Part shown: positions 1 to 64,000 of the stretch, piece after piece
Numbering within the stretch: position 1 is the stretch's first letter
Layout of the letters: every line of letters starts with the position of its first letter
DNA from: Candidatus Falkowbacteria bacterium
GTDB taxonomy: Bacteria; Patescibacteriota; Patescibacteriia; CAIXNZ01
Assembly (NCBI GenBank): GCA_963774955.1
Contig: CAVZGV010000005.1
Coordinates: forward strand, 30,495 to 94,494
Length of the DNA: 64,000 nt
Direction of reading: 5' to 3'
Position numbers and translations under genes: made by a program
Notes under the pieces: generated by a model
What the model was told of the DNA's origin: nothing
What the model saw: the letters and a program-made list of their open reading frames with translations, nothing else
Database searches by the model: none

Positions 1-38
1 TCGTCGTCACGTCCTCTCATTTTCTCCTCCTTGATTTT

Positions 39-722
39 TCAGACTTGTTTTTCCATGGACGTTACTTCGAACGCCCCCTTGTCACGATCAAATGCCACCA
101 ATAAAACTCTGGTACCGCTGGGTATTTCTTCGTTAGCTCCGGTAAAAGCCGGGTATTGCTGCAAATTGTCAAAATTATCGCGGACTCTGACAGTTCCGTT
201 CTTGCTGTCAATGGAATAAAGAGCTTCGCCTATCTGATTGACCAAATCTTCCTCCACATTGCAATAGGTGGAAGTTTTGGGCATTACCTTGGACACGATC
301 CGGGAGACAAAGCCCGTGACTGTGAAGCTGATAATCAAAGCCGCAAACATAGACAGCGGCAGAAAAAGCAAAGGGGTGCGTAAAAGCGGATGCAGTAAAG
401 AATTGAGAGTAAAGCCTGAGAAGCCCCAGACAAAGCAGAGAGTCATCAGGACAATGGATATAGGCACATGGCCAATACCCAAAACCGAAGTTGCTCTCCA
501 GAAAATACTGTCCTCGCTAGCCGAAGATTCAGCATCATGATCATGGTCAGCGTCATGGTCGGCGTCAGTATCAAGGTCATGGTCAAGATCATGATCAAAA
601 TCATGATCACCATCACCTGACAAGCCGAGTGTCTGAATCAGCAGAAACAGCAGTCCCCCGCAAAACGGGATCACAAAGACCAGATTCCACCATTCGAATA
701 ATAGTTTCGTTTCCATGATCAT
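39..722 (-). CDS. NfeD-like membrane protein with His/Asp-rich (DHD)n linker
   Basis: N-terminal hydrophobic helices, then a DGDHDFDHDLDHDLDTDADHDADHDHD tract. C-terminal ~60 aa (VRVRDNFDN...GTRVLLVAFDRDKGAFEV) resembles the NfeD OB-fold beta-barrel. Confidence 0.45.
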   Translation of the reverse strand: MIMETKLLFEWWNLVFVIPFCGGLLFLLIQTLGLSGDGDHDFDHDLDHDLDTDADHDADHDHDAESSASEDSIFWRATSVLGIGHVPISIVLMTLCFVWGFSGFTLNSLLHPLLRTPLLFLPLSMFAALIISFTVTGFVSRIVSKVMPKTSTYCNVEEDLVNQIGEALYSIDSKNGTVRVRDNFDNLQQYPAFTGANEEIPSGTRVLLVAFDRDKGAFEVTSMEKQV

Positions 723-728
723 ACCTCC

Positions 729-1121
729 TTAGCGATCATTCTTTTGAGTTGCCTGACTATCTTTATACCATCGATATCCGATTTCTATGGCCAGGAAAAT
801 GAATAAAGCAATGCAACCGCCCTGGAAACTGACATCGCTGGTAAAAAATAACAGCAAGCTTGCCAGAATCAGATAAAATACCCGTTCCGGGGTTTGACTG
901 AGACTCTTAATGAGCGGTTCAATTACCTGGCTGATTATCTTATAGCCCATAAAAACCAGGCCTAAAATAAACAGCATAAAAAGGAAAACTACTCCTATCT
1001 TGACCAATTGCTGATGTTCAGCCGAGACACCTTCCACCAGGAAGATGTTCATTAGCCGATTAGCCACTTCCAGCAGCCAATCGGTCAGTGACTTGAGTTG
1101 CTCAATTTTTTCTGCCCACAT
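729..1121 (-). CDS. hypothetical small membrane protein
   Basis: 130-aa ORF with 3-4 hydrophobic helices, immediately upstream of the NfeD-like gene. Confidence 0.4.
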   Translation of the reverse strand: MWAEKIEQLKSLTDWLLEVANRLMNIFLVEGVSAEHQQLVKIGVVFLFMLFILGLVFMGYKIISQVIEPLIKSLSQTPERVFYLILASLLLFFTSDVSFQGGCIALFIFLAIEIGYRWYKDSQATQKNDR

Positions 1122-1282
1122 TTTTTTGCCTCCTTTTCTGTAATTTTAGCTAAAATATAATTGTCAAAAAAACTATAAAATCCCCCTTTCAGGGGAACTT
1201 ATTACCTTAACATATTTACATCTTTTGTCAAGTAATTAGCTAAAAAAACCCCGCACTTCGAGTGGAAGTACGGGGTAAAATT

Positions 1283-2095
1283 TTAATCGTTTAGATAATG
1301 AGTTTTCTGACAATGAGGACATTCAGTGGTCGACAAATCCTCATTGCAGTAAGGGCACTGCTCTAGCCCTGAGGGAATTTTTTCTCCGCAATCAGGACAA
1401 GGCTCAAACAGCAATTTTTCATTGCAGCCGGGACAGGTATCCTGATCGATAAAAATTTCTGACTGACCGCACTTGGGGCAGTCATAGTGGACCAGAAGCT
1501 GGTCACACTGGGGACATTTATACTCCCCTTGAAAATCATCCGGTTCAGGATCAGTATCAATATACTGGTTACAGCGGGGACAGATCCAGAGGTCTGCATC
1601 ACAATACGGACAGTTGTCTTCGTATTGACTGACGAAAATCTGCCGGCCGCAATTGTGGCATTTGCTCACAGTTAACGGCTCCTGACATTCAGAGCAGACT
1701 TCAGAATCAGCCCAGATGTCTTTGCCGCAGTGCGGACAGGTCATGTTCCAAAAGCTTTTTTTGCAAATGGGACACATGTCCGAGTCGTCAGCATCAGGAT
1801 CTTCGCCAATTTCCTGCTGACAGCGCGGGCAAGTCCAGGTCTGATCTTCTTTTGTCATCTCCGGAACCGAATCTGGTGGGACAGAAACTCCTAAAGCAGA
1901 ATACTTCAGCTGATTTTCATAGCCCCTTCTATCATGACATGATCGGGAACCATGATTTTCAGAGCTGTTGAAATAATCATGTAAATAGCTGGCTACCTTG
2001 AGATACAACAGCAAGCCTAAAATAGTTATTATCGCCAACAGCCAAATACGATTTGTCCCGGCAATACCCAGATAATCCATAATTTCATTCAACAT
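1283..2095 (-). CDS. membrane-anchored multi-zinc-ribbon protein (~11 CxxC...CxxC units)
   Basis: One N-terminal TM helix, then a serial array of CPxC/CxxC pairs (CPRC, CPIC, CPHC, CSEC, CHNC, CPYC, CPRC, CPQC, CPKC, CPGC, CPDC, CPYC, CPHC) spaced like zinc ribbons. Confidence 0.6.
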   Translation of the reverse strand: MLNEIMDYLGIAGTNRIWLLAIITILGLLLYLKVASYLHDYFNSSENHGSRSCHDRRGYENQLKYSALGVSVPPDSVPEMTKEDQTWTCPRCQQEIGEDPDADDSDMCPICKKSFWNMTCPHCGKDIWADSEVCSECQEPLTVSKCHNCGRQIFVSQYEDNCPYCDADLWICPRCNQYIDTDPEPDDFQGEYKCPQCDQLLVHYDCPKCGQSEIFIDQDTCPGCNEKLLFEPCPDCGEKIPSGLEQCPYCNEDLSTTECPHCQKTHYLND

Positions 2096-2339
2096 CTTCT
2101 GCCTCCTTGGTTATTGTTTGTCAGATCTTATCAGACTTTATATCTTAACATTATTGTCTCCAAACGTCAACATCTTGCACTAGTAGTCACTCCTTGGTCT
2201 TCAACAATATCACCTTTTGTAATTTATACAAATTATCAAATACCAAACTTTTTATCTTGCGTTGTAAACTGACCCGACCAAGAGTATACTTACAAATAAT
2301 AAAGATAATCGACTTATTTAATTATTAAATACAAAAATT

Positions 2340-2588
2340 ATGGGAATTATTCTTTGGATCATCTTCGGGGGCTTGGTCGGCTGGATCGCCTCTATGATTA
2401 TGAAGACCAATGCCCAGCAAGGCCTGATTCTAAATATTATTATCGGTATTGTTGGCGCGGTTATAGGCGGTTTGATTATGAACTTGCTTGGTTTTGGCGG
2501 TGTTGGCGGTTTTACTTTATACGGCTTTTTAGTAGCTTTACTTGGAGCCATAGTTCTTATCGCCATTGTCAGGGCCATACGACGATAA
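2340..2588 (+). CDS. GlsB/YeaQ/YmgE family transglycosylase-associated membrane protein
   Basis: 82 aa, MGIILWIIFGGLVGWIASMIM...GIVGAVIGGLIMNLLGFGG is the typical Gly-rich two-helix signature of this family. Confidence 0.85.
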   Translation: MGIILWIIFGGLVGWIASMIMKTNAQQGLILNIIIGIVGAVIGGLIMNLLGFGGVGGFTLYGFLVALLGAIVLIAIVRAIRR

Positions 2589-2615
2589 AAGTAAACAAAC
2601 CGGATAAAACAAAAA

Positions 2616-2647
2616 ATCCTCTCCACATCGCGGAGGGGATTTTTTTA
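2616..2647 (+). terminator. rho-independent terminator after the GlsB-family gene
   Basis: atcctctcc-acatcg-cggaggggat stem-loop followed by a T7 run. Confidence 0.55.
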
Positions 2648-2668
2648 TCTCTGCAATTTTAATTTCAT

Positions 2669-2992
2669 TTATTTCTCAATATGGTTGGCAAGATGCGTCC
2701 ATGATTGCTGGGCTTCTTTGACCAGCTGTTTGGCCAGCTTGGCTGATATTTTTTTAGTCTTAGCATATTGCACTGCGGCTTTTTTCATAAATAGCTTATA
2801 TTCCTTTTCTCCCATTTTTTCAACCTTTTTTACCTTAGGCGAAATATCCTTATAAAAATCTGCCATGACATCTATAATATCATCTTTAACTATTTTCCCC
2901 TTCTTAAAACCCAAATAAACACTGGCGGCTACACCTAATGCGATCCCAATAACTGCTCCCTGCAAAAATTTAGTTGTATTACCTTTGGCCAT
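2669..2992 (-). CDS. hypothetical protein with N-terminal TM helix and Lys-rich helical region
   Basis: 107-aa ORF with its own promoter region, downstream of the groEL terminator. No confident family assignment (possibly YtxH-like). Confidence 0.4.
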   Translation of the reverse strand: MAKGNTTKFLQGAVIGIALGVAASVYLGFKKGKIVKDDIIDVMADFYKDISPKVKKVEKMGEKEYKLFMKKAAVQYAKTKKISAKLAKQLVKEAQQSWTHLANHIEK

Positions 2993-3043
2993 AATTTTTT
3001 GTTATTAGTTAATTATAACCTGATTATAGCATATAACAACTAC

Positions 3044-3083
3044 AACAAAAAATCCCTCACCGACTCACAGAAAGGGATTTTTA
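3044..3083. terminator. bidirectional terminator downstream of groEL
   Basis: ATCCCT-cacc..-AGGGAT hairpin flanked by an A-run on one side and a T-run on the other. Confidence 0.5.
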
Positions 3084-3137
3084 TTTCAAATACTTCTTCC
3101 TAAGTTCTGAGTTATTAGTTTTGAGTTTTTAGTTTTT

Positions 3138-4796
<1,659 letters not shown>

Positions 4797-4911
4797 TTAA
4801 TAATAAATAAAAAGTGTAAAGTGAGCTATAAGAGCTAAATGGGGATAGGATAATATGGGAATATGGGAAATTTTTCACTTTTACCCTTTTCCCCTATAGC
4901 TCTTTTAGCTC

Positions 4912-5205
4912 TTATTCCCCTATAACTGCCAAGATATCCTCTTCCCTTATAATCAACAAGTCCTTTTCACCAGGCAGTTCATCCGGAGAATATTTTTTAA
5001 AAATAACTTTGTCACCGACTTTGACTGACATTGGCGCTCTTTGACCGTTTTCTAAAAGTTTGCCGGATCCGATGGCCACCACTTCGCCCTTTTCCGGTTT
5101 TTCCTTATCAACCGTATCAGGCAAAATAATACCGGCCTTGGAAACTTCCTGACCATTGATGGGTTTGATTAGGACGTGATCGTTTAGAGGTTTGTAGTTT
5201 GGCAT
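4912..5205 (-). CDS. groES: co-chaperonin GroES
   Basis: 97 aa, LKPLNDHVLIKP...GEVVAIGSGK...VKVGDKVIFKKY matches GroES. It sits directly upstream of groEL. Confidence 0.9.
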   Translation of the reverse strand: MPNYKPLNDHVLIKPINGQEVSKAGIILPDTVDKEKPEKGEVVAIGSGKLLENGQRAPMSVKVGDKVIFKKYSPDELPGEKDLLIIREEDILAVIGE

Positions 5206-5319
5206 ATTTTTTATGATTTATACCCAACAATAGTGGGCTAATATTAGATTAAACAATCTTACAAAAATTTCTCAAATAAGTCAAGGAAAATATCCGACTG
5301 AAAGTAACGATTTTGGGGT

Positions 5320-5475
5320 CTCTTTAAGGCTAAGCCTTGAACGAACGGCAGACCCCCGGAATCCAAAGTCGTTCAGGAATCCAATTCCCAATTGGGAATT
5401 GGATTCCGAACCCCTGCAGTTGGATTCAATCATTTTCCCATTAGCCTTCACTTTAAGGCTTAGCCTTGAATGACT
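5320..5475. promoter_or_regulatory. palindrome-rich groESL upstream region (candidate heat-shock operator; no CIRCE)
   Basis: Perfect 32-bp palindrome GGAATCCAATTCCCAATTGGGAATTGGATTCC at 5366-5397. Two copies of the near-palindrome CTTTAAGGCT(A/T)AGCCTTGAA flank it at about 5322-5345 and 5449-5472. Confidence 0.35.
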
Positions 5476-5495
5476 AGCGCTTCTTCTAAAATAAA

Positions 5496-5526
5496 AAACG
5501 GCCCCTTTTTGAGACCGTTTTAATGT
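5496..5526 (-). terminator. terminator after the aminotransferase gene
   Basis: On the minus strand, AACGGTCTC-aaaaagg-GGCCGTT hairpin followed by TTTTTT. Confidence 0.45.
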
Positions 5527-5530
5527 TATT

Positions 5531-6676
5531 TTATTTGCCTAAAAATCTTGCTAAACGACTCAAGCCCTCGGCCAATTCTCCCGGTGATGCCGCAAAGCTG
5601 AGCCTGACCCAGCCGGGATAGCCAAAGGCCATGCCCGGGACCAAGCCGAGTTTTTCCTGTTCCAGCAGCTCTTCACAAAACTTGAGACAGTCAACATTGT
5701 CGCCTGGGATTTTGAAAAAAAGATAGAAGGCACCCTGGGGCGGCAAGATCTCCAAGCCGGTTGCTTGGACAAACGGCAGTATAATCGTATTCAGCCGCTG
5801 TTCATAGGCTGCTTTCATCGTGGCCACTTCAGCCGCTGATTTGGCCAGAGCTGCCAAAGCAGCGTACTGGGAAATCGAGCTGGCACAGCTGGAAATCTGG
5901 GACTTGAATTTGGCCATGGCTGCAATCACTTCTTTAGGCCCAAGCGCATAACCCAGCCGATAGCCGGTCATGGCAAAAGCCTTGGAAGCGCCATCCAGAA
6001 TGATGGTTTTGTCCAGCATGCCCGGAAACTGAGCCATGCTGACATGCTTATTTTCGCCGTAAACGATCGGCGAATAAATCTCATCCGAAATCACCCAGAT
6101 ATTCTGGTCAGCCAGAATTTCCGCCATCGCGGCCATAACTTCAGGCGCAATCACAATGCCGGAAGGATTACTGGGTGAATTCAGGATAATTGCCTTGATC
6201 TTGGAATTAGCCAAAACCGCTGTAAGTTTGTCTAAATCCTTATAATCAAGAAAATGCGGCTTGCCGCCGACCAGTTTAACCATTTCAGGATAACTGGTCC
6301 AGTAAGGCTTGATGATCAGAACTTCATCTCCGGGATTTACTACCGCTGCCAGGGCCAAAAAAATCCCTTCTTTACCGCCATTGGTAGTCAAAATCTGAGT
6401 TAAAGGATCATAATCCAGACCGCGGCTTTCGTTGATTGACCCGGAAATCGCCTTCAGCAAAGGCGCTATGCCTTTGACCGGAGTGTACTTGGTTTTACCG
6501 GTTTTAGCTGCTTCGGCCGTGGCCTCAATGACCGCCTTAGGCGGTGGAAAATCCGGCTCCCCTGCCGCCAGGATAATTGTGTCCGGGAATTTGGCCTTCA
6601 TGTCTTTGGCTTTTTTATCAAAAGCCATGGTCACTGATTCCTGAATTTCGCTGACGCGTTTCGCTAGTTCCATCAT
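5531..6676 (-). CDS. class I/II pyridoxal-phosphate-dependent aminotransferase (AspC/aromatic aminotransferase-like)
   Basis: 381 aa with an SKAFAMTGYRLGY PLP-lysine region and NPSNPSG-like motifs. Overlaps tyrA by 4 nt, suggesting an operon. Confidence 0.85.
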   Translation of the reverse strand: MMELAKRVSEIQESVTMAFDKKAKDMKAKFPDTIILAAGEPDFPPPKAVIEATAEAAKTGKTKYTPVKGIAPLLKAISGSINESRGLDYDPLTQILTTNGGKEGIFLALAAVVNPGDEVLIIKPYWTSYPEMVKLVGGKPHFLDYKDLDKLTAVLANSKIKAIILNSPSNPSGIVIAPEVMAAMAEILADQNIWVISDEIYSPIVYGENKHVSMAQFPGMLDKTIILDGASKAFAMTGYRLGYALGPKEVIAAMAKFKSQISSCASSISQYAALAALAKSAAEVATMKAAYEQRLNTIILPFVQATGLEILPPQGAFYLFFKIPGDNVDCLKFCEELLEQEKLGLVPGMAFGYPGWVRLSFAASPGELAEGLSRLARFLGK

Positions 6677-7410
6677 ACCCCTCCTTGATTTACTTTTTTA
6701 TCGACTTTATCCAAACTTTCAATGAACCTTTGCCGCGTTTCCCTGGCATACGGATTGAAATTCTGCATGTCAAGAAAAAGTTGCCAAGAATCATTGGTCA
6801 CGGTTTCCATTACTCTTAACAAACGTTCAAAACCTAACGTGGTAATTTGTTGATCTTTAAAACCTACTTCCTCGAGTCCCCGACCGATAAAATGCACCAG
6901 GGATAAACTTTTAGCTGCCTGCTGGTCATGATCTTCGGGCGTGGTTTCAATTATCTTAACTTCCAGTTTATTTAAAATCTCTTTAACTTCAGCTAATCTG
7001 ACGGGACTAATTCTTAATGGACATAAAACCCACTGCAAATCCTTGGTTCCGTTTTTGGCGCTGTCCGGACCGAACATGGGATGAGTAGCCATAATTTCAT
7101 TGTCAGCGGAAATATTTTCCCGTAACCATTGACTGGGAAAAAATTTAACTGAACAGACATCCATGACCAAAGAGCCTTTTTTCAGCAATGGTGCGATTTC
7201 CTTTATCTTTTCATCGGTTGCAGATATTGCCACTGACACAAAAACCCAGTCACACTGACAAACCTCCTCAAGTGTCGCCCATTTCAAACCTAATTCTTTA
7301 GCCTCGGCTGATTTATCTGAACGATTACAAACCAGAACCTCGGCGTAAGGCTTAAGTATCTTGGCTAAAAGTTGTCCGAACCGGCTAAAGCCGATAATTC
7401 CGATGGTCAT
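6673..7410 (-). CDS. tyrA: prephenate/arogenate dehydrogenase
   Basis: N-terminal Rossmann motif IGIIGFSRFGQ and the overall TyrA-like layout. Confidence 0.8.
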   Translation of the reverse strand: MTIGIIGFSRFGQLLAKILKPYAEVLVCNRSDKSAEAKELGLKWATLEEVCQCDWVFVSVAISATDEKIKEIAPLLKKGSLVMDVCSVKFFPSQWLRENISADNEIMATHPMFGPDSAKNGTKDLQWVLCPLRISPVRLAEVKEILNKLEVKIIETTPEDHDQQAAKSLSLVHFIGRGLEEVGFKDQQITTLGFERLLRVMETVTNDSWQLFLDMQNFNPYARETRQRFIESLDKVDKKVNQGGV

Positions 7411-7479
7411 AAATATTATTTAACATCCAATAATCAATAATCAACATCCAAACAAATTCTAATTTCTAATAACCAATAA

Positions 7480-7854
7480 CTAATCTTTTTTAATTTCAGA
7501 TTTTTTATTGATTATTGCGGTGAAAATTTTTAATAATTCGGTTGCCTCTCCAATTAAAAACGCTTGTTCGCTTTGTGCCTTTTGTTCTTCACCGGGATCT
7601 GACAATTTCAACCACAATCTGCTTTCTTTCACTTCTTTTCTGCAAATACGAATCCTGAAAATAAAATCCTTATCGCTTATTGCTTCGTTAGCTTCTATAT
7701 AATTTGCCGCAGTTGAGCCTGAAGATCTAATAAGCTGCTTAGAATATTCAAGATTGGCCTGGGTTTTGGGTATCAACTTAGTATAATCCCTGCACCTCCT
7801 AGCAAATTCATAAGTCCTATCCTCTAAATCAAATTGGACATATTTTTCCCCCAT
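7480..7854 (-). CDS. four-helix-bundle protein (TIGR02436 / 23S rRNA intervening-sequence protein family)
   Basis: 124 aa, ...SSGSTAANYIEANEA... signature of the family. Confidence 0.8.
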   Translation of the reverse strand: MGEKYVQFDLEDRTYEFARRCRDYTKLIPKTQANLEYSKQLIRSSGSTAANYIEANEAISDKDFIFRIRICRKEVKESRLWLKLSDPGEEQKAQSEQAFLIGEATELLKIFTAIINKKSEIKKD

Positions 7855-7912
7855 AGATTTATTTATTATTTATTGATTATTAATTATTGTTTGATTATTG
7901 GTGATTGATTAT

Positions 7913-8489
7913 TGGTTATTTAGCCTTTGTTACCGCTAAAAACGTCGTAAAATTAAACTTCAAATCCTGAATTCCTTCTTCCAAGTATTTCCATCCCATA
8001 CAACTTGGCCGCTCCTTTGGCCGCAATGGTCGCCGTATCAGGAGTTAATTTGCCTTCTGCTAAATCTTTAACTGCCTTGGCAGTATCTTCCCACTGGATA
8101 ATTTCCGCTTGGGGCCACATTCTCTTAATATACATTTTACATTGTTTTAAAGCCTGATCATGAGAAGCAATTTTTTTAATATCTTCTCTTTTAGTTCCCG
8201 GTTTAACAATCAAATTATGGCGAATATCAATTTCAAACAGATTTTCAATATTAAATAAATGTTTAGCCATGGCATAAACAGCTTCATAGACAATACCGCC
8301 ATTGGAATTTTCAATGGGAAAAACTCCCATATTGATTTCGCTCTTATCCAAAGCAGTCAGCACATTTTCCACGGAAATTAAGTACCTGAGTTCATAGTCG
8401 CTTAAAGCGTTTTTATAAACATAATATTCAGCTGCTTCCTCGGAAAAAGAGCCCTGGGCTCCGGAAACGCCGATGATGAGTTTAGGCAT
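7913..8489 (-). CDS. pheA: prephenate dehydratase (PDT domain only), with a +1 frameshift near the 3' end
   Basis: N-terminal GxxGSFSEEAA PDT signature. The track ORF ends at 7953 (..KLYGMEILGRRNSGFEV). Removing one G near 7991 restores the conserved ..ILEEGIQDLKFNFTTFLAV.. ending and a stop near 7913. Confidence 0.75.
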
Positions 8490-8877
8490 AGATTTTGGAT
8501 TTTAGATTTTAGGTTTTGGATTATAGTTAAGTTAAATTTATACAATTTTAGCGTAAAAGTCAAAAACCCGTTTTGACAGTGTGAGCATAGTCGAACCATG
8601 TCAGGAGATGCGTCACCCTTCGACTAGCTCAGGGTGAAGGAAGAAATTAGGCCGCAGACGTCGGACTCTACGAAGTAGCGAATGAAACCGATATACGAAA
8701 ACGCATAATGACATTATTATATTCGTAAAAATTCGAATTTCGTAGATAACTTACAGCCTTTACAGCACTTCTACCCATAAAATACTAGCTAATAGTTAGC
8801 CACTCTCAGTTATTGACATTTTTATAAAAACATGCTATACTATTATATTAAGATTTGTAATAGCTTTAGCGCTATTT

Positions 8878-8930
8878 CCTCATCCCAGGACGGGATAATT
8901 TCAAGTAAGTTATTTTGTCCTGAGATGAGG
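8878..8930 (+). promoter_or_regulatory. conserved hairpin element H1 (14-bp stem, 25-nt loop) upstream of ORF 8969
   Basis: CCTCATCCCAGGAC-GGGATAATTTCAAGTAAGTTATTTT-GTCCTGAGATGAGG. A near-identical copy (H2) is at 9403-9455. Confidence 0.5.
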
Positions 8931-8968
8931 ATGAGTTCATTTTAAAAAACAAACCAAGGAGAAATCCA

Positions 8969-9361
8969 ATGGCTGATAAAGCGATCGATAAAGTGATCAG
9001 GGCATACCAGGAACGGAACTGGACTTATTGCGTGCGACCGCTTGGCGATAATCCGCCGACTGAACAAGCAATCATTACCCCGTACGTCTCTGATTCCGAA
9101 GAAGCCAAATTCAGAGCCTTGTACGACGGCTTTTCCGGAAAGTTCATTTTCCAGGATCTTGAACTTCTCAGTGCTCAACTGGAACATCCGGAATTGGAGG
9201 TCTATGGCAATAATCCCGGGATCAAAGACATCTACTTACTTACCGAAGACTGGGAAGGCCACCAGAAAGACAAATTGGCCCTTGCCTTCTTCGTCAAAAC
9301 GGCCCAGGATAAGAAAGCCAATAACCACTCAATCAGCGTTCTCTGGCTGATCGAAGTCTAA
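8969..9361 (+). CDS. hypothetical protein (cassette ORF A)
   Basis: 130-aa ORF with a strong SD (AAGGAGA) 7 nt upstream. Visibly GC-richer than neighbouring DNA. Confidence 0.5.
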   Translation: MADKAIDKVIRAYQERNWTYCVRPLGDNPPTEQAIITPYVSDSEEAKFRALYDGFSGKFIFQDLELLSAQLEHPELEVYGNNPGIKDIYLLTEDWEGHQKDKLALAFFVKTAQDKKANNHSISVLWLIEV

Positions 9362-9371
9362 TTACAATTTA

Positions 9372-9401
9372 CCCGCCCAAGCTTCTCGAAAGCACGGCGG
9401 G
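9372..9401 (+). terminator. terminator-like hairpin T1 (CCCGCC...GGCGGG), paralogous to T2
   Basis: CCCGCC-caagcttctcgaaagcac-GGCGGG with a weak T tract, about 80% similar to the terminator at 9948-9987. Confidence 0.35.
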
Positions 9402-9402
9402 T

Positions 9403-9455
9403 CTTCATCCCAGGACGGGATAATTTCAAGTAAGTTATTTTGTCCTGGGACGAGG
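9403..9455 (+). promoter_or_regulatory. conserved hairpin element H2 upstream of ORF 9557
   Basis: CTTCATCCCAGGAC-GGGATAATTTCAAGTAAGTTATTTT-GTCCTGGGACGAGG; the loop is identical to H1. Confidence 0.5.
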
Positions 9456-9556
9456 ACAATGTCCCTTAGACTTTACAGGCTTAGCTGGTCTGCCCAGCTA
9501 TTAAAACGGCTCTCTTAGGAGAGTTTACTACCCTATTTCATAGGAAAGGAAAAAAA

Positions 9557-9937
9557 ATGAAAAATTTCGGAAAGAACCTTCTCAAGGCTATCGGCATTTT
9601 CTTCACCGTCACTTTCTGTCTCTTCTTCGCTGGAGTAGCGGCACTTTCTGACATGGCCGTCCGGCTGGACCCAGCCTACAATGAAATGGAGCTTCTCCCA
9701 GGAGACGGGCTGGCAATCATTACCTTAGCTAGCCTTCAAGACTCTGATGGCGACGGCAGAAACGATCTGTGGGACTGCGCCCCCCAAGACCCGAATGTTT
9801 GGGAGGTCAAAACCTTGATCGAAAAGAAAAACGATTCCACACAGACACTGCATATATTATGGTCGTTTGATGGAGAAGCCTATGATGCGTATTTAACTCC
9901 ACCCACGGACATGTATCCGACCGAGGGGAAAAAATAA
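9557..9937 (+). CDS. hypothetical secreted/membrane-anchored protein (cassette ORF B)
   Basis: 126 aa with an N-terminal hydrophobic signal/anchor, preceded by a GGAAAGGAAA RBS. Confidence 0.5.
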   Translation: MKNFGKNLLKAIGIFFTVTFCLFFAGVAALSDMAVRLDPAYNEMELLPGDGLAIITLASLQDSDGDGRNDLWDCAPQDPNVWEVKTLIEKKNDSTQTLHILWSFDGEAYDAYLTPPTDMYPTEGKK

Positions 9938-9947
9938 TTTCCTCAAA

Positions 9948-9987
9948 CCCCGCCAAAAGCTTCTTGAAGGCTCGGCGGGTTTTTTTA
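9948..9987 (+). terminator. rho-independent terminator T2
   Basis: CCCCGCC-aaaagcttcttgaaggctc-GGCGGG followed by T8. Confidence 0.7.
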
Positions 9988-10011
9988 TTTAATGCGAATT
10001 GGTCAGACTTA

Positions 10012-10047
10012 TTTTACGGATGGACACACTTCAGTGTGTTATGGCTC
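10012..10047. repeat. left 36-bp direct repeat with palindromic core ACACACTTCAGTGTGT
   Basis: ttttacggatggacacacttcagtgtgttatggctc. It overlaps the transposase stop. The second copy is at 10598-10633, with 2 mismatches. Confidence 0.7.
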
Positions 10048-10589
10048 CCCTCATCACTTGGCGGTGTAAAATCTATCACCGGATACAAGTCAAATCTTTC
10101 ATATACTGTTTCCTCCCCATATTTTTCAATATGTTCATTAAAATCAGACCATTTGTAGTCTTTCATTTTAGAAACATAACCATGTTTAACCGGATTATGA
10201 TGATTGTAATTTACATGGGTCAAATAATTTCTTTCACTATCTAAAATGGTATCCCAATATTGCTCCCAAACTTTCCGTCCTTGGCAATTATCATATTTAT
10301 TTATTTTCCTTGAACTACTGCCATTAACTTGTTTTATAAATAAAGGCAATGCTTTGGCATTCTCAATATCTAAAACTAGCTGATAATGATTATCCAAAAT
10401 TACCCAAGAATCGCAAGTATAACCAAATTTATTTATAGCATTCATTAAACAATCATATAGTAACTGCTTTTTAAAATCATTATTGAAAAAATGAAGCCAG
10501 TCGTATGTCCTGACGGCGATAAAATACTTACTATTATCAAGCAAAACATGAGGGGGTCTATGTATATTTCTATGTTTAGGATATTCCAT
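10014..10589 (-). mobile_element. REP-associated tyrosine transposase (RAYT) / IS200-like Y1 HuH transposase, HuH degenerated to HYQ
   Basis: ...VWEQYWDTILDSERNYLTHVNYNHHNPVKHGYVSKMKDYKWSDF matches the RAYT/TnpA_REP C-terminal signature. The HuH position reads NHYQLVL. The track ORF uses a GTG start at 10613; the first ATG is at 10589. Confidence 0.75.
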
Positions 10590-10597
10590 AAAAAATA

Positions 10598-10633
10598 TTT
10601 TACGGACGGACACACTTCAGTGTGTTACGGCTC
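10598..10633. repeat. right 36-bp direct repeat (REP-like hairpin)
   Basis: tttacggacggacacacttcagtgtgttacggctc, same orientation as the left copy, just upstream of the transposase start. Confidence 0.7.
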
Positions 10634-10687
10634 TTCCGTATCTCCAAACAGTCCCCTAACAGACTAAAGTCTGTCCTTCCGGGTTAT

Positions 10688-12076
10688 TTATCTTACCCAG
10701 CCAATAACCTTTACAAACATGCCCAAGCACAACCACCAAAGCATAATGCCGAAATATAGAGTCCAAAAATAATGGTCAAAAACCATGAGCACTAAAATTG
10801 CAATTAAAATTGCCGTAAAGCCCAAAAACCAAAAATATTTTTCACGGTAAAATTCATGGATATCGCTAAACTTGAATAAACCGAAAACCTGGAGCAAACT
10901 AATCTGTTCATCAATTTTATATGTCCAGATGCGTCGCATGGCTTCAATAATAATTAGAATCAAAACTATAAAGCCAAAAATCCCCAGTTCAGCCGCAACC
11001 AATAAATAAACATTATGTACCGGCTGATATGAATAGCTGGGAAATTTGCTTAAGTCTTTATTATATAAAGCTAGGGTATAATTGCCCAGGCCGACTCCTG
11101 TCAGCCAATTATTTTTCAATAATTCCTTGGCCTGATCCAAATATTGCGCCCGCTCTTGCTGCGACTTCACTTCAAGACGGTCCTGGCTATTGATTCTGGT
11201 AAATAGCGGGCCGCGATAAATAATGCCCAAAAAGCTAAAAGTAATAATACCAATCAAGACCAAGGCTCCTAATTTACGTAAGGCTGTCGCATCTCTGGAA
11301 AAGCCTATAAAAATGGCCAGAAAGAAAAAAGCAATCGACAAAGACAAAAAGGCGCCTTTGGAAAAAGTAAAAAAAAGGCCGATCAAAATAACAGGCGCAC
11401 AAACCCAAAGTATAATTTTTTCCCATTGATGCCGGGCCAAAATTAAACTCACAACCAGCAACAAAAAACTGATAACTAAAAAACCAGCTAAAATATTGGG
11501 ATGAGGCAAAGAACCATAAGCGCGCAAAAGTCTCGATCCGGCTGTTTCTACCACTGAAACTCCCAAGGTTTGAGGCAATTGTTCGGCCATGCCCAGCCAT
11601 TTACTGGCCCAGACCTGCTGAGTAAAAAACTGATAAATACCCAGACCTGATTGGATAGTGCCGGCCAGGATCAAAGCGCCGACCAGCTTCAGATATCTGA
11701 ATTTGAAATTTATAGCCAGACAAAGCAGGCCCAAACCTTCCAGCATTTTCAATAAATAATACCAGGCGGCATTCTGATCAGGACTAAAGAAAATACTGAT
11801 AGCGGCGACGATTAACAGCGCTAAAAACAGGATGTAAAAATCCAAAACTTTATAATTCAAAAAAACTATTTCCCAATCCCGATTTAGCAACTTATAAATT
11901 AAGGCTAAAATCAAAATTAAAACCAATAAAACCTCCGTGGCATAAAGACTAAAAGTCAGATACTGACTATCCCCGTCACCCAGCATCCCATAATGCCAAA
12001 TCCACCTGGTTTGCCAGGGCAAAAGGAAAATAAAAAGATAAAACAGATATTCAATAATTTTGGCTAATTTGGTCAT
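10688..12076 (-). CDS. O-antigen ligase/polymerase-like (Wzy_C family) polytopic membrane protein
   Basis: 462 aa, at least 10 TM helices, and a ...AYGSLPHPNILAGFL... region resembling the Wzy_C H-x-N motif. Confidence 0.55.
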   Translation of the reverse strand: MTKLAKIIEYLFYLFIFLLPWQTRWIWHYGMLGDGDSQYLTFSLYATEVLLVLILILALIYKLLNRDWEIVFLNYKVLDFYILFLALLIVAAISIFFSPDQNAAWYYLLKMLEGLGLLCLAINFKFRYLKLVGALILAGTIQSGLGIYQFFTQQVWASKWLGMAEQLPQTLGVSVVETAGSRLLRAYGSLPHPNILAGFLVISFLLLVVSLILARHQWEKIILWVCAPVILIGLFFTFSKGAFLSLSIAFFFLAIFIGFSRDATALRKLGALVLIGIITFSFLGIIYRGPLFTRINSQDRLEVKSQQERAQYLDQAKELLKNNWLTGVGLGNYTLALYNKDLSKFPSYSYQPVHNVYLLVAAELGIFGFIVLILIIIEAMRRIWTYKIDEQISLLQVFGLFKFSDIHEFYREKYFWFLGFTAILIAILVLMVFDHYFWTLYFGIMLWWLCLGMFVKVIGWVR

Positions 12077-12182
12077 ATATTTATTATATCTTAATTAATT
12101 TAAATTGGCTAAGCAGGCTTGACATTCACATATTACCATGATAAGCTGAACAATCGAGTACCTTACAAACAAAGGAGAAGAA

Positions 12183-13154
12183 ATGAAAAAATTTCCAGTC
12201 GGCTTGTGTCTAACGATTGCAGTTTTGGGACTTTGTGCCCCAAAAGCCAAGGCTGAAAATCGTCACATGCAACTTGAATTCAATGAGTATGACGGCATGG
12301 TTTTAGGCATCAATATGATATCAAACGGGATGATGGGAGGAACCGGTGCTTACCTGACCGCCCATCCAAATGCCAATATTACGGATTTCCCGAAAATGAT
12401 GCGCAGCGAAATTTACTGGCGTGGTTTTTTGCAGGGATCAATCGGCGGCAGCCTGGTCTATGCCGGTGAAAAAACCATGACCTTTCAGACTGACTATGAA
12501 TATTCCATTCTGACCGGTAAACATCTGTCCAACTTGGGAACTTCAATAACCTATTCCGCCAGTCAAAATGAAAACTGGCTGGCCAATCCCAGTTATATTT
12601 CCGATCTCGGACCTATAGTTTTTCACTGGAAAAAAAGTTATGGCTGGAAACCTGAAGTTTACATCCTGCCCCATTCGCTGGTTGTGACAATGTATAGTTT
12701 CAGCCAATATACCTTTGAATCCGAACTAAGTCTTAAAACAGGCCTTCTCGTTTTTTCTGGAAAACTCTCTCCAGATAGCACGATTTTTGGTGTCTGTGAA
12801 GCCAATATAATCACCATGGATACTAAGGCCATTGATGGCTGGGCTGATGAAAACTCTTCATATGTGACTGAGTTTGTGCTAAGCCATGAATCGATCCACA
12901 GCCGCTGGAACCACTTCCAGTATATGCCAATGGATGCAATTTATAATTACCAGATCAATAACTGGGCCGATTCAACTACCAGGGTAAATCTTAACTTCTT
13001 GAGATATGAAAATCAGCCTTTCCGCATAGGCGCCGACCTGACCAGCGGAGTTTTTTTCTGGTCAATAGCCAAATGGGAAGATGCCGGAGGAACACCGCAG
13101 TCTTTAACTCTGCATGAAATGGCATCATCTAAACTTTTTCAATATGTCGACTAA
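12183..13154 (+). CDS. hypothetical secreted protein
   Basis: Signal peptide MKKFPVGLCLTIAVLGLCAPKAKA with an AAAGGAGAAG RBS upstream. No recognisable domain. Confidence 0.5.
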   Translation: MKKFPVGLCLTIAVLGLCAPKAKAENRHMQLEFNEYDGMVLGINMISNGMMGGTGAYLTAHPNANITDFPKMMRSEIYWRGFLQGSIGGSLVYAGEKTMTFQTDYEYSILTGKHLSNLGTSITYSASQNENWLANPSYISDLGPIVFHWKKSYGWKPEVYILPHSLVVTMYSFSQYTFESELSLKTGLLVFSGKLSPDSTIFGVCEANIITMDTKAIDGWADENSSYVTEFVLSHESIHSRWNHFQYMPMDAIYNYQINNWADSTTRVNLNFLRYENQPFRIGADLTSGVFFWSIAKWEDAGGTPQSLTLHEMASSKLFQYVD

Positions 13155-13172
13155 CTTTTAAAATTCTGACAT

Positions 13173-13205
13173 CACAAAACCCCTCTGCCTTCAGAGGGGT
13201 TTTTC
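13173..13205. terminator. bidirectional terminator between convergent genes
   Basis: AAACCCCTCTG-cctt-CAGAGGGGTTTTT. Confidence 0.7.
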
Positions 13206-13217
13206 TTTTGCTGCAAA

Positions 13218-14180
13218 TTATTTTAATAATTCACTGCGTTTTTGTTCAAATTTTTCCAGGTATTCCAGCCTGCGGTCGCTTTCATGAAACTTTAACATTT
13301 TATCGTTAATAACTACTCGATTATCGCCCACAACCGCCAAATCTTTTTTCTTCTGGGACATTTTTTTCAGTTGCATCTTTTTGAATTTAGCTTCCAGCCA
13401 ATCACCGAATTTGCCCTGCCAGACGTATTCTTTGGTTTCGGCAATGGCTTTACTGGCAGAAGTATCCTCCACCCGCAGACGCGGACCCAACTCCTTGGGT
13501 AAAAAATTGGGGAAATATTTTTTCAGCCAGGCGTTTGCAGCTACTAATTTGGCATAGAAATTTTCACGCTGATAAATCGGCTGTAAAGTTGCCAGCCAAA
13601 AATCTAAATAAATATCATCCTTGGCGATTTTAATATCGGCTAAATCTAAATTTTCATCGGTCACGAAAAAACTCAAGCAAATCTTGTCTTTAACTTTGGC
13701 TTTAGGCGGTCGCAGTCCTAAAATAGTGATAATAAAGATCATGGCAAAACGAATCAGCCAGATCCGTCCGCTGGAGACGATAACAAAAAGATCAATATCG
13801 CTTTCTTCCTTGGCATTGCTGAAGGACAGGCTGTTACAAACAGCGACTAATTTTATAAAGGGTAAAAATTTAAATAATTTTATTGCCTTCAAGGCTAATT
13901 TATATTTTTTAGCGGCAATATTATAGCGCTGCAAACGAACATCAATAATTTCCTGTCTGCCTTTCAAAAAATAAAAACCGCGTTCAGCGGCCGTCAGTTT
14001 TTGCATAATATTACTATTTTTTAAACAATCCTCTATTTCTAATAAGCCGAAATCTCCGCCCTGCATGCCTTCAGAATAAAGATACTGCCAGATTTCCTGG
14101 CCAGTCAGCGGATAATCAAATAAGTCAAAATAAAGAATGGTATTAAGGATGAAGAGTTCGAGGTAATTTATGTTGAACAT
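13218..14180 (-). CDS. hypothetical protein (possible nucleotidyltransferase-like fold)
   Basis: 320 aa. A ...SNAKEESDIDLFVIV.. segment faintly resembles the NTase hG[GS]...DhD motif. Weak support. Confidence 0.35.
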   Translation of the reverse strand: MFNINYLELFILNTILYFDLFDYPLTGQEIWQYLYSEGMQGGDFGLLEIEDCLKNSNIMQKLTAAERGFYFLKGRQEIIDVRLQRYNIAAKKYKLALKAIKLFKFLPFIKLVAVCNSLSFSNAKEESDIDLFVIVSSGRIWLIRFAMIFIITILGLRPPKAKVKDKICLSFFVTDENLDLADIKIAKDDIYLDFWLATLQPIYQRENFYAKLVAANAWLKKYFPNFLPKELGPRLRVEDTSASKAIAETKEYVWQGKFGDWLEAKFKKMQLKKMSQKKKDLAVVGDNRVVINDKMLKFHESDRRLEYLEKFEQKRSELLK

Positions 14181-14328
14181 ATATATTAAGTGCTAAGTGT
14201 TAAGGTAAGGAAGCCAGTTAAGTGACCAGTGCTAAGTGTAATTTGAGATAAATACTTTTCACCTTTTACCTTACACCAAACCAACATCTTAACCCTGCCG
14301 GCAGACAAACCATTCACGATTCACTAAT

Positions 14329-14643
14329 TTACATTTCTTCAGTTACCACCGGTTCAGTACTTTCCAATTTATTAACCTCGGCAATTTTATTTATTGCTCC
14401 GGACTTAAATTTAACTACGGCATCATCAACCACCATATTATCCTCATCAAAACTAATAACCTGAGATTTATTTATTATTAAACTATCCTCAAATAAGCCG
14501 GGAATTAATTTCTTCGTACGAACATAATATTTCTCAATTATTCCGGTATCAGTTTCCAGCCCAAAATCTCGAATATAACCCAAAAACTGACCGCCTTGAG
14601 TTACAACCGTGACTTTCTTCAATTGTTTCAGGGAAATAATCAT
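14329..14643 (-). CDS. PRC-barrel domain protein
   Basis: 104 aa, LKKVTVVTQGGQFLGYIRDFGLETDTGII pattern. Confidence 0.6.
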   Translation of the reverse strand: MIISLKQLKKVTVVTQGGQFLGYIRDFGLETDTGIIEKYYVRTKKLIPGLFEDSLIINKSQVISFDEDNMVVDDAVVKFKSGAINKIAEVNKLESTEPVVTEEM

Positions 14644-14653
14644 AGCTGAGAAC

Positions 14654-15439
14654 TTATTTATTTAAGGTTGAAAATCCTTCCTTCGAAGTTTCACCTTCCA
14701 AATTGTCTTTTTTCTTCTTTTTAAACATCCAAACCTGCTGTAAGGCCATTAAAAGCGTAGTTAAAAACCAATATAGAGAAAGACCGGCCGGCAGGCTGAC
14801 GCCAATGATGACTGTAAACATCGGCATAAAATATACAATCTGTTTATTCATAATGGACATCATTTTTTCATCTGATGAGCCGGCAATTTCCTTGCCCTTA
14901 ATTAAGGGCGGATTTTTTGTCATCATCATTTTGCTTTGCCAAAACTGAGCCAGACCGGCCATAATTGCCAAGACAATACTTGGTTTGGATAAATCAATAA
15001 AACCTAGTGATATAGTATTGATGGTACCGGGATTTTGGATAAAGGCATACAGCATTTCCATGCTCTGGGATTGCAAACCATGAATAAAAACCTGATATAA
15101 AGCAATCAAAAACGGCAACTGGATCAGCAGCGGCAGACAAGAAGAAAATGGATTTACATTTTCACTCTTATAAAGAATCATCAGTTCCTTGGCCATCTTT
15201 TCCTGATCATCCTTATACTGTTTACGCAAAGCTTCAACTTTTGGCTGGATATCCTGCAAGGCTCGCTGCGATTTAATTGACTGGTAATAAAGCGGAAACA
15301 AAATCACCCTAATGACCAAAGTCAGAAAGATAATAGCCAAGCCAATATCATGACCGGGAATGGTATTGTAAAGCCAAACTAAAGCATTGAACAGCGGCTG
15401 ATAAAAAATCGTATTGTAAACTAATACTATATAGGACAT
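14654..15439 (-). CDS. yidC: membrane protein insertase YidC/Oxa1 family (short form)
   Basis: ...LAIIFLTLVIRVILFPL...SQRALQDIQPKVEALRKQYKDDQEKMAKELMILYKSENVNPFSSCLPLLIQLP.. matches YidC. Confidence 0.85.
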   Translation of the reverse strand: MSYIVLVYNTIFYQPLFNALVWLYNTIPGHDIGLAIIFLTLVIRVILFPLYYQSIKSQRALQDIQPKVEALRKQYKDDQEKMAKELMILYKSENVNPFSSCLPLLIQLPFLIALYQVFIHGLQSQSMEMLYAFIQNPGTINTISLGFIDLSKPSIVLAIMAGLAQFWQSKMMMTKNPPLIKGKEIAGSSDEKMMSIMNKQIVYFMPMFTVIIGVSLPAGLSLYWFLTTLLMALQQVWMFKKKKKDNLEGETSKEGFSTLNK

Positions 15440-15475
15440 TTTTTAATTTTAATTTTTAAATATAACTCCTGGAAA

Positions 15476-16900
15476 TTAATCCTGAGCTTTAACTTTTTTT
15501 TCTTTTTTAACCTTTTTCTCCTTTGGTTCCTTGGTTTTTTTAACCTTTTTTTCTGCCTTTTCTACCTTTTCTTCTTTAACTTCTTCAGCTGCTGTCTCTT
15601 TTATTGCTGCCTGCGCCGGCACCTCTTCGGCCACAGCAGCAGCGACTTCTTCCTTTTCACCGGTCGGAGTTTCCTTTAGAATATTAATTCTCCAGCCGGT
15701 CAATTTGGCTGCCAGACGGACATTCTGGCCTTCTTTACCAATAGCCAATGACAGCTGATCTTCAGCCACTGTCACTGAAGCCATTTTATCTGTTTCGTTA
15801 ATTTCTATACCCAAAACCTTGGCCGGAGACAAAGCATTACTGATAAACCTACGGGGATCTTCATTCCATTCAATAATATCAATTTTTTCTCCGCCGATTT
15901 CATTGATAATTGTTTGGATTCTGGAGCCTCTTTGTCCCACGCACGAGCCAATCGGATCAATACCCTCAGCGTTGCTTCTGACTGCAACTTTAGAACGGGC
16001 TCCGGCTTCGCGGGCAATGGCCATAATATCAATGGATTTATTGCCAATTTCAGGAATTTCATTCTCAAATAATTTACTGATTAATTCAGGGCTGGTGCGG
16101 GAAACAATGATTTCTGCGCCTTTGATCGTCATTTCCACCCGGGCAACATAAAATTTCAGACGATCACCTGGATTATATCGTTCTGACCTTATTTGTTCTT
16201 CCATCGGCATCAGGGCAGTTACTTTACCGAAATCAACCAAGACTCCGCGCATTTCTTTGCGTTGGACAGAACCGGTTAATAATTCGTGTTCTTTGGATTT
16301 AAATTCATTAAAGACATTTTCTCTTTCAGCTTCTCTGATTTTCTGAATAATAACCTGTTTAGCAGTCTGGGCAGCCATACGGCCAAAATCATCAGGAATC
16401 TCCAATGGAATTATTAATTCATCGCCGACTTTAATTGATTTCTTTATTTTCTTGGCATCATCTAATAGCAGCTCTACTTTGGGATTGAATTTAATAGCTT
16501 CCTGGGGCAATTCATTGTCATCGATATCCTCTACGGTCAAAATTTTAGTTGTCTCTTTTTCCTCAGTTTTATTGCCTTTTTCTTCGGCGACTGTTTCACC
16601 GGCTTCGGTTAAAGCCGGTTCTCCCGGAACTTTAACAAATTTCTTATCACGTCCCAAAACATCGATTTCAGCAATTATTTCTTCCGGAAAATCAACGACT
16701 ATTTTTTTATCATAAACCTTCATTTTTCCGCTTTCTAAATCAAATTCAAAAATAATATTCTGATTCTTGGTGCCAAAATCCTTGCGATAAGCCGCGGCCA
16801 AGGCTGAATTAATTGTTTCCATGATTGAGGCTTCGGATAAGCCTTTTTCAACGGCAATTTGTTTGATTGCCTGCTGAATTGTTTTCAAATCTAAATTCAT
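15476..16900 (-). CDS. nusA: transcription termination/antitermination factor NusA
   Basis: NusA N-domain, S1 and tandem KH regions (..VAVRSNAEGIDPIGSCVGQRGSRIQTIINEIGGEKIDII..AIGKEGQNVRLAAKLTGWRINI..) followed by a K/E-rich tail. Confidence 0.9.
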   Translation of the reverse strand: MNLDLKTIQQAIKQIAVEKGLSEASIMETINSALAAAYRKDFGTKNQNIIFEFDLESGKMKVYDKKIVVDFPEEIIAEIDVLGRDKKFVKVPGEPALTEAGETVAEEKGNKTEEKETTKILTVEDIDDNELPQEAIKFNPKVELLLDDAKKIKKSIKVGDELIIPLEIPDDFGRMAAQTAKQVIIQKIREAERENVFNEFKSKEHELLTGSVQRKEMRGVLVDFGKVTALMPMEEQIRSERYNPGDRLKFYVARVEMTIKGAEIIVSRTSPELISKLFENEIPEIGNKSIDIMAIAREAGARSKVAVRSNAEGIDPIGSCVGQRGSRIQTIINEIGGEKIDIIEWNEDPRRFISNALSPAKVLGIEINETDKMASVTVAEDQLSLAIGKEGQNVRLAAKLTGWRINILKETPTGEKEEVAAAVAEEVPAQAAIKETAAEEVKEEKVEKAEKKVKKTKEPKEKKVKKEKKVKAQD

Positions 16901-16910
16901 ATTTATTAAG

Positions 16911-16983
16911 TTACAAATCTACAAATATATTACAAATTACTACAAATTTGTAATTATTTGTAGCGTATTTGTATATTTGTAGC
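16911..16983. promoter_or_regulatory. array of CTACAAAT/ATTTGTAG half-sites including the palindrome TACAAATT-actac-AAATTTGTA, upstream of nusA
   Basis: Seen directly. 22-nt and 17-nt stretches are identical to a second array at 59531-59590. Confidence 0.5.
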
Positions 16984-17109
16984 ATAATTTTTAAAATAAA
17001 AACCAGTTTAAAATACATTAAACTAGTCTATTAGTATTATACATGTTTTAAAACCCGATGTCAAATTGAAAAAATTGCCTGAAATAACCGCGATTTTAAA
17101 ATAATTTTC

Positions 17110-17472
17110 TTACTCGGAAATATTTTTATGATGCCGGATTATCGCCTTACTCTCACTGCGATTAATCACAATGGCAATTATATCAAAACGGTAATTATCA
17201 TGATTAATCTGGGCTTTGGCCAAATATTGCCAGGCCGCCTGATGCATTTTTTCCTTTTTCCGGTCAGTCACGGCTTCTTCAGGTAAGCCATACTTGTCAG
17301 ATAAGCGGGTTTTAACTTCAATAAAAATTATTTGCCCGTCTTTTTGGGCGATCAGATCGATTTCACCCTGTCGGGTATAATAATTACTTTCTACAAGCTG
17401 ATAATTTCGTTGTTTTAAAAAATCGACAGCTAGTTTTTGACCATAGCTGCCGACTTTTATCTTGAAATTCAT
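17110..17472 (-). CDS. yraN: YraN family (UPF0102) endonuclease
   Basis: GEIDLIAQKDGQIIFIEVKTR...RFDIIAIV pattern. Confidence 0.8.
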   Translation of the reverse strand: MNFKIKVGSYGQKLAVDFLKQRNYQLVESNYYTRQGEIDLIAQKDGQIIFIEVKTRLSDKYGLPEEAVTDRKKEKMHQAAWQYLAKAQINHDNYRFDIIAIVINRSESKAIIRHHKNISE

Positions 17473-17901
17473 TTAATTTTTAACTAAGTACTTTTTTAAT
17501 TGGCGCTTCTGATCCAATTCCTTTTGCTTCTGAGGCATTTCTTTGAGATAAAATCTCAGCAAATAAAAAAACCAAATAAGCGCCATCAGCAGCCAGATCA
17601 TTATCCAAAAACGACCGCCCAAAACCGGAATTGCCTCATACCTAAAAAAGAAAATAAAGGTAAAAGAAACAGCCATAGTTAGAAAAAAACTGCCTGTTTT
17701 GTGCACAAAATTAGCTTTAATAAAGCTGCGCTTGGCAATCAGCTTTTTTTCGCTGAAATAACCGGCGCCATAACATGCATAGCAAACTAATAAAACCACC
17801 AGAAATATTTTCTCAAAGCGGTCAGAGAGTTCGCCTGGATTAACTTCCAGCCAAAAAGGCACGGAAAAAATTTTCCCCCAGTCAATTCCTAGAAATACCA
17901 T
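17473..17901 (-). CDS. hypothetical membrane protein
   Basis: 142 aa with 4 hydrophobic helices. Confidence 0.4.
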   Translation of the reverse strand: MVFLGIDWGKIFSVPFWLEVNPGELSDRFEKIFLVVLLVCYACYGAGYFSEKKLIAKRSFIKANFVHKTGSFFLTMAVSFTFIFFFRYEAIPVLGGRFWIMIWLLMALIWFFYLLRFYLKEMPQKQKELDQKRQLKKYLVKN

Positions 17902-17931
17902 ATTAACAAGAATTAAGTATTAATAATTATT

Positions 17932-18483
17932 TTAATTACGCTGTAAAATAAGACCCCAGAAATACTGGCCGAAATCAGTGTCTTCAATCAAACTTAGCCC
18001 GGCTTTACTGGCCAATATTTTAACTTGTTCCTTATCAACCCTTAATTCTGGAGGCGGTCCGAAAGGCGCCGAGATCTTTTTCCAATCAATCACAATCAGC
18101 TTACCGCCTTGCTTTAACAACCTGGCGGCTTCAGCCAAAAGCTCGCTTTGATTTTTATTCTGAAATAAAACATTCACCAAAAAAGCCACGTCTAAACTTG
18201 CAGCCGGGATATTGGTCATGCCTAGCTTTTCCAAATTTGACCAAACATACTCCATATTGGTCAAACCTTCCATTTTGGCCTTGTTTTTCACGGAATCTAA
18301 GGCTGCTTTCTGAATATCTACCGCATAAGCCTTGCCTTCCTTACCTATGATCTTAGCTGCCGGTAAAATAAAATAACCCAGGTTGCCGCAGCCCAAGCAG
18401 GCCACATTCATACCGACAATCAAGCCGGTCTTGTCAAAAATCTCCTGCTGTTTTAAAAATTGTAATCCCTCTGTTACTGGCAT
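17932..18483 (-). CDS. class I SAM-dependent methyltransferase
   Basis: Motif I VACLGCGNLGY and the overall Rossmann MTase layout. Confidence 0.8.
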   Translation of the reverse strand: MPVTEGLQFLKQQEIFDKTGLIVGMNVACLGCGNLGYFILPAAKIIGKEGKAYAVDIQKAALDSVKNKAKMEGLTNMEYVWSNLEKLGMTNIPAASLDVAFLVNVLFQNKNQSELLAEAARLLKQGGKLIVIDWKKISAPFGPPPELRVDKEQVKILASKAGLSLIEDTDFGQYFWGLILQRN

Positions 18484-18521
18484 ATATATTAAAATTAAAG
18501 ATTAAAAATAAAAAATTTTGG

Positions 18522-18767
18522 TTATTTGGGCAGAAGCGGACCCAAGGCCCAGAAGACAATACCGCCAAAAAGGTCTAACATCATAGTTAAGCCGATAAAA
18601 ATCATGATCAAACCTAAAAGTTTATAAAAAAATCTGGTACCGCCCGAAGTTGACAGATGCTCTTCGGCCCAGGCATTACGCCCGAAATTCTGAACAAACC
18701 ATTCAGTCTTTAAAACTAACCATGGCCCGACAGCGAATAAAATAAATCCGAAAATTTTGACAAACAT
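18522..18767 (-). CDS. small hypothetical membrane protein
   Basis: 81 aa with two hydrophobic helices. Confidence 0.35.
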   Translation of the reverse strand: MFVKIFGFILFAVGPWLVLKTEWFVQNFGRNAWAEEHLSTSGGTRFFYKLLGLIMIFIGLTMMLDLFGGIVFWALGPLLPK

Positions 18768-18979
18768 ATATAGATAGTGACTAGTGAATAGGTAAAGAAG
18801 CTAGTCTTGTGTTTAGTGTCTGGACTATAGTGTCTTAAGCTATAACCTAACCGCTATCCACTAAACCAGGATCATGACCTTTGACTTAACACTAATATAA
18901 TATCAAAATATCCGTATTCTGACAACCAAACTTGCCCCCAAACCGCCAAAATGCTAAAATTATTATATAACTTTCCACC

Positions 18980-19006
18980 AAAGGCGGATCCGCCTCTGGC
19001 GGAAAA
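18980..19006. repeat. GGATCC-containing palindromic repeat (copy 1)
   Basis: aaaggcGGATCCgcctctggcggaaaa. A 23-nt identical copy is at 57383-57405. Confidence 0.5.
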
Positions 19007-19030
19007 TCCTAAATCTGTAATCTAAATAAT

Positions 19031-19219
19031 ATGAAACCAGTAGTCAACCGAGAACTATGCATCGGCTGCGGCGCCTGTGAAGGCGTTTGCCCGGAAGTTT
19101 TTAAGCTTGATGACGGCAAAAGCGAAGTGATTAAACTTGATGATTATGCTCCATTTAAGGACAAAATCGACCAGGCGGTAGATTCTTGTCCGGTTCAAGC
19201 GATCAGCATTGAAGAATAA
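19031..19219 (+). CDS. ferredoxin (single [4Fe-4S]/[3Fe-4S] cluster type)
   Basis: 62 aa, CIGCGACEGVCP...CP cysteine pattern. Confidence 0.8.
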   Translation: MKPVVNRELCIGCGACEGVCPEVFKLDDGKSEVIKLDDYAPFKDKIDQAVDSCPVQAISIEE

Positions 19220-19292
19220 GACTTGACCAAAATCAAAAAATGTCGTAAAATTCAAATAGCATTTTTTGATTTTTTATTTGCCTGAGAGCTGA

Positions 19293-19376
19293 GCCGGGGT
19301 GGCGAAATTGGTACACGCACTACCTTGAGGTGGTAGCGACCGCAAGGCCATGGAGGTTCGAGTCCTCTCTCCGGCA
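19293..19376 (+). tRNA. tRNA-Leu (anticodon GAG), type II with long variable arm
   Basis: Folded by eye: acceptor GCCGGGG/CTCCGGC, anticodon stem CTACC/GGTAG, loop TTGAGGT, T-loop GGTTCGAGTCC. No encoded CCA. Confidence 0.8.
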
Positions 19377-19460
19377 AAATAAAACGATTAATAACGGCAA
19401 CAAAATTCGCTAAGCTCCTTCAAAAAGTTATTATTAAAGTTATAGTTATTAGTTATATAA

Positions 19461-19534
19461 GGGCGCTTAGCTCAGCTGGTTAGAGCGACTCGTTTACACC
19501 GAGTAGGTCGAGGGTTCGACTCCTTCAGCGCCCA
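19461..19534 (+). tRNA. tRNA-Val (anticodon TAC)
   Basis: Acceptor GGGCGCT/AGCGCCC, D-arm GCTCAGCTGGTTAGAGC, anticodon loop TTTACAC, T-loop GGTTCGACTCC. Confidence 0.8.
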
Positions 19535-19602
19535 CACTTCGCCTTTCTTGCTTAAGAAAAGGAAGCAAATCTTTAGAATTTGATTTGGCTTCGGTGGGCT
19601 TA

Positions 19603-19632
19603 GGCCCACAAAAAAATGACCTGATGGGTCAT
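19603..19632. terminator. bidirectional terminator after the tRNA pair and ORF 19667-20077
   Basis: A7-ATGACC-tgatgg-GGTCAT-T7, preceded by a second GTGGGC-ttag-GCCCAC hairpin. Confidence 0.65.
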
Positions 19633-19666
19633 TTTTTTATTTTTTATATAGATTGTGTCAAAATGT

Positions 19667-20077
19667 TTAGACAATATTCAATTCCGCCTTTACTTTTCCC
19701 AAGACCACATCATGCTCACGAATTATAACTTTCTGTTCGGCAACGTCATCATCTATTCTCTTCACCCATTGCGTGGTAAAAATACGCTCTTGATCAAGAC
19801 GCTTGACAATGGTAACAATTTCTTCAAGTGTTTCATTTACTTTACTAAATTCTCCGGCCATATATCTTTCTAAGCCATCGAATCTATTATCATGTTCCAA
19901 TAATTTATCAGTAATTCTGTCCAAACGCAGCTCATGCACATCAAGACGCTTATCAATACCCTCAAAGCGCTTATCCACCTGCTCAAAGCGCTTATCCACC
20001 TGCTCAAAACGTCTATCCAGCTTAACGAAAAGCAGATCATGCTGATTTAATTTATGTAATATTTTATCTCTGACCAT
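19667..20077 (-). CDS. hypothetical coiled-coil protein with RFEQVDK heptad repeats
   Basis: 136 aa. Three tandem 21-nt DNA repeats at about 19961-20023 encode RFEQVDK-RFEQVDK-RFEGIDK. Confidence 0.45.
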   Translation of the reverse strand: MVRDKILHKLNQHDLLFVKLDRRFEQVDKRFEQVDKRFEGIDKRLDVHELRLDRITDKLLEHDNRFDGLERYMAGEFSKVNETLEEIVTIVKRLDQERIFTTQWVKRIDDDVAEQKVIIREHDVVLGKVKAELNIV

Positions 20078-20443
20078 AAATTATATTTTTTAAGTGTTTT
20101 TATTATAACTTTATTTTTAGCAACCTGTCAAAAACCCTTGGCCTCATCAGTATTATTATAACAATCTCGATTTTTTAAACAATAATTTTTCGTTATAAAA
20201 ACAGTTATATTTCACTAACTGGATACATAAAAAACTAAAGAATCACGCATTTTTTAAGGCCCAAACCAAACAAAAAAGTGTTAAAAATCTCTAACACTTT
20301 TTTCCACAGAGTAAATTTTAAAAACGCCTCACTGACAAACGTATCGTCTGCCTCGTTACCATGACCCTGTACCGCTATCAAACCGGAGGCAACCTCATAT
20401 AACCTCATAAAACCTCATTCAACCTAATATAACCTATTCCTTA

Positions 20444-20518
20444 CTAACTTTAAATTCAATAATAAACTCGCTCCCCTTGCCCGCTCCGGCGCTTTCAGCC
20501 CGGATTTCGGCGTAAATC
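20444..20518 (-). pseudogene. remnant copy of a histidine-kinase 3' end (..AESAGAGKGSEFIIEFKV)
   Basis: The minus strand translates to IYAEIRAESAGAGKGSEFIIEFKV, paralogous to the C-terminus of the HK at 21935-24127 (..WAESEGNGKGSSFIIEFKV). The 22-nt aactttaaattcaataataaac is identical. Confidence 0.55.
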
Positions 20519-21496
20519 TTAACGAGCCAATTCAATTAACTTGTTTATTAATTTTTTATATGAAATCCCCATATCCACCATCAAAAGCGGATACATGGAA
20601 TTTTTGGTAAAGCCGGGCAAAGTATTTATCTCGCTTAAATAAACGGAGCTGTTTTTAAGCAAAAAATCCAAACGACTAAATCCCTTGCAGTCGCATAATT
20701 TATAAACTTTTTCTGCCATTTCTTTAATTTCATTAATTATTTTTTGCGGCAGTTTAGCCGGAATTATCATTTTCGTCTTGTTTAACTTATACTTGTCATC
20801 ATAATCATAAAAGTCATTATAAGGGATAACTTCGCCAGGCGCAGAAATTATCAGATTATTATTGCCTAAAATTGCAACCTCTATTTCGCGGGGCTTTTCT
20901 ATGCCCTGTTCAATTATTGCCTTGGAGTCATGCTTAAAAGCCTCTTTTATGGCCGAGCTAAGTTGCTTAAAATCTTTGATCTTGGAAATGCCGACAGATG
21001 AGCCAGAATTAGCAGGTTTAACAAATAGTGGTAATTTAAAATCTCGCCTAATGTTCTTAAGCTCGCTTGGGGAAATTATTTTATTGTAAATAATCCTAAA
21101 TTTAACCTGCCTTATTTTTTGTCCGGCCATAAAGGTTTTAAAAACCGCTTTATCCATGCATAAAGCCGAACTTAAAACTTTACAGCCGCTATACTTAAGT
21201 TTTTGGCTTTCTAAAATTGCCTGCAAAACCCCATCCTCGCCATATTTGCCATGAGTCATAAGCAAGGCAATGTCAAAATGTTTATTAAAGTCCTCTATTT
21301 TAATTTTTTTCCGGCTTTTAAACCGCTTAATGGACTCAATATTATTTAACTTAAAGAAATCACCTGTTTTATGCCAATAAATCAGGACTAATTTGTATTT
21401 TTTATAATCAAAATTTTGGATTATATTTCTGGCGGAAACTACTGAAACTTCATGTTCGTTACTTAAACCGCCAAAAATTAAAGCAACTCGCATCAT
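20519..21496 (-). CDS. ddl: D-alanine--D-alanine ligase
   Basis: ATP-grasp Ddl signature: N-terminal ..IFGGLSNEHEVSVVSA.., ..HGKYGEDGVLQAILE.., C-terminal ..SRLDFLL...YLSEINTLPGFT.. Confidence 0.9.
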   Translation of the reverse strand: MMRVALIFGGLSNEHEVSVVSARNIIQNFDYKKYKLVLIYWHKTGDFFKLNNIESIKRFKSRKKIKIEDFNKHFDIALLMTHGKYGEDGVLQAILESQKLKYSGCKVLSSALCMDKAVFKTFMAGQKIRQVKFRIIYNKIISPSELKNIRRDFKLPLFVKPANSGSSVGISKIKDFKQLSSAIKEAFKHDSKAIIEQGIEKPREIEVAILGNNNLIISAPGEVIPYNDFYDYDDKYKLNKTKMIIPAKLPQKIINEIKEMAEKVYKLCDCKGFSRLDFLLKNSSVYLSEINTLPGFTKNSMYPLLMVDMGISYKKLINKLIELAR

Positions 21497-21840
21497 AAAT
21501 TTACAGTTTTATCTTTAATTATTAAGAATTTCTCTTTAGGCTTTATACTCGTTGGTTTTTTATCTTTAGTTTCCTCATCCTCGCAGGTAGAATTTTGGCA
21601 AATCTCCGGACGATTTTCATAATCCTTGCATAATCCGGTATTATCATCAAAATTTTCACATTCATAAGCATTAAGCTTTATCCCATCAGGAGTATCTTCT
21701 GAAACAGCTCTGCCTAAATAATTCCACATTTTTTTACCTTCTTTATTGAGTGGGATTTTTTCTTCGGGAAAAAATCTTGATACTTTGACTGGATTGCAGC
21801 AAATTGAACATTTTTTCTCTAAACATGGAGCTTCTTTCAT
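21493..21840 (-). CDS. YkgJ-like cysteine-cluster protein
   Basis: 115 aa, N-terminal C-x4-C-x2-CC motif plus additional Cys. Overlaps ddl by 4 nt. Confidence 0.45.
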   Translation of the reverse strand: MKEAPCLEKKCSICCNPVKVSRFFPEEKIPLNKEGKKMWNYLGRAVSEDTPDGIKLNAYECENFDDNTGLCKDYENRPEICQNSTCEDEETKDKKPTSIKPKEKFLIIKDKTVNL

Positions 21841-21934
21841 TTTTATAAAAATTTTAATTATTAAACTAAAATCTATAATCTAAAATCTTAAATCGTAAAT
21901 CCCTAACTTCGGCCTTCGGCTTCATCCTTCGGCC

Positions 21935-24127
21935 TTAAACTTTAAATTCAATAATAAACGAACTGCCTTTGCCATTGCCTTCGCTTTCAGCCCAGATCTT
22001 GGCATGATGCTTTTGCATAATCTTTTTGGCAATATATAAGCCCAGGCCAGTGCCTTCTGTATGCACCAGCTGTACACCCTTGGCGCGGGAAAATTTCTGA
22101 AAAAGTTCCGGCATTTCATCAGGGGCAATACCGCGACCGCTATCTTTGACTGAGAAACGGACATGTCCGTCCAGCTTTTCCAGCTGCACAGTTACAAAGC
22201 CTTTCTCCGTATATTTAAGGGCATTATCCATCAGGTTCATAAAGACTTCCCTGACTTTATTGCGGTCCAATTTAAGCGCCGGAATCTTTTTAGTCGGCTT
22301 AACATAGGTGAATTGTAAGCCCCTGCTTTTAGCATGCTGTTCCAGCTCTTCAAAAACTTCTGTGGCCAAAGCATCGGGGTCCACCATTTCAAAATCGTAT
22401 TTCATTCTGCCTGATTCAATGCGGGAAACATTCAGCAAGTCTTCGACCAGGCCGATAATTCTCAAAGTGCTTTTAAAAACCTTATCCAAAGGATTTGCCA
22501 GTTTTTCAGGTACTTCGCCAAAATCCTTTTGCTGTATCATGGACAGATAGCCTTTGATAACTGTCAAAGGCGTACGCAGCTGATGGGAAGCAATGGAAAT
22601 AAATTCTGATTTGGCCACATCCAGTTTTTTCAGCTGGGCATTGGCGACTTTCAATTCCTTGGTCGCTTTATCTACTTCCTCTGTCAATTTAACCGCAAAA
22701 TTCTTCTGTTCCTGGTACAGACGCGCGTTCTGCATGGCCACGCCAGACTGGGAAGCAATGATCTGCAGCATTCTGATATCTTCATTGGAATAAACATCAC
22801 CTGATTTTTTATCGCCATAAAATAAAAGGCCGACCAGTTCGTTTTTAACATAAATCGGCACGATCAGATTAACCTCATACTTATCCATTTCAGCCAAAAG
22901 CGAATCCAGGACCTTATTCTGCATTTGCTCATTGGTTTTCCTTAATTCTTCACGGGCTATAATTTCTTTGTCCAGATTCTGACCGTGCAAAAAATTAAAA
23001 ACCCTGGCAAATAGCTCCTTATCAATAGTATTAGTCTGATTTTCGCCGTTAATACCGGCCATAGCTGCCTGCTTATAAACATTTTCATCTTTATCCAATA
23101 AAAACAAAGAAACACGCGTGCATTTAAACACCGACTCGGTTTTTTGAGTAATGAAATCAGTCAGGGTATTCAAATCCAACGTTGAAGACAAACGGTCGGA
23201 AAATTCAGCAATCACTTCCTGCGGTTTATATTCAGCCTTAAATAAAAAGCTGTCTGTAACTTCAGACAGCCATTTTTTCAATGGTTCAAAACCCAGAGCC
23301 ACCAAAATAGCCATAACAATACCGTTTAAGATCAAAGAGGAGACGCCAAAGATGTCAGTAAATACCAAACTAAGTATAAACGCTAAAATTGCATAGATTG
23401 CAGTGATTAAAAGGACTAAAGATGTGAATACAGCCGAACGTCTGATAATGACACGGATATCCATGAGACGGTAGCGAAGGATCGCATAAGTAGTAAACCC
23501 TATAAAAAACAACATGGATATGGGGCCTAGCAAACTATATTGAGATATGTTAAAGAATAGTAATACTAAATTTGTCGTTAAACCTAAAATGCTACTAATG
23601 CCCATCCCTAAAAAGATATAACGGATCTGGTTTCTAACCAAATTCATTGACTTTTTATACTTTTTTATTAATATGTAAAAAGCAAGAAATAAAAATACGA
23701 CATAATAAACCAGCAGAAAGAGATACAAAGGTCCAACAACTACTTCTGCGCCCCAACTTCTAAGTATAATTTTTTCTACATTCAAACTAGTTGGGGATAA
23801 AACTATAATAATCAGAGCTGGTATTACTAAAATTAATTTATATATTTTTTTAAAATCACCCTCGTCGGTTGGAAAAACTTTTGCAAAAAGTAAGAAAAAA
23901 TACACAATGAGCGACGGTCCTATTATGGCCATTTTATTCCAGAAAAGTGCAGGGTCATATTCTTTCACTGTATCGGCGAATAGTAAGGCAAATACCCATA
24001 AAAATATAGATAAAATAAAATATGAAAAATATCTATTTACCTTACTTGATGAATTTTTTCTATAAATAAAAATCCCCAAAATTATCAACAAAATTAGAAT
24101 GGGGATATATGTGATGTAGGCAATCAT
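21935..24127 (-). CDS. multi-TM sensor histidine kinase (GAF + HisKA + HATPase_c)
   Basis: About 8 N-terminal TM helices, a GAF-like region, H-box SHQLRTPLTVIKGY, N/G boxes (..DNALKYT.., ..GTGLGLYIAKKI..). No response regulator in the window. Confidence 0.85.
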   Translation of the reverse strand: MIAYITYIPILILLIILGIFIYRKNSSSKVNRYFSYFILSIFLWVFALLFADTVKEYDPALFWNKMAIIGPSLIVYFFLLFAKVFPTDEGDFKKIYKLILVIPALIIIVLSPTSLNVEKIILRSWGAEVVVGPLYLFLLVYYVVFLFLAFYILIKKYKKSMNLVRNQIRYIFLGMGISSILGLTTNLVLLFFNISQYSLLGPISMLFFIGFTTYAILRYRLMDIRVIIRRSAVFTSLVLLITAIYAILAFILSLVFTDIFGVSSLILNGIVMAILVALGFEPLKKWLSEVTDSFLFKAEYKPQEVIAEFSDRLSSTLDLNTLTDFITQKTESVFKCTRVSLFLLDKDENVYKQAAMAGINGENQTNTIDKELFARVFNFLHGQNLDKEIIAREELRKTNEQMQNKVLDSLLAEMDKYEVNLIVPIYVKNELVGLLFYGDKKSGDVYSNEDIRMLQIIASQSGVAMQNARLYQEQKNFAVKLTEEVDKATKELKVANAQLKKLDVAKSEFISIASHQLRTPLTVIKGYLSMIQQKDFGEVPEKLANPLDKVFKSTLRIIGLVEDLLNVSRIESGRMKYDFEMVDPDALATEVFEELEQHAKSRGLQFTYVKPTKKIPALKLDRNKVREVFMNLMDNALKYTEKGFVTVQLEKLDGHVRFSVKDSGRGIAPDEMPELFQKFSRAKGVQLVHTEGTGLGLYIAKKIMQKHHAKIWAESEGNGKGSSFIIEFKV

Positions 24128-24128
24128 A

Positions 24129-24944
24129 TTACTCTAATATTAATGTCATACACTTGATACTCCCACCTGATTTCAAGAATTCTGAAGTATTTAATGTATG
24201 TATATTATAATTATATTTTTTTAATTGCTCATGTGTCTGCGGACAATCTTTATTAATGATTATATTATCATTAACACTTATGGAGTTACAGGCATATTTA
24301 AAAGCCTCATCATCGTTAATTTCAATAATATTCTTAAATTCTGTTTTTATTAATTCACAAGACTCCGAGCTAAATGCCTTTGGATAATAAATCACAGTAT
24401 CCGCATAATCAAAATATGCCAGACAAGTATCCATGTGATAAAAATTGGGATTAATTAATTCCAAAGTAATCACCTCTTTTTCTAAAATACGGGACACCTC
24501 TTTGTGAGCGGCTAGACTCGATCTAAAGCCGTAACCCATAATAATTTTATCATCATGAAAAATTCGATCTGCCTCGCCTTCAAATTCTACATTAGGAGAT
24601 AAACGGATTACTTCATAACCGTTTTTTTTGAACCAATTTAAAAAATATGGTTCTTCTCCCCGTCTCTCCCTAAATTTAAACTGAGATGGTATAAAAACAT
24701 GACCATACACCAAGCCGGCATTGGCCGTAAAAACCATATCCGGTTGATTGGGCACAGGTTCAATTAGATCCACAATAGCTCCTAATTCAAGGTACTTATC
24801 ATAAAGCTGCTGCCATTGCTTTTGAGCTAGTATTTTATCAGGCTTGTTGTGAACGTTCATCCAGGGATTAATTTCATAATCCACGTCAAAATATTGAGGG
24901 GGACACATTAAAAATTTATGAGTTCTTTTGATTTGGTTGTTCAT
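24129..24944 (-). CDS. amidinotransferase-superfamily hydrolase (DDAH/arginine deiminase-like)
   Basis: ..FLMCPPQYFDVDYEINPWM.. and C-terminal ..SGGSIKCMTL (catalytic Cys motif, like DDAH ..GGVSCMSL). The track ORF starts at 25016; an internal Met at 24944 gives a plausible start with a small overlap to the upstream gene. Confidence 0.6.
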   Translation of the reverse strand: MNNQIKRTHKFLMCPPQYFDVDYEINPWMNVHNKPDKILAQKQWQQLYDKYLELGAIVDLIEPVPNQPDMVFTANAGLVYGHVFIPSQFKFRERRGEEPYFLNWFKKNGYEVIRLSPNVEFEGEADRIFHDDKIIMGYGFRSSLAAHKEVSRILEKEVITLELINPNFYHMDTCLAYFDYADTVIYYPKAFSSESCELIKTEFKNIIEINDDEAFKYACNSISVNDNIIINKDCPQTHEQLKKYNYNIHTLNTSEFLKSGGSIKCMTLILE

Positions 24945-26079
24945 CGATAAAATGGACTCTAGGCGGATCAAAGCCGTTAAATCTAGAGGCGTATGATAGT
25001 GTATAAGCTCCTGCATTAATTATATACAATTTATCGCCAACCGTTAAATCCTTGGGAAGATAATATTCCTTAAACATAGTATCCACGCTATCACAAGAAG
25101 GACCGGCAATTGTATATGGGATTAAATCATCCTTATGAGTCAAACCCGTCAATTCCTTTTCACTAACTATTTCATAGCTAAAACCCTCAATACTTTCCAT
25201 TAAACCATTAAAGACTCCCACATCAATATAAAGCCAATTTTCTGAACCTCTGGCGGCTTTTAAAATAACGGAAGTTACAAGATTGCCTGAATCGCCGATC
25301 ACAGCTCTGCCCGGCTCAATAAACAATTCCAAATCAGGATAATCGCCAAATCCATCCTTTAAAGTTTTTTCTATTTGATGTTTAATTTCTGAAATTAGTG
25401 GGGTTTTTTTAAGATGCTGTACTGGAATCCCTCCACCGAGATTGATAAGTTTAAGATTAATGCCATTTTTCTTGGCTAAATTAAAAATTTCAGCCGTTGT
25501 AATTAAAGCATTGGACCAATTTAATGGATTTAAGCATTGAGAGCCGACATGGAAAGTAATGCCATAGGGTATAACCTTGGAATTTTGAGCATATTTTAAT
25601 AAATCCAAAGCACGTGAAGAATCAGCTCCGAATTTTTTTGATAATGGCCAGTCACTGCCCGTATTATCAACAATAATACGCAGATAAACCTTTGCTCCCG
25701 GTGCATGTTCTGATATCTTATCTATTTCCTGCTCGCTATCGTAAGCGAAATATTCTACACCGGCTTCATGAGCCTTTTTAATAAATCCCGGAATTTTATT
25801 CGTGTTGCTGGTAATGATTTTCTTAGGATCAACACCTAAATTTAACAAATCCTGAAGTTCATTAACGGAAGCAATTTCAAAACCGCTATCCATATCTTTT
25901 AATAGCCTTAAAATATCTATCGTAGGATTTGATTTCATGGCATAAAAAACTTTAACGCCAGCAATACTATCCTTAATTTCCTGGTACTTTTTTCGGATAA
26001 TTTCCTTATCCAAAATTAAGGCTGGGGTTATAATTTCCGCCGAATTATGATGTTTTTTAAGCTTATTGATAGAAAGCAT
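24916..26079 (-). CDS. PLP-dependent Orn/Arg/Lys decarboxylase (eukaryote-type ODC fold, group IV)
   Basis: FYAMKSN (PLP Lys), GGGIPV, EPGRAV, GPSCDSVD...GAYT motifs. Confidence 0.8.
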   Translation of the reverse strand: MLSINKLKKHHNSAEIITPALILDKEIIRKKYQEIKDSIAGVKVFYAMKSNPTIDILRLLKDMDSGFEIASVNELQDLLNLGVDPKKIITSNTNKIPGFIKKAHEAGVEYFAYDSEQEIDKISEHAPGAKVYLRIIVDNTGSDWPLSKKFGADSSRALDLLKYAQNSKVIPYGITFHVGSQCLNPLNWSNALITTAEIFNLAKKNGINLKLINLGGGIPVQHLKKTPLISEIKHQIEKTLKDGFGDYPDLELFIEPGRAVIGDSGNLVTSVILKAARGSENWLYIDVGVFNGLMESIEGFSYEIVSEKELTGLTHKDDLIPYTIAGPSCDSVDTMFKEYYLPKDLTVGDKLYIINAGAYTLSYASRFNGFDPPRVHFIDEQPNQKNS

Positions 26080-26183
26080 AAAGATTTTGTTATATATTTT
26101 TTAGATACTATAATTTAGCATATAATAAGATTGCTGTCAACTGTTGTAAAATAAGCTTTCTTTGAATATTTGCTGTTAAATAC

Positions 26184-26218
26184 TTGACAAATACAACAAA
26201 AAAGTATATACTAAGACA
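26184..26218 (+). promoter_or_regulatory. sigma70-like promoter for ORF 26260
   Basis: TTGACA-17 nt-TATACT, then a TAAGGAGGA RBS. Confidence 0.55.
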
Positions 26219-26259
26219 ATCGAGAGTTTTTCATTCAATGGTTTAAGGAGGATTTCGTA

Positions 26260-26826
26260 ATGGAAGAAAGAGTTTTAAAAACACAGGTAATTTCTGATCC
26301 TGTCCTGCAGCTGAAAATCTGGGAGACCTACAAGAATTCATTTGCTAACACCGATGACTACTGCGCCCAAGATCAAATCTGTTATGATGAAAAAACGATG
26401 AAAGAGGCCCTACTTGACACTGACTACTGGAAATTCGTTCTTTTCTTAGGTGACGAGCCGATTGGTCTTTGCTTAATGACCAGTAATCTCGTCAAAGCTC
26501 GCATCGCCTACTGCAATGACCGCTTCCTGACGCGGAAATATCCCAACTATGTTTCCGCAGGACGGCTTTATTATGTCACTGCCATTTGTGTTCTGCCTGA
26601 CATGCAAAAAAGGGGCAAGGGCATTGAGCTACTGAAAACAGTTTGCCAACACATCTTTGATTACAAGGCCATGGTCGCCTATGACTACTCGGAAAACAAG
26701 AATTCCAGTTTAACTGGACTAATCACCTACGTGGGTAAAAAATTAGGCTGGGAGATCATTGAGGTTCCGCTTGACCGTCAATGTTATACTTCGCTCTACT
26801 ACCAGCATGATGGAAAGCCCTCATAA
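26260..26826 (+). CDS. hypothetical protein, possible GNAT-fold acetyltransferase
   Basis: ..VLPDMQKRGKGIELLK.. resembles GNAT motif A (Q/R-x-x-G-x-G/A). The only plus-strand gene in this stretch; GC-richer. Confidence 0.45.
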   Translation: MEERVLKTQVISDPVLQLKIWETYKNSFANTDDYCAQDQICYDEKTMKEALLDTDYWKFVLFLGDEPIGLCLMTSNLVKARIAYCNDRFLTRKYPNYVSAGRLYYVTAICVLPDMQKRGKGIELLKTVCQHIFDYKAMVAYDYSENKNSSLTGLITYVGKKLGWEIIEVPLDRQCYTSLYYQHDGKPS

Positions 26827-26845
26827 ATTACATATCTAGCAGGTG

Positions 26846-26878
26846 CCGCCTCGGCATCTGCTTTTTTATTTGCTAATA
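26846..26878 (+). terminator. rho-independent terminator after ORF 26260-26826
   Basis: GCAGGTGCCG-cc-CGGCATCTGC followed by T6. Confidence 0.65.
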
Positions 26879-26957
26879 TTGGTATAAATAAATATCAATG
26901 AACCTCTATTATTTATACCACATTTTTGACCTGTCAACAAGGGTTCGTCTAGAAACA

Positions 26958-26990
26958 AAAGAAAAAGACGTCTCACTCGGTGAGACGTCT
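26958..26990. terminator. hairpin terminator downstream of the LolA-like gene
   Basis: aaaGACGTCTCAC-tcg-GTGAGACGTCttt, a perfect 10-bp stem. Confidence 0.6.
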
Positions 26991-27011
26991 TTATATTTGT
27001 AGCCATTTTTT

Positions 27012-27833
27012 TTATGGCAAACTGCGTAAAATCGCCTGAAGATCCATTTCCAGGTACCTTTGAGAAAAAAAGTTCTCCGGAAATACAGGCTTGATCTTAC
27101 GTTCAGAAAAGGTTAGCACGGTCAGATGACGGGCCGACAAATTCTGAACTACCATCCGGTTGGACCGCCAATACTCGCCTACCCTGACAATATCCTGGTT
27201 AAGCTGAATCTTGGCCAATTGACCTTCCGGGTCATAATACTCCATTTTGAGGATGAAGTAGTTGTTTGGCTGCAGCCAGATTTTACGGCGGGAATAACCG
27301 AAATTACCAATGTCCTGACTGTCCCTTGGGCGGGCTTCGAGGACATAGCAATTCTGGCTGTTCAAAACCTCATCGGGCAATCGCAGGTACTCCCAGCGAT
27401 CCAGAACTTCAGGTTCCAGATCGCCAAAAGTGATGTCAGAAGCCATGAAGCGATCTGACTTTTTGCTGGACCCGATTATGCGGGTGCCGATTTCCGGTAA
27501 GTACAACTGCTGAAAAGTCTGACTGGCTGATTTTTGCACTGTCAGGACACCCATGCCCTGTAAAGTTGCCGGTGCCGAGACTTTGAGCAGACTGCTTTGC
27601 AGATTAGCCTGGTTGGCCAACCACATCTGCATGGTGATGACTCGATCAGGCTTGGCCTGATCATCAAGACCGGAAATCAAGGCCATGTGAATGACGAAAC
27701 TTTCACTGGCCGCATTGTAGAGCTTTTCTTCCTGGTCCATTATCTGTCTGGCCTGCATGGAATCGAAATCCTGAGACCAAACAGGCCAGGCCAGAAAACA
27801 AACCAGCAAAATCAAGAGCAATTTACCTTTCAT
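27012..27833 (-). CDS. LolA-like outer-membrane lipoprotein-sorting family protein (partner of RND/MMPL exporters)
   Basis: Signal peptide MKGKLLLILLVCFLAWPVWS. Length and position match the LolA-like proteins encoded next to COG1033 exporters. Overlaps the upstream RND gene by 11 nt. Confidence 0.5.
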   Translation of the reverse strand: MKGKLLLILLVCFLAWPVWSQDFDSMQARQIMDQEEKLYNAASESFVIHMALISGLDDQAKPDRVITMQMWLANQANLQSSLLKVSAPATLQGMGVLTVQKSASQTFQQLYLPEIGTRIIGSSKKSDRFMASDITFGDLEPEVLDRWEYLRLPDEVLNSQNCYVLEARPRDSQDIGNFGYSRRKIWLQPNNYFILKMEYYDPEGQLAKIQLNQDIVRVGEYWRSNRMVVQNLSARHLTVLTFSERKIKPVFPENFFSQRYLEMDLQAILRSLP

Positions 27834-30081
27834 TTATTTCCTCCTCTGAAAACTTGCCCAGAATAGGGGTTAGAAGCGGTAAAAAGACCAATGTTCCGAC
27901 CGAACAAACAACCATGGTCAGAACAATCAGCCAGCCAAAATCGCGAATCGGGGTAAAGCTGGAGAACAATAGCACCGTAAACCCCAGGATATTCGACAGC
28001 GCGTCAAAAAGTATGGGTTTGCCAGCCTGATAATTGGTCAGACTGATCATTTCCTGCAAAAACCGTTTGTCCGGTTTCTTTTCCAGCAAACGATTTAAGT
28101 AGTGAATGCTAAAGTCCACGCCGACCCCGACTGTGACTGAAGTAAGAATACAGCTGGCCAGATCAAGCCTGATCCCCAGCCAGCCCATTAACCCAAACAC
28201 CAGAATGGTGGAATAAGTTAAGGGCGCAATCGCCAAAACTCCCAGCCGCCAGGAACGGAAAACAAGAGCGCAGACCAGCCAGATAATGATGATCGAACAA
28301 ATGATATTCACTATTTTGCCGGTCACGATGTACTTGTTCTGGCTGATCCATTCCATGTTTTCGCCCCCGAATTTAGCTGTCAGTTCCGGAGGGAAATTCG
28401 TAGCCAGGTAATTTTTCATCTGCTCGTAATTCTGTTCAATTACCTGACTGTCGTCAATATTCATCCAGATGGTCACTTTCAGCTTTTGATGTGACCCGTC
28501 CAGATAAGTACCCAAATCCACGGTTGTGTCCATGGCGTAAAGCAACAGGTATTGTGAAACCAAGGCAAAAGACCTTGGCACACTCTCCTGCTGATTCAGG
28601 GTTTTGTTGATGTAAATCAAGGCGTCGATAATGGAATCAGTGTAGCCGACAGACGGCAAACCGGCAGCGTATTTCTGGAACTGCCAGATCTGCTCCAAAT
28701 TTTGCGGCTGGAGGACACAATCAGTGGTTTGACATTCAAACATCACTTCGATCACGCCTGTGCCCTTAAACTCCCGGTCAAATAATTCCGAAGTCAAACG
28801 AACAGGATGGTCAGCCGGGAAAAACTTGGTCGGATTCGAACCGACCTGCAACTGGCTCATGCCAACAAGCGCTAGAACCAACAAAATGCCGGAAACCAGC
28901 CAAACCAGCCGAGGATGTTGGATAATTTTCTTTATGCCAACCAGGCAAGACTCAGTCAATTGCTCAAAAAACCCAAGTCCTTTGCCTGGTTTTTGGGTTG
29001 GCGGCAAAACTGCCAATAAGGCCGGGCAAAATATCAGAATGTAAATCAGCATGAAGATAATGCCCAGAGCCGCAAACAAACCAAATTCCCGCAAAGAAAT
29101 TATTTTGAACACCGCCAGGGTGCCAAACCCAATCGCCGAAGTCAGCCCGGCCAAAGCAATTGGCTTGACGACCAAGCTTAGGGCCTGATTTCTTTGTTGG
29201 GGACTAACCGAAAAGTAACGTTCCAGTAAATGAATACCGTAGGACGAACCTAAGGCGATAATCATTACCGGAATAATGGAGGTAACCGTGCTGACCTTAT
29301 ACCCCAGCCAGCCCATGGCACCCATGGTAGAAACCACGGCCAAAAGCATGGCTATAAGCGGCAGGAAAACCGAACGCAGGTTAGCAAAGCAAAAAAAGAA
29401 TAAGAGACAAATGACCGCAATGGCCAAGGGAAAAAGAATAGACAGGTCATGATTAATACCGGCGTCAATCGCTTCATCAATGACCTGAAAACTGTAGACA
29501 AAAATTTTTTCAGGTCCCTGATATTGGGCGATCAGATCATTAGCCACCTGGTAGACCTCGTGTTCCGGCGTGGTTTTATCAACCGGAGCCTGAATCAAAG
29601 TCGTGGTCAAATCAGCAGAAATCAAACGCTGCCAGATCAAAGAGTTACTGCGCAGCACCTGTTCCAGCCGTTGTAATTCCTGACTGGTCTGAGGCACAGT
29701 AGACAGTAGCGGTTCGATCAGAAGACCGTCCGCTGAATTTTCCACTTGCGTAAAAGTCGCCAGGCTCAAAATCTGTTCTTTGTTGATGCCCGGGAAAGAG
29801 CGCAAGGCTTGTGAAAATTCTTTAAGTTTGACCAGGCTCGCAGAATTAAGCAGGCCGTTTTCATTGACAACGGCAAAAACCACATAGCTTTTGTCGCCGA
29901 AAACCTGCTTGAATTCATTATTGGTTTGGACGATCTGATCATTGTCAGGCAGCTCGCCCTCCAAGACCGACCGAATTTCCAGTTTGCCCAGGCCATAAGC
30001 CAGGAACAAAGTCAGACTCAGGCAGGCCGCGATGACCCACCATTTGTACTTGCCTACCAGGTTAAAAAATCGTTCCATCAC
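27823..30081 (-). CDS. RND-superfamily exporter (MMPL/COG1033 type, two 6-TM bundles)
   Basis: 752 aa, N-terminal TM + periplasmic domain + 5 TM, repeated. Typical MMPL-type motif regions. Confidence 0.8.
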   Translation of the reverse strand: MMERFFNLVGKYKWWVIAACLSLTLFLAYGLGKLEIRSVLEGELPDNDQIVQTNNEFKQVFGDKSYVVFAVVNENGLLNSASLVKLKEFSQALRSFPGINKEQILSLATFTQVENSADGLLIEPLLSTVPQTSQELQRLEQVLRSNSLIWQRLISADLTTTLIQAPVDKTTPEHEVYQVANDLIAQYQGPEKIFVYSFQVIDEAIDAGINHDLSILFPLAIAVICLLFFFCFANLRSVFLPLIAMLLAVVSTMGAMGWLGYKVSTVTSIIPVMIIALGSSYGIHLLERYFSVSPQQRNQALSLVVKPIALAGLTSAIGFGTLAVFKIISLREFGLFAALGIIFMLIYILIFCPALLAVLPPTQKPGKGLGFFEQLTESCLVGIKKIIQHPRLVWLVSGILLVLALVGMSQLQVGSNPTKFFPADHPVRLTSELFDREFKGTGVIEVMFECQTTDCVLQPQNLEQIWQFQKYAAGLPSVGYTDSIIDALIYINKTLNQQESVPRSFALVSQYLLLYAMDTTVDLGTYLDGSHQKLKVTIWMNIDDSQVIEQNYEQMKNYLATNFPPELTAKFGGENMEWISQNKYIVTGKIVNIICSIIIIWLVCALVFRSWRLGVLAIAPLTYSTILVFGLMGWLGIRLDLASCILTSVTVGVGVDFSIHYLNRLLEKKPDKRFLQEMISLTNYQAGKPILFDALSNILGFTVLLFSSFTPIRDFGWLIVLTMVVCSVGTLVFLPLLTPILGKFSEEEINER

Positions 30082-30230
30082 ATCCTCCTCTTGCAGCCGT
30101 TAGCTACGGTTTTTGTTTATTTTTTGAAGTTATAATACCTCTAAATTGTCAAAGTTCAGATACTTAAAGTTACCATAAAAAATGCAAGTTGTCAACGATT
30201 TAACAAAATAAAAAAGGGCATTGCTGCCCT

Positions 30231-31469
30231 TTAAAATTTATAGCTCAAACGGAAGATAAAACGCTGGTTTTGTTCCATGAATTCCCAGAAACTTTCTGTC
30301 TCGCCGCTAAAGTAATTGTACTCCAGCTGTAAGGACAGATTATTCTGAAAAGTATAGGCCAGGCTGGGAATTATAATCGTGCCCTCATTGGGAAAATTAT
30401 AAATCCCTTCAACCGCTGCTGAAAAGAAATCATCGCCAAAAATAATTTTGGCCGACGCTGCATTGGTGAAAAAATGCCTGATCCAATTGGGATCTTCTTG
30501 ACTCGGAGATTCGCCAATATACTGCATGGTCAGATAAAGATTATAATTGCCGGCCACCTGGCCGAAATTATAATCCCCGCCAACCACATACTGGCCATAA
30601 TCCTGATCCGGCATATCGGGGTAAACATAATAAGCACCTTCACCCCGCAAGACCAGCTGCCCGATGGAGTAGACAAATCCGCCGCCCAGAGCCTGCATCT
30701 GTTCATAGTGGTAAACCAAACGCAAATTCCAGGGATCAGACGCATCGACTTCAATGAACGGCAAGGCGTCATAGCCAGAATACAGCAGACTGACCAGCTG
30801 CAGATTTTCTTTTTGCCAGCTCAGCCGCAAACCAAACTGCCAGGGAGACTCATGCTGCTGCGGCAAGTCCTTATCAACCGGCAAATCAACCCCGTAATAA
30901 AAGTAACTATTTAGGGGCGGTAAACGGCTGGGAATAAAATACGGGACCACCACAGCTTCAATCTGCCAGTCAGCCGGGTAATAGGCAAAGGCCAGCAGAG
31001 GCAAACCGATTTTCCGGTCGTAAATCAAATCAGTCAGATCAACCGGGTTAATCAGATCGATCGGATTAAACCGATCAGTAATACCCCAGTTGATTTTCTT
31101 GATCCCCAGATACAAATCTGCCTGCGGCCAATAGCGCCGCAAATAGCATTCTTCCAGACTCAGATAAGGACGGTAATCCTGATTTTCAGCCAGGGCTCCC
31201 CGCTCCAAATCCAAATAATTGTATCTGGATTCCAATTCACTCTGCCATTGCCAGTCATCAGTCAGAAAGACTTTCAATTTCAAATTGACAATCCCCTCAG
31301 GGACATATGCCTGATCACGCTGACCAGCGGTCTGATCTTCGCCTGGCTGGGTATAGAAAAAGGAATTAAACTGTACATTGCCCTTGAGGCTAAAATCATC
31401 CTTTTCCAAAGCCAAAAGCTGACCGGGAAAAAGCAGAAGTAAAAGCATGATTATTATCTTTTTCATCAA
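30231..31469 (-). CDS. putative outer-membrane beta-barrel protein (DUF1302-like partner of COG1033 exporters)
   Basis: Signal peptide MMKKIIIMLLLLLFPGQLLA, alternating amphipathic strands rich in Y/G/N, C-terminal ..RLSYKF aromatic terminus. Confidence 0.5.
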   Translation of the reverse strand: MMKKIIIMLLLLLFPGQLLALEKDDFSLKGNVQFNSFFYTQPGEDQTAGQRDQAYVPEGIVNLKLKVFLTDDWQWQSELESRYNYLDLERGALAENQDYRPYLSLEECYLRRYWPQADLYLGIKKINWGITDRFNPIDLINPVDLTDLIYDRKIGLPLLAFAYYPADWQIEAVVVPYFIPSRLPPLNSYFYYGVDLPVDKDLPQQHESPWQFGLRLSWQKENLQLVSLLYSGYDALPFIEVDASDPWNLRLVYHYEQMQALGGGFVYSIGQLVLRGEGAYYVYPDMPDQDYGQYVVGGDYNFGQVAGNYNLYLTMQYIGESPSQEDPNWIRHFFTNAASAKIIFGDDFFSAAVEGIYNFPNEGTIIIPSLAYTFQNNLSLQLEYNYFSGETESFWEFMEQNQRFIFRLSYKF

Positions 31470-31545
31470 TTATCCTCCCTTGATATCAAAGAACTTTAAG
31501 ATTACTTAGATTATCAGAATAAACTAATTTTGTCAACATAAATTA

Positions 31546-31575
31546 AAAAGGGCAAACTATCAGTTCACCCTTTTG
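31546..31575 (-). terminator. terminator downstream of the GNAT gene 31664-32146
   Basis: On the minus strand, AAAAGGG-15 nt-CCCTTTTT. Confidence 0.45.
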
Positions 31576-31585
31576 GGGATTGCCA

Positions 31586-31640
31586 AATTTACTTAAAGAA
31601 CGAACGAATTTTTTGCCACAGTCTTTGACAGCACCAGCAA
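31586..31640. repeat. ~55-bp imperfect direct repeat (copy 1), remnant of a small-gene 3' end
   Basis: aaatttacttaaagaacgaacgaattttttgccacagtctttgacagcaccagcaa is about 88% identical to 36697-36753. The minus-strand translation gives ..CCQRLWQKIRSFFK* with no upstream ATG. Confidence 0.6.
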
Positions 31641-31663
31641 TTTTGCCAAATATTTATTCTATT

Positions 31664-32146
31664 TTAAATTTTCCTGACCATAACCAAGACTTCGGGCAAA
31701 TTTTTATTATTCGGATATTTTTTTATTTTTTTAGCTACAAAACCGCAATCTTTATAAGTATTAACTGCCTGTAAATTATCAGGCCTAACCTCCAGATATA
31801 TTTTCCCAATCTTTTTCCGCTTGGCTTTTGTCAGTAATATTTTGATGGCAGTTGTACCGATTCCCCTGCCCCAATACTTCTTTTCACCTATAACTATTTG
31901 GGTCTCATACCATCCGCCTTTCCTGGCAGCTAAAGTAATGTGACCGACTGTTTTCTTACCATATTCAATCATGAACTGCCAATTTTTCTTATCTTCCAGC
32001 ATGTCCAGAAAATATTTCCGCACTTCAAAATCAGACAGTATTTTAAAATTGCCGCTGGTTACACTGATAAGTCCCCTATCACGCCACCACTTGAAAAAGT
32101 ATTTAATATCAGATGCTTTTAATTTTCTTAAATGAATTACTGCCAT
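31664..32146 (-). CDS. GNAT family N-acetyltransferase
   Basis: ..IVIGEKKYWGRGIGTTAIKILL.. motif A. Confidence 0.8.
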   Translation of the reverse strand: MAVIHLRKLKASDIKYFFKWWRDRGLISVTSGNFKILSDFEVRKYFLDMLEDKKNWQFMIEYGKKTVGHITLAARKGGWYETQIVIGEKKYWGRGIGTTAIKILLTKAKRKKIGKIYLEVRPDNLQAVNTYKDCGFVAKKIKKYPNNKNLPEVLVMVRKI

Positions 32147-32150
32147 CTAC

Positions 32151-32768
32151 TTATTTTAAATTTATTATCTTTTCCAACTCCTTAACAAATTTTTTCGTTA
32201 AACTGCTTTTACGATATCGCATGGGCATTTTTCGCCACTTTTTTATTCCACGCTTAGCAAATAATTTTGCTTTGGCTTTGTTTCCCATTTGAATGTAAAG
32301 TGTTGCCAAAGCATAATCAGAGCCATAGTGTCCCCTAATATGCTTGTAGGCAAGAAGATAAAATTTTTCAGCATTTTTTAAATCGCCAAAATTCCGATAA
32401 CAATGTCCGATATACATATTATATGCCTTATCATTAGAAATCCTGATGTACTTTTTAGCCAGGGAAAATGCCCGCTTATCCTTTCGCCTGATTAAAAATC
32501 TAATCTTGCCAAAATAACCGCCGTTATATTTGGGATACTTGTTTATCAATCGGTCATAAATGTCTTCCGATTCCTTAAGATCAAGTTGATCTTTATTTTT
32601 CTGACCACGTTTGTCTAATAATTCACCGAGCATTGATAAAACATCCTTGTCATTAGGATATTTTTCTAACCATTGCCTTAAAAGTAATATACCGGGAGTA
32701 TAATTATCCTGATCGCGATAATGATTAAATTTTTGATGTAATTTTTTAGCTGCTAATTTTTTATTCAT
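32151..32768 (-). CDS. hypothetical basic protein with TPR-like helical repeats
   Basis: 205 aa, K/R-rich, with repeated helical hairpins (..AYNMYIGHCYRNFGDLKNAEKFYLLAY..). Confidence 0.35.
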   Translation of the reverse strand: MNKKLAAKKLHQKFNHYRDQDNYTPGILLLRQWLEKYPNDKDVLSMLGELLDKRGQKNKDQLDLKESEDIYDRLINKYPKYNGGYFGKIRFLIRRKDKRAFSLAKKYIRISNDKAYNMYIGHCYRNFGDLKNAEKFYLLAYKHIRGHYGSDYALATLYIQMGNKAKAKLFAKRGIKKWRKMPMRYRKSSLTKKFVKELEKIINLK

Positions 32769-32831
32769 ACAATAACTATTTTCTTAGAACTACTTATATG
32801 CTAACAAATATCAGGGTAAAGATAAACCATA

Positions 32832-33305
32832 TTACAACTTAATAATCGGGGTATAATTCCCGCCTTTTGAGGTAATCTTTGCCTTAAACGCCAGCCAAAT
32901 ACCCAGAGAGGCCTTATTATCTTTATGTATAGTACAAGATAAATATTTGAGGTTACTATTCTTAGCAATTTCCAATATCTGTTTAAAAGCTTGAGTTGTA
33001 ATCCCCATTCCCCAATACTTGCTGGCTAACCAGTAACCGACATTGGCTTTCTTTGTCCCTAAATTAATATGACTTAGGGAAATCATGCCAATGGCCCGGC
33101 TTTTCAACATAATCGTAAATATTTGAGCCCGGTTATTTTTTGCCCAAACAATATTTTTAGTCTTAAACTCTTGAGCAGTTATTTTTTTACCTTCACCACC
33201 TAAACTCTGATCTAATTTTTCATCAGTATTCAAAATACTGACAAATTGGTTTACCTGCCTGGCGTTAAGATCATGAACGGATTTTATCCGGATATATTTT
33301 AACAT
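32832..33305 (-). CDS. GNAT family N-acetyltransferase (RimJ/RimL-like)
   Basis: ..GYWLASKYWGMGITTQAFKQIL.. motif A. Confidence 0.8.
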   Translation of the reverse strand: MLKYIRIKSVHDLNARQVNQFVSILNTDEKLDQSLGGEGKKITAQEFKTKNIVWAKNNRAQIFTIMLKSRAIGMISLSHINLGTKKANVGYWLASKYWGMGITTQAFKQILEIAKNSNLKYLSCTIHKDNKASLGIWLAFKAKITSKGGNYTPIIKL

Positions 33306-33470
33306 ATTTGCTGCTAGTTATTGATTTAAGTATAATAATAAACCGGCCGAAAGAACAGACCGGGTTTGCTGACCATTATTAATCGGGAATGGTATATGAG
33401 TCAAGAATAGGATGAAACAGAGATAAAAAGCAAAAAAAGCACCGAGCCGAAGCCCGGTGCTTATAGATTA

Positions 33471-34304
33471 TTACCCGCCTATCTCAGCTAGTTTTTTTCG
33501 GTAAAACTCAGGGAAAACTTTCCGGAACGCAGGGTTAATGTCATCATTCCGAAAATAATTTTCCTGCAGATATACCAATGCTGCCATTCCTGGCTTGAAC
33601 TTTTCGAAAATGGCTCGATTGTTTACCCGAGGGCCGGTTGAAATTACGCGAGTCAATCCGTGTTTGCGCAGAACTTCAGCCTGGACATTCAAAGCCCGCC
33701 ACTCAGCGTCCCACCATTCCACCTGACAATCATATGAATTATATCCTTCCAATTCACACAACTTGAACCGCATGCCCGATTGGTGCTTGCCCATCCAGTC
33801 CTCAATGTGACGATTTTCATGCACCAAATATGAGGCCAAGAATCCTGGCCGCTCATTCTCAACGGAAAAATATTTGGGGTTAATGCCAAGGGCAAAATTT
33901 ATTCCGCTGAAAACCAGGGGACTGACATTTTCCTGACTCGTGTAAGCCGTTTTTAATTGCCTGGAACGAATCAAAGTAATTAAATTGGTTCTGGCGTCAT
34001 TATCAGGAATAGAATTGATAATTTCAACCAGCTTGTGCTGATCACTTTGCAACTCCTGGGCAGAATACAACCTCCCGACACTGGTGTCAGCCAGAATCAT
34101 CGTAAACTCATCGGAAGATAAATCTGCCACAGAATCATCAGAAACGGTCAGAACAAGGACAGAGCAGGCTGCCAGCAGAACCATTGACGTAAAGGCGATT
34201 GCCAGGCTCAACTTCTTTTTGGTCCACCAGCCTTGCTTATTCTCCGTGGCCATTGCCTTTTTGCCGGTCTTATTTTTACCCGACTTGATTCTCTTGCTCA
34301 TCAC
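33471..34304 (-). CDS. membrane-anchored protein with HExxH motif (putative zinc metallopeptidase)
   Basis: N-terminal K-rich stretch plus a TM helix, then LVHENRHIEDW (HExxH). GC-richer than neighbouring DNA. Confidence 0.4.
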   Translation of the reverse strand: MMSKRIKSGKNKTGKKAMATENKQGWWTKKKLSLAIAFTSMVLLAACSVLVLTVSDDSVADLSSDEFTMILADTSVGRLYSAQELQSDQHKLVEIINSIPDNDARTNLITLIRSRQLKTAYTSQENVSPLVFSGINFALGINPKYFSVENERPGFLASYLVHENRHIEDWMGKHQSGMRFKLCELEGYNSYDCQVEWWDAEWRALNVQAEVLRKHGLTRVISTGPRVNNRAIFEKFKPGMAALVYLQENYFRNDDINPAFRKVFPEFYRKKLAEIGG

Positions 34305-34424
34305 AACTACTCCTTTCGCCCGCTCGGGCTGCTATTTTGTTTTTGTAAAGAACTTTAACAAAGCGACGCTTACCTAATTAAACATTCAATAATATCAGGA
34401 ATTAAGACATTTGTCAATGGTAAA

Positions 34425-34455
34425 CAAAAAAAAGCCCCTTCTCAGAGGGGCTTTA
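34425..34455. terminator. bidirectional terminator
   Basis: A8-GCCCCTTCTCAGAGGGGC-TTT. Confidence 0.55.
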
Positions 34456-34458
34456 AAT

Positions 34459-34779
34459 TTAATCATTGTAAAGAGAAACGTAAGACCGAATCCTTTCCTC
34501 AGAAACCGGCATTTCGCGATCAATTAAGCAAGTAATTATCGCTTGCCGTAATTCCTGACCGACCAGCCGCTTTTCATCCGTCTCTTTGTAATTAATATCA
34601 GCGGCAATCTCATGGATCTCGGACAACACATTACCGCAATAAAAGTTTATCGGAGCTTCAGCTGTCGATACCATCGGCTTAAAGTTTTTGCAGCTGTCTT
34701 TGTTTTTAAAGACAACCCCCAAAATTAACCCAATGACCGATGCTAAAACTAAACTGGCCACCAATACGTTCCTTTTCAT
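34459..34779 (-). CDS. small secreted/membrane-anchored hypothetical protein
   Basis: 106 aa with an N-terminal hydrophobic segment. Confidence 0.4.
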   Translation of the reverse strand: MKRNVLVASLVLASVIGLILGVVFKNKDSCKNFKPMVSTAEAPINFYCGNVLSEIHEIAADINYKETDEKRLVGQELRQAIITCLIDREMPVSEERIRSYVSLYND

Positions 34780-35051
34780 CTTCCTTTCCTCCTTGCCCGC
34801 TTTTGTCGGGCTTTTGATTTTAAAGACCTATTATAATTATAAATTACCTAAAAATTGCGGCAATGATTTATAAGGCAAAAAAGTGTTAAAAATAAATAAC
34901 AAAAAAGAGCCAAAATGCATTTTGACTCTGAAAATATTACTATATCCTCTGCGAATTCATGCAAACAATCGCTAACAAAGATATACACATAGCCTTTTTG
35001 TTTAGCTAAATAAAAAAACTGACATCAAGAGCAGAGCTGGTTAAAAATATA

Positions 35052-35657
35052 TTATTCGGTATAATTTTTCAATAAGCCCTCCAATCTTCTAAACTCGTCA
35101 TCCTCCCCCTTAATCGTCCAGTCAACATTTTCCGCCAAACGAGAGCATAACTTTAAAAACTCTTCCCGGCCAGCCAACACCGGCACGCCTAAATCATCGG
35201 CAATATTATGCAAAACTTTCAGAGTTACCTCAAGTTCACTTTTAGCCGTGATCTTTTCTATTTCCAAATAAGCCACGTCTTTAGCTTTGATCAGAGAAGC
35301 AATAATATCGCCGTCATAGGAAAAATTATAGCTTTCCCGTTCGCCTACCCGCACGTCATCAAAATCAAGGAGTAAAAATAATTTCACGAATCCTATAAAA
35401 TCCTGAGCGCTAATCGGCTGGTTTATTTCCACCCGATCTGCCGCATGCCAGTCTCCCTTTTTAACGGCAATTTCAGCCTGACCGTTAGTAATTCTGATTC
35501 TGACATCCACTTCCCCGTTGGCAGTTTTACCGAAAAACATAACAGACAGCCGTTTGGTTTTGGAAAGTAAAGGCCGTGACGCTGACAACTTCTCCAAGAC
35601 TTTTTCAAAATCACCCGACACATCCGCCCTAATTTCACATTCAATATTTTTCTCCAT
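35052..35657 (-). CDS. CYTH-like domain protein (triphosphate tunnel metalloenzyme; CyaB/ThTPase fold)
   Basis: N-terminal MEKNIECEIRADV (ExExK-like) and C-terminal ..VAYLEIEKI.. acidic strands typical of CYTH. Confidence 0.5.
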   Translation of the reverse strand: MEKNIECEIRADVSGDFEKVLEKLSASRPLLSKTKRLSVMFFGKTANGEVDVRIRITNGQAEIAVKKGDWHAADRVEINQPISAQDFIGFVKLFLLLDFDDVRVGERESYNFSYDGDIIASLIKAKDVAYLEIEKITAKSELEVTLKVLHNIADDLGVPVLAGREEFLKLCSRLAENVDWTIKGEDDEFRRLEGLLKNYTE

Positions 35658-35667
35658 ATTTATAAAT

Positions 35668-36096
35668 TTAATTTATCCGCAGCTTTAATTCCTTAACACA
35701 CAATTTCAAATAAGCCGCAGTTTTATAAGATCTTAGCTGATTCAGATTAACCCATGCATATTCACTGTGTTCCTTAGGGTTAACTTTAATATTTTTTTTA
35801 TCCGTCTTAGCCAGGAAAATTAAAGTGAAAAATTGTTTCTTCTTTTTTCTGTCGATGTTTGAATAACAATAAAAAAGCTTCGGATTCTTCAGCTTCAAAC
35901 CGGATTCTTCAAGCGCTTCCCGCACCACCCCATTTTCCGGGATTTCACCATCCTCAAGCGTTCCTCCGGGCAAATCCCACCGACCTTCCAAAAATACGCC
36001 TTTGGCTCTTTTTAATATCAAAAGCTTATTATTATTTATAAACGCAACATGGACAATAATTCCTTTATGCATATAATTGATAATAATTATTTTCAA
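35668..36096 (-). CDS. NUDIX hydrolase
   Basis: Nudix box [24 protein letters not shown]. Confidence 0.85.
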
Positions 36097-36172
36097 TTTT
36101 ATATTTTTATAATATCACACTTTTTAACTTTAAAATAATATCAGATTACTACTTTTCTGCTATAATACCTTT

Positions 36173-36676
36173 ATGAATAAACGCCTACAAAAACAAATTC
36201 TTAAAATGGTTGCCAAGGATCAGGCTATGCGCTTTTTCGGGGTTTGGAATCCCAGGATAGACCATAAAAATACCAATGCCTTAAAAAATATTATTAAAAA
36301 GTATGGCTGGCCTGATATTCCCTTAGTTGGTAAGAAAGCGAGCCTGGGCGCCTTTCTTTTGGCCCAGCATGCTGATAAAGATTTAAAATTTCAAAAGCTA
36401 TGCCTGAAAATAATTACTGAAAAATTTAAAGAGCATAAAATGGAGCCGCAAAGCGTTGCTTACTTAACTGACCGCGTTCTAGTAAATTCCGGACAAAAAC
36501 AAATCTACGGCACTCAATTTTATTTTAATAAAAAGACCAAAAAGTTTGGACCGCGTCCAATCAATGATCGAAAAAATCTTTTTAAGCGCCGTCGCCAAAT
36601 GAAACTTGGTTCATTTTGGGCAAACTACAAACTGCTGCTCAAAAGGCACAGGGAGATACAAATAAAAAAAAGGTAA
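36173..36676 (+). CDS. hypothetical protein
   Basis: 167-aa ORF. A TATAAT box sits 7 nt upstream of the ATG, suggesting a leaderless transcript. Confidence 0.4.
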   Translation: MNKRLQKQILKMVAKDQAMRFFGVWNPRIDHKNTNALKNIIKKYGWPDIPLVGKKASLGAFLLAQHADKDLKFQKLCLKIITEKFKEHKMEPQSVAYLTDRVLVNSGQKQIYGTQFYFNKKTKKFGPRPINDRKNLFKRRRQMKLGSFWANYKLLLKRHREIQIKKR

Positions 36677-36696
36677 ATCAATGGTTTACCCTTTTT

Positions 36697-36753
36697 AAAT
36701 TTACTTATTAAAGAACGAGCAGATTTTTTGCCACAGTCTTTGGCACCACGAAG
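36697..36753. repeat. ~55-bp imperfect direct repeat (copy 2), overlapping the 3' end of ORF 36701-36910
   Basis: aaatttacttattaaagaacgagcagattttttgccacagtctttggcaccacg. It encodes ..WCQRLWQKICSFFNK*. Confidence 0.6.
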
Positions 36754-36910
36754 GCTTGGGTTCTTCCTTTTCATCCGGGTCCTTGTCTTCATGACTTGAG
36801 CCACTGCCATAATAGCCCATGCGCTCGCGCCAGTGTGGCGCAGGATTTTCATTTACCCATCCGGTAATCGGATCATAATCCCTGGAGCAACCATCATCAA
36901 AATCACGCAT
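36701..36910 (-). CDS. small hypothetical protein (W/H/G-rich), last gene of the ATP-grasp operon
   Basis: 69-aa ORF, GC-richer, 36 nt downstream of the HExxH gene. Confidence 0.35.
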   Translation of the reverse strand: MRDFDDGCSRDYDPITGWVNENPAPHWRERMGYYGSGSSHEDKDPDEKEEPKPSWCQRLWQKICSFFNK

Positions 36911-36946
36911 GACGACACCTCCTTTTTAAAACTCTTAAAGACGCCG

Positions 36947-37603
36947 CTAAACCTTTGACCTGGTTTGGTCTGCCAATTTATCAACCAATTGATAAATATT
37001 TTTATTCTTCAGCCAGATATTTTTGATAGTTGTTCTCAACTGCGAATGTTCCTCATACCCTTTATCAGCACATTCCATTAAATTAAAAAAATCCTGATTC
37101 AAAATTTCGGTTAAAGATTCCTTGATGTCATAATATTGCTTCAAATTTAACTCCTTATTAAAGCCCTCACCAAAAGCATACCAGGTATAAAAATGCCATA
37201 ATTCATGCATAACCACCATTTTGGGCCGATCTGAATCTAAGCTGACAAAAAATAAATTATCTATCAATGAATAACCGCAACGGTCATTGGACGTTAGATA
37301 GGCGGTAATTTTATCTACCGGCAAGCTGATCTCAAAAATCTCATCAGCCCGTTTAAAAAATTGATTCTGAACTTTATCCCATTCAGTCTGGAATTTGGCC
37401 AGCTGGGCTTGAGGGTCAATTTTATTAATATCCAAATAATTTTTTATAAATTCCTGCAATAACACGTCATCCAACTCTTCCCCGTAAGTCTGCTGATAAA
37501 TAAAATGCTGACGAGAGGGTTTGCCGCCATGACCCAAAGATTTGGCAGCAATATGAAAATTGAGAATATCTTTTGATAAATTGTATTCAAATTGTATGGT
37601 CAT
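36947..37603 (-). CDS. HExxH-motif protein (putative zinc peptidase; candidate leader peptidase)
   Basis: ..VVMHELWHFYTWYAFGEG.. HExxH+E-like motif. A 6-nt gap to the upstream MTase gene suggests the same operon. Confidence 0.45.
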   Translation of the reverse strand: MTIQFEYNLSKDILNFHIAAKSLGHGGKPSRQHFIYQQTYGEELDDVLLQEFIKNYLDINKIDPQAQLAKFQTEWDKVQNQFFKRADEIFEISLPVDKITAYLTSNDRCGYSLIDNLFFVSLDSDRPKMVVMHELWHFYTWYAFGEGFNKELNLKQYYDIKESLTEILNQDFFNLMECADKGYEEHSQLRTTIKNIWLKNKNIYQLVDKLADQTRSKV

Positions 37604-37609
37604 AAAGAT

Positions 37610-38212
37610 TTACCTATTTTTTTGAGCAATCATTCTGACAACTCCATGTTGATGAGAATCTTCATAGCCTGCATGACCAGGATCAGCAACAACCAATTCT
37701 CTATAAAAAATTAAATCGTAATCACTAAACAAACTTTTAAGCTCTTCGGCTTCAAAGTAGGTCTTATTAGCATTATTTTGATATGAAGGATCTTTGGTCG
37801 TAAATGCGGCAATAATCACATAGCCGCCTGATTGTAACCCGTTTTTTATATTTTCAATTAAGTTGTATCCGTCCGTCTTTGGGAGAAACTGCAGAATATT
37901 AAACGCGTTAATGATGGCAAATTTATTTTTCTCAATTAAATAACTAGAAACATTGCCACAAATAGCCTTTATAGTTTTGAGCCCCGATTCCACGGACTTG
38001 TCTTTAAGCTTTTTTACTCCCTCCTGAGATTGATCAACGGCCGTAACCTTAAAGCCCTGTTTGGCCATAAATGCAGAGTCACGCCCCTGGCCGCAACCCA
38101 AGTCTAAAAACTCAGCCCCCGGCCTAACTTTTTTCCAAACCATGCCTAATAGTTGATTACGCTGATTACCCCAAACATCGACGGTTTTTTTATAAATTTT
38201 ATTGTAGTCCAT
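37610..38212 (-). CDS. class I SAM-dependent methyltransferase (TehB-like)
   Basis: Motif I FLDLGCGQGRDS, 200 aa, 4-nt gap to the upstream gene. Confidence 0.8.
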   Translation of the reverse strand: MDYNKIYKKTVDVWGNQRNQLLGMVWKKVRPGAEFLDLGCGQGRDSAFMAKQGFKVTAVDQSQEGVKKLKDKSVESGLKTIKAICGNVSSYLIEKNKFAIINAFNILQFLPKTDGYNLIENIKNGLQSGGYVIIAAFTTKDPSYQNNANKTYFEAEELKSLFSDYDLIFYRELVVADPGHAGYEDSHQHGVVRMIAQKNR

Positions 38213-38216
38213 AAAA

Positions 38217-38645
38217 TTAAAATCTATCTATTTTCCTTGGATCCATTCCAATTTCATTTTCAATTTCAGAATAAATCTCTTCTTTGCTTTTACCCCAATT
38301 CTGCCGCTCAAAATAGGTATCGTAAAATCCCCATTTTTCTTTACCGCCCAGCTCGCGGTATTTTTTTATTAATTTATAGGCCAATTTAAAATAATCCAAT
38401 CGTCCTACATTGATTAAAATATTAGCAGCATAATAATAATCGTCCCTATTTTCCAACGCCTCATTCTCAATTAAAAAATAAACGATTCTAGCTCTTTCTT
38501 CGCACTCACCTTTAAACACATAAAACGGCAATTTATCTTCAGCTTCCACCAATTTGGGGGTGCCTTGTTGTTTTATAATTTCCTGACGTCTTTGCTGATC
38601 AAATTCATGAAAATTTTTTAAAAGTGTTGAAATAATTTTAGTCAT
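38217..38645 (-). CDS. hypothetical protein within the graspetide operon
   Basis: 142-aa ORF, 55 nt downstream of the ATP-grasp gene. No recognisable family. Confidence 0.4.
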   Translation of the reverse strand: MTKIISTLLKNFHEFDQQRRQEIIKQQGTPKLVEAEDKLPFYVFKGECEERARIVYFLIENEALENRDDYYYAANILINVGRLDYFKLAYKLIKKYRELGGKEKWGFYDTYFERQNWGKSKEEIYSEIENEIGMDPRKIDRF

Positions 38646-38700
38646 ATATTTAAAATTAAAAAGGGATACTAAGCTTTGGCTTTTCTCCCTAAGTATACTT

Positions 38701-39663
38701 TCAGACTAGCAATTCGGCAATGGCCTGTGCGATCTGAAGTTCTGTTTTTAGTTGCACAAAATACCACTGCCCATTGGGATTAATCTCTAAAAAGATATAA
38801 TCCCCGTTCGGAGTGACAATCATGTCAATGCAGCCGAATTTCAAGCCAAGTGCTTTCATGTAGCCATGAATTTGTTCCTCAATCTGGACGGGCAAAATCA
38901 TCGGCTCCATTTTCACGTCAAAATCATTAAGCTGGGGCTTGCGGCGCCAATCCAAGGAAGTTGCCTCATCTTGTTGAGACAAGATTTTTACCGCGAATAT
39001 TTTTTCGCCTACCACTGTAATCCTAAGTTCATAAGCCTTAGGCACAATTTCCTGAAAAATTGACGGCGACATCTTTACGGAATCAATCTCTCTCATTTGT
39101 TCAGCTGTCACCAGATTTGTATAAATGACCCGGTTAAGCATGGGACTGGAAGCAAGTATTTTAACTATAATCCTGCCACCATGCTTGTCATAAAACTCAC
39201 GAACCTTTTCAGGATCTGAAGTAATACAGGTGCTTGGCACCATAAAACCATTTTTGACGGCTTGATCAAGTTGAAAAATTTTATTCTCAGCTATTTGTAT
39301 GGCCCAGGGATCGTTCAGCCATTTTTTATCACGACAAACACTCCAAATTGCCTGTCTTAAAATATGGAACTGACGATCAATGAACTGCCGGTGCTCCACG
39401 GGATTATAATTCAATAATTCCCTGGGCAGATGCGGCTTCATGTACCAGACAGCGGAAAATTCACTTAGGTCAAATGACTGACCGTCAATGACTAGTCCGA
39501 ACTTTTGCCTGCCATCAATAATTTCAAAATTCAAATACTCGCCAAGCAAGCATTTATCCTGCTTAAAAAGTTTTGCGGACGCACCAAGCTTTTCTAAGGC
39601 AGAAAAAACCGCTTGAAACGCTTTTACTTCATAAACGCCAGAGTTACCAATTGCTAAAATCAT
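38701..39663 (-). CDS. ATP-grasp ribosomal-peptide maturase, MdnC/MvdD (microviridin/graspetide) family
   Basis: 320 aa. ..SAVWYMKP.., ..ELRITVVGEKIFAVKILSQQDEATSLDWRR.., ..GCIDMIVTPNGDYIFLEINPNGQWYF..IAQAIAELLV are collinear with recalled MdnC motifs (SAVWYRR, ELRITIVGEQIFTAAI, YDWRK, AIDMIVTP..YIFLEINPVGEFF, ISQAIAEILV). GGAGG RBS 7 nt upstream. Confidence 0.8.
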   Translation of the reverse strand: MILAIGNSGVYEVKAFQAVFSALEKLGASAKLFKQDKCLLGEYLNFEIIDGRQKFGLVIDGQSFDLSEFSAVWYMKPHLPRELLNYNPVEHRQFIDRQFHILRQAIWSVCRDKKWLNDPWAIQIAENKIFQLDQAVKNGFMVPSTCITSDPEKVREFYDKHGGRIIVKILASSPMLNRVIYTNLVTAEQMREIDSVKMSPSIFQEIVPKAYELRITVVGEKIFAVKILSQQDEATSLDWRRKPQLNDFDVKMEPMILPVQIEEQIHGYMKALGLKFGCIDMIVTPNGDYIFLEINPNGQWYFVQLKTELQIAQAIAELLV

Positions 39664-39676
39664 CCGCTAACCTCCT

Positions 39677-39706
39677 ATTTAAAACAGGGGGCAAATATTT
39701 GCCCCC
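39677..39706 (-). terminator. intra-operon attenuator hairpin between the precursor and the ATP-grasp gene
   Basis: Perfect palindrome GGGGGCAAATATTTGCCCCC, followed on the minus strand by tgtttt. Confidence 0.5.
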
Positions 39707-39726
39707 TGGCTGGGTTGGAGCTGATC

Positions 39727-39825
39727 CTATGAAGCATCAGCACCGTCAATGTCATCCCAAGCGCCACTGGTTGTGGGGCTTACCGCTCCTTCACGCACTT
39801 CAAGAAACATGAGAATGAACGGCAT
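39727..39825 (-). CDS. graspetide precursor peptide (32 aa): MPFILMFLEVREGAVSPTTSGAWDDIDGADAS
   Basis: Translated by hand. An ATG lies 7 nt after GGAGGT, giving 32 codons before TAG. The leader PFILMFL resembles the microviridin PFFARFL recognition helix; the core has TTS and four Asp. Not in the ORF track (below the 60-aa cutoff). Confidence 0.6.
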   Translation of the reverse strand: MPFILMFLEVREGAVSPTTSGAWDDIDGADAS

Positions 39826-40048
39826 GGCAGGTACCTCCTTTCTTAGAATTTTAAAGACCTACATGTATCATAAAACATCAGTATAATACAGCAAGGAAAT
39901 TAAATCATAAAATTTGATAATATTTTGTAACAAAATTAATGTAAATCCTTTTAAACCATTAAAACACAGGTTTTAACTGAACAAAAAACTGTTAAAAATC
40001 ACTAACAAAAATATCCACAGCCCCTTGTAATTTCAACTGCCATTCATT

Positions 40049-40080
40049 GACAAAGTCGCTTATTTTTGATAATCTGAATC
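40049..40080 (+). promoter_or_regulatory. putative sigma70 promoter of the MFS gene
   Basis: TTGACA..(15-17 nt)..GATAAT/TAATCT, followed by an AAAGGAGAAG RBS. Confidence 0.4.
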
Positions 40081-40114
40081 ATTAACCAGTTCTTTAGACA
40101 AAGGAGAAGATATA

Positions 40115-41287
40115 ATGAAAAAATCAAAAACCATGGTAATCATCGGCCTTGTGATTATGGAGCTTTTGGCTAGCATTGATACCACCGGAGTTACGGTCAT
40201 GGTGCCGACTTTGCAAGCATATTTTAAAATCCCGCCGGAAATAGCCGGTTGGATTTTAATGGCCTATCTGATTCCCTTTTCTGTTTGCCTGGTGCCCATG
40301 GGCTATCTGGCTGACAGAATCGGCAAACCGGAAAAAGTCATTGTCTGGGGTATTTTAACTTTTGCCCTGGCTTCAGGGCTGTGCGGACTGGCAGTTAACG
40401 AATACATGCTGATCGCCTGCCGAATTGTCAAAGGCATGGCTGCGGCCGGCATGTTTGCCTGCGAATTTGCCATTATCCTTAAATACTGGCAGGAACCGCG
40501 ACGCATCGTAGAAATCATCATGATCGGTCTGGCAGTCGGCGTTTTAATCGGTCCCATCTGCGGCGGCTTATTTTCCAGTCCCGAAACCTGGCGTTACTTT
40601 TTTCTGATCGGAACAGTTTTAGCCCTGATAGGCTTTATCGCCTACCAATGGATTAAAAATCTGGAACCGATAAAACGCGAAGCAGACACCCTAACAGTCC
40701 AACCGCAAACCTTCAGCCAAAAAGCTAAACTGCTGATAAAAATCATGTTCTGGGGCATGATCCTTGATTTCATAATTTCAGCGGCCACCCAGGGCGCCAA
40801 TCTGCTTATCACTTTGCAGGTTCAAGAAAATCTGCACAAAACTCCGCTTTATAACGGCATGATTCTACTGGTAATCGCTCTGGGCATGATCCTGGCCAAT
40901 ACTTTGGGCCTAAGCAGTAAACTGTTTAAGGAAATCCGCTATGCAGTCATGGCCAGCGGATCCGCCTTTGCCCTAATGCTCGTTTTAACCGCTTTGCTGA
41001 CTGACTGGACAGGAATTTTGGCCTTTGGCTTTTACTTTATCATGGGTATAAGTCTGGGCATTATTCTGGCCACAGTCGAACTTATGGTTTTGACCCCATT
41101 GCCCACCCAACAACTGGCTCAAGGCAACGGCTGGATTGTCAGTTCCATGCAGGCCGGTTATGGTCTGGCTTCGGCCCTGATTCCCTGGCTGTTTTTAAGG
41201 ACAGGTATAACCATGGCCGCGTGCATTTTGGCCGGACTGGTTTACCTGGCTCTTGGTTCTTTCTTTATTTTCCAAAAACGAAAGTAA
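40115..41287 (+). CDS. MFS transporter (12 TM; DHA-like efflux), divergent from the graspetide operon
   Basis: 390 aa with 12 predicted helices and a ..GYLADRIGKPEK.. loop-2/3 motif. Confidence 0.85.
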   Translation: MKKSKTMVIIGLVIMELLASIDTTGVTVMVPTLQAYFKIPPEIAGWILMAYLIPFSVCLVPMGYLADRIGKPEKVIVWGILTFALASGLCGLAVNEYMLIACRIVKGMAAAGMFACEFAIILKYWQEPRRIVEIIMIGLAVGVLIGPICGGLFSSPETWRYFFLIGTVLALIGFIAYQWIKNLEPIKREADTLTVQPQTFSQKAKLLIKIMFWGMILDFIISAATQGANLLITLQVQENLHKTPLYNGMILLVIALGMILANTLGLSSKLFKEIRYAVMASGSAFALMLVLTALLTDWTGILAFGFYFIMGISLGIILATVELMVLTPLPTQQLAQGNGWIVSSMQAGYGLASALIPWLFLRTGITMAACILAGLVYLALGSFFIFQKRK

Positions 41288-41296
41288 ATTTTAAAA

Positions 41297-41327
41297 CTCT
41301 CCCGAATCGCGGGAGAGTTTTTCTTTT
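41297..41327 (+). terminator. rho-independent terminator of the MFS gene
   Basis: CTCTCCC-gaatcgc-GGGAGAG followed by TTTTTCTTTT. Confidence 0.7.
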
Positions 41328-41388
41328 CCAATTTTTATATAAAAGAAAAAAGGACTTCGCGTTCGAAGTCCTTGGGGTGGTTATTTTG

Positions 41389-41460
41389 GGGTGGACGAAG
41401 GGATTTGAACCCTCAACCCCTAGGGCCACAACCTAGTGCTCTACCATTGAGCTACGTCCA
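41389..41460 (-). tRNA. tRNA-His (anticodon GTG), followed by a hairpin terminator
   Basis: On the minus strand GTGGACG TA GCTC AATGGTA GAGC A CTAGG TTGTGGC CCTAG .. GAGGG TTCAAAT CCCTT CGTCCAC C. The downstream GGACTTCG-cgtt-CGAAGTCC plus T-run (41353-41372) acts as the terminator. Confidence 0.8.
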
Positions 41461-41543
41461 CATCCCTAGGTAACCTTTAAGGTTTATATCGCAACTTAAC
41501 ATATAACATTTTAGATGTCAAGTCACTCAAAACCGTTACCTGA

Positions 41544-42908
41544 TTATTTCTCGGTCAGCCGTTCGATCACCTCGTCAACAGTAAGTAACTCCTGCTTCTT
41601 TGTTTCCAAAGCTTTCAGGGTCACTTTGTTGTCTTTGGCTTCATTGGCTCCGTAGATAATCAAATATGGAACGCCGCGGTTAAGTGTGTAGATCAGCTGT
41701 CCTTTCAGGGTCAGCTCATAGCCCAGATAAATTTCGGTTTTAATGCCGGCGGCACGCAGCTTGCTGGCAATGACCAAAATGTCGTTTTGCAGCGTGGCAT
41801 CAATATTGGCGATCATTACCTTGGCCGTGGCTTTTTCCCTGGGTAAAATTCCCAGCTGATCCATGGCCGCGATCAGACGGTCAACGCCGACTGAAGCACC
41901 CACTGCCGGAACTTTTTCCCCGGTATAGCGCATGACCAGATCGTCGAAACGTCCGCCGGAAAAGACCGAACCGATTTGCGGCAGGTCAGTCAGCGTGGTT
42001 TCGAAAACCGGACCGGTGTAATAGCCCAAGCCTCTGGCAATGGACAGGTCAAACTTCCAGTTGGCTTGCGGGATACCAAGCAGTTGAAGGTTGGCGATGA
42101 TTTGTTCGCATTCGCTGACACCTTCTTCGGCTACGGCAACGCCGGCAAAAAAACTTTTCAGCCCGTTGATCAGGCTTAATGAATCAATATTGCCTTCTGA
42201 CAAGGCTAAAAATTCCTTGATCTTTTCGACACTGGCATCATCCAGAGCCAAGGCAGACTCGTCATACTGGTTATCGGGCTGGCGCTGCAGTTCTTTGACT
42301 ACTTCGTCCAGACCGATCTTATCCAGTTTATCCAAGATGCGAAAAACATCAGCTGAACGTTCAGGCGCAAACCCGGCCACTGCAGGCAGACCATTGAGAA
42401 TTTTGCGGTTGTTGAAACGGATGACGTAATTTTTGAGGCCCAAGTTGCGCAGAGTTTCGTACATCAGCTGAATGATTTCCGTGTCGGAAAGAATCGAGTT
42501 GCTGCCGACAATGTCAGCATCAAACTGGGCAAATTCACGGAATCTGCCGGCCTGAGGTTTTTCATGACGCCAGACCATCCCGTACTGATAGCGCTTAAAC
42601 GGCTTAAGTATATCCGGATAAGCCGCGACCACTCGAGATAAGGGCACTGTCAGATCGAACCTGAGTGTAACGTCCTGGTCTCCGGACTGAAAGCGATAGA
42701 CTTCCATTTTGAATTCATCACGATCTGTGCCCAAAACAGAAGAACGCTCCAGACCGGGTGTATCCAAAGGCACAAAGCCAAAGCTTTCAAAAGTCTCCCG
42801 AATTTTGGCAATGATTTTCTGCCGGGGGATCATAACCTCCGGCAAATAATCGCGAAAACCGCCCAAAAGGTCCGGTTTCAAACGTGTTTTTGTTTCCTTG
42901 TCGCTCAT
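41544..42908 (-). CDS. hisS: histidyl-tRNA synthetase
   Basis: Class II motifs (..RFDLTVP.., ..GGRFDDL.., ..GLGYYTG..) and a C-terminal anticodon-binding domain. Adjacent to tRNA-His. Confidence 0.85.
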   Translation of the reverse strand: MSDKETKTRLKPDLLGGFRDYLPEVMIPRQKIIAKIRETFESFGFVPLDTPGLERSSVLGTDRDEFKMEVYRFQSGDQDVTLRFDLTVPLSRVVAAYPDILKPFKRYQYGMVWRHEKPQAGRFREFAQFDADIVGSNSILSDTEIIQLMYETLRNLGLKNYVIRFNNRKILNGLPAVAGFAPERSADVFRILDKLDKIGLDEVVKELQRQPDNQYDESALALDDASVEKIKEFLALSEGNIDSLSLINGLKSFFAGVAVAEEGVSECEQIIANLQLLGIPQANWKFDLSIARGLGYYTGPVFETTLTDLPQIGSVFSGGRFDDLVMRYTGEKVPAVGASVGVDRLIAAMDQLGILPREKATAKVMIANIDATLQNDILVIASKLRAAGIKTEIYLGYELTLKGQLIYTLNRGVPYLIIYGANEAKDNKVTLKALETKKQELLTVDEVIERLTEK

Positions 42909-43090
42909 AGAAATAACCTCCTTAAAAATTTACGAATATCTAATTATTACCACAAATCCTATTTGCTGGCAATAGCCAAAAACCAAATTGACAAAGAACA
43001 GAGTTCATTTCAACTTAGCATAAAAACTTAATTATTGTCAAGTATTAAAAATGACCAAGATTTCTTATCTTGGTCATTAGCTGATAGTCG

Positions 43091-44359
43091 TCAGACAACA
43101 CAATATTCTCTCAAAATCAGCTCGTAGATCTGAGCTGAGAAAATCAGGCTTTCAATGGTAACATGTTCCGTAGCCTGATGGGAGATTGCTTGTGGAGCCG
43201 GCCCCAAAGCAATACACTTTGTGCCAAAAGCCTGATTGAGCATCTGAGCGTCATAATAGCCTACTCGGCTAATCTGGCTATAAGCATCTTTACCTGTGAC
43301 TCTTAACAACGCTCTTTCAACAGGCTTCAATGATTCACGCGCGGTAAAAAGACAAGCTTTATCATGCCGGATGATCAAACTCTCAGGTGGCAGATTACCG
43401 CCTCCTTTTTTAATCAGCTGACTGAAATGATTGGTCAAGGTTTTTGCTGAAACACCAGGCTCGGCAATCCGTGATTCTATGACAACTTCCGCATAGTCCG
43501 GGACATTGTTACCATTACGACCGATTTCAAAACCTTGATCCTGACTAGACGGTTTATATAAACCGCCATTAATTGCCGCCAAATTAAAAACATTTGGCCC
43601 CAATTCAGGATGATTATACTGGCCGAATTTCAGTTTTAAATCGTTAAAAGCTGAAACTGCCAATAAAATCGCATTAAGCGAATTTTCTGGAACAGAAGCG
43701 TGACCTGTTCTCCCTTTAACGGCCGAACGAAATTCTGCCAGACCGCGACAACCATTAATAATCTGCAAATCAGTCGGTTCGCAGAAAATTGCCAATGGCG
43801 CTTGGTACAATGGCAAGGGTTCTTCGATCAGAGCTTCCATGCCCAAAAAATCATACTCTTCATCGCAATAAAAAACCAAAGCCACATTTTGAAGCAGTCT
43901 TGTCAGTTTAACAACCGCTGCTAAAAGAGCGGCAGTTCCGCCCTTCATGTCAACGCTGCCTAATCCATAAATGGAAGTATCATCTTGTCTGATGACGATT
44001 TTACCATCGACCAGTTGTCCCTCCTTAGGCTCAACCGTGTCCAAGTGGCAGAAAAAAATAAGCCTTGGCACCCTGCCTGGACAATCAGTGGCAATCAGAT
44101 TGAATCGCCGTCCTGTTTTTTCAGTTTTACCGGCTACATCGGGTATCACCTGGCGACTGAAAGAAAAATTTGGGCAACGCTGCTGTAAAAATTTTTCGAT
44201 AAAAAGAGCCAATTCTCCTTCATTGTTGCCATTACCCACAAAACTAGGAATAGCAACCAGATCCTTCAATATACCTACGACATCAGACATGACCTTATCC
44301 TCCTTTAAACTCTGACTTAATGATTGATTAAATTTAACAGCCTCAATTATAACTGTCAA
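43091..44359 (-). CDS. M20 family metallopeptidase (ArgE/DapE-like deacylase)
   Basis: ..FFCHLDTV.., ..GLGSVDMKGG.. and a C-terminal dimerisation region. An internal Met (MSDVVGIL..) is a plausible true start. Confidence 0.8.
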   Translation of the reverse strand: MTVIIEAVKFNQSLSQSLKEDKVMSDVVGILKDLVAIPSFVGNGNNEGELALFIEKFLQQRCPNFSFSRQVIPDVAGKTEKTGRRFNLIATDCPGRVPRLIFFCHLDTVEPKEGQLVDGKIVIRQDDTSIYGLGSVDMKGGTAALLAAVVKLTRLLQNVALVFYCDEEYDFLGMEALIEEPLPLYQAPLAIFCEPTDLQIINGCRGLAEFRSAVKGRTGHASVPENSLNAILLAVSAFNDLKLKFGQYNHPELGPNVFNLAAINGGLYKPSSQDQGFEIGRNGNNVPDYAEVVIESRIAEPGVSAKTLTNHFSQLIKKGGGNLPPESLIIRHDKACLFTARESLKPVERALLRVTGKDAYSQISRVGYYDAQMLNQAFGTKCIALGPAPQAISHQATEHVTIESLIFSAQIYELILREYCVV

Positions 44360-44399
44360 GTTAACATAATCTTTTGTTATATAAAAAACCGGCTAAGGA

Positions 44400-45293
44400 T
44401 TACTTAGCCGGTAAGTTGGTTAAGAGACATTTAAGCTCTTCAACAAAGCCGGTGCCGTCTTTGGGCAAACGAAATACTTTGCGCTCCAAATCGGAACAAA
44501 GTACTTGCCGCCCGCTGACAGCCCCGATGGCTTCAAAAAGCTTAATGGTCTGCCCCAAAAAGAAGCGCGAGCAGGCAAGCTGGTCCTTATCCGGAATACT
44601 TGCCCAATCATTTGGTTTGCCTAAGGGCAAAAGATAAGGAATGCCGGTATTTTGGCCGTGGACCAAGGTCATCCCGGAAAATGGGACTCCGGGATAAAAA
44701 TCACGCTCGCAAATTTCATCGATAACGTCATCATAACGGCGAACGCAGATTACCTTAACCTTTTCTTTTTCCACGACATCGATACCGCTCTTGATTCCAA
44801 TGCCGCAGCAAACAACTCGCACTTTGACATTGATGTCTTTAAGACGGTTTATAGCTTTGACTGCGCCTTTACCGAAATAAACGACATCATCGATCAAAAC
44901 AGCCTCCCTGATTCCAGCCGCTTTGATTTCATCCAAGCCCCAGTTTTCATTAGGCGTGCCATCACGGTAACCATAACCGACTCTTTCCAAATCTTCATCG
45001 TACAGTCTGGAGCTGTCAATACGAAAATTCGGCTCACTGTAAACTCTGTCAATGGAAATCGTCGGTAAATTTTGCTGAGTCATAATTTCAGCAATGCCTG
45101 TTTGCAGCGTTTCCTCTCCGACCAATTCAAATTGCGGGAAAATACCAGACATGAATCGAATTGATTCTTGTCTGATGGCCGCGAAAAAATGCGCTGGCGG
45201 CAAATTGAAACCTCTGGTTGCAGCCCATTGTTTGAGCAACAGGTAAATATCCGCGGAAACGACGTATTTCTTGTTCATCACCTCTCCTCTCAA
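44400..45293 (-). CDS. phosphoribosyltransferase (PRTase)-like protein, paralog 1 of 3
   Basis: PRPP-loop-like AVLIDDVVYFGKGAV, and C-terminal ..ERDFYPGVPFSG...IPYLLPLGKPNDWASIP.. shared with ORFs 48725-49750 and 49894-50994. Confidence 0.45.
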   Translation of the reverse strand: MRGEVMNKKYVVSADIYLLLKQWAATRGFNLPPAHFFAAIRQESIRFMSGIFPQFELVGEETLQTGIAEIMTQQNLPTISIDRVYSEPNFRIDSSRLYDEDLERVGYGYRDGTPNENWGLDEIKAAGIREAVLIDDVVYFGKGAVKAINRLKDINVKVRVVCCGIGIKSGIDVVEKEKVKVICVRRYDDVIDEICERDFYPGVPFSGMTLVHGQNTGIPYLLPLGKPNDWASIPDKDQLACSRFFLGQTIKLFEAIGAVSGRQVLCSDLERKVFRLPKDGTGFVEELKCLLTNLPAK

Positions 45294-45588
45294 TATCCTT
45301 AAAGTTAAGGACGGCTATAAAATGCTCCGATTTTTCTTTTTTCCAAAGGACACTTTAGCTTATAACAAAAAAATCCCTTTGACAAGGGACTGATCGTTTT
45401 TTCCTAAAAACTTAGACTAATTAGGCAGAAAATCAAATCAAACCAATCCCTTAAGAAAGAGATGGGTGTGATGGTGTAAAACTGATAAATTGAATCTAAG
45501 TTTCATGCTCATATTATAGCAAACCCAAATTATCAGTGTCAAATATAAAAGGTCGCCCTTGAAAAGGCGACCTCTTGAATGAATATTT

Positions 45589-46383
45589 TTATAAACTCGA
45601 AATCCAGAGCAAGCATTCTGCCACACCTTCAGTATAAGTCCTTTGAGACACGAATCCTGAGTGTTTCTTCAAGGCCTCCGAGGCATTAGCAACAGCGCAA
45701 TGAATTACCGCTTCATCGGCGATAATATCAATATCGCCATCGCCGATCATGAAGAATTTGTAATCAGGAAAAACAGCTTTTAGTTTATGATAGCCATCGG
45801 TTTTACTGACTCCTTGGACATTGAGTGTGGCAAAACCATAGCTGTGATTATAGTCTATGGGATTCAATCCTTCGGGGACAGGAATCTTACTGACAATGTC
45901 CAGGCACTCTTTGCTCCAGACGTCATTAATCTGCGGCAAACCACTGCTGTCCGTGACCATAAAATAAAAGCCGATTGTCTGTTGGCGCAAACCGTCAATG
46001 ATAATCATTTTTCTGTTGGGCTCAAAATGTTTTTTTTCTCTGATCCAGGTGGCGGAATCGCCAACCATGGGCACCGCGTCGCGGGCAGTAAAAGCCTCTT
46101 TGAGCTGAAAAATGAAATCCTGGATGCCGAGAATATTTCTCGGAAAGATCGTTTTGTCTTCGATTACCACCACGGCACCTTTTTCGCCCACAATAACTTC
46201 CGGGGCAAAACCCAACATCTTTTGGAAGTTGTATTTCAGTCTGGCAATTGGTGTATCCGAATTAGGCACAATCACGACACCTGCCTGTATCAACTCTTGA
46301 AGTAAAGCAGTGATATCAGCAGTGACCTGGTACTGTCGGTTACAGATGGTACCGTCCTGATCAAGCATGATCAATTTCTTCAT
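45589..46383 (-). CDS. HAD-superfamily hydrolase, Cof-like (IIB)
   Basis: LDQDGTI (motif I) and ..MIGDGDIDI.. (motif IV). Confidence 0.8.
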   Translation of the reverse strand: MKKLIMLDQDGTICNRQYQVTADITALLQELIQAGVVIVPNSDTPIARLKYNFQKMLGFAPEVIVGEKGAVVVIEDKTIFPRNILGIQDFIFQLKEAFTARDAVPMVGDSATWIREKKHFEPNRKMIIIDGLRQQTIGFYFMVTDSSGLPQINDVWSKECLDIVSKIPVPEGLNPIDYNHSYGFATLNVQGVSKTDGYHKLKAVFPDYKFFMIGDGDIDIIADEAVIHCAVANASEALKKHSGFVSQRTYTEGVAECLLWISSL

Positions 46384-46412
46384 TCTCCAACCCTCCGTTT
46401 TGCTGACTGCGA

Positions 46413-47400
46413 TTATTTTAAACCGTCTAGGAATTTTTTTGACCTGAGTTCAAATTCTGCCCCCATGGCCTGATAAAGCCACAGCCTTTCAGGCGAAGTG
46501 CAATAATCGCATTTACAGGCCAAATAAACTGACAGCCAATACAAAAGACTGAGCTCCAGCAACGCATGACTGAAAATCCGGTCTTGCTCATACTTGGCAA
46601 TTTCTCTAGTTATGGTATATTTCAACATTTCTAAGGAAATAGCCTCATTCTTTCTCTGTAACTCCAGCTCTTTGCGCCAAATCGAAGTGTAGTAGCCAGC
46701 CAGGTCAAAAACGACATTACCAATCGCTGCAGACTCTTCCAGATACGGCAGGGCCTGTCTAGGATCAATGAATTTAACGGACTGATCACTTATCAGCAAT
46801 GATAATATTGCCGACTGTCAGATCCTTATGGGCTAGCGATAAAATCGAATTACGGGTAAATATCTTGGCCTTAGTTTGGATTTTTTCCAGTAGCAACTGG
46901 TTGCTCTGATTATCCAAACCGGCTCTTAATATATTCACCTTCAAAGCTCCGAGTAATTCTTCAAAGAAGTCTGACGATTTCAGCTGGCCCGTCTTACCAT
47001 TTATCATGCTCTCAAGAAAAATCAACCTGATTTTATGTAGAATTTCCAGATTGATTTTAACCAGAGTCTCCAATTGCTGTTTGCTACCGTTAAATTCTAA
47101 GACTGTGGTTTCCATGTCCTTCTGGCCTACGTCTTCTATCTCCCAAATAGCCAGGTCTGAGTCCTGGTAAACCAATTCAACCCGCGGGAATACCTCCCGG
47201 TATGATTTCAAGACTGATTGAAATTTGCCATAATTAGCCAGTTCTCTCTGCGCTTCTGAAACAGATCCAACCTTGAATATCCGGTCATTGACCCTGAAGA
47301 CCTCGGTCGAAGATGATCCAGCCAGTTTAATGATTGTAAAAGTGCTACCAATGATGGCCTTGACCCTCAACTTCGCTTGTAGAAAATCCTTAAACTCCAT
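46413..47400 (-). CDS. APH/choline-kinase-like phosphotransferase, interrupted by a frameshift near 46790
   Basis: The two overlapping ORFs 46786-47400 and 46413-46799 join as ..SLAHKDLTVGNIIIADK / SVKFIDPRQAL.., i.e. the kinase catalytic loop HxDLxxxN plus the (I/V)D motif. Confidence 0.6.
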
Positions 47401-47420
47401 AGCTATCTCCTTTCTGCGGC

Positions 47421-48095
47421 TTAAACCAATATTTTGTCTATATCTAAAATTATTTTAACATTAAAATCGGCGACCTTGGATCTTTTTTTATTATTCACAA
47501 AAATAGTTTTAATCCCTAATTTTTTTGCTGGGATTATGTCGGTTTCTTCCTGATCGCCTATTACCACACAATTGGCTGGTTTTATATTATAAGCTTTAAT
47601 TATCTCCTGAAAATAATTACCAAATCCCTTACGTAAATCGGCTTCGCCGGAAAAAATTCGATTTTTAAATATATCATTAATTTTCAATTCCTGCAAGACC
47701 CTGGATATCCAAATCATTGGCGCGTCGGAAACTACAACTAAACCATAGTTCGACCTTAATTTTAATAATAACTTTCTCAAACCTGAATTTGGCTTAATAT
47801 ATTTTTCAGCTGGGATATTCCAGACCTCTTTAAAATACTGATAACGGTCAAACCCAAAATTTTTCTCCAGGGCAATACTAATATCCTCACCATATTGTTT
47901 ATTTATCTCCTCTAAAATTTTAACGGCTTCAGCTTTTGTTTTATGTAGCTTCTTCATCACATATTTAAGAGCATTAGCCAGAACTTTTTTCTGCAAACCT
48001 GAATTTTTAAAGGAACCCTCTACAAAATTATAGAGGGTGCCGTCCATATCAAAAATGATTAATTTTTTTCTGACAATTTTATTTTTTGCTTTCAT
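47421..48095 (-). CDS. HAD-superfamily hydrolase (subfamily IA)
   Basis: LIIFDMDGTL (motif I) and ..VIGDQEETDI.. (motif IV). Confidence 0.8.
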   Translation of the reverse strand: MKAKNKIVRKKLIIFDMDGTLYNFVEGSFKNSGLQKKVLANALKYVMKKLHKTKAEAVKILEEINKQYGEDISIALEKNFGFDRYQYFKEVWNIPAEKYIKPNSGLRKLLLKLRSNYGLVVVSDAPMIWISRVLQELKINDIFKNRIFSGEADLRKGFGNYFQEIIKAYNIKPANCVVIGDQEETDIIPAKKLGIKTIFVNNKKRSKVADFNVKIILDIDKILV

Positions 48096-48630
48096 ATTCT
48101 TTAATTAACTCTAAAATCTTGGCCACAGCCTCCTCGGGATTATTAGCCCCAATGGCTTTCATGCGCTGACGCGAATCAAAATATTTATCCGCCATTTCTT
48201 CAGCCCAACCGCCGGTGCCTTTAATGACTACAATCGGAATATTCAGCTGATAAGCGACCAGCATTTCGGTCATCGTGCCTGAACCTCCGGAAACAGCAAT
48301 TATACCGTCGCAACTGTTAACCAAAACAAACTCGCGGCCACCCCCTCTTTCCAGTCCGCTGCAGATTAAAACATCAGTATTGGCTTCTTTATCCCAAATA
48401 TCCTTACCCTTACCATAAGTCACACCGACTGTCAGCCCCTTGGCTTTCTTGGCCCCGCGGGCAGCAGCGGTTGATAAGGAATCATAATCCTTTTCCGCGC
48501 CATAAACCGTAATATTACCGCTTTGAGCGATTAAGCCGCCAACTTCTTCAGCAATTTTTTCAATTTCTTCAGTGTATTTAGTATCAGCAGCCGAACCCAT
48601 TACTCCGATTTGATATTTTCTTTTGGACAT
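48079..48630 (-). CDS. TIGR00725/LOG-family (SLOG) Rossmann-fold nucleotide-binding protein
   Basis: ..VLVNSCDGIIAVSGGSGTMTEMLVAYQL.. with the GGxGT-x-E LOG signature. Confidence 0.75.
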   Translation of the reverse strand: MSKRKYQIGVMGSAADTKYTEEIEKIAEEVGGLIAQSGNITVYGAEKDYDSLSTAAARGAKKAKGLTVGVTYGKGKDIWDKEANTDVLICSGLERGGGREFVLVNSCDGIIAVSGGSGTMTEMLVAYQLNIPIVVIKGTGGWAEEMADKYFDSRQRMKAIGANNPEEAVAKILELIKEYESKK

Positions 48631-48724
48631 AATAATGAAAAATTAATGACTAAATTTACTTTAAAAATACCATATATTTATGAAAATTAAAAGTCCGCTT
48701 CCGAAGAAGCGGACTTGTAGGAAC

Positions 48725-49750
48725 TCAGCTGAGTTCGATACAGCACTCGGACAGAAAATCTGTGACTTTCGTGTCCAAATGCGGGAACGTGTTTTGGCCG
48801 ACGCTGATCGGCACACAAACCCTCATTCTGCTCTGCATCAGATCACCGAGCAAGATTTTCTTGTCCGGATTCAGAGCTTCGATCCTCTGAAAAAGGGTCA
48901 GCATCTGCTGCAGGCAAAAGAGCGACAGCTCATTATGTTTGGCCTTGGGAATGCTGGCCCAGACATCCATTTCCTTACAAAACGGCAGAATGTAGGGCAC
49001 ACTGTAGGCAGTACCGTCAAAGCAGTAAAAAGGATAATTTACGCCTTTGACCGATACCCCGAAAACCCTGCCGCTGTTAGGAATAAACGGATAGAAATCA
49101 TGATCCGGCATCCAGTCCAAGAGATTGGTCAGACCGTTTTTGACGATGATGTCACCGTCATAAACAGACCTGAGAACCTCCATGGCTTTGGGAAATACAA
49201 AGCCGATGACAATGGCCGCGATCTTGATCTGGGCATCCTGGAATTTTTCAATGACATAAGCCATTGTCTGTCCGGAAAAAGAACCGTCCTCAACCAAAAT
49301 GACTGACTGATCCGCCAGAATGGACTTGATACCCATGATCTGATCGGCCAAAGGCAGATAGCCAGGACGAGGTCCCAAGCCCAGAATCTGGCCGTTTTCA
49401 TCGATCAGACGATTGATCTGCAGGGCATAACCGCCACCGGTCAGAACAATCTCGGGACAAGTGGAAATGACCATAGCATCCCGCAACAGTTTGCGACGTT
49501 CGTAGGCGATGGAAAGAATTGAGCTGGCCAGATCCTCCATGTCAATCAGTTCAATCTTCGCCTCGGGCAAAATCTCATCCAGCTTGCCTTTAAGAGCGAA
49601 AATTGTCTGTTCGTAAATAGGATCACTGGCTCCGGGGATTTTAAATCCCAAATTACGAAACTGTTTGACCTTTGCCTGAAGATCAGTCGTTAAGATGAAC
49701 GTCTTATGATGATGCTCATCCACCTCATTCTTCTTGTCTGTTTCTACCAT
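48725..49750 (-). CDS. PRTase-like protein, paralog 2 of 3
   Basis: ..VILVEDGSFSGQTMAYV.. (PRPP-loop-like) and ..DHDFYPFIPNSG..YILPF...WASIP.. shared with its paralogs. Confidence 0.45.
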   Translation of the reverse strand: MVETDKKNEVDEHHHKTFILTTDLQAKVKQFRNLGFKIPGASDPIYEQTIFALKGKLDEILPEAKIELIDMEDLASSILSIAYERRKLLRDAMVISTCPEIVLTGGGYALQINRLIDENGQILGLGPRPGYLPLADQIMGIKSILADQSVILVEDGSFSGQTMAYVIEKFQDAQIKIAAIVIGFVFPKAMEVLRSVYDGDIIVKNGLTNLLDWMPDHDFYPFIPNSGRVFGVSVKGVNYPFYCFDGTAYSVPYILPFCKEMDVWASIPKAKHNELSLFCLQQMLTLFQRIEALNPDKKILLGDLMQSRMRVCVPISVGQNTFPHLDTKVTDFLSECCIELS

Positions 49751-49893
49751 CGAATTTCTCCTTTATCTGTAAAAATTTGTTAACCTGAAACCGATTCTGA
49801 CTCCGGATGTATCTAAACCCTCAATTTTAAGGGACAAGTTTTATAATTCACCTTAGCACATTGGCAGAAAAAAAGTCAAGATGCCGGAGGAAT

Positions 49894-50994
49894 TTATTTA
49901 GTGGTAAATCCCTCGCCATAAAGCAATGAATGACTGACCGCACAATCAGTCTTTGCGTCAGCCAAAAATTCTATCACCTTTGTATCCAGAGCCGGAAATT
50001 CACCGCCCCAAATACCGATCGGGATAGAAACCGCAACGTTTTTTTTCTGGCTGGCATTAAGGCCAATCAGATCTCCGATGGTTAATTGCCTGCGGTTGAG
50101 TCTAGCCAGTTCCTCAAAAAGAAAAATTGTTTCTTGCAGGCAAAAATCAGACAGCCAGATGCTCTTCTCTTTGGGGATATTGGCCCAATCATAGATCGGC
50201 CCAAAAGGAAGGATGTATGGCACAGTGTAAAACGCCTGGTTGAAAACGAACGGATAATAATTTTTTCTGACTTTCGTACCTACCATGCGTCCGCAATTTG
50301 GTACAAAAGGGAAAAAATCATGATCAGCTACCCAGTCGACCGGAGACTCAATTTCATTAATGACAATTAAATCCCCGTCAAGTTCACGAAGCAGTCTGGC
50401 TTTGGCCTCGGCAAAAATAAAGCCAACAACTACGGCTTTAATCTGCAGACCGTTGGCTTTAAACTCTTTAAGTACCTTACTTAAAGTGCGGCCGGAATAT
50501 GAACCGTCCTCAACAATGATGATCGGGCGATGAGTCTTGCCATAGACTGAACGAATGATCTCAATCTGGTCATCAATGGTCAGATGACCCGGCCGCGGAC
50601 CGATCCCCAACATCTTACCCTGAAAATTAACGATGCGGTTGATTTCCAAAGTACGGCCGATGTTAATATCGGTATTGACGGCAATTTCCGGACAGCTGCT
50701 AATCACGATTGCATCCTTAAGTTCGGTACTCTTGGCATAAGCCCGGTCAATGATATTTGCCGCCAGTTGCTCCATGTTAAGAGCAATGACGCGGACACCG
50801 CCCAAAGCCTGACCGATTTTAGACGCTAATTCAGTTTCGATTTCCTGAAATAACTTGCTATTTGGTCCTGGAACCTTCAACCCCAGATTGGCAAAATAGC
50901 TGATCTTCTGTCCCAGGTCGCAGGTCAAAATATAATTTTTCCCCGCATGACCGCTGATTGCTCCTTCATCACTTGCGATAATTTTCATGTTCAA
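49894..50994 (-). CDS. PRTase-like protein, paralog 3 of 3
   Basis: ..IIIVEDGSYSGRTLSKV.. and ..DHDFFPFVPNCG..YILPF..WANIP... Confidence 0.45.
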   Translation of the reverse strand: MNMKIIASDEGAISGHAGKNYILTCDLGQKISYFANLGLKVPGPNSKLFQEIETELASKIGQALGGVRVIALNMEQLAANIIDRAYAKSTELKDAIVISSCPEIAVNTDINIGRTLEINRIVNFQGKMLGIGPRPGHLTIDDQIEIIRSVYGKTHRPIIIVEDGSYSGRTLSKVLKEFKANGLQIKAVVVGFIFAEAKARLLRELDGDLIVINEIESPVDWVADHDFFPFVPNCGRMVGTKVRKNYYPFVFNQAFYTVPYILPFGPIYDWANIPKEKSIWLSDFCLQETIFLFEELARLNRRQLTIGDLIGLNASQKKNVAVSIPIGIWGGEFPALDTKVIEFLADAKTDCAVSHSLLYGEGFTTK

Positions 50995-51130
50995 TACCTC
51001 CGTTATTGGTTACAAGTTTTGTCTTTGGTTTTACTGATTTCAAAGGGCAGCCTACTTCTACTATTATTTAATCTCATATAGTAAATTATGACTAAGGAAA
51101 AATAAGGACAAACTATCGACCTAATTTGAA

Positions 51131-51160
51131 AAGCTCCCCGCTTGGCGGGGAGCTCTTAGC
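51131..51160 (-). terminator. terminator after ORF 51163-51390
   Basis: AGCTCCCCGC-ttg-GCGGGGAGCT perfect hairpin, followed on the minus strand by TTTTC. Confidence 0.55.
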
Positions 51161-51162
51161 CG

Positions 51163-51390
51163 TTAAACTGTGATCGGTTCGCAGTAAAAAGGCTCTTTTT
51201 TGAGGGCATAACTGTTCAAAGACGCTTGTCCCTGCTCAGAGATTTTGGCCGTGGCCAATAAAATGTCCAGGCATTCATCGGGCTTAAGCAGGGTCAGGGG
51301 CATACCCTGTTCATAGCCTCCCGCCCAGGCGCATCCGATTTCCGTACACTGTCCAGAGGTCCACACCATGATCCGAGTTTTCATCTTCAT
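51163..51390 (-). CDS. small Cys-containing hypothetical protein
   Basis: 75 aa, 4 Cys, GC-richer than surroundings. Upstream direct repeats CGTAA(A/T)ACGGTTA x2-3. Confidence 0.35.
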   Translation of the reverse strand: MKMKTRIMVWTSGQCTEIGCAWAGGYEQGMPLTLLKPDECLDILLATAKISEQGQASLNSYALKKEPFYCEPITV

Positions 51391-51518
51391 CGCGTACCTC
51401 CTTTTTGTTTTCGTCTTGCGTAAAACGGTTACGAAGCTCGTTTCGTAATACGGTTATGTATTACGGCTATAAAAACCACTTAACCTTTAGACGCTAAACG
51501 ATACGGGCATCGTTGCCC

Positions 51519-53243
51519 TTAACCCTTAACCCACTTCAACAGCTTATCCAACTCCCAGGAGTTGATCACATCGGCACGGGTTGCCCAGCCTCTCCTGGCA
51601 GTGGCAATACCGTATTTGACCAAATCCAGATGTTCCAGGGCATGAGCATCGGAATCAATACAAAATTTACAGCCGTAAGTCAAAGCGTCTTTAATTAAAG
51701 TATCTTTCAAATCTAAACGTTCAGGAAAAGAATTAATTTCCAGGGCCACCTTATATTTGGCACAGGCCTTAAATATTTCAGGCCAATCAACATCATAACC
51801 ATGACGGTGCCCGAGTAAACGTCCGGAAGGATGACCAAAGATTTTAATGCCTGACTTGATACCTGATAAAATCCTTTTAGTCATGGCTGCTTCATCCTGA
51901 TTAAAGGCTGAATGCACTGAGCCAATGCCATAATCAAGTTTTTTTAAAGTGGCTGCTGAAATATCCAATTGGCCCTTGGCATTGATATTTATTTCCGCGC
52001 CGGCCAAAATTCGCAAATCTTTAAATTTTTTATTTACTTTCTGAATTTCAATTTTATGTTTCAAAAGTTCCCTGTCATTTAAACCCGAAGCCACGCCCAG
52101 ACCGACAGTATGGTCTGAGATACCCAGGTATTTGTATTTTAGGCTTAAAGCTTTAGCTGCCAATTCGCTAATGGTATTAGAACCATCGCTTGATTTTGTA
52201 TGGCAGTGCAAATCACCCTTAATTTCTCCGTAATTAATCAGCTTAGGCAGTTGGTGCGCTAAAGCCGCCTCGATCTCACCCCGATCTTCTCGCAATTCCG
52301 GCACTATATAATCCATCCCCAAAAATTTATATAAACTTTGCTCGTCTTTGAAATGATTAACCTTGCCGTTTTTGGTAATGCCGTATTCTGATATTTTTAA
52401 TCCTTTAGCCGAAGCCCAGGTGCGTAAGGCTACATTATGTTCTTTAGATCCGGTAAAATGCTGAAGTAAAGAACCGTATGTACTGGCCGGCAAAATTTCC
52501 AAATCAACTCTGACATTTTGCCTGTGAGTAATCGAAATTTTCGTCGCACCTTTGGCTAAAATATTTTTAACAAAGGGCGCCGTGGCAAAATATTCAATAA
52601 TCTTTTTTGAATCCGGTGTAGCCACAACAATATCAATATCACCGATAGTTTCTTTCATCCGACGCAAAGAGCCAACCACATCGCAACGATTAACAGCTTT
52701 ATTTTTCCGCAAAAATCTCAGAATCTCATCGGCAATGGGACCGGCTGTGGTCAAAACCATTCTGTTGCGCTCCTTGGTTCTGGTCTGAAACTGCTGGATG
52801 CCCCGCAGAATATTTAAAGCTGACTGTTTTTTAAAATGAGGTAATTGGGCAATCACGCCTGACTTGGCAGCTTTGGCCAGCTTATCAATGCTGTCAATTT
52901 TTAATTTTTTATACAAAACTTCCGCTGTCTTGGGCCCAATTCCTGGCACCTCGGTTAAAATTAACATTTTTTCCGGGAATTCCTTAGTCAGCTGAGTATA
53001 AGCCTTTAATTTTCCGGTTTTTAAAAGTTCCACTATTTTTTCCGCAATACTAACACCAACTCCGGGCACTTCTTCCAGGGCTTTAATTCCGCCTTCCTTG
53101 TAAATATTGCCCAGCTCCTTGGTCAGATTAGCAATCACATCAGCGGCACGTTCATAAGCAATCACCCGAAACCGGCTGTCATTTTTCAATTCCAAAATCG
53201 TAGAGATATTCTTGAATATTTTGGCGATTTGTTGATTATCCAT
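51519..53243 (-). CDS. polX: DNA polymerase X family protein with C-terminal PHP domain
   Basis: N-terminal HhH/8-kDa and polymerase-beta-like palm (..GSLRRMKETIGDIDIVVAT..) plus a C-terminal PHP domain (..GDLHCHTKSSDG.., ..SDAHALEHL..). Confidence 0.85.
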   Translation of the reverse strand: MDNQQIAKIFKNISTILELKNDSRFRVIAYERAADVIANLTKELGNIYKEGGIKALEEVPGVGVSIAEKIVELLKTGKLKAYTQLTKEFPEKMLILTEVPGIGPKTAEVLYKKLKIDSIDKLAKAAKSGVIAQLPHFKKQSALNILRGIQQFQTRTKERNRMVLTTAGPIADEILRFLRKNKAVNRCDVVGSLRRMKETIGDIDIVVATPDSKKIIEYFATAPFVKNILAKGATKISITHRQNVRVDLEILPASTYGSLLQHFTGSKEHNVALRTWASAKGLKISEYGITKNGKVNHFKDEQSLYKFLGMDYIVPELREDRGEIEAALAHQLPKLINYGEIKGDLHCHTKSSDGSNTISELAAKALSLKYKYLGISDHTVGLGVASGLNDRELLKHKIEIQKVNKKFKDLRILAGAEININAKGQLDISAATLKKLDYGIGSVHSAFNQDEAAMTKRILSGIKSGIKIFGHPSGRLLGHRHGYDVDWPEIFKACAKYKVALEINSFPERLDLKDTLIKDALTYGCKFCIDSDAHALEHLDLVKYGIATARRGWATRADVINSWELDKLLKWVKG

Positions 53244-53315
53244 GTTTATATTTTATCAAAAAAAATAGAATAAAAAAAGCCCCGCACATTTTACTGTACG
53301 AGGCTTATTAGCTGT

Positions 53316-54959
53316 TTAAGCCTGACGCTGACCCTTAAGAATTGTTACTTCATAAAGATCTAAAAGCGCTATGGCAGAAGCCTTGATGATATTGCGGGAA
53401 ACCGCAGCCGTATCCTCAAAGCCAAATGGTGTTTTGCCGGTAATGGAAACCCGCACTCTGGACGCCGTGCCTTTGCCGTTGCCGTTGATAATGCGGACTT
53501 TGAACCCGACCAGCTCCACCGCCTGCAAAACAGGATAGACATTGGCCAGAACGGGTTTCAGCGCATTTTTAATGGCATCAACCGGTCCGTCATCGCCTCT
53601 TTCCCAGGGTTTGACCACGCTGCCGTTCGGAAAATTGACTTCGATCGAAGATTCCGACCGGTGCTTTTTGGGCGCACCGTTTTCCCAGACCAGGGTCGAA
53701 TGTGATTTGATCAGCCTGATCTGAAACGGTCGAACGTAATTTTCCAGCTGACGCAGGGCAATCAGGGCAAAGGTGCCTGGTGCGGATTCCAGATTGAAAC
53801 CCTGCTTATCAAGGCTGCGAATCTGGCCGAGGATTTTGTAAACCGCTGGATCATCACGTTCAATTGGCACTCCCAATTCGTTTAAAGCCGCAACCACCGC
53901 GTTGCGCCCGGCCTCGCCGGAAATCGGCAAACGTCTTTTGGCTCCCACCAGGTTAGGATTGATGTGCTCCTGCAAAGTCGGATCAAGTCTGGCTCCCAGC
54001 TGATGCGAAGCGGCTTTGTGGGTAAAGGCCCAGGACCCGACGTAAGGCTGATTGTTGGACAAGGCCTGGTTGTTTTTTTCAGCCACAAACTCGGCCAAAG
54101 CTTTCAAGCCCTTCGTGGAATCAATGCCCTGACACTTGATGCCTTTTTTGTGAATCAAAGTCGGTAGCAGGCTGGTCAGCTTGGGCATGCCCACTCGTTC
54201 GCTTTCACCGTTGACCGTACACTGCGCAAAAGTGGCGCCCAAATTAATGGCGCTCAGGGTATTGGCCAGGGCAAATTCACCGTCGTCATGCATATGCACA
54301 CCCCAGGCCTGATTATCCAAAAGGTCTGACATCTCGTGGATAACCATTTCCACCTGTTCGGGCAGCATGCCGCCGTTGGTGTCGCAGAGGATAATCACGT
54401 CGGCTCCGCCGGCAATGGCCGCCTCCATGGTTTTGTAGGCATAGTCCGGATCTTCCAGATAACCGTCAAAAAAATGCTCGGCATCATAAAAGACCGTACC
54501 GCCCTGCTTTTTCAGGAATTTAACCGAATCCTCAATCATGCGCAGGTTTTCCTTGAGGCTGGTTTTCAGAACTTCAAAGACATGACGTTTGGAACTTTTA
54601 CCGAAAATGGCAAAATTCTTCAGCCCGGTTTTAACCAAGGCTTTTAAACGTTTGCTGTCTTTGGCCTCGACATCTTTTTCACCGGTCGAGCCGAAAACCA
54701 CCAATCTCTCTCTGCCCTTAAACTCCGATTGAGTGACGAGCTGATAAAACTCCAAAGCCTTTTGCAGGGCTTCCTTTTCCTCGTCTTCTTTGACTTCTTG
54801 TTCCGGAACCGGCCAAGGACACTCAATCCAAGGCACTCCAAACTCCAGTAACTTTTCCGCAATTGCCACCATGTCCTGAGGCGTAAAACTGCTCCCCATT
54901 GATTGTCCGCCTTCGCGCAACGTCGTATCACAGATCAACACGCCTGTCTTCTCGGTCAT
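53316..54959 (-). CDS. 2-isopropylmalate synthase / (R)-citramalate synthase family (LeuA/CimA)
   Basis: DTTLREGGQ (DTTLRDGEQ-like) at the N-terminus, HMHDDGEFALANTLSAI (HxH metal site), and a C-terminal LeuA-dimer regulatory domain. The track ORF starts 53 codons earlier; the Met before ..EKTGVLICDTTLREGGQ at 54959 is the likely start. Markedly GC-rich. Confidence 0.8.
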   Translation of the reverse strand: MTEKTGVLICDTTLREGGQSMGSSFTPQDMVAIAEKLLEFGVPWIECPWPVPEQEVKEDEEKEALQKALEFYQLVTQSEFKGRERLVVFGSTGEKDVEAKDSKRLKALVKTGLKNFAIFGKSSKRHVFEVLKTSLKENLRMIEDSVKFLKKQGGTVFYDAEHFFDGYLEDPDYAYKTMEAAIAGGADVIILCDTNGGMLPEQVEMVIHEMSDLLDNQAWGVHMHDDGEFALANTLSAINLGATFAQCTVNGESERVGMPKLTSLLPTLIHKKGIKCQGIDSTKGLKALAEFVAEKNNQALSNNQPYVGSWAFTHKAASHQLGARLDPTLQEHINPNLVGAKRRLPISGEAGRNAVVAALNELGVPIERDDPAVYKILGQIRSLDKQGFNLESAPGTFALIALRQLENYVRPFQIRLIKSHSTLVWENGAPKKHRSESSIEVNFPNGSVVKPWERGDDGPVDAIKNALKPVLANVYPVLQAVELVGFKVRIINGNGKGTASRVRVSITGKTPFGFEDTAAVSRNIIKASAIALLDLYEVTILKGQRQA

Positions 54960-55283
54960 AAGCCCCTCCTTATTTACCCGGTTGGAAACGGGTTTAACTG
55001 GAAACAAAACCATCCTGACAACACTGATTATATGTAAAGAACATTCCTTTATATAAAAAATTCCAGCCCCCTTATGGAAGGCCGGAACTTTGTTATCAAT
55101 AATTGAAATTTTTAACAATGTAAAAGCCTTCCATTTAATGCTGGAATAATAATGTTAATAATAATGGCGATTGTTCTGTAGTAATTCATATTTTTCATTT
55201 TATACTGGCAGTTTAGCAAAATATTGTGTTAATGTCAAGTCTAATTGAAAGATGGCATCTGGCCATAAGCTATTAGCTATACG

Positions 55284-55514
55284 CTATAAGCCGAGTTCCT
55301 TATCAATAGCCGCCTTATCAAAGCCGACAATAATTTTACCTTCTATATCCAAAACCGGTACGCCCATTTGTCCGGATTTATCAATCATGATTTGAGCGTT
55401 TTTGGCATCAGTAACATCCAAGTCAGTGTAAGCGATTTTTTGAGAATCAAGATACTCCTTGGCCTGATGACAAAACGGGCAGGTCGGCGTCGAATAAATA
55501 GTAATTTTTTTCAT
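55284..55514 (-). CDS. glutaredoxin (CPFC active site; NrdH/Grx-like)
   Basis: 76 aa, ..IYSTPTCPFCHQAKEYL.. ..GVPVLDIEGKII.. Confidence 0.8.
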   Translation of the reverse strand: MKKITIYSTPTCPFCHQAKEYLDSQKIAYTDLDVTDAKNAQIMIDKSGQMGVPVLDIEGKIIVGFDKAAIDKELGL

Positions 55515-55537
55515 AAAATATTGCTTAATATTTAAAT

Positions 55538-55867
55538 TTATCGATTATCGCCGTTTCCCTGCAAAACTCCGCGGTCTTTGCGGGAAAATAATTTTTCAAT
55601 ATTTTTCAAAGCCACCTGATCAAGGTCTAAACCAAGTTCAGTAGCAATTTGCGCCACATACCACAAAACATCTCCCAGCTCTTTCTGAATTTCAGTTTTC
55701 GTATCATCATCAATAATACCGCCTTTATCGCGCAGAACTTTTTTTATTTTTTCCGCGACTTCGCCGGCTTCCCCGCTTAAGCCTAAAGTCGGATAAATAA
55801 AATTATTATCGCGATTGGGATAAAGCGCAGTCTCCCGTGATTTAATTTGATATTCTTTAAAATCCAT
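55538..55867 (-). CDS. MazG-like nucleotide pyrophosphohydrolase
   Basis: ..GLSGEAGEVAEKIKK.. ..ELGDVLWYVAQIA.. EExxE/D motifs. Confidence 0.8.
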   Translation of the reverse strand: MDFKEYQIKSRETALYPNRDNNFIYPTLGLSGEAGEVAEKIKKVLRDKGGIIDDDTKTEIQKELGDVLWYVAQIATELGLDLDQVALKNIEKLFSRKDRGVLQGNGDNR

Positions 55868-55882
55868 AAAGTTAAAAATAAT

Positions 55883-56590
55883 TTAATGGCCAAAACGGCG
55901 CTGTCTTTTTTTATAAATATTTACTATATTTTTAAGATCTCTTTCGGAAAAATCCGGCCAATGTTTTTTCAGAAAAACCAATTCGGAATAAACCGACTGC
56001 CAGGTCAAAAAGTTTGACAGGCGCTGTTCTCCGGAAGTTCTGACAATTATATCCGGATCAGGCAAATCATTAAATAGATACTGTCGAAATAATTCCGGAC
56101 TTAGCTTGCCGGCTGAAATTTTCTTTTTGCGTATTTTTTTAAACGCCTCTAAAATTTCCTGACGGCCACCGTAATTAAAACAAATATTCAAAATCAACTT
56201 CTGATTGTTACGGGTTAATTTTTCAGTCTCGGTTATGAGGGCGGCCAAATCCTGGTCTAAATTATTTCTAAAACCGCTGACTAATATTTTCACTCCGTTA
56301 TCGTTGAATTCACGCCTGTGCTTTTTAAAAATCAGTCTGGCCAGCTTCATCAGATAGGAAACTTCGGCCTTGGACCGGTTCCAATTCTCGGTCGAAAAGG
56401 CATAAACTGTAATAATCCTGATTTTGGCCTTAATCGCCCAACCAGTCAAAGCTAAAACCTTTTCATAACCGCGATAATGACCCTGGTAAGTGGGCAGTCC
56501 CCGCTGTCTGGCCCAGCGCCGGTTGCCGTCCATGATAATGGCCAAGTGGTTTAATTCAGTCATAAGCCTAAATCGAGACTGGCTAACCAA
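55883..56590 (-). CDS. uppS: undecaprenyl diphosphate synthase (cis-IPTase)
   Basis: ..HLAIIMDGNRRWA.. ..YAFSTENWNR.. ..RTSGEQRLSNFLTWQ.. Confidence 0.9.
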   Translation of the reverse strand: MVSQSRFRLMTELNHLAIIMDGNRRWARQRGLPTYQGHYRGYEKVLALTGWAIKAKIRIITVYAFSTENWNRSKAEVSYLMKLARLIFKKHRREFNDNGVKILVSGFRNNLDQDLAALITETEKLTRNNQKLILNICFNYGGRQEILEAFKKIRKKKISAGKLSPELFRQYLFNDLPDPDIIVRTSGEQRLSNFLTWQSVYSELVFLKKHWPDFSERDLKNIVNIYKKRQRRFGH

Positions 56591-57069
56591 GTCTTAACCT
56601 GTACTCTGACAGTATCCTTATTTTGATTAACTTTGTTGAAATATTTTTCGCTGACAATATCAGCGTCTTTAATTGCCCGTCTTAAACTATTAAAAACCTG
56701 TTCAGCTCCCATGCTTTCTTGAGTACAGAAAAGAACTACCTTTCTATTGTCCCAATATTTCTGGCTTATAAAAGTTCTGATGGCCGGTGGGATATTGGCG
56801 GCCCAATTAGGGCAGCCGATAAAAATCAAATCATAATTATTAAGCTCAATATAATAGTCCTCCAGCTTGGTCAGTTTACTCATTAAGGAATCAAACCCGC
56901 CCCAAAAATATCCCCAAATTCCCTTGCGGCTCTTTTTATCTTTCAAAGGCGCCAAATCCGCCCGTAAACTATTAGCGATTTCTTCAGCCACAAATCTGGT
57001 ATTTCCAGATCTGGAGTAAAATACCACAATAGCTTTTTTAAATAATTTTGTCTGTCCTTCATCTGTCAT
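56560..57069 (-). CDS. flavodoxin-like protein
   Basis: ..AIVVFYSRSGNTRFVAEEIA.. flavodoxin phosphate-binding signature. Confidence 0.7.
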   Translation of the reverse strand: MTDEGQTKLFKKAIVVFYSRSGNTRFVAEEIANSLRADLAPLKDKKSRKGIWGYFWGGFDSLMSKLTKLEDYYIELNNYDLIFIGCPNWAANIPPAIRTFISQKYWDNRKVVLFCTQESMGAEQVFNSLRRAIKDADIVSEKYFNKVNQNKDTVRVQVKTWLASLDLGL

Positions 57070-57070
57070 A

Positions 57071-57367
57071 TTATTTTTTTAATTTATTTTTTGTTCTTTT
57101 GGGCACAAATAGCAAAAGCTTATCGAAAGTATCTTTGATATTGCTGACTTTAATAGCGATTAGGAAGGCGGAGAATGAACACAGGAAAAAAGCAACTACA
57201 AATAATATCTGCAAAATCTGCGGATAAAATAAAATTGCCGCAGCCAAAATAAAAAATAACACCCCGATAAGTACCAGATGCGTAATAATGCCGTTTAACT
57301 TGGCATTGACTAATTTTAAAATTTCCCCCGTGATCATAATAAATAAAATTAAAAAATTAAAAGTCAA
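57071..57367 (-). CDS. small hypothetical membrane protein
   Basis: 98 aa with 3 hydrophobic helices. Confidence 0.35.
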   Translation of the reverse strand: MTFNFLILFIMITGEILKLVNAKLNGIITHLVLIGVLFFILAAAILFYPQILQILFVVAFFLCSFSAFLIAIKVSNIKDTFDKLLLFVPKRTKNKLKK

Positions 57368-57382
57368 AAATTATCCGCCGAA

Positions 57383-57405
57383 AGCGGATCCGCCTCTGGC
57401 GGAAA
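57383..57405. repeat. GGATCC-containing repeat (copy 2)
   Basis: gcGGATCCgcctctggcggaaaa, identical to 18984-19006. Contains the CCGCC-tct-GGCGG mini-hairpin. Confidence 0.5.
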
Positions 57406-57417
57406 AGTTTTGTAATA

Positions 57418-57831
57418 TTAGTTAAAGTCCTTCCTGGCCTTTTCATCAAGCATAGCCTCTTCGAACTCCGGAAACAGCGGATTAGCCTGCCTGATTTTTT
57501 CATGTCTCAATCTTTCAGCTTTTGTAAATGTATCTTCATGGGGCTCCTTTGATTTTTCAACGGGTTCCAAATGTTTTCCCACTGGCACTTCAACTGCCTC
57601 TTTTTCCCATCTCTTAAGATCGGCATGCGTTTTTATATATTTCCCGATTTTACTCATCAAGGTTTTAACCTGGGATTCCGGGATACCTTTTCTATTTGCT
57701 AAAATCTTTACAGCATCAATAAAAGTCTTACCCTTTCCTTTCTCAGGATACATCAATTTCAATACTTCCTTGCTGTATTCCCTGATTGGATCTATTTGTT
57801 CAGATTTTGTTTTAAATGATTCCGGTTTCAT
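57418..57831 (-). CDS. hypothetical protein
   Basis: 137-aa charged/helical ORF. Confidence 0.4.
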   Translation of the reverse strand: MKPESFKTKSEQIDPIREYSKEVLKLMYPEKGKGKTFIDAVKILANRKGIPESQVKTLMSKIGKYIKTHADLKRWEKEAVEVPVGKHLEPVEKSKEPHEDTFTKAERLRHEKIRQANPLFPEFEEAMLDEKARKDFN

Positions 57832-57937
57832 ATAGATATAGATAAATAATTTGAGTGCTCAGCTGAAACTTCGTATTCTAAAATTCATTTTTTAAATTTT
57901 GTCAGAATTATATGCGCAAAAAATCCGTTGTTGGCAC

Positions 57938-59449
57938 CTATTCCAGGTCCTCCTTTTTCTCTTTAAAAAACGCCAGCCACTCTTCTACCCCCTGTAAAAT
58001 AATTTTCAACGGTGCTTCAATCAAAAAATCTAAAATAAAAACAAAAATATTAATTTTGGAAAAATTCAAAGATAAGAATCGGCCCATTCTGACAAAGGGC
58101 AGGGTAAAAAAGTCAAAAATTTCACCCGGAATATTTTCCTTTTTTCTAAGCACGTTCAATTCCCTGGCTGAACGGCGAATACGCACCCCGAAAAAGCTGA
58201 CAATACTGAAAAACACCACAAACAAGAGAATACTTAAGACGCTAAATTTAATATAATTCAAAAAATAAATAATCAGGCCGAAAGGAATAACAAATGATAG
58301 CAAATACAAAAAGTGTAACAGACTCCAGACAAACCAATTACGCTTTTTGGTTTCACGCACATAAACGGTTTCTCCGTCACTGTTCAATATTTCGTTAATG
58401 CCTTTAACCATGGCATTGGTATTTTTCTCACTGGGAGTTCTGATTGTAGCCGCAATCAAAATCATTAAAAACGGGGGAAAAGCGACATTGACCGCCGCGG
58501 CAATCCAGGAAAATGTATGCAGTAGATACATATCAAAAGGAATTTCCACAATCATTGCAATTAACATTTTGGTTAGAAAAACATAAATAATTGCCCGGAA
58601 AATCTGGGTTTTCAAACGTCTTTTGGTCTCACTATATTTGGTCTGACAAACCTCCCTGATTTTGGACTCCAATAATTTTGGATCGTCCGCCAAATTCTCG
58701 GCATTGCGGATGTCCTCATAAATGACATCGCGTAGAATTATAATCATCATGGCATAACGACGGCAGGCCTGCAGCAGCTTATTGGCCAGGCGATGATTAA
58801 TCTGACTGTTAATTGCCTGTTTGATGACAAAAATCTGATCTATAAACTGAGGTAAAAATAAATGGTAATCGTTTTTCCAGTCAGCATACCACAGCTTTAA
58901 AATTAAATATTCCAACATGGGTTTGTCTGACTTGACCAAACTGCGATTCACCGCCAGAAATAATTGCAAACTTTTTTCTTCTTCCGAAAGCTCATTGTGG
59001 CTGACAATTTCAATCCGTGCTTTAACTTCATCAAACATAAAACGTACCAAAGCTTTCATTTTATTGGCCGGTACCAGAGTCTCTTCAAGCTCGCAGGCAG
59101 CTAAATTTACAATCCAGTCATACAAGCCTAAAGCCGACTGAAAGCCTTTTTGGTTTTCTACGCCGGTATAAAGCAGATCGTATTTTTCAATAACTTGGGC
59201 AACTTCAATTATTTTGCTTTCCGGGACTTTATTATTTTCCAGATATCTGGCGGAAATCAATTCCTTAATCACGTTTTCCCCGATTTTATAATAATCACCG
59301 CCTTCCAAAAATCTTCTTTTTAAAATGCGAAAAATTGCGCTTTTGCGTAATAAGTGATCTTCATTATAGTCAACTATGGTCCTGAGCCTCTCATACATAA
59401 AAGCAATGGCGCTGGTCATAATACTGACCTTGATCGGTTTCTTCACCAT
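57938..59449 (-). CDS. hypothetical protein with N-terminal soluble domain and C-terminal 4-5 TM helices
   Basis: The long ORF uses a GTG start in the track at 59482. The first ATG (MVKKP..) is at 59449. Confidence 0.45.
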   Translation of the reverse strand: MVKKPIKVSIMTSAIAFMYERLRTIVDYNEDHLLRKSAIFRILKRRFLEGGDYYKIGENVIKELISARYLENNKVPESKIIEVAQVIEKYDLLYTGVENQKGFQSALGLYDWIVNLAACELEETLVPANKMKALVRFMFDEVKARIEIVSHNELSEEEKSLQLFLAVNRSLVKSDKPMLEYLILKLWYADWKNDYHLFLPQFIDQIFVIKQAINSQINHRLANKLLQACRRYAMMIIILRDVIYEDIRNAENLADDPKLLESKIREVCQTKYSETKRRLKTQIFRAIIYVFLTKMLIAMIVEIPFDMYLLHTFSWIAAAVNVAFPPFLMILIAATIRTPSEKNTNAMVKGINEILNSDGETVYVRETKKRNWFVWSLLHFLYLLSFVIPFGLIIYFLNYIKFSVLSILLFVVFFSIVSFFGVRIRRSARELNVLRKKENIPGEIFDFFTLPFVRMGRFLSLNFSKINIFVFILDFLIEAPLKIILQGVEEWLAFFKEKKEDLE

Positions 59450-59530
59450 CCTTTTTGACAATTCTATCCTTGGCTTCAGCACTGTATAAATTGTCTAATA
59501 AATTTGCTAATTTTTGCATAAGGTTACTAA

Positions 59531-59590
59531 TCTACAAATTAATTACAAATTACTACAAATTTGTCTTAATTTGTAGCGTATTTGTCTGCT
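59531..59590. promoter_or_regulatory. second CTACAAAT/ATTTGTAG operator array including the palindrome TTACAAATTACTACAAATTTGT
   Basis: 22 of 22 and 17 of 17 nt identical to the nusA-upstream array at 16931-16977. Lies upstream of gene 57938-59449. Confidence 0.5.
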
Positions 59591-59754
59591 TATATCTAAT
59601 ACAATCTTAGCAAATTTAGCTAAAAAATAAAAGAGCGCCCTTAAAGCGCGCTCTTTTACTAAAAACCTTCTTACCTCCCTTGCTCTTCTTTCCCTTCAAG
59701 TCTAGTATTGTAAAATAGTCTTCATTTTCTTGGTTTCACTGTATTTATGAGAAA

Positions 59755-61053
59755 TTATTTTTTGAATATTATAAGTTCCAAATTTTGGCGCCTCCATAAA
59801 GCCTTCCATGGCTGCTTCAGCAAACCAGCCTGAATCCAGCCAGTCATAAAGCCACTGGTCAGTATAGCGCACATCTTCAGCTGATCAGTACCGGAAGCAA
59901 TAGTTAGCAGCCATTTGCGGTTAAACTCTTCCTGAGAACCAAGAGGCGGAGTCATAATAATCGGCAAACCCAAAGCTGTATAAAAAGATAATTCACTCGG
60001 CTTGGTCCAGAGAATATCAGTCGTTCTCAACATTACATTAAATTTTCTAAAATAATCCTCTTTATTGCTGGCAAATATAATCTTAATATTTTTATCTAAA
60101 CATCCGGCCAGCCCAAATCCTTAATACTATCTTTAAAATAGCTGGCCACCTCGTTACGAATACCTGCAACTAAATTTATTCTAATCTGACCTTTTATTAA
60201 TTTACGCCGTAAACTCTTAACAATGTCTACGCCGTATTCTCGCTGAGCTCCGGCACCACCGACAGCAAAAGTCAGAGTCAAAGGATGATGTGTCTTTTGG
60301 GAAAATTCGCACTGACCAAGCTGCTCGCAGATTGTATCTTTATAGGCATTGATGTATTTTCTTTTGGGATCCAGATTATATAAACGATGCCCCAAGTCTT
60401 ATTTTAAAACTTTCAAATCCGGGCCGCCCAAATTTTCCAGGGGCATGGGAAAGCCGGTTAAAAATATTTTTTCCGGCCTGACACCGTATAATTTCAATCT
60501 CTGTTCGACGCGATAATTTGGCGCAAAATAATTAATGCGGCTTTGGCTGGGATGCATACCAGCCCAGGTTCGGGAAATATCAGTATCTGTGGCCAGACAA
60601 TAAATTTCCTGACTGTAATTAAAATACTCAGCCATATAGGCAATCACAAAAAAAGTAGTGACTAACGGCATTGGTTTTTTTTCTAATTTAGCAATCAAAT
60701 CCTTACCCCAATTTTTATGCTTAATCAGGCGCATAAAATATCTAAGCTGATTATTCGGGCTTGGATAAATCGCGTTTGGGATAAAAATTGGGAATGGCCT
60801 GAAATGTATCAAAAAATTTCCAAACCCAGTCACCGATTACCGGAACTTTTTTAAATCTGGAAATCCATTCATACAATTCCCGGCTCTTGTGCCAGATATC
60901 CCGATCACGTTTTGGTATGCCCGGGTAATTATTTGCATTAATTACCTTCCCCTTGTAGGCAATACCTCTTAGCGGATCAGCTGCGCGCTGATGACCATAA
61001 CCCATATCCACTGCCACCACCCAAGCCTTTTGGTGATTTTTATTCAACTTCAT
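59755..61053 (-). CDS. GT-B glycosyltransferase (MGDG-synthase/UgtP-like diacylglycerol glycosyltransferase), fragmented into 4 ORFs by frameshifts
   Basis: Fragments 60751-61053 (..VAVDMGYGHQRAADPL.. N-terminus), 60399-60833, 60096-60395 and 59755-60033 (..LWTKPSELSFYTALGLPIIMTPPLGSQEEFN.. C-terminal GT1 motif) are collinear with a single ~430-aa enzyme. Confidence 0.6.
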
Positions 61054-61158
61054 ATTTTTATAATTAAATTATGAAATTATACATGTTTACAGTATACCAA
61101 AAATAAGCCCGAATGACGAGCTTATTTGGGGATTATTTTTTTAATTCAAAATAAAGGC

Positions 61159-62223
61159 TTAAACCGATTTTGACGGCTGCTGCTTTTTCCAAGAGAATAA
61201 ATAAAAAACCAAGCCGGCCAATAAAATTAATACCACATACCAATAAGCAATAATCAGGCTAGATAATACTGTAAAGATTAGACCGACTAACATACAAACC
61301 ATAAACAATCCGCTTTTACCAATATTACCCAAAAATGGGATAGCATCAAGTACTAACAATATCGGCCCCAGCAAAGAATAGAGCCCTAAACCGAATAAAA
61401 CCAAGGTTAAAAGTTTAAAAATCCACCAAGTTGTTTTCTCTGATGATTCTAAAGATTGAACTAAAACATCATTGCTGGAATTGGTTATGATAAAAGGATT
61501 GCCGCTGCTGATTTCATTATTGCCAAGACTGCCCACCACAATCAGGTCATCTGCCGGTAATACAGCGCTAACTGTGTCCCTGACCTTTTCTTCTGACATT
61601 GAATACACTTTGTTAAGATTCAATAATTGTTTAGAACCATCTGGTTTGATTGAAATTTTATTGTCTAAGACTAAATCTGCCCAGCGAACATCATCTGTTT
61701 TTACCACCCACTTTGGTCGTTCCACTTCCCTTTCAATTGTTTGTTCAACATCCTGACCATCTCGGGTAATTACCTTGGTTTCAGTTTCGGTTTCTGTGAC
61801 CATTTCTAATTCTTCTCTGACATGATGATAATAAATAACGTCCTGATTGGCTAACGGCGCTTTAATCGGCGCTGAAGTTACCTTGCCTTGGACTTTTACC
61901 AAATCGGCCTGACCTACTGCCTGTTCAACTGTTAATACCGGCAACTCCGCGACCGTGGCAGCTGATTTATTCAAATTTTCAGAATACCAAACAACAATAA
62001 AAGAAGCCAGAATTAAAATGATACCCAGGCCAATTCCGCTAAATCGGCTGGAAATCTGCTTACCGGCATTACGGCCAAAACGCGCTATAGGATTGGAACT
62101 GCCCAAAACTTTCTCCGAGACTACCCTTTCGCTGATTATTCGTTCCTTCATAGGCTGATTCGGATTCGAAACAGTACCCACGCCTTTTGCCTGTGCACCC
62201 TGCAAAGAATTATTTTCAGTCAT
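61159..62223 (-). CDS. hypothetical membrane protein (N-terminal anchor, extracytoplasmic domain, C-terminal 3-TM cluster)
   Basis: 354 aa. The topology resembles the TMEM43/DUF1625-like layout. Weak support. Confidence 0.4.
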   Translation of the reverse strand: MTENNSLQGAQAKGVGTVSNPNQPMKERIISERVVSEKVLGSSNPIARFGRNAGKQISSRFSGIGLGIILILASFIVVWYSENLNKSAATVAELPVLTVEQAVGQADLVKVQGKVTSAPIKAPLANQDVIYYHHVREELEMVTETETETKVITRDGQDVEQTIEREVERPKWVVKTDDVRWADLVLDNKISIKPDGSKQLLNLNKVYSMSEEKVRDTVSAVLPADDLIVVGSLGNNEISSGNPFIITNSSNDVLVQSLESSEKTTWWIFKLLTLVLFGLGLYSLLGPILLVLDAIPFLGNIGKSGLFMVCMLVGLIFTVLSSLIIAYWYVVLILLAGLVFYLFSWKKQQPSKSV

Positions 62224-62247
62224 AAACTTATATCAATTATTAAAAAT

Positions 62248-62736
62248 TTATATTCGGGATAAAAAAGGCTTAATGCTTTCCAGCGGATAAATTTTACCAG
62301 CCAAATAATCTTTAATCTGCGGCAGGATAGTAACAGTGCGAAGCTTAGCCTTCATCTTTTCCAATTCTTCGTAAGTAAACCATTGAGCATCCAATATTTC
62401 GTCTTGGGGAAAATTTAATTCCAGATTTAACGGTTTAGCGGCAAAAATTATTCTGACCGGATGATTTATTCTATAGCCTTGATCTTTACAACTGGCGTAT
62501 ATACCTAAAAATCCGGTTATTTCAACATCTAAACCTGTTTCTTCTTTAGTTTCCCTTTTGGCGCCGTCTATTAAATCCTCATTCAAATCCAGCCAACCGG
62601 CAGGTATATTCCATTCCCCAATATCAACCTTGCCTTCCTGAACTAAAAGAAATTTACCCTCCTTTTCCAAAATCACTCCCACAACAATATATGGCTGGGT
62701 AAATATTTTATTTGCTATCGGAATAGCTTTACTCAT
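62248..62736 (-). CDS. NUDIX hydrolase
   Basis: Nudix box ..GAKRETKEETGLDVEI... Confidence 0.85.
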   Translation of the reverse strand: MSKAIPIANKIFTQPYIVVGVILEKEGKFLLVQEGKVDIGEWNIPAGWLDLNEDLIDGAKRETKEETGLDVEITGFLGIYASCKDQGYRINHPVRIIFAAKPLNLELNFPQDEILDAQWFTYEELEKMKAKLRTVTILPQIKDYLAGKIYPLESIKPFLSRI

Positions 62737-62804
62737 ATTAGTAGATTATTAGCCAATTCGTCCCGCCGAAGCGGGATGCCGCTCCGCGGCGTAGCTTAGT
62801 AACA

Positions 62805-64000
62805 TTACCAGGTTTTATCAATAATCTGAACATTCCCATTCAAACCTCCATAATGCAAGACCGTATATAAATCTCCGCAATCATTACTGCCGTCAAAATA
62901 AAAACCGACACCGACATGAGTCAGATGATCATGCATAATGGTCTGATAATGAATGCCGTTACTGGCTTCTTCACTCATATAAAAATCAAACAAATCATCC
63001 ATTGAATTCATCACCGACTCATTAATGCCTTGTGAACGGCTGTAACTACCACCGCCGATATTTTCATACAACCAGCCCCAGTCTTCCTTGAAACCGATTT
63101 TAAAATTCTGCCAGACCCATTCGCGGGCAATCATATTGACCGGCAAACGGGTATGAGTCATTTGCACCCTGCTTATACATTTCCTCCGCCCAAACCGAAG
63201 CCGTATCAGTCATTCTCTGATCAGAAACAATGGCTGGTTTACCGCGTTTAGTTCTTTCATAATTAATCCTGTCCAAAATATGCTGATTTACCATTTTATA
63301 ATTAAAACCGCTAGGCACGCTGCCTTTTTGGAAACTGCCGTCGCCTGCCAACAAAGATCCGGAAGAAATAAATCCGGCCGCGCTAAAAGTTTCATTAATT
63401 GTATTATTAACCGGGATGGAAACATCAATCACCGCGGTATCATCATTATTAGTCGAAGCTGCAGCAGGTTTCAGCACCAATTCTGACGCTGCCAGTTTAC
63501 TTAAATCAGCATTGGTAATACCAAGGCCCAAGTAGCGCATTATTTCATATGCTGCTGCCCCGTCTTTCATATAAATGCGGCGACAATTTTTTGGATAAAT
63601 ATAAAAGGCTTCGCCATTGCGCTGAACCTCAATTAATATTTTGCCCTTGAGCTTATTAGCCAAGGAATTAGTCGCACAAACGCTGGAAGAGCCTTTCATC
63701 ATCATAGTATTTTCAACGTCAGGAATTTTATACAGGTCAGCATCAGTAATACCCAGACCAAAAGATCTCATCATTTCATAGGCAATAGCTCCGTCTTTCA
63801 TGTAATAACGCTTGAATGTAACCGGATCAACATACCAGGCTTCACCATTATTTTGCACCTGCAATAAAATATAACCCTTGGTATGAGCTAATGATGTTGA
63901 GCTATATGTTGGATTCGTAACTTGCGTCGTTGTTGGTGTTGTCGTTGTAGTTGGCGTGGTTGTCGTTGTTGGAGTTGAAGTAGTCACAGGTTTCGAAGTT
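62805..64000 (-). CDS. CAP/SCP-domain extracellular protein with Thr/Pro-rich linker and two ~48-aa tandem repeats; frameshift near 63100-63167; 5' end outside the window
   Basis: The C-terminal fragment 62805-63167 has ..HYQTIMHDHLTHVGVGFYF..LYTVLHYG (CAP motifs). The upstream fragment 63100-63987 has TTSTPTTTTTPTTTTTPTTT and two repeats of (L/I)LxVQxNGEA(W/F)Y..P...RxYMKDGAxAYExMRxxGLGITxADL. The ORF is open to the window end. Confidence 0.55.

Follow-up and report, generated by a model that had tools for sequence, protein, structure and literature searches.

The locus at positions 36947-41287 of the window, the whole 64,000-nucleotide stretch of DNA analysed here, is most likely a real graspetide-type cluster of an ultra-small bacterium of the Patescibacteria (CPR) with a putative product, as judged from its sequence. 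The kind of cluster has already been catalogued, and the locus is a further member of an uncharacterised family whose conserved unit, by gene neighbourhood, consists of a precursor, an ATP-grasp ligase and a DUF6624 protein. The genes listed and the ATP-grasp motifs quoted in a preliminary description of this DNA are all present in the sequence. The features are as follows:

36947-41287, with the precursor, ligase and downstream genes running on the minus strand: graspetide cluster as first described
40115-41287, plus strand: MFS transporter, 390 aa (PF07690, 2.2e-38), divergent from the precursor
39917-39945, minus strand: promoter-like site TTTACA-17-TATTAT from a consensus scan (10/12 matches; a pattern match only)
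39834-39840, minus strand: ribosome-binding site AAGGAGG, 8 nt before the precursor start codon, read from the sequence
39727-39825, minus strand: graspetide precursor gene, 32 aa, MPFILMFLEVREGAVSPTTSGAWDDIDGADAS, an unlisted ORF; homologous ORFs adjoin homologous ligases
39685-39708, minus strand: perfect palindrome of 24 nt, then TTTT, between precursor and ligase
38701-39663, minus strand: ATP-grasp ligase of 320 aa, a peptide maturase (graspetide synthetase) preceded by a GGAGG ribosome-binding site of its own
38217-38645, minus strand: 142-aa protein with no family assignment, directly after the ligase
37610-38212, minus strand: TehB-like class I SAM methyltransferase, 200 aa (PF03848, 2.7e-21; NF008992, 2e-24)
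36947-37603, minus strand: gluzincin-like metallopeptidase, 218 aa (HELWH at residues 133-137, E162)
36701-36910, minus strand: 69-aa ORF with a strong ribosome-binding site, from the ORF list and sequence; last gene of the same-strand run
36173-36676, plus strand: DUF6624 (PF20329) protein, 167 aa (PF20329, 6.9e-20), convergent with the operon

Both the sequence and the ORF list place the precursor, ligase, 142-aa, methyltransferase, HExxH and 69-aa genes on the minus strand, and their packing on one strand with gaps of 4-55 nt makes co-transcription plausible. The promoter-like site lies about 90 nt 5' of the precursor ATG, inside the 289-bp region common to the divergent MFS gene. Only one ATP-grasp gene is present within the window. 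The 69-aa ORF does belong to the same-strand run, as first described, but it lies just outside 36947-41287 rather than within it; the DUF6624 gene also lies outside.

Precursor peptide, ligase and intervening hairpin

The 320-aa ligase scored best against graspetide maturase models of NCBIfam, namely TIGR04185 MvdC (5.6e-63), TIGR04187 (SAV_5884; 6.1e-63) and TIGR04184 MvdD (2.3e-59), compared with 1.1e-14 for the RimK model. In bits, these three models reached 201-213 and RimK_fam 54.5, a lead of about 160. The nearest solved structures in the PDB were MdnB (5ig8, 8.4e-47) and MdnC (5ig9, 5e-45), followed by AMdnB and CdnC (7mgv), and the ATP/Mg motif residues K168, R214, D238-W-R240 and E293-x-N295 were invariant over 38 ligase homologues. 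The ligase thus falls in the MdnB/MdnC/MvdD clade rather than with RimK/GshB/LysX, in agreement with the preliminary assignment. It remained under every curated NCBIfam cutoff (MvdC 213 vs 425 bits, MvdD 201 vs 475), which points to a distinct subfamily, and its MvdD pre-ATP-grasp domain scored 25.1 bits, just under the Pfam cutoff of 27. Several database sources name homologues of the ligase 'glutathione synthase/RimK-type ligase-like'.

Homologous peptide ORFs were found beside homologous ligases in 45 loci, giving 33 distinct sequences, and all 15 full-length genome loci carried the upstream precursor ORF. The consensus, PFILxFLE-x3-GA-x3-TTxG-x5-D-xx-D, keeps the TTxG-x5-D-xx-D spacing constant across the 33 precursors; L5, G21, D27 and D30 occur in 33/33, and T18 and T19 in 31/33. 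In the window precursor, the leader motif P2-E9 reads PFILMFLE; in the core, T18 and T19 are the conserved donors, D27 and D30 the acceptors, and G21 is conserved as well. The 33 precursors therefore all conform to the graspetide pattern of a P-h-h-x(1,2)-h leader with a Thr/Ser and Asp/Glu core, and none has a Lys or a KYPSD-type motif in the core. The closest relative, locus L001, encodes an identical peptide and a 90%-identical ligase; the two peptide ORFs differ at 7 nucleotides, 7/7 of them third-position and synonymous, one in the stop codon. Judged by this conservation, the 32-codon ORF is a genuine conserved gene, beyond chance, under purifying selection. The earlier proposal of a precursor whose leader resembles PFFARFL and whose Thr/Asp core contains no Lys is thereby borne out.

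These comparisons bear directly on the possibility that the small ORF is spurious and that the ATP-grasp protein belongs to the RimK/GshB/LysX type, with a protein or small molecule as its substrate. In keeping with this, the RimK ATP-grasp domain is the sole Pfam model above its gathering cutoff (23.6 vs 21 bits), and homologues carry the RimK-type labels mentioned above. Yet RimK_fam trails the full-length maturase models widely, 45 loci conserve the sequence, position and spacing of the ORF, a strong ribosome-binding site precedes it, and it shows synonymous changes only relative to the L001 copy. We give this reading next to no weight; the maturase scores, the 45-locus conservation and the synonymous-only changes effectively refute it.

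Between precursor and ligase, the palindrome arms CAGGGGGCAAAT and ATTTGCCCCCTG would form a GC-rich 10-bp stem with a 4-nt loop, and together with TTTT they constitute the top terminator-like site found when the region was scanned. The folding z of this intergenic region was -2.95. Strong hairpins of unrelated sequence occupied the same position in 14/15 relatives, and z was -2.1 or lower in 13/14 folded intergenic regions, the window's counted in. By these folding predictions, the hairpin is conserved as a structural feature rather than as a sequence. Since the T-tract is missing from about 6/14 of the relatives' hairpins, the element may not act as a terminator; it is probably a leaky terminator or a transcript-stabilising element. 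The palindrome and T-tract reported earlier are thus real and recur in relatives, with the length corrected from 20 to 24 nt.

DUF6624 and the 142-aa protein

A DUF6624 protein was encoded in 39/43 family loci, mostly on the same strand and immediately 3' of the ligase. By this co-occurrence, the ligase family has no conserved partner other than DUF6624. The preliminary description overlooked this protein and took the methyltransferase, HExxH and MFS genes as the defining complement, none of which proved to be conserved. For graspetide groups 18, 20, 23 and 42, DUF6624 has been pointed out as a biosynthetic enzyme that may so far have gone undiscovered (PMC13097080). Its invariant residues D16, Q17, Q65, H66, D68, D70, Q74, D100, R101, Q110, G113, T114, Q115 and R140 are all kept in the window copy, whose AF2 model had a pLDDT of 95.8; a fold search returned no informative match. 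The window gene lies on the opposite strand to the ligase, 2 kb away, and its product groups apart from the canonical partners, with stand-alone copies and partners of distant ligases. Because of its inverted and distant position, and because its subclade includes stand-alone copies without a nearby ATP-grasp gene, the window DUF6624 may be a bystander.

In the window, the slot after the ligase that DUF6624 takes in most relatives is filled by the 142-aa gene. Its product matched nothing in Pfam, NCBIfam or PHROG and belongs to a tiny family, with 9 representatives among 1.84 billion proteins; the gene is present in 5/43 family loci, with further loci detected by tblastn. The 142-aa protein could therefore have replaced the canonical DUF6624 here, possibly as a very divergent paralogue; the convergent DUF6624 gene would then stand alone and have no connection with the cluster. 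In the window, L001 and L076, the 142-aa gene immediately follows the ligase, which is consistent with such a replacement, as are the clustering of the window DUF6624 and a weak profile similarity (hhalign, E 1.3e-3) that includes DQxxR and IIKxxG motifs common to both proteins. However, the hhalign probability was 18%, the two genes can coexist, as a canonical DUF6624 accompanies the 142-aa gene in loci L033-L035, and the window DUF6624 retains every invariant polar residue of the canonical partners. We consider the replacement rather unlikely.

Relation to catalogued graspetides

The preliminary description had found no graspetide group matching this cluster, which did not hold up: its precursor belongs to the same family as cluster 1865, a predicted graspetide precursor of CPR branch 2 (Makarova et al. 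2022, Biol Direct 17:7, PMC8939145). The published cluster 1865 sequence, MEKVDLKQTKEQEPTRQLPFILGFLEYREGAMAPTTCGIITDIDAYDAA, from Ca. Giovannonibacteria, has the same PFILxFLE leader, spacing and TTxG-x5-D-xx-D core as the window precursor. The precursor of L033-L035, encoded beside a ligase with 62% identity to that of the window, matches the published sequence exactly. Over 32 aa, tblastn gives the window peptide 62.5% identity to this sequence, with leader and core aligned gap-free; unlike cluster 1865, the window peptide has no N-terminal extension before the leader. As published, cluster 1865 is narrow, with only three near-identical sequences listed, all from Giovannonibacteria; branch 2 precursors are said to 'have no common features' beyond the leader motif, and other branch 2 loci to be without identifiable precursors (PMC8939145). 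In contrast, the family described here is broad, with 33 distinct precursors and an invariant core motif. According to the same study, every branch 2 locus encodes a 'cluster 23' protein, which is uncharacterised, and methyltransferases and zincin peptidases occur sporadically; we infer that 'cluster 23' corresponds to DUF6624.

The core also resembles that of group 42, which comes from candidate-phyla hosts and combines a ligase, DUF6624 (81.8% of 22 BGCs) and a short precursor (Carter, Ramesh, Saad, Mubarik and Mitchell 2026, ACS Chem Biol 21:698, PMC13097080). Ligases of that group share a sequence-similarity-network cluster at an alignment score of 70. Its representative precursor, from Ca. 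Komeilibacteria, reads ...PLILDRL...FTTHGTPNDPDSGGTD (PMC13097080), and the pattern PLILDRL...TTHGTPNDPDSGGTD shares the P-h-I-L leader and TTxGT-x4-D with the window precursor. The leader-core spacer is about 20 residues in this representative and in the similar precursor of the group-42-like locus L066 but 8 in the window, and the second acceptor follows as D-x4-D in the former two and as D-xx-D in the window. The DUF6624 co-occurrence typical of group 42 is seen in our family as well, although the window copy is inverted, 2 kb off and in another subclade. On these sequence features, the window precursor family may stand close to group 42. We found no experimentally characterised member of this precursor/ligase family in the literature.

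Microviridins (group 1), whose PFFARFL leader motif activates the ligase (PMC8939145), have a leader like the window's PFILMFLE, and MdnB and MdnC provide the nearest ligase structures. They use two ligases, whereas the window has one; with neither the microviridin Lys nor the TxKxPSDx(D/E)(D/E) motif in its core, the window peptide cannot form a lactam. No microviridin-type GNAT or ABC transporter is linked to the window cluster, and the ligase does not reach the MvdC/MvdD equivalog cutoff. Plesiocin-type (group 2) cores, TTxxxxEE, are described as hairpin-like and bicyclic (Lee, Park & Kim 2017, as cited in PMC8939145). The window core likewise has two adjacent Thr donors and two nearby acidic acceptors, but these are separated Asp residues (DxxD) rather than Glu, the loop is longer, and there is a single core instead of repeats. 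The group 2 enzyme PsnB (7drm) is not particularly close to the window ligase (6.4e-06).

Lineage-specific genes and the proposed route to the product

The preliminary proposals add up to a six-gene pathway: esters formed by the ligase, O-methylation of Asp27 by the methyltransferase with ring closure of the Asp-Gly to an aspartimide as in fuscimiditide and amycolimiditide, leader removal by the HExxH protein, and export through the MFS pump. The tight packing of the genes on one strand, the D27-G28 pair of the window peptide, and the gluzincin fold and intact zinc ligands of the HExxH protein argue for it, as does the observation that some CPR branch 2 loci carry zincin peptidases and UbiE-like methyltransferases (Makarova et al., PMC8939145). 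A methyltransferase in the cluster and Asp-Gly in the peptide also recall the graspimiditides (group 13; fuscimiditide, amycolimiditide). Their methyltransferase, however, is a dedicated PIMT-family O-methyltransferase, TIGR04188 (PMC8939145 Table 1), and their Asp-Gly is conserved. The window enzyme is TehB-like, with no PIMT model among the NCBIfam matches listed (best 25 of 41), and the residue after Asp27 varies across the family (Gly 12/33, Cys 11/33, Ala 7/33, Ser 3/33). Moreover, L001 has no methyltransferase gene, its 142-aa and HExxH genes being direct neighbours. The other family loci lack the methyltransferase as well, except that the more distant L066, whose ligase is 42% identical to the window's, has a homologue of 36% identity 3 kb away from its ligase. 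By this distribution, the methyltransferase is a lineage-specific insertion in the operon, and the aspartimide proposed earlier finds no backing.

The other genes of such a pathway are distributed similarly. HExxH homologues sit mostly in unrelated contexts and are linked to the family loci only sporadically; the protein has a zinc-peptidase fold and is a candidate leader peptidase, by this distribution one not dedicated to the graspetide system. Among all loci, the MFS gene is common to the window and L001 only, making it a possible exporter weakly linked to the system. The 69-aa ORF has a counterpart (65% identity over 46 aa) in L001 only and no family match in Pfam, NCBIfam or PHROG. Across the family loci, there was no conserved protease or exporter. 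Overall, we regard the six-gene pathway as improbable.

We favour instead, as the probable reading, a minimal graspetide (omega-ester RiPP) cluster with a hairpin, a bicyclic Thr-Asp ester core and a DUF6624 partner. The promoter-like site would drive a short, highly expressed message for the 32-aa precursor, and the stable hairpin with its short U-tract would probably terminate or stabilise most transcripts, leaving less read-through to the ligase and downstream genes. The ligase would recognise the N-terminal PFILxFLE leader, the putative counterpart of microviridin PFFARFL, and use ATP to activate the invariant Asp27 and Asp30 at their side-chain carboxylates. Capture of these carboxylates by the Thr18 and Thr19 hydroxyls, both residues being conserved, would then close two macrolactone rings to give a bicyclic core. 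In plesiocin, Thr donors and acidic acceptors form two nested esters. On this basis, the nested pairing T18-D30 and T19-D27 would be the preferred topology; ring number and topology are predicted here from residue conservation. Given its dense invariant polar residues, we take DUF6624 to be a putative tailoring enzyme, or a partner on which the system depends, with the peptide or the ligase as its target. Outside this core system are the lineage-specific additions, namely the methyltransferase, gluzincin peptidase, 69-aa ORF and MFS transporter, which may serve peptide processing, decoration or export here.

Organization of the locus and its surroundings

The core interpretation of the preliminary description is right: the locus is a graspetide cluster, and its small precursor gene is real. 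All genes listed there were present, although the 69-aa ORF falls outside the interval 36947-41287 assigned to the cluster, as does a DUF6624 (PF20329) gene that had been overlooked. The palindrome with its T-tract was also found, with a length of 24 nt instead of 20. The cluster genes all lie on the minus strand except the MFS gene, and the four genes after the ligase are separated by intergenic gaps of 4-55 nt.

Features of the locus (window coordinates, strand, description)
39945-39917, minus, promoter-like TTTACA-17-TATTAT (pattern match)
8 nt before the start of the 32-codon ORF, minus, AAGGAGG (read from the sequence)
39825-39727, minus, precursor ORF of 32 codons, encoding MPFILMFLEVREGAVSPTTSGAWDDIDGADAS
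39708-39685, minus, perfect palindrome of 24 nt (10-bp stem, 4-nt loop) followed by TTTT
39663-38701, minus, ATP-grasp gene, 320 aa, with its own GGAGG site
38645-38217, minus, 142-aa ORF
38212-37610, minus, methyltransferase, 200 aa
37603-36947, minus, HELWH (HExxH) protein, 218 aa
36910-36701, minus, 69-aa ORF
40115-41287, plus, MFS transporter gene, divergent
36173-36676, plus, DUF6624 gene, convergent with the operon

No second ATP-grasp, DUF6624 or precursor gene was found within the 64-kb window, and its other 320-aa ORF (13218-14180) had no Pfam match. PHROGs scans of the four unknown proteins gave no match, and an Rfam scan of the window returned three tRNAs only and assigned the hairpin to no known RNA element.

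The region between ~33.4 and 41.3 kb resembles a variable island composed of small, miscellaneous genes. It is mostly common to the closest relative, L001 (a Ca. Parcubacteria MAG whose ligase is 90% identical in protein), which is without the methyltransferase, NUDIX and CYTH genes. A tRNA-His gene (41387-41461, minus), directly beside a histidyl-tRNA synthetase gene (41544-42908, minus), borders the MFS/graspetide region. A 277-aa protein (33471-34304, minus) with an N-terminal membrane anchor, an HENRH (HExxH) motif and no Pfam match is 81% identical in L001 and may represent another metallopeptidase-like protein close to the cluster. Approximately 5 kb beyond the cluster (31664-33305, minus), a TPR-repeat protein is flanked by two GNAT acetyltransferase genes, with unrelated genes (NUDIX, CYTH and others) in between. 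GNAT is used by microviridin clusters, and TPR proteins are carried by CPR branch 1 loci.

The ligase and its precursor peptide

All motifs previously quoted for the ATP-grasp protein were present. Against NCBIfam models it scored best with MvdC (5.6e-63, 213 bits), followed by SAV_5884-type (6.1e-63), MvdD (2.3e-59) and Grasp-with-spasm (3.2e-37), whereas RimK_fam reached 1.1e-14 and LysX and GshB were lower still, with all scores under the curated cutoffs. The proposed assignment to the MdnC/MvdD type rather than to RimK, GshB or LysX was thus borne out. The Pfam MvdD pre-ATP-grasp domain fell just under its threshold (25.1 vs 27 bits). Because the maturase models scored best yet remained below their cutoffs, the ligase falls within the graspetide clade but is an equivalog of neither MvdC nor MvdD. 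The closest solved structures by sequence were those of the microviridin ligases MdnB (5ig8, 8.4e-47) and MdnC (5ig9, 5e-45), followed by AMdnB and CdnC. Residues typical of active ATP-grasp enzymes, among them K168, R214, D238-W-R240 and E293-x-N295, were invariant across 38 homologues. The homologue search yielded 1416 matches, the best at 50-65% identity, and those with names were nearly all from Patescibacteria/CPR.

The small ORF proposed as the precursor gene proved to be conserved beside homologous ligases. A homologous ORF was located upstream of the ligase, 15-95 nt away, in 15/15 full-length genome loci, and adding metagenome loci extended the set to 45 loci with 33 distinct peptides. 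Few convincing upstream precursors were seen for distant ligases (33-37% identity), and those loci were left out of the motif. The 33 peptides share the consensus PFILxFLE-x3-GA-x3-TTxG-x5-D-xx-D-xx, with fixed spacing between conserved positions throughout. L5, G21, D27 and D30 (numbered on the window peptide) occurred in 33/33 peptides, G13 in 32, F3, I4 and T18 in 31, and P2 in 29, while T19 occurred in 31 and was replaced by Ser in the remaining two. D24 and D25 varied (D25 in 24/33) and are probably not essential acceptors. Ahead of PFIL, N-terminal extensions of 0 to ~24 residues were not conserved; the leader of the window peptide begins at residue 2 of 32, and this peptide is about the shortest form within the family. 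Position 28 (codon 39742-39744), between the invariant Asp acceptors, was Cys in 11/33 peptides (DIDCxD), whereas the others had Gly, Ala or Ser there. Cys28 could be a site of extra modification in some lineages; on inspection of the loci, Cys versus Gly at this position did not track with the presence of canonical DUF6624. Two loci showed a permuted order, with the precursor after DUF6624 in L029 (5149-5235) and between ligase and DUF6624, not upstream of the ligase, in L053 (811-903).

The L001 peptide is identical to that of the window. The two genes differ at 7 of 99 nucleotides, all third-position and synonymous, and the 150 nt upstream of them are only 48% identical, which indicates strong purifying selection on the peptide.

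We also compared the region between precursor and ligase. A strong GC-rich hairpin was present in 14/15 relatives' loci, with mutually unrelated sequences and a following T-run in about half of them. Folding with shuffling controls of 14 intergenic regions (the window and 13 relatives) gave z <= -2.1 in 13, the lowest being -7.1. Since the structure is kept while the sequence is not, these results support a function for the hairpin, for example in terminating part of the transcription or in protecting the precursor transcript, and make the attenuator suggested in the preliminary description a reasonable idea. In L013, a Chitinophagaceae locus, just 14 nt separate precursor and ligase, and the hairpin is absent.

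DUF6624 and the other neighbours of the ligase

Neighbour conservation was analyzed by tblastn of the window proteins against all loci and by all-against-all clustering of the ORFs of 43 family loci, with results that agree. DUF6624 was the sole recurrent neighbour of the ligase (39/43 loci), nearly always on the same strand and directly downstream. No transporter, protease or methyltransferase recurred among the 43 loci. The methyltransferase, HExxH and MFS genes highlighted earlier as the distinctive complement are therefore present but not conserved: the HExxH gene was found in 4/43 loci, the MFS gene in the window and L001 only, and the methyltransferase in the window alone. Pfam and NCBIfam identify the latter as a TehB-like class I enzyme, and no model of PIMT, the family serving aspartimide formation in graspimiditides, was among the best 25 of its 41 NCBIfam matches, which argues against the suggested methyltransferase-driven aspartimide. 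The 142-aa and HExxH genes abut in L001 with no methyltransferase between them, which makes the methyltransferase a recent insertion. Elsewhere, in L021 (1177-3810), a radical SAM gene and ORFs of 47 and 227 aa are followed by an HExxH homologue (61% identical); this may be a different RiPP-like cluster with the same peptidase family.

In the window, L001 and another relative, L076, the usual DUF6624 slot is held by the 142-aa protein, which was present in 5/43 family loci and whose family has 9 representatives among 1.84 billion proteins. This family gave nothing significant against Pfam. Comparison with DUF6624 was negative for the single sequence and weak between profiles (probability 18%, E 1.3e-3). 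This arrangement may reflect a change of partner, or the 142-aa protein may be a paralogue that has diverged strongly. In a rough tree, the window and L001 copies of DUF6624 fell outside the canonical-partner clade and grouped with stand-alone copies and partners of distant ligases. DUF6624 proteins with 44-47% identity to the window copy occur in L106 (Woesearchaeota contig JACRKG010000050.1), L107 and L108, where no ATP-grasp gene is close by. Since such stand-alone copies occur, DPANN archaea included, the family is not confined to graspetide clusters.

The Giovannonibacteria-like loci L033-L035 (about 4300-8434) contain two tandem ligase and DUF6624 pairs, with the 142-aa gene inserted on the opposite strand between the precursor and the first ligase. 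The second ligase of these loci shares 31.5% identity with that of the window, and no precursor was found for it. Outside Patescibacteria, the precursor-ligase-DUF6624 module was observed on the Chitinophagaceae chromosome of L013 (OZ241749.1; ligase 50% identical) and in the Gammaproteobacteria MAG L014 (ligase 37% identical), which suggests horizontal transfer of the module.

Published relatives and a proposed pathway

The locus had been put forward as a new graspetide group, but it is a further member of a family predicted bioinformatically in two published surveys. Makarova et al. 2022 described two CPR branches of graspetide ligases (PMC8939145). All such loci contained an uncharacterised protein, 'cluster 23', and some also had UbiE-like methyltransferases and zincin peptidases, while most branch 2 loci yielded no precursor (PMC8939145). 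Their supplementary precursor cluster 1865, MEKVDLKQTKEQEPTRQLPFILGFLEYREGAMAPTTCGIITDIDAYDAA, from Ca. Giovannonibacteria (PMC8939145), is identical to the precursor of L033-L035, loci with a ligase that shares 62% identity with that of the window. Group 42 of Carter et al. 2026 comprises 22 candidate-phylum BGCs, of which 81.8% carry DUF6624 (PMC13097080). Its representative precursor, which ends ...FTTHGTPNDPDSGGTD (PMC13097080), differs from the window family in its longer spacer and its D-x4-D spacing, and matches the precursor of L066. The L066 ligase shares 42% identity with that of the window, and the window family is likely to be either inside group 42 or its sister. The same study links DUF6624 to groups 18, 20, 23 and 42 as a possible undiscovered biosynthetic enzyme (PMC13097080); DUF6624 was otherwise unmentioned in the literature searched, which also held no graspetide from CPR/Patescibacteria that had been made or tested.

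We propose that the precursor leader, which resembles that of microviridins, would dock on the ligase as the PFFARFL leader motif does in microviridin systems (PMC8939145). The core lacks Lys and has four conserved cross-linking candidates (T18, T19, D27 and D30), and the ligase would join Thr to Asp in two esters without making a lactam. The topology would be nested (T18-D30 and T19-D27), in analogy to TTxxxxEE cores as in plesiocin. DUF6624 would act as a partner or tailoring enzyme, and the gluzincin-like HExxH protein, methyltransferase and MFS pump may add lineage-specific processing, decoration and export.

That tiny CPR genomes keep the precursor-ligase-DUF6624 module across many lineages suggests that it has a real role, perhaps towards hosts or competitors. 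The locus is ordinary within its family; the family, and DUF6624 above all, is a simple and good experimental target. The window, together with the loci compared here, offers a compact and well-defined test case, with a 32-aa substrate in which four residues stand out for cross-linking, one ligase and DUF6624 as its one conserved partner, and the function of DUF6624 would matter more than the window locus itself. A bolder reading, which we hold as tentative and rather doubtful, is that a graspetide pathway widespread in Patescibacteria, with a near-minimal precursor, includes DUF6624 as an obligatory component, catalytic or partner, that has so far gone unrecognised, and that the 142-aa protein, of a tiny new family, took over its slot in the window lineage. 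If this were true, the system would define a way of maturing graspetides that depends on a partner, in organisms with minimal genomes and possibly for host interactions.

Follow-up and report, generated by a model that had tools for sequence, protein, structure and literature searches.

A 32-codon open reading frame (ORF) on the minus strand of a 64,000-nucleotide stretch of DNA from a Candidatus Falkowbacteria bacterium (the whole of this 64-kb stretch is referred to here as the window) is, judged by how it has changed across homologous loci, a real and conserved gene under purifying selection. The peptide that it encodes is very probably the precursor of an omega-ester graspetide made by the ATP-grasp ligase whose gene lies directly downstream, with PFILMFL as its leader, esters between Asp and Thr or Ser side chains as the predicted modification, and a hairpin between the two genes that would bias the mRNA. 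When the homologous loci are compared it is apparent that the precursor gene is linked to the ligase, that motifs in both leader and core are conserved, and that the position of the hairpin is conserved as well. An ORF of fewer than 60 residues, hidden by a length cut-off, would thus be the substrate gene of a biosynthetic locus.

The precursor ORF occupies positions 39727..39825 of the minus strand, running from an ATG at 39825-39823 to a TAG at 39729-39727, and its 33 codons (stop included) specify the 32-residue product MPFILMFLEVREGAVSPTTSGAWDDIDGADAS. Read along the minus strand, its start and end are ...AAGGAGGTACCTGCC ATG CCG TTC ATT CTC ATG TTT CTT ... GCT TCA TAG. An in-frame stop lies upstream at 39861-39859, and the ATG at 39825 is the sole start codon after that stop. 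Direct reading places a Shine-Dalgarno sequence, GGAGGT, at 39833..39838 of the minus strand (39838-39833 in the direction of reading), separated from the ATG by a 7-nt spacer (ACCTGCC) and kept in locus L001, which holds the nearest named relative of the ligase (from a Candidatus Parcubacteria metagenome-assembled genome, 90% identity). A consensus scan detected a promoter-like site, TTTACA-17 nt-TATTAT, about 90 nt 5' of the ATG (39917..39945, minus strand); this putative promoter matches the consensus at 10 of 12 positions, and its TATTAT hexamer is also found in L001. A first-pass annotation of this DNA had described an ORF of 33 codons from ATG 39825 to TAG 39727-39729, preceded by GGAGGT at a distance of 7 nt, and the ORF call, the translation and the direct reading all agree with that description. 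It had also called the ORF unlisted, which holds for a track of ORFs with a 60-residue cut-off only, as the exact 32-residue peptide is already in a public protein collection as a called, unnamed gene product (P0241).

The size of the ORF is by itself unremarkable, since 161 ORFs of at least 20 residues make up the chance background in 12 kb, and the case for a gene is therefore built on context and conservation. That ORFs of this size are so common is also what speaks for an alternative explanation, in which the ORF is fortuitous and the conservation belongs to a non-coding DNA or RNA element upstream of the ligase. We collected 80 loci around homologs of the ligase (numbered from L001) and inspected their upstream regions. 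In every close homolog (L001-L012 and L015) a small ORF ends 15-105 nt before the ligase, and the C-terminal 32 residues of these ORFs can be aligned to the window peptide without gaps; in L011 the precursor ORF is present and interrupted by a frameshift. None of the close ligase homologs with upstream sequence available was found without a precursor ORF. A more distant set of loci (L013, L014 and L016-L018) has a sister-type peptide with an insertion of about 10 residues.

Across these loci the peptide has been kept as a protein and not as DNA, and it is because of this that we regard the gene as real and as being under purifying selection. Only six nucleotides differ between the precursor of the window and that of the 90%-related locus L001, all six at third codon positions and all six synonymous, and in the comparison with L003 the codon differences comprise 15 synonymous and 8 non-synonymous ones. 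Over all pairs of sequences, differences amount to 1411 at codon position 3, 865 at position 1 and 631 at position 2. The precursor frame is the only one that is free of stops in all 12 loci, each of the other five frames being stopped in at least one locus. The DNA is 71% identical in L003 and 68% in L007 and no more than 45-58% identical in the more distant loci, against a peptide identity of 47-75%, and a scan of positions 39400-40200 against Rfam, with E values up to 1 considered, returned zero known RNA families. The excess of third-position changes, the frame that is open in all loci, the levels of nucleotide and peptide identity in distant loci and the lack of any Rfam match all weigh against a chance ORF within a non-coding element, an explanation to which we assign a negligible probability and which is refuted as far as sequence comparison can do so. 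The first-pass annotation had taken the ORF to be a real gene and had proposed that conservation of the ORF, rather than of the DNA, in homologous loci would be informative; frame and amino acids have indeed been kept while the DNA has diverged, a profile of the family matches the ORF with E = 7e-21, and among the close homologs with upstream sequence available none was seen in which the ligase had been kept and the ORF (frameshifted in L011) had been lost.

The pattern of conservation within the peptide is itself distinctive. Six residues are invariant among 13 precursor sequences (P2, L5, G13, G21, D27 and D30), a further three are conserved in at least 90% of them (T18, T19 and D25) and three more in at least 70% (F3, I4 and L8), giving the family motif PFILxFLE..GA...TTSGT[WY]xDIDxxD. 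Searching 5.8 billion public proteins with a family profile, the longer members being placed first in the query alignment, retrieved 52 further clusters of peptides of 32-70 residues, unnamed and with no Pfam domains. All 52 show the pattern PFILxFLExxxGAxxxTTSGT[WY]xD[IV]DxxDxx, and several start directly with MPFIL, as the window peptide does. When the 64-kb window was searched with the profile of homologous peptides, the precursor ORF was the only match, and no second copy of the precursor was found anywhere in the window.

The gene that follows the precursor (38701..39663, minus strand) encodes a protein of 320 residues with full-length matches to three NCBIfam families of ATP-grasp peptide maturases (TIGR04185, TIGR04187 and TIGR04184), namely MvdC (E = 5.6e-63), SAV_5884 (E = 6.1e-63) and MvdD (E = 2.3e-59). 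It can also be aligned end to end with the solved structures of MdnB (PDB ID: 5ig8, E = 8e-47) and MdnC (PDB ID: 5ig9, E = 5e-45), and it aligns with the structures of AMdnB and CdnC. On the basis of these matches the protein is a graspetide synthetase of the MvdC/MvdD superfamily; because it scores below the equivalog cut-off of every named NCBIfam maturase family, it represents a distinct subfamily, the chemistry of which is assumed. Its closest relatives, at 50-90% identity, fall into more than 100 sequence clusters, almost all from metagenome-assembled genomes of Patescibacteria/CPR, and the ligases of L016-L018 are about 40% identical to it.

The two halves of the peptide correspond to what would be expected of a graspetide leader and core. 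The leader recognition motif, P2-F-I-L-M-F-L8 (39802..39822, minus strand; PFILxFL in the family), contains the invariant P2 and L5 together with the less strictly conserved F3, I4 and L8, and its P2-F-I-L-M-F portion satisfies Phhx(1,2)h, the general leader signature of graspetides (PMC8939145). In microviridins, the corresponding PFFARFL forms a helix that binds to a hairpin of MdnB and MdnC and activates both enzymes (PMC7823629). The predicted core, T18-T19-S20-G-A-W-D24-D25-I-D27-G-A-D30 (39736..39774, minus strand), holds the invariant G21, D27 and D30 and the almost invariant T18, T19 and D25. In it, the hydroxyl donors T18, T19 and S20 precede the acidic acceptors D24, D25, D27 and D30, and nucleophiles precede acidic residues in the core of all characterized graspetides (PMC7823629). 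A leader motif of the form PFxxxFL and a bipartite leader/core composition had both been noted in the first-pass annotation, and both stand: PFILMFL has the spacing of PFFARFL and fits Phhx(1,2)h, and a hydrophobic N-terminal motif is followed by Thr/Ser donors ahead of Asp acceptors.

From this arrangement a plausible route to the product can be proposed. By analogy with microviridin, PFILMFL would be the part of the leader that the downstream ATP-grasp ligase recognizes, folding into a short helix that binds to the enzyme and switches it on. In an ATP-dependent step the ligase would next activate Asp side chains of the core (the conserved D25, D27 and D30), and these would be esterified with the preceding Thr and Ser hydroxyls, namely those of the conserved T18 and T19, plus S20. 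There is no Lys among the approximately 13 residues of TTSGAWDDIDGAD, and we therefore expect esters only and no lactams. The product would carry two or three macrolactone rings in TTSGAWDDIDGAD, formed across the invariant Gly21, and the rings may be nested in a hairpin-like fashion, as in plesiocin and thuringinin. The pair G13-A14 resembles a GG/GA-type site, and removal of the leader may take place there.

Between the precursor stop and the ribosome binding site of the ligase lies a hairpin, CAGGGGGCAAATATTTGCCCCCTG, followed by TTTT (39681..39708, minus strand), which was detected both by folding and by a terminator scan. GGGGGCAAA and TTTGCCCCC form a perfect palindrome, and together with the flanking CA/TG they give a stem of 10 bp, of which 7 are G-C pairs, with a 4-nt loop and a stem strength of about -20 kcal/mol. 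The stem-loop spans 39708..39685, starts 18 nt past the precursor stop and has the TTTT directly after it; the tract that follows, TTTTAAAT, contains 4 consecutive T only and passes a simple terminator scan. The AAATAGGAGG sequence comes after the hairpin and its T-run, with the ligase ATG at 39663 a further 7 nt on, and direct reading locates the Shine-Dalgarno sequence of the ligase, AGGAGG, at 39671..39676 of the minus strand. The hairpin sequence occurs at one site only in the window, and we therefore rejected a REP- or MITE-like element as its origin. The 63-nt spacer between precursor and ligase has a folding energy of -24.3 kcal/mol, with z = -3.2 relative to shuffled sequences.

A stable hairpin at this position is a feature of the family. 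Among 15 homologous spacers, 13 have z < -2, with a mean z of -3.5, compared with a mean z of -0.12 for control pieces of the same length taken from inside ligase genes, 4% of which reach z < -2. Stem length ranges over 6-15 bp and the stem sequences of different loci are unrelated, such that what is shared is a stable hairpin in the same place. A T-run follows the hairpin in about half of the loci (L004, L005, L006, L010, L016, L017, L018 and the window) and is absent from L003, L007, L008 and L015, and the stem begins 5 to 36 nt past the stop codon, depending on the locus. We found no mention of a hairpin between precursor and ligase in the graspetide papers that we consulted.

An operon preceded by a short ORF and a terminator-like hairpin also has the layout of a trp-type attenuator, and in such a case the ORF would be a regulatory leader peptide (uORF) for ribosome-coupled control of the ligase operon, with a peptide that has no function of its own. 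This explanation is very improbable in view of the peptide, which is conserved in amino acid sequence over its whole length at deep divergence, has invariant Thr/Asp positions of the type typical of graspetide cores, and bears the graspetide leader signature. The RNA is also at odds with it: in the one minimum-free-energy fold computed for the region a single hairpin forms, with no alternative antiterminator pairing, and a stop-to-stem distance that varies over 5-36 nt implies no fixed geometry between ribosome and hairpin. The first-pass annotation had placed a perfect stem-loop before the next ribosome binding site and had named it an attenuator hairpin. The 10-bp stem at 39708..39685 and the AGGAGG at 39676-39671 are as it described, and the hairpin is real and conserved in position (13 of 15 spacers); ribosome-coupled attenuation, by contrast, is not supported, given the missing antiterminator and the variable spacing, and a leaky intrinsic terminator or 3'-end stabilizer is a better description of the hairpin than a classical attenuator.

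How completely the hairpin separates the two genes bears on how the ligase is transcribed. The stem (10 bp, 7 G-C pairs, about -20 kcal/mol) is strong and is followed by a T-run, and canonical long T-runs are found in L004, L005, L006, L017 and L018, all of which would be consistent with an efficient terminator or a pure 3'-end stabilizer, a monocistronic precursor gene and a ligase operon with a promoter of its own. We consider such an arrangement unlikely, since the stem in the window is followed by the ligase ATG after only 21 nt, and as the AGGAGG comes immediately there is no room for a sigma-70-type promoter; a promoter scan of the sequence downstream of the hairpin and before the ATG found none. 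The ligase would accordingly be transcribed by read-through. Efficient termination is also difficult to reconcile with the T-run of 4 T in the window and with the lack of any T-run in L003, L007, L008 and L015, and because the T-run is short in the window and missing from about half of the homologous hairpins, termination efficiency is uncertain.

We infer that the most likely role of the hairpin is that of a leaky terminator or pause site, or else of a 3'-end stabilizer, raising the level of precursor mRNA over that of enzyme mRNA. In this model the hairpin would terminate or pause most transcripts, or would shield a short precursor mRNA at its 3' end, and read-through past it would supply the ligase operon, leaving precursor mRNA in excess of enzyme mRNA. 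There is a known parallel in the operons of lantibiotics and other RiPPs, such as nisA-nisB, where a stem-loop lies between the precursor gene and the modification genes. Here, as in nisA-nisB, a GC-rich hairpin comes after the precursor stop and before the first enzyme gene, which would fit a limited degree of read-through, with precursor transcript in excess; the comparison differs in that about half of the family lacks a T-run and in that the role of the hairpin is putative. As the hairpin is found family-wide, it offers a simple regulatory feature that can be tested.

The only partner conserved across the clade of ligases is a DUF6624 protein. In the window it is a protein of 167 residues (36173..36676, plus strand; Pfam PF20329, E = 6.9e-20), and its gene is inverted, lying on the opposite strand about 2 kb from the ligase, unlike the arrangement in most homologous loci. 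A DUF6624 homolog is present at 18 of the 20 closest ligase loci, as well as at L047, L061 and L065, and in nearly all of them it is located just 3' of the ligase and on the same strand; in L001 and L009 the two genes are on opposite strands. The predicted model of the protein (pLDDT 95.7) is helical with a beta hairpin, a fold comparison of this model gave no informative structural match, and residues D16, Q65, H66, D100, R101 and R140 are invariant. A more far-reaching possibility, which we put forward tentatively and consider less probable than not by some distance, is that precursor, ATP-grasp and DUF6624 form an obligate trio in which DUF6624 would serve the ligase as an indispensable partner or would itself be a novel tailoring enzyme for TTSGTW...DIDxxD, and the 32-residue peptide would be a naturally minimal substrate, employed by CPR bacteria with reduced genomes, and perhaps by their viruses, in their dealings with host cells.

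Downstream of the ligase, the same strand carries three genes, none of which is conserved family-wide. The first, in the same directon, encodes a protein of 142 residues (38217..38645, minus strand) with homologs in L001 (88% identity) and L003 (54%), in each case immediately 3' of the ligase; it has no match in Pfam or NCBIfam, and a profile comparison showed it to be unrelated to DUF6624. It is followed by a TehB-like class I SAM methyltransferase of 200 residues (37610..38212, minus strand; Pfam TehB, E = 2.7e-21), which is a candidate tailoring enzyme and, being absent from the 90%-related L001, has been recently gained or lost. The third is a gluzincin-type metallopeptidase of 218 residues (36947..37603, minus strand) with the motif H133-E-L-W-H137 plus E162. 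The peptidase would be a candidate for the protease that removes the leader, and the methyltransferase could act as an optional tailoring enzyme. On the other side of the precursor, a divergently transcribed MFS transporter of 390 residues (40115..41287, plus strand; Pfam MFS_1, E = 2.2e-38) is a possible exporter, and its link to the precursor system is weak since it is conserved only in L001. As none of the peptidase, the methyltransferase and the transporter is conserved in the family, the support for their involvement is weak. No second ATP-grasp and no C39/PCAT exporter were found among ten other large ORFs scanned elsewhere in the window, and a Pfam search of the 13 ORFs between 33.4 and 41.3 kb found no GNAT.

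Of the characterized graspetides, the microviridins (group 1; precursor MdnA, ligases MdnB and MdnC) provide the most direct comparison. Their ligases are homologous to that of the window, with alignment over the full length of 5ig8 and 5ig9, the leader motifs PFILMFL and PFFARFL are equally spaced, and in both peptides the nucleophiles come before the acidic residues in the core. The microviridin core, however, has the form TxKxPSDx(E/D)(E/D) and contains a Lys-Glu lactam, whereas TTSGAWDDIDGAD has neither this motif nor a Lys. Microviridin loci encode two ligases and a GNAT N-acetyltransferase, in contrast to the one ATP-grasp and no GNAT seen here. The Arg through which PFFARFL contacts MdnC is not matched by a conserved residue in the window family, where the position is variable, and the hosts also differ, being a cyanobacterium in one case and a CPR bacterium in the other. 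As the locus has neither the core motif nor a second ligase nor an acetyltransferase, we rejected the identification of the window peptide as a microviridin.

Plesiocin (group 2, with TTxxxxEE) and thuringinin (group 3) are graspetides that contain only esters, and their macrolactones are nested in a hairpin-like manner. The window peptide resembles them in its adjacent Thr donors, its Gly-containing turn and its cluster of acidic acceptors, a likeness which suggests, by analogy, that a single ligase could form nested hairpin-like macrolactones here also. It is unlike them in that the acceptors are all Asp, spaced as DxDxxD, and in that the leader motif is different.

The nearest relatives of the window locus are among the graspetide loci of CPR bacteria that have already been catalogued. 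Makarova et al. 2022 (Biol Direct 17:7, PMC8939145) divided these loci into two branches of ATP-grasp proteins and reported an uncharacterized 'cluster 23' protein in all of them, with UbiE-like methyltransferases and zincin peptidases often present in Branch 2; we infer that 'cluster 23' corresponds to DUF6624. The supplement to that work (PMC8939145) contains a precursor cluster, cluster1865, consisting of three near-identical sequences from Giovannonibacteria (...LPFILGFLEYREGAMAPTTCGIITDIDAYDAA). The cluster1865 peptide ...LPFILGFLEYREGAMAPTTCGIITDIDAYDAA aligns with the window peptide without gaps at 63% identity over 32 residues, the host group (CPR/Patescibacteria) is the same and the components of the locus match too, and on this alignment the two plainly belong to the same family. 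They differ in that the window precursor has no N-terminal extension, its leader starting at residue 2 of a 32-residue peptide, whereas cluster1865 members have 49-52 residues, and in that the window family is present at every close ligase homolog examined and in 52 further clusters, compared with only three sequences in cluster1865. The precursor family is thus far wider in CPR/Patescibacteria than the three sequences of 2022. Most Branch 2 loci were reported to have no identified precursor, with the suggestion that ORF prediction may have missed them (PMC8939145), and a family of this breadth may help to fill that gap.

A second catalogue, that of Carter et al. [quoted passage not shown] This precursor and the window peptide share a P-h-I-L leader and the core logic T-T-x-G-T...D-x-D, and the DUF6624 co-occurrence that marks group 42 is also seen in the window (PF20329, E = 6.9e-20). 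The group 42 representative resembles the sister type found in L016-L018; the window precursor differs from it in having no insertion of about 10 residues between leader and core, and the window ligase is only about 40% identical to the group-42-like ligases of L016-L018. A search for TTSGT in part of the dataset of Carter et al. 2026 (PMC13097080) did not find it, and our search of the literature turned up no experimental study of any family member.

The precursor family and the type of locus have therefore already been published as bioinformatically catalogued and uncharacterized, and the window holds a genuine further member. As a test system the locus is compact, consisting of a 32-residue peptide, one ligase and DUF6624, and it lends itself to two questions that the literature has posed, namely the role of DUF6624 in graspetide biosynthesis and the use of graspetides by episymbiotic CPR bacteria. 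Beyond the literature that we found, the present comparison adds the breadth of the precursor family, its minimal 32-residue form with a leader that begins at residue 2, and the conserved position of the hairpin between precursor and ligase.

The graspetide locus of the window (36000..40000) has a GC content of 0.35-0.39, against 0.41-0.48 in its flanks, which carry HisRS, MFS and peptidase genes; this lower value would fit an island that is accessory or was acquired horizontally. A gene for a TehB-like methyltransferase (37610..38212, minus strand) lies exactly between that for orf142, a 142-aa protein, and that for the HExxH peptidase, the candidate leader peptidase, and is absent from L001, a Candidatus Parcubacteria locus whose ligase is 90% identical and where the two flanking genes adjoin (L001 3053..3079). 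The methyltransferase gene, a candidate tailoring gene, has thus been gained or lost recently.

In the public record of L001, the window's closest relative, the ligase (1502..2569; GenBank MCX6744555.1, 351 aa) has been given 31 residues too many, the annotated start extending back over the hairpin and into the precursor ORF, which suggests that the precursor is left without annotation in that record. A frameshift splits the precursor ORF of another homologous locus (L011 4821..4932), so that MDNQNSIPFILFFRRI and ...FFLEEYEGAESVTTCGTWDDIDAADGQ are read in different frames; either the assembly is wrong at this point or the ORF is a pseudogene. A precursor (MKGIMPFILLFMVEYEGATCATTCGHFNSIDSHDYT), hairpin and ligase, the last 54% identical to that of the window, also occur on a 38.5 kb contig classified as viral (L081 1415..2597; IMG/VR UViG_3300029811_000049), with no DUF6624 gene found within 3 kb downstream. 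These could be cargo of a CPR phage, or the contig could be misclassified. In a Paceibacterota locus, a second ATP-grasp ligase gene (L017 639..1631, minus strand) lies upstream of the precursor-ligase-DUF6624 cassette, on the opposite strand.

In most homologous loci the DUF6624 gene comes 3' of the ligase and shares its strand. Its orientation is reversed in the window (36173..36676, plus strand), in L001 (4045..4545) and in a third locus, L009 (5937..6515); in the first two, inserted genes displace it as well. Three close homologues of its product (P0152, P0197 and P0204), with 46-48% identity, are recorded under the names of DPANN archaea (Woesearchaeota and Nanoarchaeota), and the DUF6624 family is therefore common to both groups of ultra-small episymbionts.
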